Shown here in pieces: positions 1 through 64,000 of a stretch of 64,000 nt of DNA. The translations under genes and the position numbers were made by a program. The DNA comes from Macrostomum lignano (Eukaryota). The stretch lies in the NCBI GenBank assembly GCA_002269645.1, contig NIVC01000723.1, positions 290,729 through 354,728 of the forward strand. The letters run 5' to 3'. Position 1 is the first letter of the stretch, and each line of letters begins with the position of its first letter. The notes below the pieces were generated by a model that worked only from the letters and a program-made list of their open reading frames with translations, ran no database searches and was not told where the DNA came from.

Positions 1-315
1 TTAGACTAATCCTTAGACATATACCTAGACTTATTCTTAGACTTATACTTAGACTGATACTTAAAGACTTATACTCAGACCTATTCTAAGAAACATTTCT
101 CAGATTATTCTAATATTGATAAACTCATAATTTATTAATCGAATAATCTTGGTGGCAGCTACCAACCTAAGAAGAACACTTAAGAGATTAGTAAATTAGC
201 CCTGTGACAGCTTTTGGTGACAGTGTGAAATTATTATTAGAGACAGAAGTAACCCCTAGGACAACTTTGGTGGCAGCGGTGGGATTCTCAGTGTATAGGA
301 ATCACCACTGTTACA
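1..315 (+). repeat. 3' part of the 5' LTR
   Basis: Direct repeat of 5085-5399 (offset 5084), ends ...CTGTTACA, followed by a 3-nt spacer and the PBS. Confidence 0.93.
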
Positions 316-318
316 ACT

Positions 319-337
319 TGGTGGCAGCGGTGGGATT
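319..337 (+). promoter_or_regulatory. Primer-binding site, complementary to the 3' end of a tRNA-Leu including CCA
   Basis: TGGTGGCAGCGGTGGGATT, 3 nt after the LTR end; its reverse complement AATCCCACCGCTGCCACCA matches the eukaryotic tRNA-Leu 3' end as I recall it. Confidence 0.85.
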
Positions 338-453
338 AGAGAAACGGCCAGAATTTCAGAATCAAACAGATTAGAGAAACGGCGCGATTTAGATCAGAGA
401 AACGGCAAAACATTAGAAGACTAGAGAAATAGCAGAACCTGACAAGAAGAGAG

Positions 454-1047
454 ATGGCTAATGCCAACGACGCAATTGCTAGGTTAGCTGAGGAGCTGTC
501 AAAGAAGCTAGGATTAGGAATGGAGAAGCAAGTAGAGATTGAGAAGTACACACCTGACAAAAATATCAGACAGTGGATCAATGCATTCGAGCAGCAATGC
601 AGGATGCAAGGACTGAATGGAGAAAAACGAAAAGTAGCTCTTTTCGCCAATCTGGATATCCCAGAAGAATTGAAGCGGAGGATGAGCCATAGACAAGACC
701 AGCAGCACTATCAAGACATTAGGCGACAAGTTATTGAGCAGTTCGAAAGGAAGCAGCAGAAGCAGGAGGAGAATGGAGTCCAAGCCCTAGTCGAGTGCTT
801 GATGACCCTAACGGCCATTCTGACAAATGTGAACTTAGGGCTAAACCCAAAGCAGCAGCAGCAGCAGTACAAATATCAGATGACGCCAAAGCCGCGCCCG
901 CCGCACAGATTCAGTGGCGCCAGACCAGAACCAAAGCCCGGCCACTGCTTTTTCTGTGGTCAGCCAGGATCAATCAGGCCACAGGCAGGTCATAAATGCA
1001 GAGTAAACTTGGGAGAAGCCAGACAGCGAGCTCAGGAGAATGGATAA
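454..1047 (+). CDS. gag: Gag-like protein (197 aa) with a degenerate zinc knuckle
   Basis: ATG ORF just after the PBS; capsid-like segment EKYTPDKNIRQWINAFEQQCRMQGL...KVALF; C-terminal CFFCGQPGS..GHKC (the knuckle His is replaced by Ser). Confidence 0.7.
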   Translation: MANANDAIARLAEELSKKLGLGMEKQVEIEKYTPDKNIRQWINAFEQQCRMQGLNGEKRKVALFANLDIPEELKRRMSHRQDQQHYQDIRRQVIEQFERKQQKQEENGVQALVECLMTLTAILTNVNLGLNPKQQQQQYKYQMTPKPRPPHRFSGARPEPKPGHCFFCGQPGSIRPQAGHKCRVNLGEARQRAQENG

Positions 1048-2449
1048 TGGTAATTTTCTGTAAGCACGATTCGATTAAGCTAAGAAAATTGTACATAATA
1101 TTCATAAAAAACATAAAAATTTATAAAAAGCTTCGAAAAAGAAAATAAAAATGTTAAACATAGAACCGTACAATATACATAATGCACATAATTGCCTAAT
1201 GGAGCCCCAAAAGGGCCGTTTTAGCAAAATACCACTTATGTAAATCGCTAGCTCATTAAAATGTTTGACATACATGATTATTATAGTACTGTATTATGTA
1301 AATACGTCACTATTGCACAAAATTGCTTGAAGTAAATAGCTCAGGAAGGTTCTCTTAACAAAATACTGTATAGAAGCCTCAGAAGGGCCGTTTTACCGAA
1401 GTTTTCGAGTAGACTCTTAGCATATATGAAATAACTAGAATTAGCACTGTGTAACTGTGTAAATATTCTCTATGCAAATAGCACACTAAATTACGCAAAA
1501 TTAAGTCTCCAGAAGAGCCATAAAGAATTAGGTGACCCCGAAAAGGGCCGTTTTGACAAAGAAAATTCAGAAAATCAACAAAAACAGGTTTAATTCGGTT
1601 AGTTAGGCTGCTCAGAAAGTAAGATAGGAAGTCTACAATAAGAGTCGGAGTAGTGAGAAGCTCTGTGAAGAAGAAATAATTAAAGAATTAATGTAATAAA
1701 CTCTGACAATAGGCAGTAGAGAGAAGAGAATACAGGACGCTGAGAAGTTGAATTGAAGAAGAAGACGAGAATTTGAGAGGAATCGAGAATTAGAGAAGAA
1801 AAGGTGTGCTAAAAGCAAGAGGTAGACTAAAGACTTTTTGTCGCCATCGAGTGACGTAGTCTAGCCGCACCCTCAAGCGCTAATAGACACCAAGTAGAAG
1901 AGAATCAAGAGTAGTCGAGAAGCGAATTTGAAGAAGTGAATTCAAGAGAAGAATTCGAAGAAAAATCAAGAAGAAGTACATAAGCAAAGTCAAAGAAGTG
2001 AACCAGAAGAATTGAGAGTTTGATAAAGCGAGGAGAAAAATTGTGAGAAAAAGCCAAGAAAAATCCGATCAGCTATCTCATGGTGTCCCTCTTTAGATCA
2101 GATATCATTGCTGTCTAAATGGATGCGATAGTCTGTGAAGAACAAAAATAAGAGAGATGAGAAAAAAAGAAGAATTTGTCAGAGAAAAATTTAATTAAGA
2201 AAGAAGGAAAACTTTTCGATCCCGCTTAGAAAGGCTCGGCACAGCCATTTTAAAGCCCTTTCTCAAGGATCCTGAAAATTGGAAAAGAGAAATATGAGAG
2301 ATGGAATACTGGAAGGAGTGCTCACTGTTCTTTTGGAGGAAGCAAGGTAGTCCAATGACAGCCAATTTTAGCCCATTCCTGAGGACATAGCAATTTCGGA
2401 AAGTAAAGGCTTGAAACCAAACTAATCCAATAATTACATAACTTACTAA

Positions 2450-2683
2450 CTAGAGAATGAGATAGAACCAACCGAAGAAGAATTTGAGCATGAAGATGAG
2501 TCAACAGATAGTGAGAAGACTGAGCCAGCCGAAACAGATGACGCATTAGAATTAGATAGGAGAGAAAGAAATGAAGACGAAAGGATTGAGCATAGGTCGC
2601 ATTATAATTTGAGACCAAGAAGTGAGAGAATTGTCACCTCAGGATTCGCCCCCCGCAGGCGATACACCCATTATCTGAAATGA
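2450..2683 (+). pseudogene. Probable remnant of a pol/integrase C-terminal tail
   Basis: ATG-less open stretch LENEIEPTEEEFEHEDES...RSHYNLRPRSER...YLK*. An acidic tail plus a YNLRPR motif is typical of gypsy/BEL integrase ends; the same frame upstream has several stops. Confidence 0.4.
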
Positions 2684-2926
2684 TCGAATTTGTATCATAC
2701 CAAGTATTAAATTGTAAATAGAATTTGCTTAAAATCAGAAAAATTGCTCTGTATATAGAAATCTGTTGTAAATAATAAAAATTGACAAAATATAAAAAGT
2801 TTAAAAATATAAAAACACAAAAACATTGCGCATTACTAGTAGTAGAAATGAGAGAATTGTGTGAAGAAATCCGAAGTCAATAAATAATCCTAGCAACGCT
2901 TAGCAACGGTGCGCTGCTCTGAACCA

Positions 2927-3976
2927 ATGAGCGAGCCCGTTCGAAATTTGCTAAACCCCCTCTCGAGCGAACACGAAGATGCGGTCCAGTTTTTCGAATA
3001 CATTATGAAAACACGAGCCAACCCAAGGAATCATATTAGTTCTCACTGTAAGCTTAAAGATTACAAACCATCAAGTCTGACAAGCCCAGCCATGGAAGAC
3101 GAGAATATCGACGATTTCCTGAAGGCTCTGCTCGACGAAGAGGTGCCGATCTCAACGCCGCCGCCGCAGGAAGCTTCAGCGGCCGCAGCTTCGTCAGCAC
3201 CAACAACAGCCTCGTCAGCCGCCTCGTCGTCGGCAACCTCATCAGCGCCAACATCAGCAGCCCCGCCAGCAGCCCCCGAGGACGAAGCACCGCTCCGACA
3301 GCCGACTCGGCCCCGCGCTCTTGGCAGTTCGAACAAGCGGCCTCGAGAACCGTCGCCTGTCGCTTCAAATGCTCTGCAGTTACGCGTCGATGAGCCCCCG
3401 CATCAAAAGCGCGCCGCTGTCATCAGGGCTCAAGCAGCAGCACCCGTACAGCAGTACATGCCGCAGAACTGCCGAGCAGCCGCCGCAAGCCAGGAGAGGC
3501 GCACCGTGCAGCTGCCGACACCATCGACGGTACCGAAGCGAACGGCTCGTGGTCCACGACTGAGTGCAGCACCGGCAGCCCCGGCACCAGCTCCGGCAGG
3601 ATCGACAGTTGCCCAAGAACATCTCGAAAACACTCTGCGAGAGGCGATGCACGCTGTTCTGCGTCAGCATGGCGAGCAACTCGAGAAAATCGCCCACGCA
3701 ATCCGCCAGTATCTCATGCGGATTGGCCGTCTTCGATTAGATCAGGCCTTGCCGCAGAGGTCTCAGGTTTGGACAGCGATCAGGGCTCTGCGAGACCGTC
3801 TCGAGCAACGGCAGGCTGTCACGGTACTGCAGTACATCGCCCTCGGCCTCCGCCGTGCCATGCCTCCAAGTGACGAGACTGTCCAACATCAGCTGCTCGC
3901 AGTTGAAATGCGCTGGCTGTTTGCCCAACTCGGCTGGCCATACTACCGAGAACTGCCTGACCCATGCAATTTTTAA
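2927..3976 (+). CDS. Accessory ORF of unknown function in the env position of the LTR element (about 349 aa from the first ATG)
   Basis: GC/CpG-rich intact ORF inside an AT-rich element; acidic N-terminal MEDENIDDFLKALLDEE, Ala/Ser/Pro linker, basic KRPREP, helical-looking C-terminal domain; no obvious TM segment. Confidence 0.7.
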   Translation: MSEPVRNLLNPLSSEHEDAVQFFEYIMKTRANPRNHISSHCKLKDYKPSSLTSPAMEDENIDDFLKALLDEEVPISTPPPQEASAAAASSAPTTASSAASSSATSSAPTSAAPPAAPEDEAPLRQPTRPRALGSSNKRPREPSPVASNALQLRVDEPPHQKRAAVIRAQAAAPVQQYMPQNCRAAAASQERRTVQLPTPSTVPKRTARGPRLSAAPAAPAPAPAGSTVAQEHLENTLREAMHAVLRQHGEQLEKIAHAIRQYLMRIGRLRLDQALPQRSQVWTAIRALRDRLEQRQAVTVLQYIALGLRRAMPPSDETVQHQLLAVEMRWLFAQLGWPYYRELPDPCNF

Positions 3977-4388
3977 GTATGCTTTCTTTTTAACTTTTTC
4001 TACTTTTACTACCTGTTTGCTATGCAGCTTTTAGTTTTATATCTTGCTTGTTTGCATTAGTCTAATAATTTTTCTGATAGCTTCATTTTTATATAGTTTT
4101 ACATTATGTAAATATTCATTGCCTACATATGCTATATTCTCAATGTTTGCCTTATAACTAAGCAGCCTTTGTTTGCCTGTATGCTTGTGTTTTTCTAATT
4201 GTGCTCTATTAATTGCATTTTTGACTATTTTTCTAAAAAGTTTGTCTGTTTTATTTTTATCTTGTGCTACATTTATAGTTTTATATTGCATACGCTAATT
4301 TCTTGTATTTGTTTCTATGCTGTTGTGTTCTACATGCTAAATAAATTTTCACTCAAATATTCAATATTTTTATTCAAATTTATTTTTT

Positions 4389-4401
4389 AAGGGTGAGCAG
4401 G
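4389..4401 (+). promoter_or_regulatory. Putative polypurine tract
   Basis: T-run then AAGGGTGAGCAGG immediately before TGTGCAAG. Confidence 0.5.
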
Positions 4402-4402
4402 T

Positions 4403-5399
4403 TGTGCAAGCGCTTAATGCTACTAATAGTAATAATAATAGTTTTTGTAAATAAATTTGTCAATAATAATTTCGAGTTTTACCACTCAAGAATAGTATTC
4501 ACATATTATTTGTTTTAATCTTCTAACGTTTAATAATAATATTCATGTAAAAATTGTATGTATTTTTAAACCGAAAACTAATTTTAGCCCTATTTGTTTT
4601 AATACTGCATATATCAAAATTAATATTGATCAAGTCTCAAAATAGTATAAATAGACGGGATCTGGCCAGAGAGCCACCAACTGGCTGATTGCTTGTTCCT
4701 AAATTAGTCTCAAGTCTCGCTACTTGTTGAGCCTTAAACTGTTACTTAGAAATCTTTTCAAGACTTAGTAAATTTTTCGATTCAAAGAGTGAAGTGGAAG
4801 TTAATCATATCACAGATACTACTGATACTCAGAATACCAAGGAGATTGAAGTAAAACAAAGTAGATCTCGGGAATACATATACAGTATTGAGAAGGCCGT
4901 GACCCTCTAATCTCGGGAACGCCTAAACGACTGGACTAGACGATCAGACACTTAAATAACTACAAAAGAATTACAAGGAAGATCATTCTGAGAAATACAT
5001 TCCAGGCCAATAGTAGACCACTCGGCATATACTAAGAACGCTACCAATACATATACTAAGAACGCTACCAATAGAAGTAGATACTTAGACTAATCCTTAG
5101 ACATATACCTAGACTTATTCTTAGACTTATACTTAGACTGATACTTAAAGACTTATACTCAGACCTATTCTAAGAAACATTTCTCAGATTATTCTAATAT
5201 TGATAAACTCATAATTTATTAATCGAATAATCTTGGTGGCAGCTACCAACCTAAGAAGAACACTTAAGAGATTAGTAAATTAGCCCTGTGACAGCTTTTG
5301 GTGACAGTGTGAAATTATTATTAGAGACAGAAGTAACCCCTAGGACAACTTTGGTGGCAGCGGTGGGATTCTCAGTGTATAGGAATCACCACTGTTACA
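4403..5399 (+). repeat. 3' LTR (about 1 kb, TGT...ACA)
   Basis: Right end fixed by identity to 1-315; left end inferred from the PPT and TGT start; TATAAATA at 4646-4653. Confidence 0.75.
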
Positions 5400-7200
5400 C
5401 TAAAAATAAACTACTTTCTACTACATATACATGTATTACTTTTTGCTTAAGCAGTAAATTGAAAGTAAAAAAGTAAGTGTTGATCATACTAGGCCTAAAC
5501 TTTGTTTTTCTGAATTATGATTTTGGAAAATTTTAATTTTGATTTTAGAAAGTTAGCAAATTTTGATTTCGACAAAACTGCAGATCTTTCGGAACATCTC
5601 TAATAATCCTAAAGCGCGGTAAAATAGTTTGACAAGCGTGCGTCTGCAGGTTTTTAACATTTATTCTAATAGTGACTTGTATCTTAACATTTTAAAATTT
5701 TTTACTGTTGAAAATTTGTTCGATCAACTCTCGATAAAAAAACTGCACCAGATTGTTACTGTAAAAGTTGGTGAAAAACAAAAAAGTAAAATGTGGTACA
5801 ACTGGCAAGTTGAATTCTCGCAAAGTAATTATTGGACAATAAAGTTTAATAAATTTACTTATTAAAATATGTATCACGTAAGTTAAAGTTAAAGTGCATC
5901 CAATGGCACCCAGTTGATGAAAATTCCACATTTCTCATTGGTAGTTGATGAAGATTCAATTTTTCCTATTGGCAGTTGACAAACATTCCAACTACCAATT
6001 AATTTTTGTCAACTCTCAGTTAACAAAAAAAAGTTGACAGAAATACTAGGATCCATATAGAATTTTATAAATGGGATTGGGAGAGCACTATATCTAGGCA
6101 ATATATAAATGCCCTTGCCCTTAGCTCAAAAGGCTATATAACTTATACTTAAACTAAATAGATAGAAGTAGATATCAATATAACAAAAAAAATTACTTTA
6201 GCAAACAAAATAAAGCTTATTTTCTTAAATTAAGCTTGTGCAGTTGTAGTTTAGCCATACCAAACCCTTAAAAAACATTAGCATGCTTTTTGGACTAAAA
6301 AAATAAAAAATCTTAAGATGCAATTTAGCAAATTAGGTTCAATAGACATATTTATGAAGACTGAATCCTAAATTGTCAATACTACCAAGGTGAGATCTCA
6401 ATATTATAGGATAAGGAACATTGATGATTTTTCTCAATATACAGCCAGCTAAGTATAATTGGGCAACTATTATCATTTCATTCATTCCATTTAAATCAAT
6501 AATATGCTACCCAATAAAAAAGATCAATGTTTTTTTGGCAATTTTTCTATAGCTCAAATAAGCCAAGTAGGCTCCAATTGAGTATATTGCTCTAGTCAAT
6601 GCTAGAAGCCCAAAAAATATAATACTAGGACTTAAATCCCTATCTAGGACTTAAATCCCTATCTAGTCCTTATAGTAAAAAGTTGTAAAACCATGGACAA
6701 TGTCTGGTGCACTTTTAAAATTTTTCTGAAGTGTAGTGCCTGCATAGGCACGCAGCGCCTACACGCATGCTACCCTTTCCTGCTGGGTGCTGCTCTAGCT
6801 AATACCTAATACCTTTGTGGAAAGGGCCTATACACTCGTAATTTCTCGTATAATGCTTAGATGTTCCAAAATTTGGAATTTTTAAGTGAATTTTAAATTT
6901 TGAAAAAAATTGGAAGTCAAAATTTTGGAAGTTTGTAAAAGAGTAGCTAAAAATAAACTAATTTATGCTATATATACATGTATTTTGTTTTGCATAGGCA
7001 GTAAATCTAGAGTAAAAAAGTTAGTTTTGGTCATACTAAACTTTGTTTTCCTGAATTTTGATTTTGAAAAATTTTAATTATGATTTTGGAAAGTTAGCAA
7101 ATTTTGAATTCAACAGAAAATAATCCTAAAGTGTGGTAAAATAATTTGACTCTTTTTCTAAAGTGCGCATCCCTGAGTTTTCAACATTTATTCCAATAGG
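5400..7200. repeat. Two diverged copies of an AT-rich ~300-bp repeat (about 5400-5690 and 6947-7200)
   Basis: Shared blocks CTAAAAATAAACTA, TATACATGTATT, GAAAGTTAGCAAATTTTGA, TAATCCTAAAG(C/T)G(C/T)GGTAAAATA. Confidence 0.7.
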
Positions 7201-9155
7201 GGTACTTGTAATAATATCACACTGCTTATAGTGTTTGTCTATCTATTTGTAATTAAACTTAGTACAAGTTGTTAGTCCAACTGTTGGTCCCAGACTCCAA
7301 GGTGTGTAGGAGACATGCACTCCATTTTTATACATACCCATTTGAAAATGTGTTCTTTGACAAGGTTAAAACAAAACAATTTAATTTGAATAGCAAAATC
7401 TAATGACAATAATGTTAAATTTCAATGAACACTACAGCTTTCTTTAAACTTTAGCATTCACAAAACTGGTTATTTCCTAACTGACTACTTGCTTAATTGG
7501 CTGTTACCAAATTCTAACAGCCAATTTCCAAGTGCTTTAACTTTGATTATTAAGTCTAAAAGACCATTTTTTATAACTTTAGGTTGTCTATTAGGTTCTA
7601 GTTTGTTAATGATTTATAACTAATTGCATATATGTTTCAGTATAGGCATCTTTCATAAAAAGTATTATTGACCACTAACCAGCCAGACAAAATGTAAGGC
7701 ATGCAATAGTTTGGCAAATAGCAAGCAAGAGGCAATAATAGAAAGTGGCCTCTAGCCAGGCAATAACTATTTATTTATAGACAACAGCATTAGCAAACAA
7801 TGTACATTAGCAATAATATTTAATTCTAAGGTTAAAAATGTGGAAATAGAAAAAGATAGTTTAAAATAAATTAAAAATAAACCAAAAAATGTAGACAAAT
7901 AACTTAATAAGCAACATTATAAATTGAGCCAGTTGCACCATGAGACAGCTCACTAAAACAGAGCTGAGACACTATTAGCAAAATTTTTAGCAGCCTCAGC
8001 TGCCTAATAAAACTAAGAGAAGTAACACTGCATAGCCCCACTCCTCTTAGTCACTAATGTGCATGATGTCAGACACTAGGAGGCCAAGCACGGATAACTA
8101 GGTGGCTCCTCTATATAGACTATGTATATGCATGGAATAAAGTTTTTATTGAAGGCCTCTTAGTTAGCAAGTGTGAGCTGCCACTTCTATCAGTGTAAGA
8201 TCAGAATGGTAATTCCATTAACTGCAATCAAGTGCAGATGTGTCACTTGACTGCACTCACCAGACACAAGGCTAGCCCCCATGTCAATCTTAGCAGCAGT
8301 ACCATGTGTTTTGAACTAGACTTGTACTTTGAGTCTTTATACTTTGTGTTTGTTAGGTCGGCTTATATTTTTGCTTTGACTCAATTAAATATCATTTATT
8401 TTGTTAAGTTGATCTATTTGTTTTTTATTTTGAAGTTTATCATACAAGTGTATTATTAAATAATTTATTAGCTATATATAAATGCCCAACACTTGTCTGA
8501 CCTGTCCAAACCAGACAGGTGAAATGGCAAATAGCAGATGGAAAATGGAAAAAAGTGTAAAAGGAAAAATTGCAGGAAGAAAAAAAGGAGAAGAGAAAAT
8601 AAAAAGAAAGGAAGGAGACAAGAGAGAGGGGAAAGAGGAGAGAGAAAGAGAAAAAAAGAGAAAGGCAAGAAAAGTCATATACAAAGTGAAAATTAAGTTG
8701 CAATCGAGAGGAACTAAGTTGCAAATCTAGACAAATCTAAGTTGCACCAGGTGGGTGAAATTTCGAGGTTGGGCATGTATGAGGCTATGTAAGGCATATA
8801 TCCTAGAAGGCTTAGTAGGTAAATGAAAGGCATTTAATACACTTAGAAATATATGTTTAGTTTCTTATATATAAAAAACTAATAGTCAAAAGTAATTTTA
8901 ATAATCCTGAGAGCTCCTGAGATATTAAAAGAAAAGGGGGTGTATCAGTATAAGCCATAAGTTAAAATGCTGCAGGTATATGTGATAGTTGTGTTCCAAG
9001 TCAATGGCAGCCTAAACTCAAAGCTAATATAGTGGTACCATTGAAGAGGCAAGAGTCCTACATGGAGAGGCAAACTGGTTCAAGTACCAATAAAAAACCT
9101 GCCTCCCCCAAGATGTCCCAGAGCCACGAGTTGAAAATGTTAAGTCACTGGAAGC

Positions 9156-9512
9156 CTGGTGGTCATAGTCTGCCACACCGCTACCTACCTACCGCCAGCC
9201 TAGTGGGTTGCAGCCTAGTGGTTAGAGCGTCGGACCTACAACTGGAAGGTCGGGGGTTCGATTCTTGACCCACTCGGAACAATTTGTGTCCTTGAGCAAG
9301 ACACTTAACTCTGCATTGCTTCAGTTCACCCAGCTGTAAAATGGGTGCCAGCATTAGCTGGGGTAATTGAGGGTGTGTGTGGCGACCCCTCAGTCCTTGG
9401 ACTGAACAGCCGTACGCAGCCTTCAGATGCGCCGCGCAATAGCTGCGGCTGAGCTGTCGGTTGCACATACCCATTGGGGCGCCAGGTGTAATCAATTATT
9501 ATTATTATATTA
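9156..9512 (+). mobile_element. tRNA-derived SINE with a CORE/Deu-like central domain
   Basis: A-box TAGTGGTTAGAGCG, B-box GGTTCGATTC, central TGTGTCCTTGAGCAAGACACTTAAC...CAGCTGTAAAATGGG, (TTA)n tail, 16-bp TSD TTAAGTCACTGGAAGC at 9140-9155 and 9513-9528. Confidence 0.88.
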
Positions 9513-9682
9513 TTAAGTCACTGGAAGCACTCAACGCCGCGTTGACCTACAGTCTGCAATTACTAGTTTTGTTAGTATCTGTGGATTAGGGTTAGGGTTT
9601 AGGTTAGGTTTAGGGCCAAGGTTGGCTACCAATTGTTGTCAACCAAATAAGGCACATTGACATTCCCTGCTTGCAATAATTC

Positions 9683-12122
9683 ATGTCTCAATTAACAGCT
9701 TCATCATCAGCTGCCGGCTTCGACATTGAAGTCGCAGCCGATGCAGGCGCAGAAATTCCAGTTCGCCTACTGGATGACCTGTGCAGCCGGTTCATTGTTA
9801 ACCTGCCCAGTCACTACTTCACTAATGCTGTGAAACTGTTCTACGAGATTGAGCACGCCTATTGGTTCTATTTGGACAATCTGGTTGCTGAGCACAGTCT
9901 GAAGCCGATGAATATGTATCGATTCTCTGCTCTGGTGTTCCAGCACTGCAGCAAATTGGCCAGCTACACTTACACCTGGCAGGCTCATTATGACGAATGG
10001 CGCAAGACCAAAGCTGAGACGCCAACCTGCGGCGCCGCCTTAATGAACTCAGATTTGGATCAGGTGCGATTTTTTTGTTTAGAAATATCATGGACTGTAT
10101 TTTAGTAAATATCGCCTTTGAATTATATCCCGTTAGAAATGCCTTGAAAAAATCACTCCTGATGTCTGCCTCATTAGAAATCGCCCCTGAACTCTCCACC
10201 TCATTAGAAATCGCCCCTTAACTCCCTGTCTCATTAGAAATCGCCCTTGAATTTTTTGCCTCATTAGAAATCGCCCCTGAACTCTCCACCTCATTAGAAA
10301 TCGCCCCTGAACTCTCCACCTCATTAAAAATCGCCCCTGAACTCTTTGCCTCTTTAGAAATCGCCCTTGAACTCTTTGTCTCATTAGAAATCGCCTCTGA
10401 ACTCTCCACCTCATTAGAAATCGCCCTTGAACTCTTTGTCTCATTAGAAATCGCCTCTGAACTCTCCACCTCATTAGAAATCGCCCTTGAACTCTTTGCC
10501 TCATTAGAAATCGCCTCTGAACTCTCCACCTCATTAGAAATCGCCCTTGAATTCTTTGCCTCATTAGAAATCGCCCTTGAATTCTTTGCCTCATTAGAAA
10601 TCGCCCCCTGAACTCTTTGCCTCTTTAGAAATCGCCCTTGAACTCTTTGCCTCATTATAAATCGCCTCTGAACTCTCCACCTCATTATAAATCGCCCTTG
10701 AACTCTTTGCCTCATTAGAAATCGCCTCTGAACTCTCCACCTCATTATAAATCGCCCTTGAACTCTTTGCCTCATTAGAAATCGCCTCTGAACTCTCCAC
10801 CTCATTAGAAATCGCCCTTGAATTCTTTGCCTCATTAGAAATCGCCTTTGAACTCTTTGTCTCATTAGAAATCGCCCTGAACTCTCCACATCTAGAAATC
10901 GCCCCTGAACTCCCTGTCTCATTAGAAATCGCACCAACTGCAATCTGAGCCGCACCCCTCTCACCCCCAGGTGGTGCTTGTCAAAGGCTTCACGCCCGGC
11001 TGGATGTTCCCGCGCGGCAAAATCAACGATCGCGAGGCTAAAGCAAAATTCTATCCGCAGGCCGCTGCCAGAGAAGTTCTGGAGGAGACCGGGTTTGACA
11101 TTGGGCCGATACTGGACCCCGAGCTCTACATTGAACGGGTGGTGGGCTCGGCTCTGTCTAGGCTCTACTTAGTACCCGACGTGCCAATGGATTTCAAATT
11201 CAAACCGGAAACTCGAAACGAAATCGAAGCGATTCTGTGGTTCCGGCTGTCCGACCTGCCAACCAGCCGATCGGACGAGGACTGCGCCAGGCGGATCGCT
11301 TTAAAGTCGAAAGATTTCTTTCTAGTGATACCGTTTGTGTCTCAGCTGCGCCGTTGGGCCGCGCTGGTCCGCCAGGGCGGCTTAAGCCGGGTTGCGGCTC
11401 TGAGGAAGTCTGAGAATTCGTCTGTGCAGCAGCAGCAGCATCCGCCTCCGCTGATGCTTCAAGCTTCTGCAGCTGCCCAGCAACATCAGAAGCGATCTCA
11501 ACAGCAGCGCAAGAATTCTAGATCTTCAGCTGCCGCTGCTGGCTCTGGCGATGCCGCGGCCGCTCCGTTGCCTGTCAATAATACTACTACTACAACTACT
11601 ACTAACAGTAGTAATAATAATAATAATAAAGAAAATGGCGGGGGAGGCAGGCGCGGTGGAAAACAGAAACGTGGTGGTGGCGGTGGCGGCGGAGGTCGCG
11701 GCCGAACGCCTTCAACTTCCGCCGCTGCTGTTGCTGCAGATTCAGCCGCATCATCCAACGCTGCGGCAGCCACAGCCGCATCATCCAACGCTGCGGCAGC
11801 CACAGCCGCATCTCTGGGCCTGTCCCATCCAGTTGTCAAGTCTCCGTCGGGCATTCTAACCGTCCCTGATGCCGATTCTATGAGTTTTCAAGAGTTGAAC
11901 ACGCTGGCTTTAGAGGCCGCTAGACTGGGACTGCCATTGCAAATCTATCAGGATTATGAGCCCAGTCCCAATCGAAGCAATGGTCGAAGTAATGGGCAGC
12001 AGCCGCAACAACAGCAGCAGCAGCAACAGCCACAGCAGCAAGCTGTGTCGCGTTTCAGTTCGTCTGCCTGGTCGAATTTCCGACTGGATATGGGCGCCCT
12101 GCATCGCACGCTGCCGACTTAG
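9683..12122 (+). CDS. DCP2: mRNA-decapping enzyme Dcp2 (exons 9683-10063 and 10971-12122)
   Basis: Box A LDDLCSRFIVNLP...EIEHAYWFYLD; DEWRK..PTCGA; Nudix box FPRGKINDRE...AAREVLEETGF; phase-0 intron CAG|GTGCGA...CCCCAG|GTG; low-complexity C-terminus. Confidence 0.93.
10130..10935. repeat. 30-bp minisatellite filling the DCP2 intron
   Basis: Unit TCATTAGAAATCGCCCCTGAACTCTCCACC and a ...TTTGCC variant. Confidence 0.95.
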
Positions 12123-12292
12123 GGCTAAATTGTTCTGGATGGATGGATGATCGATGGAAATGCTATGACAAATACTGATTGATTGAATGACAGCTGGAAG
12201 ATTGGGATAATTGGTCCTTATAGAATCGCGGAATAGAGGAATGGAGATTAAGGATCCCCCGAGAGCATGACCGTGTTATTTAGAATCAAGAT

Positions 12293-13700
12293 CCCCCCCT
12301 ATAAGAAATCGAATAGGGAACCATGGGATAGAGATCCCTATAGGAACTCGCATAGGGAACCAGGGGATAGAGATCCCTATAAGAAATCGAATAGGGAACC
12401 ATGGGATAGAGATCCCTATAGGAACTCGCATAGGGAACCAGGGGATAGAGATCCCTATAAGAAATCGAATAGGGAACCATGGGATAGAGATCCCTATAGG
12501 AACTCGCATAGGGAACCAGGGGATAGAGATCCCTATAAGAAATCGAATAGGGAACCATGGGATAGAGATCCCTATAGGAACTCGCATAGGGAACCAGGGG
12601 ATAGAGATCCCTATAAGAAATCGAATAGGGAACCATGGGATAGAGATCCCTATAAGAAATCGAATAGAGAACCATGGGATAGAGATCCCTATAGGAACTC
12701 GCATAGGGAACCAGGGGATAGAGATCCCTATAGAAACTCGAATAGGGAACCAGGGGATAGAGATCCCTATAGAAACTCGAATAGGGAACCATGGGATAGA
12801 GATCTCTATTATTGAGAACTCGAATGGGAAACAAGGGGATAAAGATCCCTATTATTGAGAACTCGAATTAGAAACCAGGGGATAAAGATCCCTATTATTG
12901 AGAACTCGAATGGGAAACAAGGGGATAAAGATCCCTATTATTGAGAACTCGAATTAGAAACCAGGGGATAAAGATCCCTATTATTGAGAACTCGAATGGG
13001 AAACAAGGGGATAAAGATCCCTATTATTGAGAACTCGAATTAGAAACCAGGGGATAAAGATCCCTTTAGGAAATCGAATGGGATAAAGATCCCTATTATT
13101 GAGAACTCGAATTAGAAACCAGGGGATAAAGATCCCTTTAGGAAATCGAATGGGATAAAGATCCCTATTATTGAGAACTCGAATTAGAAACCAGGGGATA
13201 AAGATCCCTTTAGGAAATCGAATGGGATAAAGATCCCTATAGAAACTCGAATGGGAAACAAGGGGATAAAGATCCTTATAGAAACTCGAATATGGAACCA
13301 TGGGATAAAGATCCCTATAGAAACTCGACTGGGAAACCAGGGGATAAGGATCCCTATTATTGAGACCTCGAATGGGGTTTAGGGGATTAATATCCCTATA
13401 ACTGAGAACTCGAATGGGATTTAGGGGATAAAGATCCCTATGATTGAGAAATCGAATGGGGTTTAGGGAATAAAGACCCCTATGATTGAGAACTCGAATG
13501 CGGTTTAGGGAATAAAGACCTTTATGATTGAGAACTCGAATAGGGTTAAGGGAATAAAGACCCCTATGATTGAGAACTCGAATGGGGTTTAGGGAATAAA
13601 GACCCCTATGATTGAGAACTCGAATGGGGTTTAGGGAATAAAGATCCCTATGATTGAAAACTCGAATGGGGTTAAGGGAATAAAGACCCCTATGATATAA
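12293..13700. repeat. 39-bp minisatellite (alternating variants) grading into ~39-42-bp variants
   Basis: Unit CCCTATAAGAAATCGAATAGGGAACCATGGGATAGAGAT. Confidence 0.95.
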
Positions 13701-14151
13701 AGCAAGAACAATTGCTGATAATTATTTGTGTTGCTACATAGTCCTGTACAATTGAACAACGATCATCGAGTACAAATTCCGTGTAAAGCTCTAATGATTT
13801 ATGGTCGATAAAACCAGGTGAATATCTATCTTAAGTGAACCTTCGTTTTAATTATTTTTGTTTTAATTAAGTTCTCTGTTGCTAAAACAAAACATTTAAT
13901 TAATTTCGTCTTTGATTCAATAGGACTGAACTATTTTTGTGTGTTGTTTTACTGCTTTTTTTAAAGTTACTCTCGCTAGGTTGGTTGAAGGAACCAGCTA
14001 TGCATTCTCATTATTATATATGCACGTATGCTCGTATATTCTGAACTGCCCTGTTGTCATGTCATCCTGATACTGATTTTTGTTTCCTAATAACTGTTGT
14101 TTTTGTACTCTGTTGACGCGAAATTCATTGTTACGCCATCTATCATTTGTC

Positions 14152-14890
14152 ACTTTAACCCTGTACCCAGTTGTCACTCCACACTGTCACTCTCGCTCTG
14201 TATCCCATTGTCACTGCAGTCTGTCACTCTCGCTCTGTACCCAGTTGTCACTCCAGACTGTCACTCTCTCCCTGTATCCCATTGTCACTCCAGCCTGTCA
14301 CTCTCTCCCTGTATCCATTGTCACTCCAGACTGTCACTCTCGCTCTGTACCCAGTTGTCACTCCACACTGTCACTCTCTCCCTGTATCCCATTGTCACTG
14401 CAGTCTGTCACTCTCGCTCTGTACCCAGTTGCCACTCCAGACTGTCACTCTCTCCCTGTATCCCATTGTCACTCCAGCCTGTCACTCTCTCCCTGTATCC
14501 ATTGTCACTCCAGACTGTCACTCTCGCTCTGTACCCAGTTGTCACTAAACACTGTCACTCTCCCTGTATCCCATTGTCAATCCAGCCTGTCACTCTCGCT
14601 CTGCACCCAGTTGTCACTCCAGACTGTCACTCTCTCCCTGTATCCCATTGTCACTCCAGACTGTCACTCTCGCTCTGTACCCAGTTGTCACTCAACACTG
14701 TCACTCTCTCCCTGTATTCCATTGTCACTCCAGCCTGTCACTCTCGCTCTGCACCCAGTTGTCACTCCACACTGTCACTCTCTCCCTGTATTCCATTGTC
14801 ACTCCAGCCTGTCACTCTCGCTCTGTACCCAGTTGTCACTCCACACTGTCACTCTCTCCCTGCATCCATTGTCACTGCAGTCTGTCACTC
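14152..14890. repeat. ~37-bp minisatellite with A/B variants
   Basis: CTGTCACTCTCGCTCTGTACCCAGTTGTCACTCCAGA alternating with CTGTCACTCTCTCCCTGTATCCCATTGTCACTCCAGC. Confidence 0.95.
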
Positions 14891-15514
14891 TTGCCCTGAA
14901 TCTGATAACTATCTGTCACTTTCTCTTCCTGCTTCTCAGTTTTGCTCAATTTCTATCGCTTCTAGTCTAAGCTGTTAACAATGCTATTTTATCATGCGCA
15001 TGCGCTTACAGCCTACTGCTAGTAGCATCTCCGCACACGCTCAGAAACCTAATTAAATTCTCGCTTTCATTATTTTGTGCAGCTAAACTTTATTGTTGCT
15101 TCAAAAGGTTTGCTACAGTCTACAGTTGAAGTTCAATCAATTCGCTTACAAATGAAGTTCGAGTTCATGTAAGCGCAATTCTAATTTGTAAGTTTAATAT
15201 TCCAGTGATTCCAAGTTTCAGTGACCTAACAGATTCTCTTAAAAACGAAGGTGAAACTTGATGTCTCCTGTAAACTTTCCATTATAATCAAAAAGGTATA
15301 TTTTTATATGCTCATTCTTTGTTGTTTTTGTACTTTTTATGTCTGCGTCAGTTCAAAATATAATGCAAAATTGGGCCAAATCAAAGTTTGAATTTTTTTT
15401 CATAGTTGCCGCAAAAATAACCTTTTATGTTGTGCCATTTAAAAGCATAACTTGGACCTGACATTTCAATGAGAATTTCTCTGAACAGTCTTTAAAGATT
15501 CCCTAGGAATAACC

Positions 15515-16745
15515 CTGTAGATGCCATGAGAATAGTCCTGATGATGCCATGAGAATAGCCCTGTAGATGCCATGAGAATAGTCCTGAAGATGCCATGAGA
15601 ATAGCCCTGTAGATGCCATGAGAATAGTCCTGAAGATGCCATGAGAATAGCCCTGTAGATGCCATGAGAATAGTCCTGAAGATGCCATGAGAATAGCCCT
15701 GTAGATGCCATGAGAATAGTCCTGAAGATGCCATGAGAATAGCCCTGTAGATGCCATGAGAATAGTCCTGAAGATGCCATGAGAATAGCCCTGTAGATGC
15801 CATGAGAATAGCCCTGAAGATGCAATGAGAATAGCCCTGAAGATGCAATGAGAATAGCCCTGGAGATGCTATGAGAATAGCCCTGTAGATGCCATGAGAA
15901 AAGCCCTGTAGATGCCATGAGAATAGTCCTGAAGATGCCATGAGAATAGCCCTGTAGATGCCATGAGAATAGCCCTGAAGATGCGATGAGAATAGCCCTG
16001 GAGATGCTATGAGAATAGCCCTGTAGATGCCATGAGAAAAGCCCTGAAGATGCCATGAGAATAGCCCTAGAGATGCCATGAGAAAAGCCCTATAGATGCC
16101 ATGAGAATAGCCCTGAAATTGTAATGGGAATATCCCTGTAGATGCCATGATAATAGCCCTGAAGATGCCATGATATTAGTCCTGAATATGTCATGAGAAT
16201 AGCCCTGAAGATGTCGTGAGAGTAGCCCTGGAGATTCCATGATATTAGTCCTGAATATGTCATGAGAATAGCCCTTAAGATGTCGTGAGAGTAGCCCTGG
16301 AGATGTCATGAGAATAGCCCTGAAGATGCCGTGAGAATAACCTTGAAGTTGTCATAAGAATAGCCCTGAAGATGTCATGAGAATAGCCCTGAAGATGTCA
16401 TGAGAATAGCCCTGAAGATGTCATGAGAATAGCCCTGAAGATGCCATGAGAATAGCCCTGAAGATGTCATGAGAATAGCCCTGAAGTTGTCATGAGAATA
16501 GCCCTGAAGTTGTCATGAGAATAGCCCTGAAGTTGTCATGAGAATAGCCCTGAAGTTGTCATGAGAATAGCCTGAAGTTGTCATGAGAATAGCCCTGTAG
16601 ATGCCATGAGAATAGCCCTGTAGATACCATGAAAATTGTCCTGAATATGTCATGAGAATAATCCTGAATATATCATGAGAGTAATCCTGAATATGTCATG
16701 AGAATAATCCTGAATATGTCATGAGAATAGCCCTGTAGATGTCAG
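15515..16745. repeat. 21-bp minisatellite
   Basis: Unit GCCATGAGAATAGCCCTGTAGAT-like. Confidence 0.95.
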
Positions 16746-17099
16746 AGAAGAGTCGGGAAGATTCTATGAGAACAGGTCCAAAGATTCCCTAAAAAATGCC
16801 CTGAGCAATCCAAGAGTATTTACCTGAAGTTCCTATGAAAATGTCCTAATGATAGCCCTGTAGATTTCCTGTCTCCTCTATGCACAAGTTTTGCATAGCC
16901 ATAGGAAGGTTCAATTATTGAACTTTGCCTAAAAATCCATTTAATACATGCTCGTATTCTTATAAATATTTAAATATTGCACTGTTTCCGTTCATGTCAA
17001 TTATCAAGCTCAGTTTAGCTTATTTTCGTTGCGGATATCGTGTGCGCACACTATTTGGCATTCAGCTCAGCAGGAACACGAAAACACTCCTGACAGACC

Positions 17100-49935
<32,836 letters not shown>

Positions 49936-50239
49936 CTGTTTGTTTGAATGCTGCTGTTTCTTGGTAACCCTTTGAAAATCTTGTGCAAGTATCTTTGTCC
50001 TGTTCTGCTTGCGGTCATCATGTATGTCACTGACTGGAATTTCATGTTTTAAAAGGCCTCTGTAATTGTGTTCAGTTTTTTCTCTGTGCGTATTTTGTAA
50101 ATATATAAACAGGGCATAGACAGACTCATTCAGTCACTGCCACGCATCAGCTTCTCTGTTCGGGAGCGCGCTGGGCTGGGCGAATAAATTATAGCTGGTA
50201 TTTACTGTTATTTATTCTGCTTGTTTACCTGTATCAGCT

Positions 50240-50925
<686 letters not shown>

Positions 50926-51452
50926 ACATGCACTGTCCGCCCCCTTATTAGCCGGTCAGCAGCCACCCGCACCAGTCAGTGAATTCCATCTGCACCACTT
51001 TCTGCTTTCACCGGACCCCCCGGCCCCGCCTTCCTCAGCCGGGTTTCGCGCCACCCAGCCTTGGTAAGCAGGGAGCAGCCAGCCGCTCGTCCAGCAATCG
51101 GGTCGGCTGGGCCCTCCATTCGGACTGAGGGCCGCCGCTTGCCGCTTCTTTTTCGAACGCGAGAGTTGGCGGCAGGTGGTCCTGCAGGATGAGAATTGTG
51201 CGCCGGCCGGGGTTCGGCATTCGAGTTGGGTTATTTTATTTTCTCTTTTGAGTCGCTGCGGCGGATAGGAGAAAGTGGCTGCTGCCCCGGCTGGGGAAGT
51301 GTTTTATGACGAGGCGATATTCGACTCGCGCGATTTTCATAGCGGCATTGATCTGGGTTGGAAATGATTTCGTATTGTGCACTGGAAAATGACTCTATTA
51401 ATGGCTGCGCGGCTGCTTTCTCCTGGTGTAGTTCAGACTGTCACTAGTGGCT

Positions 51453-51820
<368 letters not shown>

Positions 51821-52934
51821 CAGCTTGTTTCGAACGATTTCAAATTTGAGCCGCTAAAACGCCGGGACTCGAGCCGGCCTCGTGTGAGGACGGCGTCCGC
51901 GGACCCTGCTCAGAAATGGAACCCCCCTAAGCCTTCTTAGACCGCCTGACTGTGCAGCTGAGGCTCCGCCTTCCCGTCTCCCTCCCAGAGGAGGAGACCG
52001 CCCGAATCGCAACCGGAGTCGCCGCCGCCTCAGTTTCGCCTCCCTCCTCTTAGCCGATCTTAGCGTCCCCACCCGAGTGAGAACTGGGAACCCTACACCG
52101 CCAGGTTTATCCCCATCGGCTCCTCTCGACCGTGCGCCCCGATTCGAAACTGCACGGGGCTCAGAATCCCCCGAGTCGCCTGCTTCTGTCCTGGGAATCT
52201 TTTCGACCTGAAAATCTGTTGCTTGCTTGAGAAAATTAGGAATGCCTTCTCAGAATCATAACCGGTAACCTCTCCCTGAGCGTTCCAAGTAATCCGGCCT
52301 GCTCATTGTCTCTGGGGTGCGGCAGTTGGATGCTACTGAGACTGTGACATTGGGACACTGGGTGGCTGATGAGCACTGCTTATTTGCCCGCTCGAGTCTT
52401 CAGAGGCGCGGGGGGGGGGGTTGTTTCGGTGAATTACTCCGCGTCTGAGAACTCTCGGAGCCGTGGGGGGTGGAGGGTCCGCGCCTTAATTAAGGGATCC
52501 CCGATTCCGCATAGCAGACATTATCCCCAGGGAAAGTTGTGGGGGGGTTGAGGAGGCCGGCTGCAGGTGCTAAAGTATTCATGCGGACAGCGTAATAACA
52601 GGTGGCCACCCCCCCCCCTGACCCCCACAATGCAGCCCTCTGCCCGACCCGCAGCCCCTTGAGGCCTGATACTCCTAATTAGTCTTCGAGCGCGAGTGAG
52701 CTTTACGCCCCTCTCGCTCTGCTCAGCCCAGCTCTCTCGCTCTGTTATTCTCCATCATCAGCACCAGCGTCCGCTCCTGTGAAATCAGAGAAATGGAGAA
52801 AATTGAAAAAACACTCCCTATAATATTAACAATCATGCTCATTTGACTGAGGCCAATTCACCGAGGATGAATGAATTAAACAAAATCAATCAACTGAGCA
52901 CTCCATCGCCGATTTTTATATTTCCCAATCTTAA

Positions 52935-53740
52935 TATTCCCAAGCTTCATATCCCCAATCTTCATATCCTCCAATGTTCATATCGCAATGTTCATAACTC
53001 CAATCTTCATATCCCCAATCTTCATATCCCCAATCTTCATATCCCCAATCTTCATATCCTCAATCTTCATATCCCCAATCTTCATATCCCCAATCTCTAT
53101 CTTCCCCAATCTTCATCTTCCCCAATCTTCATATCCCCAATCTTTATCTTCCCCAATCTTCATCTTCCCCAATCTCTATCTTCCCCAATCTTCATCTTCC
53201 CCAATCTTCATCTTCCCCAATCTCCATCTTCCCCAATCTTCATCTTCCCCAATCTTCATCTTCCCCAATCTTCATCTTCCCCAATCTTCATCTTCCCCAA
53301 TCTTCATATCCCCAATCTTCATCTTCCCCAATCTTCATATCCCCAATCTTCATCTTCCCAATCTCTATGTTCCCCAATCTTCATATCCCCAATCTTCATA
53401 TCCCCAATCTTCATCTTCCCCAATCTTCATATCCCCAATCTCTATCTTCCCCAATCTTCATCTTCCCCAATCTTCATCTTCCCCAATCTCCATCTTCCCC
53501 AATCTTCATATCCCCAATCTCCATATCCCCAATCTTCATATCCCCAATCTTCATATCCCCAATCTTCATATCCCCAATCTCCATATCCCCAATCTCCATA
53601 TCCCCAATCTTCATATCCCCAATCTCCATATCCCCAATCTCCATATCCCCAATCTCCATATCCCCAATCTTCATATCCCCAATCTTCATATCCTCAATGT
53701 GCATATCCCCAGTCTCCATCTTCCCCAATCTTCATAATCC
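52935..53740. repeat. 15-bp minisatellite
   Basis: CCCCAATCTTCATAT and ...CATCTT variants. Confidence 0.95.
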
Positions 53741-54559
53741 GCTCTGCTACCTATTCACCGTTCCCAGAATTGTCTTGTTCTATCTCTTATCTATCTTTCT
53801 ATCTCTCTCTTTTCTATTGTCTGTATATTATCCGTAAGAAATTTATATTTTCATAAAAAAATGTCTCGTCAAGAGTTCAAGAACCCAATCTTTAATCAAT
53901 TGACTGTCTCTCTTTGTCCAGACGGGCGGCCCTGCTGCAGCCGCAAAGAAACTCCAATCGATTTTTGCAGAGTTCGTGCAGACGGCAGCTTGACAAGTCA
54001 GCTGTCGCGGGCCATAATTCATGCGGTTCCGGCACCACCCCCCCCCCTGCGCCCAACAAATATTTGATGAAAATTCGGGCGCACAATCGCATTCTTAGCA
54101 GAACAAATAAATTTGTTAGGATTGATTGCGCCAGGCTCAATTAATGAGGCTGTTTGTGACCACCCAGTCAGTATTACATACTTGTGCTGATACTGGAACT
54201 TACCAAGTTCCTGCTAAACAGAGGCCAAGATTCCGGAATTGCGGAATTCGAGAGGTCAAAGTGGCGGCGGCAGCAGCAGCCCCCCCCCCCACCTACAGCT
54301 ATTACAGTCTGTGGAATTTGAAAAGTAGCAGCTTACAATGCTGGGATCCGACTACCCCTGCTCTCATGTCAACTTGACAATGTCACGAATGAAGCTTGAC
54401 AAAGTGACCTGTTCTGGTGACAGGGCTCTGGAGCTGCCGTTCGACTCTGAGGTTTCACCCAGCTCTATCTAGGGAACTGGGGAGTAGAGTGATATAATCC
54501 AAAAATTATCGAAGAAAGCGAGCAATAAAATCCGAGTAGAGCTCATGATCATGAATGAT

Positions 54560-55465
54560 CGATGTCATTGTTCATGATCATGGTCATTGTTCATGATCAT
54601 GGTCATTGTTCATGATCATGGTCATTGTTCATGATCATGGTAATTGTTCATGATCATAGTAATTGTTCATGATCATAGTCATTGTTCATGATCATGGTCA
54701 TTATTAATGATCATAGTAATTGTTCATGATCATAGTCATTGTTCATCATCATGGTCATTGTTCATTATCATAGTCATTGTTCATGATCATGGTTATTGTT
54801 CATGATCATAATAGAACAAGACAAGTAGAGAGATACAACAAGTAGAGATAGAACAAGAGAAGTGAGAGATACAACAAGTAGAGATAGAACAAGAGAAGTG
54901 AGAGATAGAACAAGAGAAGTGAGAGATAGAACAAAAGAAGTGAGAGATAGATCAAGAGACGTGAGATAGAACAAGAGAAGTGAGAGATAGATCAAGAGAA
55001 GTGAGAGATAGAACAAGAGAAGTGAGAGATAGAACAAGAGAAGTGAGAGATAGATCAAGAGAAGTGAGAGATAGATCAAGAGAAGTGAGAGATAGATCAA
55101 GAGAAGTGAGAGATAGATCAAGAGACGTGAGATAGAACCAGAGAAGTGAGAGATAGATCAAGAGAAGTGAGAGATAGAACAAGAGAAGTGAGAGATAGAT
55201 CAAGAGAAGTGAGAGATAGATCAAGAGACGTGAGAGATAGATCAAGAGACGTGAGATAGATCAAGAGACGTGAGATAGAACCAGAGAAGTGAGAGATAGA
55301 ACAAGAGAAGTGAGAGATAGATCAAGAGAAGTGAGAGATAGATCAAGAGACGTGAGAGATAGATCAAGAGAAGTGAGAGATAGATCAAGAGACGTGAGAG
55401 ATAGATCAAGAGAAGTGAGAGATAGATCAAGAGACGTGAGAGATACAACGAGAGAAGTGACAAGA
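54560..55465. repeat. Adjacent 19-bp (54560-54810) and 21-bp (54810-55465) arrays
   Basis: TTCATGATCATGGTCATTG then GAGATAGATCAAGAGAAGTGA. Confidence 0.93.
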
Positions 55466-56164
55466 GATCTCTGCTCTCTACTCGCACCTGTCTCCTACAG
55501 ATGTGGCGTCAATCGCTGAAGCAGAGCAAGTGAGCGCCGCCCGCTATCAAGATTAAAGCAGGCTAAAGCGCCAGGATTCGCATTTGCCAATTAGCAAGAA
55601 GTTTTGCCGAACACAGCAAAAGCATTGACCTCTCTTCTAGCTCTCTCCGGTGTCATTCAACCAGCCGCGATCTAGCCACTGATATCGGGTCCCGATCCCA
55701 TGGGAATACTTGAAATTCCCTATGCAACTATGCGTGGCCCGCGCCCAAGATGGACAAGTCTTGAATGACAGCGCAACAGCGCGGACGAGGAAGCAGGTGC
55801 CAGAAAAATCGCGAGAAATTTTTCAACAACACGCGCAGGTCCGACCTCGGCATGCGGTTTACCTGTCAATCAGTTTTTGGGAGAAGTGAAACTCTGGCCC
55901 TGTGTCTAACCCCCTCCCCCCATCTGGTCTACTCAACATCAAGGTTGTCAAGCCACTCAATCCATTCAACCCCGTATCCTTCACCTTCGCTCTCGAGCTG
56001 TAAGCAGCTGTCAGTACGGCATCTGGGATAGAAGTCACCTGCAGTACCTGTTTTGCTCTGGGTTTGTGACTTGGAGGTTCCGTATTACCTGCCTGATTCA
56101 ATCATTGCAGTTCTGAGAGACTAACTCAACTATTGAAGTCTCTCTGTCAGAGTTCTTCATTACT

Positions 56165-57400
56165 GCTGTCTATTGTAGATCGGGCCATTTCCCTGTGTCA
56201 AATATTGCCATTTCCCTCTGTCAGGCTGTGCCATTTCCCTCTGTCAAATATTGCCATTTCCCTCTGTCAGGCTGTGCCATTTCCTCTGTCAAATACTGCC
56301 ATTTTCCTCTGTCAGGCTGTGCCATTTCCCTCTGTCAGGCTGTGCCATTTCCCTCTGTCAGGCTGTGCCATTTCCTCTGTCAGGCTGTGCCATTTCCTCT
56401 GTCAGGCTGTGCCATTTCCCTGTGTCAAATATTGCCATTTCCCTCTGTCAGGCTGTGCCATTTCCCTGTGTCAAATATTGCCATTTCCCTCTGTCAGGCT
56501 GTGCCATTTCCCTGTGTCAAATATTGCCATTTCCCTCTGTCAGGCTGTGCCATTTCCCTGTGTCAAATATTGCCATTTCCCTCTGTCAGGCTGTGCCATT
56601 TCCCTGTGTCAAATATTGCCATTTCCCTCTGTCAGGCTGTGCCATTTCCCTGTGTCAAATATTGCCATTTCCCTCTGTCAGGCTGTGCCATTTCCCTGTG
56701 TCAAATATTGCCATTTCCCTCTGTCAGGCTGTGCCATTTCCCTGTGTCAAATATTGCCATTTCCCTCTGTCAGGCTGTGCCATTTCCTCTGTCAAATACT
56801 GCCATTTTCCTCTGTCAGGCTGTGCCATTTCCCTCTGTCAGGCTGTGCCATTTCCCTCTGTCAGGCTGTGCCATTTCCTCTGTCAGGCTGTGCCATTTCC
56901 TCTGTCAGGCTGTGCCATTTCCCTCTGTCAGGCTGTGCCATTTCCTCTGTCAGGCTGTGCCATTTCCCTCTGTTAGGCTGTGCCATTTCCTCTGTTAGGC
57001 TGTGCCATTTCCTTCTGTCAGGCTGTGCCATTTCCCTCTGTCAGGCTGTGCCATTTCCTCTGTCAGGCTGTGCCATTTCCCTGTGTCAAATATTGCCATT
57101 TCCCTCTGTCAGGCTGTGCCATTTCCCTTTGTCAGGCTGTGCCATTTCCCTCTGTCAGGCTGTGCCATTTCCCTCTGTCAGGCTGTGCCATTTCCTGTCA
57201 GGCTGTTCCATTTCCCTCTGTCAGGCTGTGCCATTTCCTCTGTCAGGCTGTGCCATTTCCTCTGTCAGGCTGTGCCATTTCCTCTGTCAGGCTGTGCCAT
57301 TTCCCTCTGTCAGGCTGTGCCATTTCCTCTGTCAGGCTGTGCCATTTCCCTCTGTTAGGCTGTGCCATTTCCTCTGTTTGGCTGTGCCATTTACCCTGTC
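56165..57400. repeat. 22-23-bp minisatellite with A/B variants
   Basis: CTGTCAGGCTGTGCCATTTCCCT and GTGTCAAATATTGCCATTTCCCT. Confidence 0.95.
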
Positions 57401-58081
57401 AGGCCTCCTTACGAGTACAAGAGCATGTCGGCTTTCACACTTTCTCTCAGACCAGCTACCATAGCAGGTACTCAAGTGTGCCAATTGTGCACCAACATGC
57501 TGATAAATGCATTGAGAAACAGGAGCCAGAGCGGAACCGACTCAATAGGGGGAATTTTTCGGCACAAAAGAAGCCGCCGCAACGAAAATGATAAAAGCAG
57601 AGAGGGATTCGGGAAGAGAGCAAAATAGGATGGGAAAACTGGGGAGGGGGGATTCAAGAGTGTTGCTGCCTATCTGGAAGGCAAGCGACCTTCCTGTTCG
57701 CAAGTGGCTGCACTGGGGAAGTGAGAGGCTACAGAGAGGCAGTTGTGTGTGGGTTGAGTTTGTGACACTGCAGCGGGGCCGGTCACGGTCAGTGGGTGTC
57801 CGTGGCTTCCCTGCGGGGTGGGAGGTTGAGGCGAGGTTCAACAGCCTCTCGATGCGTGGTAACTCATTATTTGGGTCGGCCATTAGCTGGAGTGTGACGG
57901 GGGGCTGCCACCAGCCACTGCTCCCAGTGCAGTCCTGCTTGATTGACTTTTCCAGCATCAGCGCGACGAGATGAAGGAGCTGCTGGGGCTGGGCAGGAGG
58001 GCGATGCAGCTCTGAAGAGGCTGGGGTCCCGGTCAGGTGGGCGTGCGAATAACCAGCGATTCTTAAAGTTGCCCCCTCTGA

Positions 58082-58733
<652 letters not shown>

Positions 58734-59448
58734 TTTACATTCCAAGCAAGAATCAATGTCAGAAAAACAGTTCTATTTAATAGTTAACGATAATTTCAAG
58801 TAGGAACTACGAGTAGCTACCAATTTCCAACAAGAAAAAGCTTTTACTTATATTTTGTTGCAGCAGATTAGAACAGCATCGCAGAATTGGGATAGATAAC
58901 TAACAAACGCCCTTGGCTTGGCCCCATCAAACTGAGAAAATGAGAATCTCTCCTGGACCAGGTGGGGGCCGGAGGCTGAGTGTACCTGTGTGCACAATGC
59001 ATGTCGCAGAAATTTCATCAAGCAACAGGGAACACGGCAGCAGGACAACACAAACAGGTCGCGGTAGAAACAGAATGAAAAGCGAATTCCGGTGCCCCCC
59101 CGTTCGATAATCAGTTTATCACAAAGCAGTTTTATCAATTTGTTGAGATAATTAAACACACGAATAAATCGATCGAATAAACAGAAATATATAGAAACAG
59201 ACTAGCGACAGTGGAGCATTTTAGTCAAATATGCAGCGCATTGAACCCCTGCCCAGTGCAAGCCGAAGCATCCGAGTATGGTAACGCAAAGAAGAAACTT
59301 TACAGATTGAAATTTAATAAAAAGAAGATTCGAGCTTTCGGGAATTGGGGGGGGGGGAGAGCAGAAAGGCGGGACAATTCAGTTCAGTGAGTAATACTTC
59401 GACTGTTGTCAGTTGTGAATTGGGTTTAGGAGGCCGAACCCCGCGCAG

Positions 59449-62400
59449 TCAGGTGTCAATCTCCTCCGGTTTCGGGCTGTCCACTGCCGGCTCGTCGGTG
59501 GGAGATCGCGAGCCGTCGCCCTCGGAGGCGGCGCCGACCGCGGCGGCTGGAGGTGCCGACAGCTTCGGGTAGTTGTTGTTCTGCAGGCCGAATCCGCGGT
59601 GCACCAGGTGGTGGTGGTGGTGGTGGTGGTGGCGGTGGTGCGGCGAGTTCAGCGGCAGACCGGGTCGCATGGCTGCGGCGGCAGCTGCGGCGGCAGCTAC
59701 GGCTGCGGACTGCAGATGCGACTGCAGATGCCGGTCCTTCATGCATTTGCGCATGTGCTTCTCCAGGGTGCTGGGCACCGTGTAGGGCGTGTTGCAGTAC
59801 TTGCACACGTAGGAGGCCTTGCCATCGCGGCCGTGGGTTTTCATGTGCCTCGTCAGCTTGCTGCTCTGGGCGCAGGCGTAGTTGCACAGCCGGCATTTGT
59901 ACGGCTTTTCTCCCGTGTGGCTGCGTCGGTGGACAGTCAGGTTGGAGCAGTTCTTGAATATCTTGCCGCAGTATTCGCAGGTGTCGCTGCGTCGGTCTCG
60001 GGCGGCCGCGGCCATGGCGGCAGCAGCCGCTGCCGCAGCGGCTGACGATGGAGTGCCGTCCTCGCTGAGGTCGCTTCCTGCTGGAGAAACCGGCTGCGGC
60101 GGAGGCGGCGGCGGCGGCGGCGTCCTGGACCGGTGGCGCCGATGATGCACCTGTGACTGTCGGTGCATCGGTGAAGTTGGCGAACGCATCAGCGCCGAGG
60201 TGCTGACGCCGTTACAGCGGGCGCCGCCTCCAGCGGAAGCCGACGACAAATTGCCGCTGCTGTTGGCGGCGCCGCCGACTTTCGCTTCTCGGGGCGGCGG
60301 CGGCGGCGGTGGCTGCGGAGGCAGCTGCGAATGGCGATGATGCGGCCGCTGCGGCGAGTGCAGAGCGTCGGAGAGCTGCGGCCGCGGCGGGCTGGTGTAC
60401 CCCCTGCCTGCCGAGGCGGCCGACGCAGTCAGCGGGGAGGCTGCCGTCGAAGACTTCGGCAGGAAGCTGGCAAAAGCGGACAGCGCCGCAGCCGACGCTG
60501 GCGGGGGCTGCTTGCCGAAGGCGGCCGCCGCTGCTGCCGCCGCAGCTGCCGCCATCGCCGCCGAAGTTGGACGCGGCGTTGAAGTCCTTGAGCTGGCCGC
60601 GTAGAAGTCGCTGAGCATGTGCGGCAGGTTCCACAGCGGGTGGTGCAACTGCTGACGTTGAGAGGCGGACGCTGGCGGTTGCAGTGGCGGCTGCTGCTGC
60701 ACAGGAGGCTGCGGCAGCGACAGCAGAGAGTGCGGATGCTGCTGGGGGTGCGGCAGACTCCCCGCAGGCTCGGAGTCGAGACGAGGCCGTTTGGACAGTG
60801 GGTGCCAATCGAATGGGTCGGGTTGTACGGCGTGATGAAGGGTCTGTAGAGGTAGGACTCCAGCGCCGAGCGGGGAAACGCACTGCCGCTGCCGCTACCG
60901 CCGCCGCCGCCGCTAGGAGGGAAGGCGCCAGCGGCCATCGCGGCAGCGGCCGCCGCAGCCGCAGCGCCCGGGTGCCGGAAGGGGCTGCCAACGCCGAAAG
61001 CGGCCGCGGCGGCGGCGGCGAGCGAGGCGGCGGCTGCCACAGAAGATGTCGCCTCTCCGTTGCTGACGGAAGTCGACGAAGTCGGCACCGACGGAGCCGC
61101 CGATACGGTTGGCGAAATCTGCGGCGGCAGCGTCGGCGGAGGCGGCCGCGGTGGCGCTGGCGGAGGCGGCGGGCGAGGGAGCGGAGGAGCTGGTCGGTCC
61201 GACTGTCGTTTCTGATGAGGCGGCGGCGGAGGCGGTGGCAACGACGGAGGCGGCGGAGGCAGCGATGAAGGAGGCGGCGCCGGCTGCTGCTGCTGCTGCT
61301 TCTGTGACGGCAGCGGCGGAGAAGCTTCAGGCGAGGACGACGTCGCCCTGTCTTTGTTGCTCTTCGGCGAATGACTGGACGACGCCGGCTCCTCCAGTTC
61401 GAGCGCCGGCGCGCTGGACGGCCGACTCGTCGGAGCCGCTGCCGCCGGCCAGCCGCCGGTTTAGCCGGTTCGAGCTTGGACTTCGGCACCGGCTTTCGGT
61501 CTTCACCGTCTCGGCCGCGGCAGCGGCGGCAGCGGCGGCGGCAACGCCGTGAGCTCTCAGCAGCCGCTGTGCCCACAGGAATGAGTTGGTGTCGTATGGA
61601 TCTCCAACGGCGAGCCGCTCCCGGCGTCGCTGCCGCCTCTGCAATGACGCCTCGTCCGCCTCCGTTGCCTCCTTCGAGCCTTCCGCCTCGACGTCTTGCT
61701 CTACACCGTCTTCTTCTTGCTGATCCTCTTCTTCAAGATCCTCGTCTTCATCTTCGTCTATCTCGTCTGGTTCGTCCTCGTCATCTTCTGGCTCGTCGGC
61801 GTCATCGGCGGTGGCCAGGAAGATCTCCATGGCGTGCTGGTATTGTGCGTGCTGCATCAGCCGCCAGGCGGAGTAAAACGTGGCCTTGCAGGACTGGCAG
61901 ACGAACAGGCCGGGCTCTGGGTTGGGGTTTTGGGTTGTGAGGGTTGCGATTAGCTGGGTAGCTCGATTGTCAAATGTCTCACTTTTGCTGTGATCTAATG
62001 GCGCTTTTCCTTTCATCTGATGGCGCTTCTCCTGACATCTAATGACGCTTTCCTGAATCCTGGAATCTAATGACGCTTTTCCTTTCATCTGATGGCGCTT
62101 TTTCTGACATCGAATGGCGCTTTTCCTGGCGTCTAATGGCGCTTCTCCTGACATCTAATGACGCTTTTCCTGGAATCTAATGACGCTTTTCCTGGAATCT
62201 AATGACGCTTTTCCTGGAATCTAATGTCGCTTTTCCTTTCATCTGATGGCGCTTTTCCTGACATCGAATGGCGCTTTTCCTGACGTCTAATGGCGCTTCT
62301 CCTGACATCTAATGACGCTTTTCCTGGAATCTAATGGCGCTTCTCCTGACAGCTAATGACGCGTTTCCTGGAATCTAATGTCGCTTTTCCTGGAATCTAA

Positions 62401-62838
62401 TGTCGCTTTTCCTTTCATCTGATGGCGCTTTTCCTGACATCGAATGGCGCTTTTCCTGACGTCTAATGGCGCTTCTCCTGACATCTAATGACGCTTTTCC
62501 TGGAATCTAATGGCGCTTTTCTTTTCATCTAATGGCACTTTTCCTGACATCTAATGGCGCTTTTCCTGGCATTCCTCTGACATATTTTTCCTGACAACTG
62601 ACATCTAAATTGAAACTTGATTTTCCACAAAAAAAGCATTTAAACAAAAATAATTGCTTGAGCAGTTGAGCAGCTCACCTGAGTAGTGCGTATTCGTGCC
62701 GACGTCCTTCAGAGCAGTGCGCCGCCGATTCTCGCCAACTTCAGCGCTTGATGCTGCCGGCGCAGACCCGGGCTCCGTCGGGCCCGTCCTCGCCACTCGC
62801 TGCGGTCATTCTCGGCTCAATCTCAAATTTGGTCGCTT
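59449..62838 (-). CDS. BCL11A: BCL11 (CTIP)-family C2H2 zinc-finger gene, 3' part; frame interrupted in this sequence
   Basis: C-terminal triple finger [50 protein letters not shown]...CKYCNTPY...TLEKHMRKC; single finger [31 protein letters not shown]; exon ending DVGTNTHYS (donor after 62679) splices in phase 1 to an acceptor at 61916. The symbol indicates the family only; A versus B cannot be resolved. Confidence 0.85.
61990..62575. repeat. ~22-bp minisatellite in a BCL11 intron
   Basis: TCTAATGACGCTTTTCCTGGAA and variants. Confidence 0.93.
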
Positions 62839-64000
62839 CTGCAAGACAGAAATAGAGTTTTATGTTATATTTATCGGCAATGGAAACAAAGACCTTTGCT
62901 CCAGTACTCTGCAATCCTTGTTCTAATCATGCCTTTAAATCTCTGTGCCGTCCTCGCACGGGCCTCTCTGGTCTACTTATTATGCTTTTTTCGAATTCGT
63001 CTTCGAGTGGCCGAGAGGGTCTGGGAGGGGGCGGCGGGGTCGCCGGCCGTGAGAAACCGGACAGATGCGGCGGCGACTACTGGGCGAAATGGCGAATGAG
63101 GGTGGGTGGGCGAGGGGAAGTGGACCCAGGCCAGCCCCCACCCCACCCTTAGCCCTGAGTTTTTTGTTCGGGAAAAAAAGAAAATGGACAAATGAAATCC
63201 GAGGTCGGGGCCCCGCGCTCCGCCCCCCGCCGCGGGGGCCAACGCCGAAAAAACAGGGGGTGTGGGGGGGGCCGCCTGTCACTTAAAGTCAACCTTCGAC
63301 CCTCAGGTTTGGCGTCAATCACTACTGGCTGGCTGGCGGTGGAAATTCGAACCCCGGGCTTTGCTTCGTTGTTGTCATATTCCCCTCCCGCTCTCGCACT
63401 CGGAGAGCTGCTTCTCTGGTTTGGATTTTGTTTCATACGTCAGTGCCTGGCAACAGAGCCAGACTTCTAGTCAGTCCCGAGTTTGAGTGCTTGTTCGAGG
63501 CGTCCAAAAATATGAGGGGCGTTTTTTTCTCTCAATCGAACAACATCGGAGATTATTACTTGGCTCTCAGGTGGAATTCCGCTTCAAGCGGAGAGCCCTT
63601 CATCGTTCGGTAGGTCAGGAGGTGCTCGAGCAGTCCGCTTGAGCGACTGTCGGAGTCCACTGGAGATTCAGCCAGCCGAGTGGGTTTTCACGCCACAGTA
63701 CTCAGGGCAGCTCATTTTTTTAACAACTTGATTTATTATCAAGAAAAGAGTTTGAAATGTTGACCAGTACTGCACATGCCTTGGCTTGTCAAGTTAGCAA
63801 ACACGCATCATCGGGGGTGGGGGGTTTGGTTATGACCGCGATCTCCGATCTTTGTCTACTCAACTTTAAAACGATCTACGAGACGTCGTGGTTGAAAGAA
63901 TTTGCTCAAAGATCCTCCTTATCTAGCCAATAATCTGCAGACCGCTTCCTTCTTTCGATGTTTTCTCTTCCTCTTGACGGCATTCCACATCGCCACAGCA

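What the first reader, a model, noticed from the sequence alone, without database searches (positions are those of the whole stretch)
150..337. LTR U5 is built from serial [LTR-end + PBS] units with unique spacers
Seen: PBS-like motifs at 150 (TGGTGGCAGC), 215 (TGGTGACAG), 268 (full TGGTGGCAGCGGTGGGATTC) and 319 (the PBS just outside the LTR), spaced 65, 53 and 51 bp. The last three are each preceded by an LTR-terminus-like word (CTGTGACAGCTT, CTAGGACAACTT, CTGTTACAACT) and separated by unrelated spacers. The same units recur in the 3' LTR (about 5234, 5299, 5352). Inference: the LTR grew by PBS walking, where priming at a new downstream PBS moved the old PBS and leader into U5, leaving a record that degrades toward the 5' end. 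Alternatively, the extra copies act as decoys for 3' tRNA fragments, which are known to repress LTR elements at the PBS.
Basis: partly seen in the sequence, partly recalled or inferred. Interest (0 to 1): 0.7.

Follow-up and report, generated by a model that had tools for sequence, protein, structure and literature searches.

The report
Retrotransposon ends are shuffled primer arrays
A group of jumping genes in a flatworm ends its terminal repeats in a variable, reshuffled stack of two to eight short modules, each an old primer-site copy plus a repeat end, which are likely gained and lost when the copying enzyme lands out of register, so the stack would be a written record of copying slips.

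Summary
The window holds a young non-autonomous Ty3/Gypsy element (identical 997-bp LTRs, 4-bp TSD), probably from Macrostomum lignano. Its LTR ends in three modules of [tRNA-Leu PBS copy + spacer + LTR end]. Relatives carry 2-8 modules: 111 distinct arrays, about 22 spacer classes, 63 class orders, in at least five families. Spacers are reused, not unique, and do not match leaders. Module heads look tRNA-copied: perfect 18-mers sit mostly in the last module (13 of 109 against 3 of 226), one head is the exact complement of a different tRNA-Leu, and 29 of 34 working PBSs are bulged. Three TSD-confirmed elements have unequal arrays at their two ends, in both directions. One of them has an LTR 99.7% identical to the window's, with module 3 on its 5' side only. 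Best explanation (0.7): out-of-register strand transfer between PBS copies, then priming at the downstream PBS. Ten literature searches found no description. The scan noted a similar arrangement in another genome (unchecked).

The parts
1..315 (+). 3' part of the 5' LTR (997 bp in all; it starts 682 bases before the window)
150..209 (+). Module 1: 10-nt PBS-like head able to form a small hairpin, no LTR end before it, spacer, LTR-end word; linker 210-214
215..263 (+). Module 2: degenerate PBS head, spacer, LTR-end word; true LTR end of 2-module relatives; linker 264-267
268..315 (+). Module 3: perfect 18-nt tRNA-Leu PBS copy, spacer reused in other arrays, present LTR end; linker 316-318
319..336 (+). 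Working PBS, perfect 18-nt complement of tRNA-Leu(AAG/TAG); closest relatives have the bulged family form here
454..1047 (+). Short gag-related ORF (45% to the helper's Gag over 104 aa)
2501..2680 (+). Remnant of the pol 3' end (95% over 60 aa); no RT in the element
2894..3976 (+). ORF3, 360 aa stop to stop, Ala/Pro-rich, no Pfam match
4388..4402 (+). Polypurine tract and linker before the 3' LTR
4403..5399 (+). 3' LTR with the same three modules at 5234, 5299 and 5352
5400..5403 (+). Target-site duplication CTAA (matches the 4 bases before the 5' LTR)

Best explanation
The LTR of this Gypsy clade ends in a variable array of [PBS copy + U5 end] modules, which is likely built and trimmed during reverse transcription by strand transfers that land on the wrong PBS copy. 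Shown: variable arrays with true integration ends, reuse and reordering of spacers, bulged working PBSs, perfect tRNA complements at recent junctions, and elements with unequal ends. Inferred steps: (1) The plus strand copies up to 18 nt of the tRNA primer, which fits the bulged working PBS only over 11-12 nt, so inner heads compete as landing sites. (2) Gain: the minus strand reads on past the PBS into the array of a co-packaged RNA and the plus strand lands on an inner head, leaving extra modules on the 5' side only, headed by the tRNA copy or the donor's head. (3) Priming at the downstream PBS in the next cycle puts them into both LTRs. (4) Loss: an inner head on the plus strand pairs with the working PBS, or priming occurs at a fresh inner head. 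(5) Heads that still prime are likely lost, so decayed heads accumulate inward. I take the array to be mainly a self-sustaining by-product of a bulged PBS that is itself under selection.
For: Arrays: 111 distinct arrays from 123 loci, about 22 spacer classes; 63 class orders; 59 adjacent class pairs, with 10 pairs seen in both orders. Ends: 4-bp TSDs flank LTRs ending after 2, 3 or 4 modules. Unequal ends: 4 of 29 elements with both ends visible, 3 TSD-confirmed: C391 (5' +1, perfect head), C428b/L165 (5' +1, degenerate head), C759/L171 (3' +1). The window's LTR is 99.7-99.8% like C391's and its interior 99.8-99.9% like C428's, whose LTR is 87% alike, so it is a recombinant of two templates. 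tRNA copying: perfect 18-mers in 13 of 109 terminal against 3 of 226 inner modules; distinct strings 8 of 78 against 3 of 124, p=0.024. Four spacer cores occur with both perfect and degenerate heads, and matches to the tRNA stop at 18-20 nt. L197's last head is the exact 18-nt complement of tRNA-Leu(CAG) and two others are one change away; none of the 4 such sites precedes a known leader. Working PBS: 29 of 34 bulged; nt 1-11 match 99% in 14 distinct working heads against 81% in 119 inner heads. A perfect-PBS copy (L175) has the same RT as a bulged one (L172). Precedent: PBS pairing in second-strand transfer (PMC6088434), reversion by tRNA copying (PMC7472051), multiple PBSs in HIV-1 mutants (PMC1084362).
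Against: No cDNA intermediates, strong-stop ends or RNA ends were seen, and the R/U5 border is unknown. Only 3 confirmed unequal elements; conversion between genomic copies could also make them. For C391, internal priming on a long RNA gives the same product. A fourth unequal element (L159) failed the TSD check. The terminal enrichment rests on about 8 against 3 independent lineages, and L111-L150 were picked for an intact 11-nt seed. The model does not explain the constant module length (47-55 nt, 10th-90th percentile), how heads decay so fast beside near-identical spacers, or where new spacers come from. Perfect working PBSs are 11 of 46, well under the half expected from simple 50:50 inheritance. 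The assembly is redundant (PMC12801592), so counts are inflated.
Confidence: 0.7

Rival explanations
1. PBS walking with leader capture: a new PBS arises downstream in the leader, priming moves there, and the old PBS plus leader become U5.
For: C391 and the window fit the final step. Heads decay inward. Classes 2, 6 and 13 have short 10-11-nt heads like the family PBS.
Against: Spacers do not match 31 leaders. Each spacer already ends in an LTR-end word. Spacers recur in both orders and across families. One element has the longer array at its 3' end.
Confidence: 0.07
2. An ordinary tandem repeat that diversifies in the chromosome by slippage, unequal crossing-over and gene conversion between LTRs.
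For: Some spacer classes are related (11 of 231 pairs at p<=0.01, about 2 expected). Mosaic modules exist. One exact adjacent duplicate (C112).
Against: It cannot easily write perfect tRNA complements, including the CCA complement and a second tRNA, at junctions. Exact duplicates occur in only one element. Unequal elements include LTRs that are 99.7-100% alike elsewhere.
Confidence: 0.1
3. The modules are kept by selection for a function: decoys for 3' tRNA fragments, or hairpins that keep the working PBS open.
For: 3'-tRFs target PBSs, and mismatched PBSs dominate in mouse ERVs (PMC7472051). Module 3 folds well on itself (z -3.5) and can alternatively pair with the working PBS (z -2.4). The site-150 motif is conserved in a sister clade (188 pattern matches).
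Against: Inner heads are predicted to bind the tRNA end more weakly than working PBSs. Module 2 does not fold (z +1.4). Family-wide head-tail pairing is slight (-8.8 against -8.4; class representatives 78 of 1000 permutations). The sister clade has no multi-module array.
Confidence: 0.12
4. Assembly artefact or chance resemblance.
For: The assembly is redundant; no single public contig spans the whole stretch.
Against: Shuffles, TSDs, 63 trunk matches with 0 control matches, and contigs of 4 runs from 4 studies cover the array and show other junctions.
Confidence: 0.01

Closest known systems
Ty3/Gypsy LTR retrotransposons of Macrostomum lignano (PMC12801592)
   Same: Same superfamily and probable host. 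Helper copy has Gag with CCHC and PR-RT-RH-IN; RT 92% to a M. lignano protein.
   Different: The main text has no occurrence of PBS, primer binding, tRNA or tandem. Clade and family id were not assigned here.
HIV-1 laboratory mutants with multiple PBSs (PMC1084362, passages)
   Same: Extra PBSs appear when PBS and tRNA primer do not match.
   Different: Transient culture products of engineered viruses. The passages read describe no LTR-end module per PBS and no clade-wide exchange.
Mismatched PBSs of mouse ETn, MusD and IAP (PMC7472051, passages)
   Same: The commonest PBS is imperfect, and perfect ones reappear, proposed to be by tRNA copying.
   Different: One PBS with about two point mismatches. 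Here there is a 3-4-nt bulge and a stack of copies inside the LTR.
Two-part PBS of Drosophila gypsy and yeast Ty3 (PMC1635307, passages)
   Same: More than one tRNA-binding site per element; 11-nt working PBS.
   Different: Their second site binds another part of the tRNA near the RNA 3' end. Here all heads copy the tRNA 3' end and lie in series at the LTR end.
CRISPR arrays (analogy, recalled)
   Same: Repeat-spacer layout with the newest unit at one end.
   Different: No cas genes, spacers are the elements' own LTR ends, repeats decay, and no guide function is suggested.

Membership tests
Ty3/Gypsy LTR retrotransposon | Paired LTRs with TG...CA ends and a short TSD | tested here: met
   997-bp LTRs, TSD CTAA
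Ty3/Gypsy LTR retrotransposon | PBS complementary to a host tRNA 3' end; PPT before the 3' LTR | tested here: met
Ty3/Gypsy LTR retrotransposon | pol order PR-RT-RH-IN with Ty3-like RT | tested here: met
   Met in the helper copy C391; the window copy lacks RT and is non-autonomous
Named Gypsy clade (Mag, CsRN1, Gmr1/Osvaldo, Mdg3) | RT grouping with reference members | not tested
   No reference RTs were in the tree
Bipartite PBS (Ty3, Drosophila gypsy) | Second site complementary to a different part of the tRNA | tested here: not met
   All module heads align to the same 3' 18 nt; other tRNA-binding sites elsewhere in the element were not searched for
Self-primed Tf1/sushi type (recalled) | PBS complementary to the element's own LTR rather than to a tRNA | tested here: not met
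   PBS is an exact tRNA-Leu complement
LTRs carrying a tRNA-derived gene (Helenus/Ajax type, recalled) | tRNA-like gene segment within the LTR | tested here: not met
   ARAGORN finds 0 genes in the window; the copies are short and in PBS sense
tRF decoy or sponge | Binding of 3'-tRFs that relieves repression | not testable with these tools
   Only predicted duplex energies

The most novel reading that the evidence does not exclude
The array is a selected module-exchange system. Inner heads catch the tRNA-copied plus-strand end, so the silencing-evading bulged PBS is passed on unconverted, while families and their non-autonomous passengers swap integrase-facing LTR ends. The stack records, in order, which partners were co-packaged and which tRNA primed each gain. 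A similar layout noted in another genome would make this a recurring retroelement strategy.
Probability: 0.2. Interest if true: 0.88.

Novelty: new variant of a known kind. Interest (0 to 1): 0.72.

Why it matters
The LTR end next to the PBS is normally treated as fixed. Here it is a natural array that grows, shrinks and mixes between families, with about one in ten visible insertions (3-4 of 29) caught with unequal ends. This gives a genomic read-out of second-strand-transfer fidelity, of co-packaging between families and of occasional priming by a second tRNA. It also makes the priming-versus-silencing trade-off at the PBS testable in a tractable animal, because perfect PBSs keep reappearing while bulged ones prevail. 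In practice, consensus-based annotation hides such arrays, and LTR boundaries or ages can be misread in these families.

Tried and rejected
Leader origin of spacers: not supported. Module heads as PBSs of many other tRNAs: of five tRNA-like ends, only Leu(CAG) gave an exact or near match (3 heads, plus a weaker fourth, L212). The other 108 distinct heads tested were 4 or more changes from every alternative. General module hairpin: weak, and 1 of the window's modules 2 and 3 folds. Deaminase signature: G>A is 221 of 335 changes, but per site 22 against 13.5 for C>T, in related and non-independent heads of an A-rich element, so no claim is made. Control family primed by Leu(CAG): none found; 15 of the 18 hits were repeats or unrelated sequence. 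Expression: no RNA holder listed, and contigs cannot give RNA ends. Polarity from the 63 trunk loci: not used, because the pattern fixes modules 1-2. Among 55 arrays picked otherwise, 19 carried the module-1 head with 7 different terminal classes. TSDs were found for only 21 of 77 terminal arrays, a few of them probably chance; many are 3' LTRs or had too little upstream DNA. Dropped rows: 11 duplicates, 7 loci unparsed, 1 false parse; the parser misses some first modules and splits some arrays. In one search, 15 of 40 loci had no 3' copy within 10 kb and 3 were not assessable. Pfam on the window's two ORFs: nothing at cut-off. Look-ups of earlier findings by words and by sequence were empty.

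Full report
Verdict. The finding is real and is one case of a clade-wide feature: LTR ends made of a variable, reshuffled array of [PBS copy + U5 end] modules. The evidence points to reverse transcription as the source.

The element. The window begins inside the 5' LTR of a 6.1-kb element. The LTR starts 682 bases before the window and ends at 315; the 3' LTR is 4403-5399. The two are identical over 997 bases and flanked by a CTAA duplication. The interior has a short gag-related ORF, a remnant of the pol end and a 360-aa ORF3, but no RT. A relative on contig C391 has full Gag and PR-RT-RH-IN frames, with Ty3 as best solved relative. Its RT is 92% identical to a Macrostomum lignano protein and 64% to a second one; the other top-ranked hits are under 50%, so the host is probably that flatworm. 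The PBS at 319-336 is the exact complement of 12 host gene ends, 4 of 4 checked being tRNA-Leu AAG or TAG.

Observation. Sites and spacings are as reported and exceed chance. Site 215 is significant only together with its LTR-end word. The window's three spacers are unrelated to each other.

Relatives. A search with the array gave 49 matches, many ending exactly at module borders. A pattern over the module 1-2 junction gave 63 sites, an LTR-end-plus-PBS pattern 127, and a module-3-type spacer pattern 61, about half outside the first set. From 123 loci I parsed 112 distinct arrays, 111 after dropping a false parse, in about 22 spacer classes with median module length 49. In the window's family arrays run from 2 to 8 modules. 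There are 63 class orders, 10 class pairs occur in both orders, and only one element has an exact adjacent duplicate. At least five leader types carry arrays. Of these, the four sampled in the tree group together, with RTs 83-97% identical to C391's. TSDs show that the variable ends are true integration ends. Contigs from four public runs cover the array and show other junctions.

The heads look copied from tRNA. Working PBSs, defined by the leader that follows, match the tRNA over nt 1-11 (99%) and then mostly bulge: 29 of 34, or 35 of 46 with the later loci. Inner heads show the reverse pattern: 81% over nt 1-11, but over 90% at nt 12-13, where working PBSs have 50%. So most heads do not look like duplicates of the genomic PBS. 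Perfect 18-mers are mostly terminal (13 of 109 against 3 of 226; distinct strings 8 of 78 against 3 of 124, p=0.024), and mismatches rise inward. The same spacer can carry a perfect head in one array and a decayed head in another, and matches to the tRNA gene end at 18-20 nt. This fits the known stop of plus-strand copying at a modified base (recalled). One terminal head is the exact complement of a different tRNA, Leu(CAG), three changes from the usual PBS. Two more are one change from it, and none precedes a known leader. Perfect working PBSs appear in five leader types, once beside a bulged copy with identical RT.

Elements caught mid-step. Of 29 elements with both ends visible, 25 are symmetric (two of these probably one insertion) and 4 are not. 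C391 has one extra module on the 5' side, with a perfect head and the bulged PBS behind it (TSD AATA). C428b has one extra 5' module with a decayed head (TSD CATG). C759 has one extra module in the 3' LTR (TSD GGTT). C221 failed the TSD check. The window element and C269 have C391's LTR (99.7-99.8%) with module 3 in both LTRs, and the interior of the non-autonomous C428 (99.8-99.9%), whose LTR is only 87% alike. They are most simply read as recombinants of co-packaged RNAs primed at the downstream PBS of a C391-type template.

Mechanism (inferred). Second-strand transfer pairs the tRNA-copied plus-strand end with the minus-strand PBS (PMC6088434, passages). With a bulged PBS and several inner look-alikes, that pairing can be out of register. 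Landing on an inner head of a read-through minus strand adds modules at the 5' end, which downstream priming then fixes in both LTRs. Pairing of an inner plus-strand head with the working PBS removes modules. Decayed heads persist because they no longer prime. Confidence 0.7. No intermediate was observed, and constant module length, fast head decay and the origin of new spacers are unexplained.

Site 150 and origin. The sister clade (64% RT identity) also uses a short bulged Leu PBS. It has one inner PBS-like motif about 100-210 bases upstream in 12 of 14 loci fetched, but no multi-module array. A pattern for it has 188 matches, many in pairs about 8 kb apart. It resembles site 150, and both can close a small hairpin, though not beyond shuffles. 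Site 150 is thus an old conserved motif and a plausible seed for the array, not simply the most decayed module.

Rivals. Leader capture, chromosomal tandem-repeat evolution, decoy or hairpin function and artefact are weighed in their own sections. The bulged PBS itself may be selected against tRF silencing, as argued for mouse ERVs (PMC7472051, passages); that was not tested here.

Literature. Ten searches: searches gave 0 papers; some searches gave listings in which I saw no such array. I read PMC12801592 (first of six parts, term search, supplement 1 of 5; the other four were not read and may bear on family identity), and passages of PMC1084362, PMC6088434, PMC7472051 and PMC1635307. The library lacks most subscription journals and older retrovirology, and repeat databases were not searchable, so absence is provisional.

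Scores. New variant of a known kind; interest 0.72.

Noticed in passing
window:2894-3976: Ala/Pro-rich ORF3 with no Pfam match; the 339 aa open in the autonomous C391 copy read the same as here, in the env position.
   Followed up: partly
L221:1330-1350 and 187 other matches: A sister Gypsy clade keeps one PBS-like, hairpin-capable motif in both LTRs, about 100-210 bases before its bulged Leu PBS.
   Followed up: partly
L035, L036 (G000:C1833:109000-125000): Chain of three internal regions sharing four LTRs, period about 4.6 kb; C1098 (L149) shows a similar tandem at 8.6 kb.
   Followed up: no
window:4400-4402 and 316-318: The linkers outside the two LTR ends are near reverse complements across families, suggesting a 3-nt processed overhang; each module keeps this linker.
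   Followed up: no
window:1-100 and 5030-5185: Short tandem repeats inside the LTR upstream of the array, including a repeated word that resembles the 3' half of site 150.
   Followed up: no
window:17000-26000 and 58070-58740: Long GATA-type microsatellite tracts, the last in inverted orientation.
   Followed up: no
L169 (G000:C617): The 3' LTR is interrupted inside a module by other sequence beginning TGT, perhaps a nested insertion.
   Followed up: no
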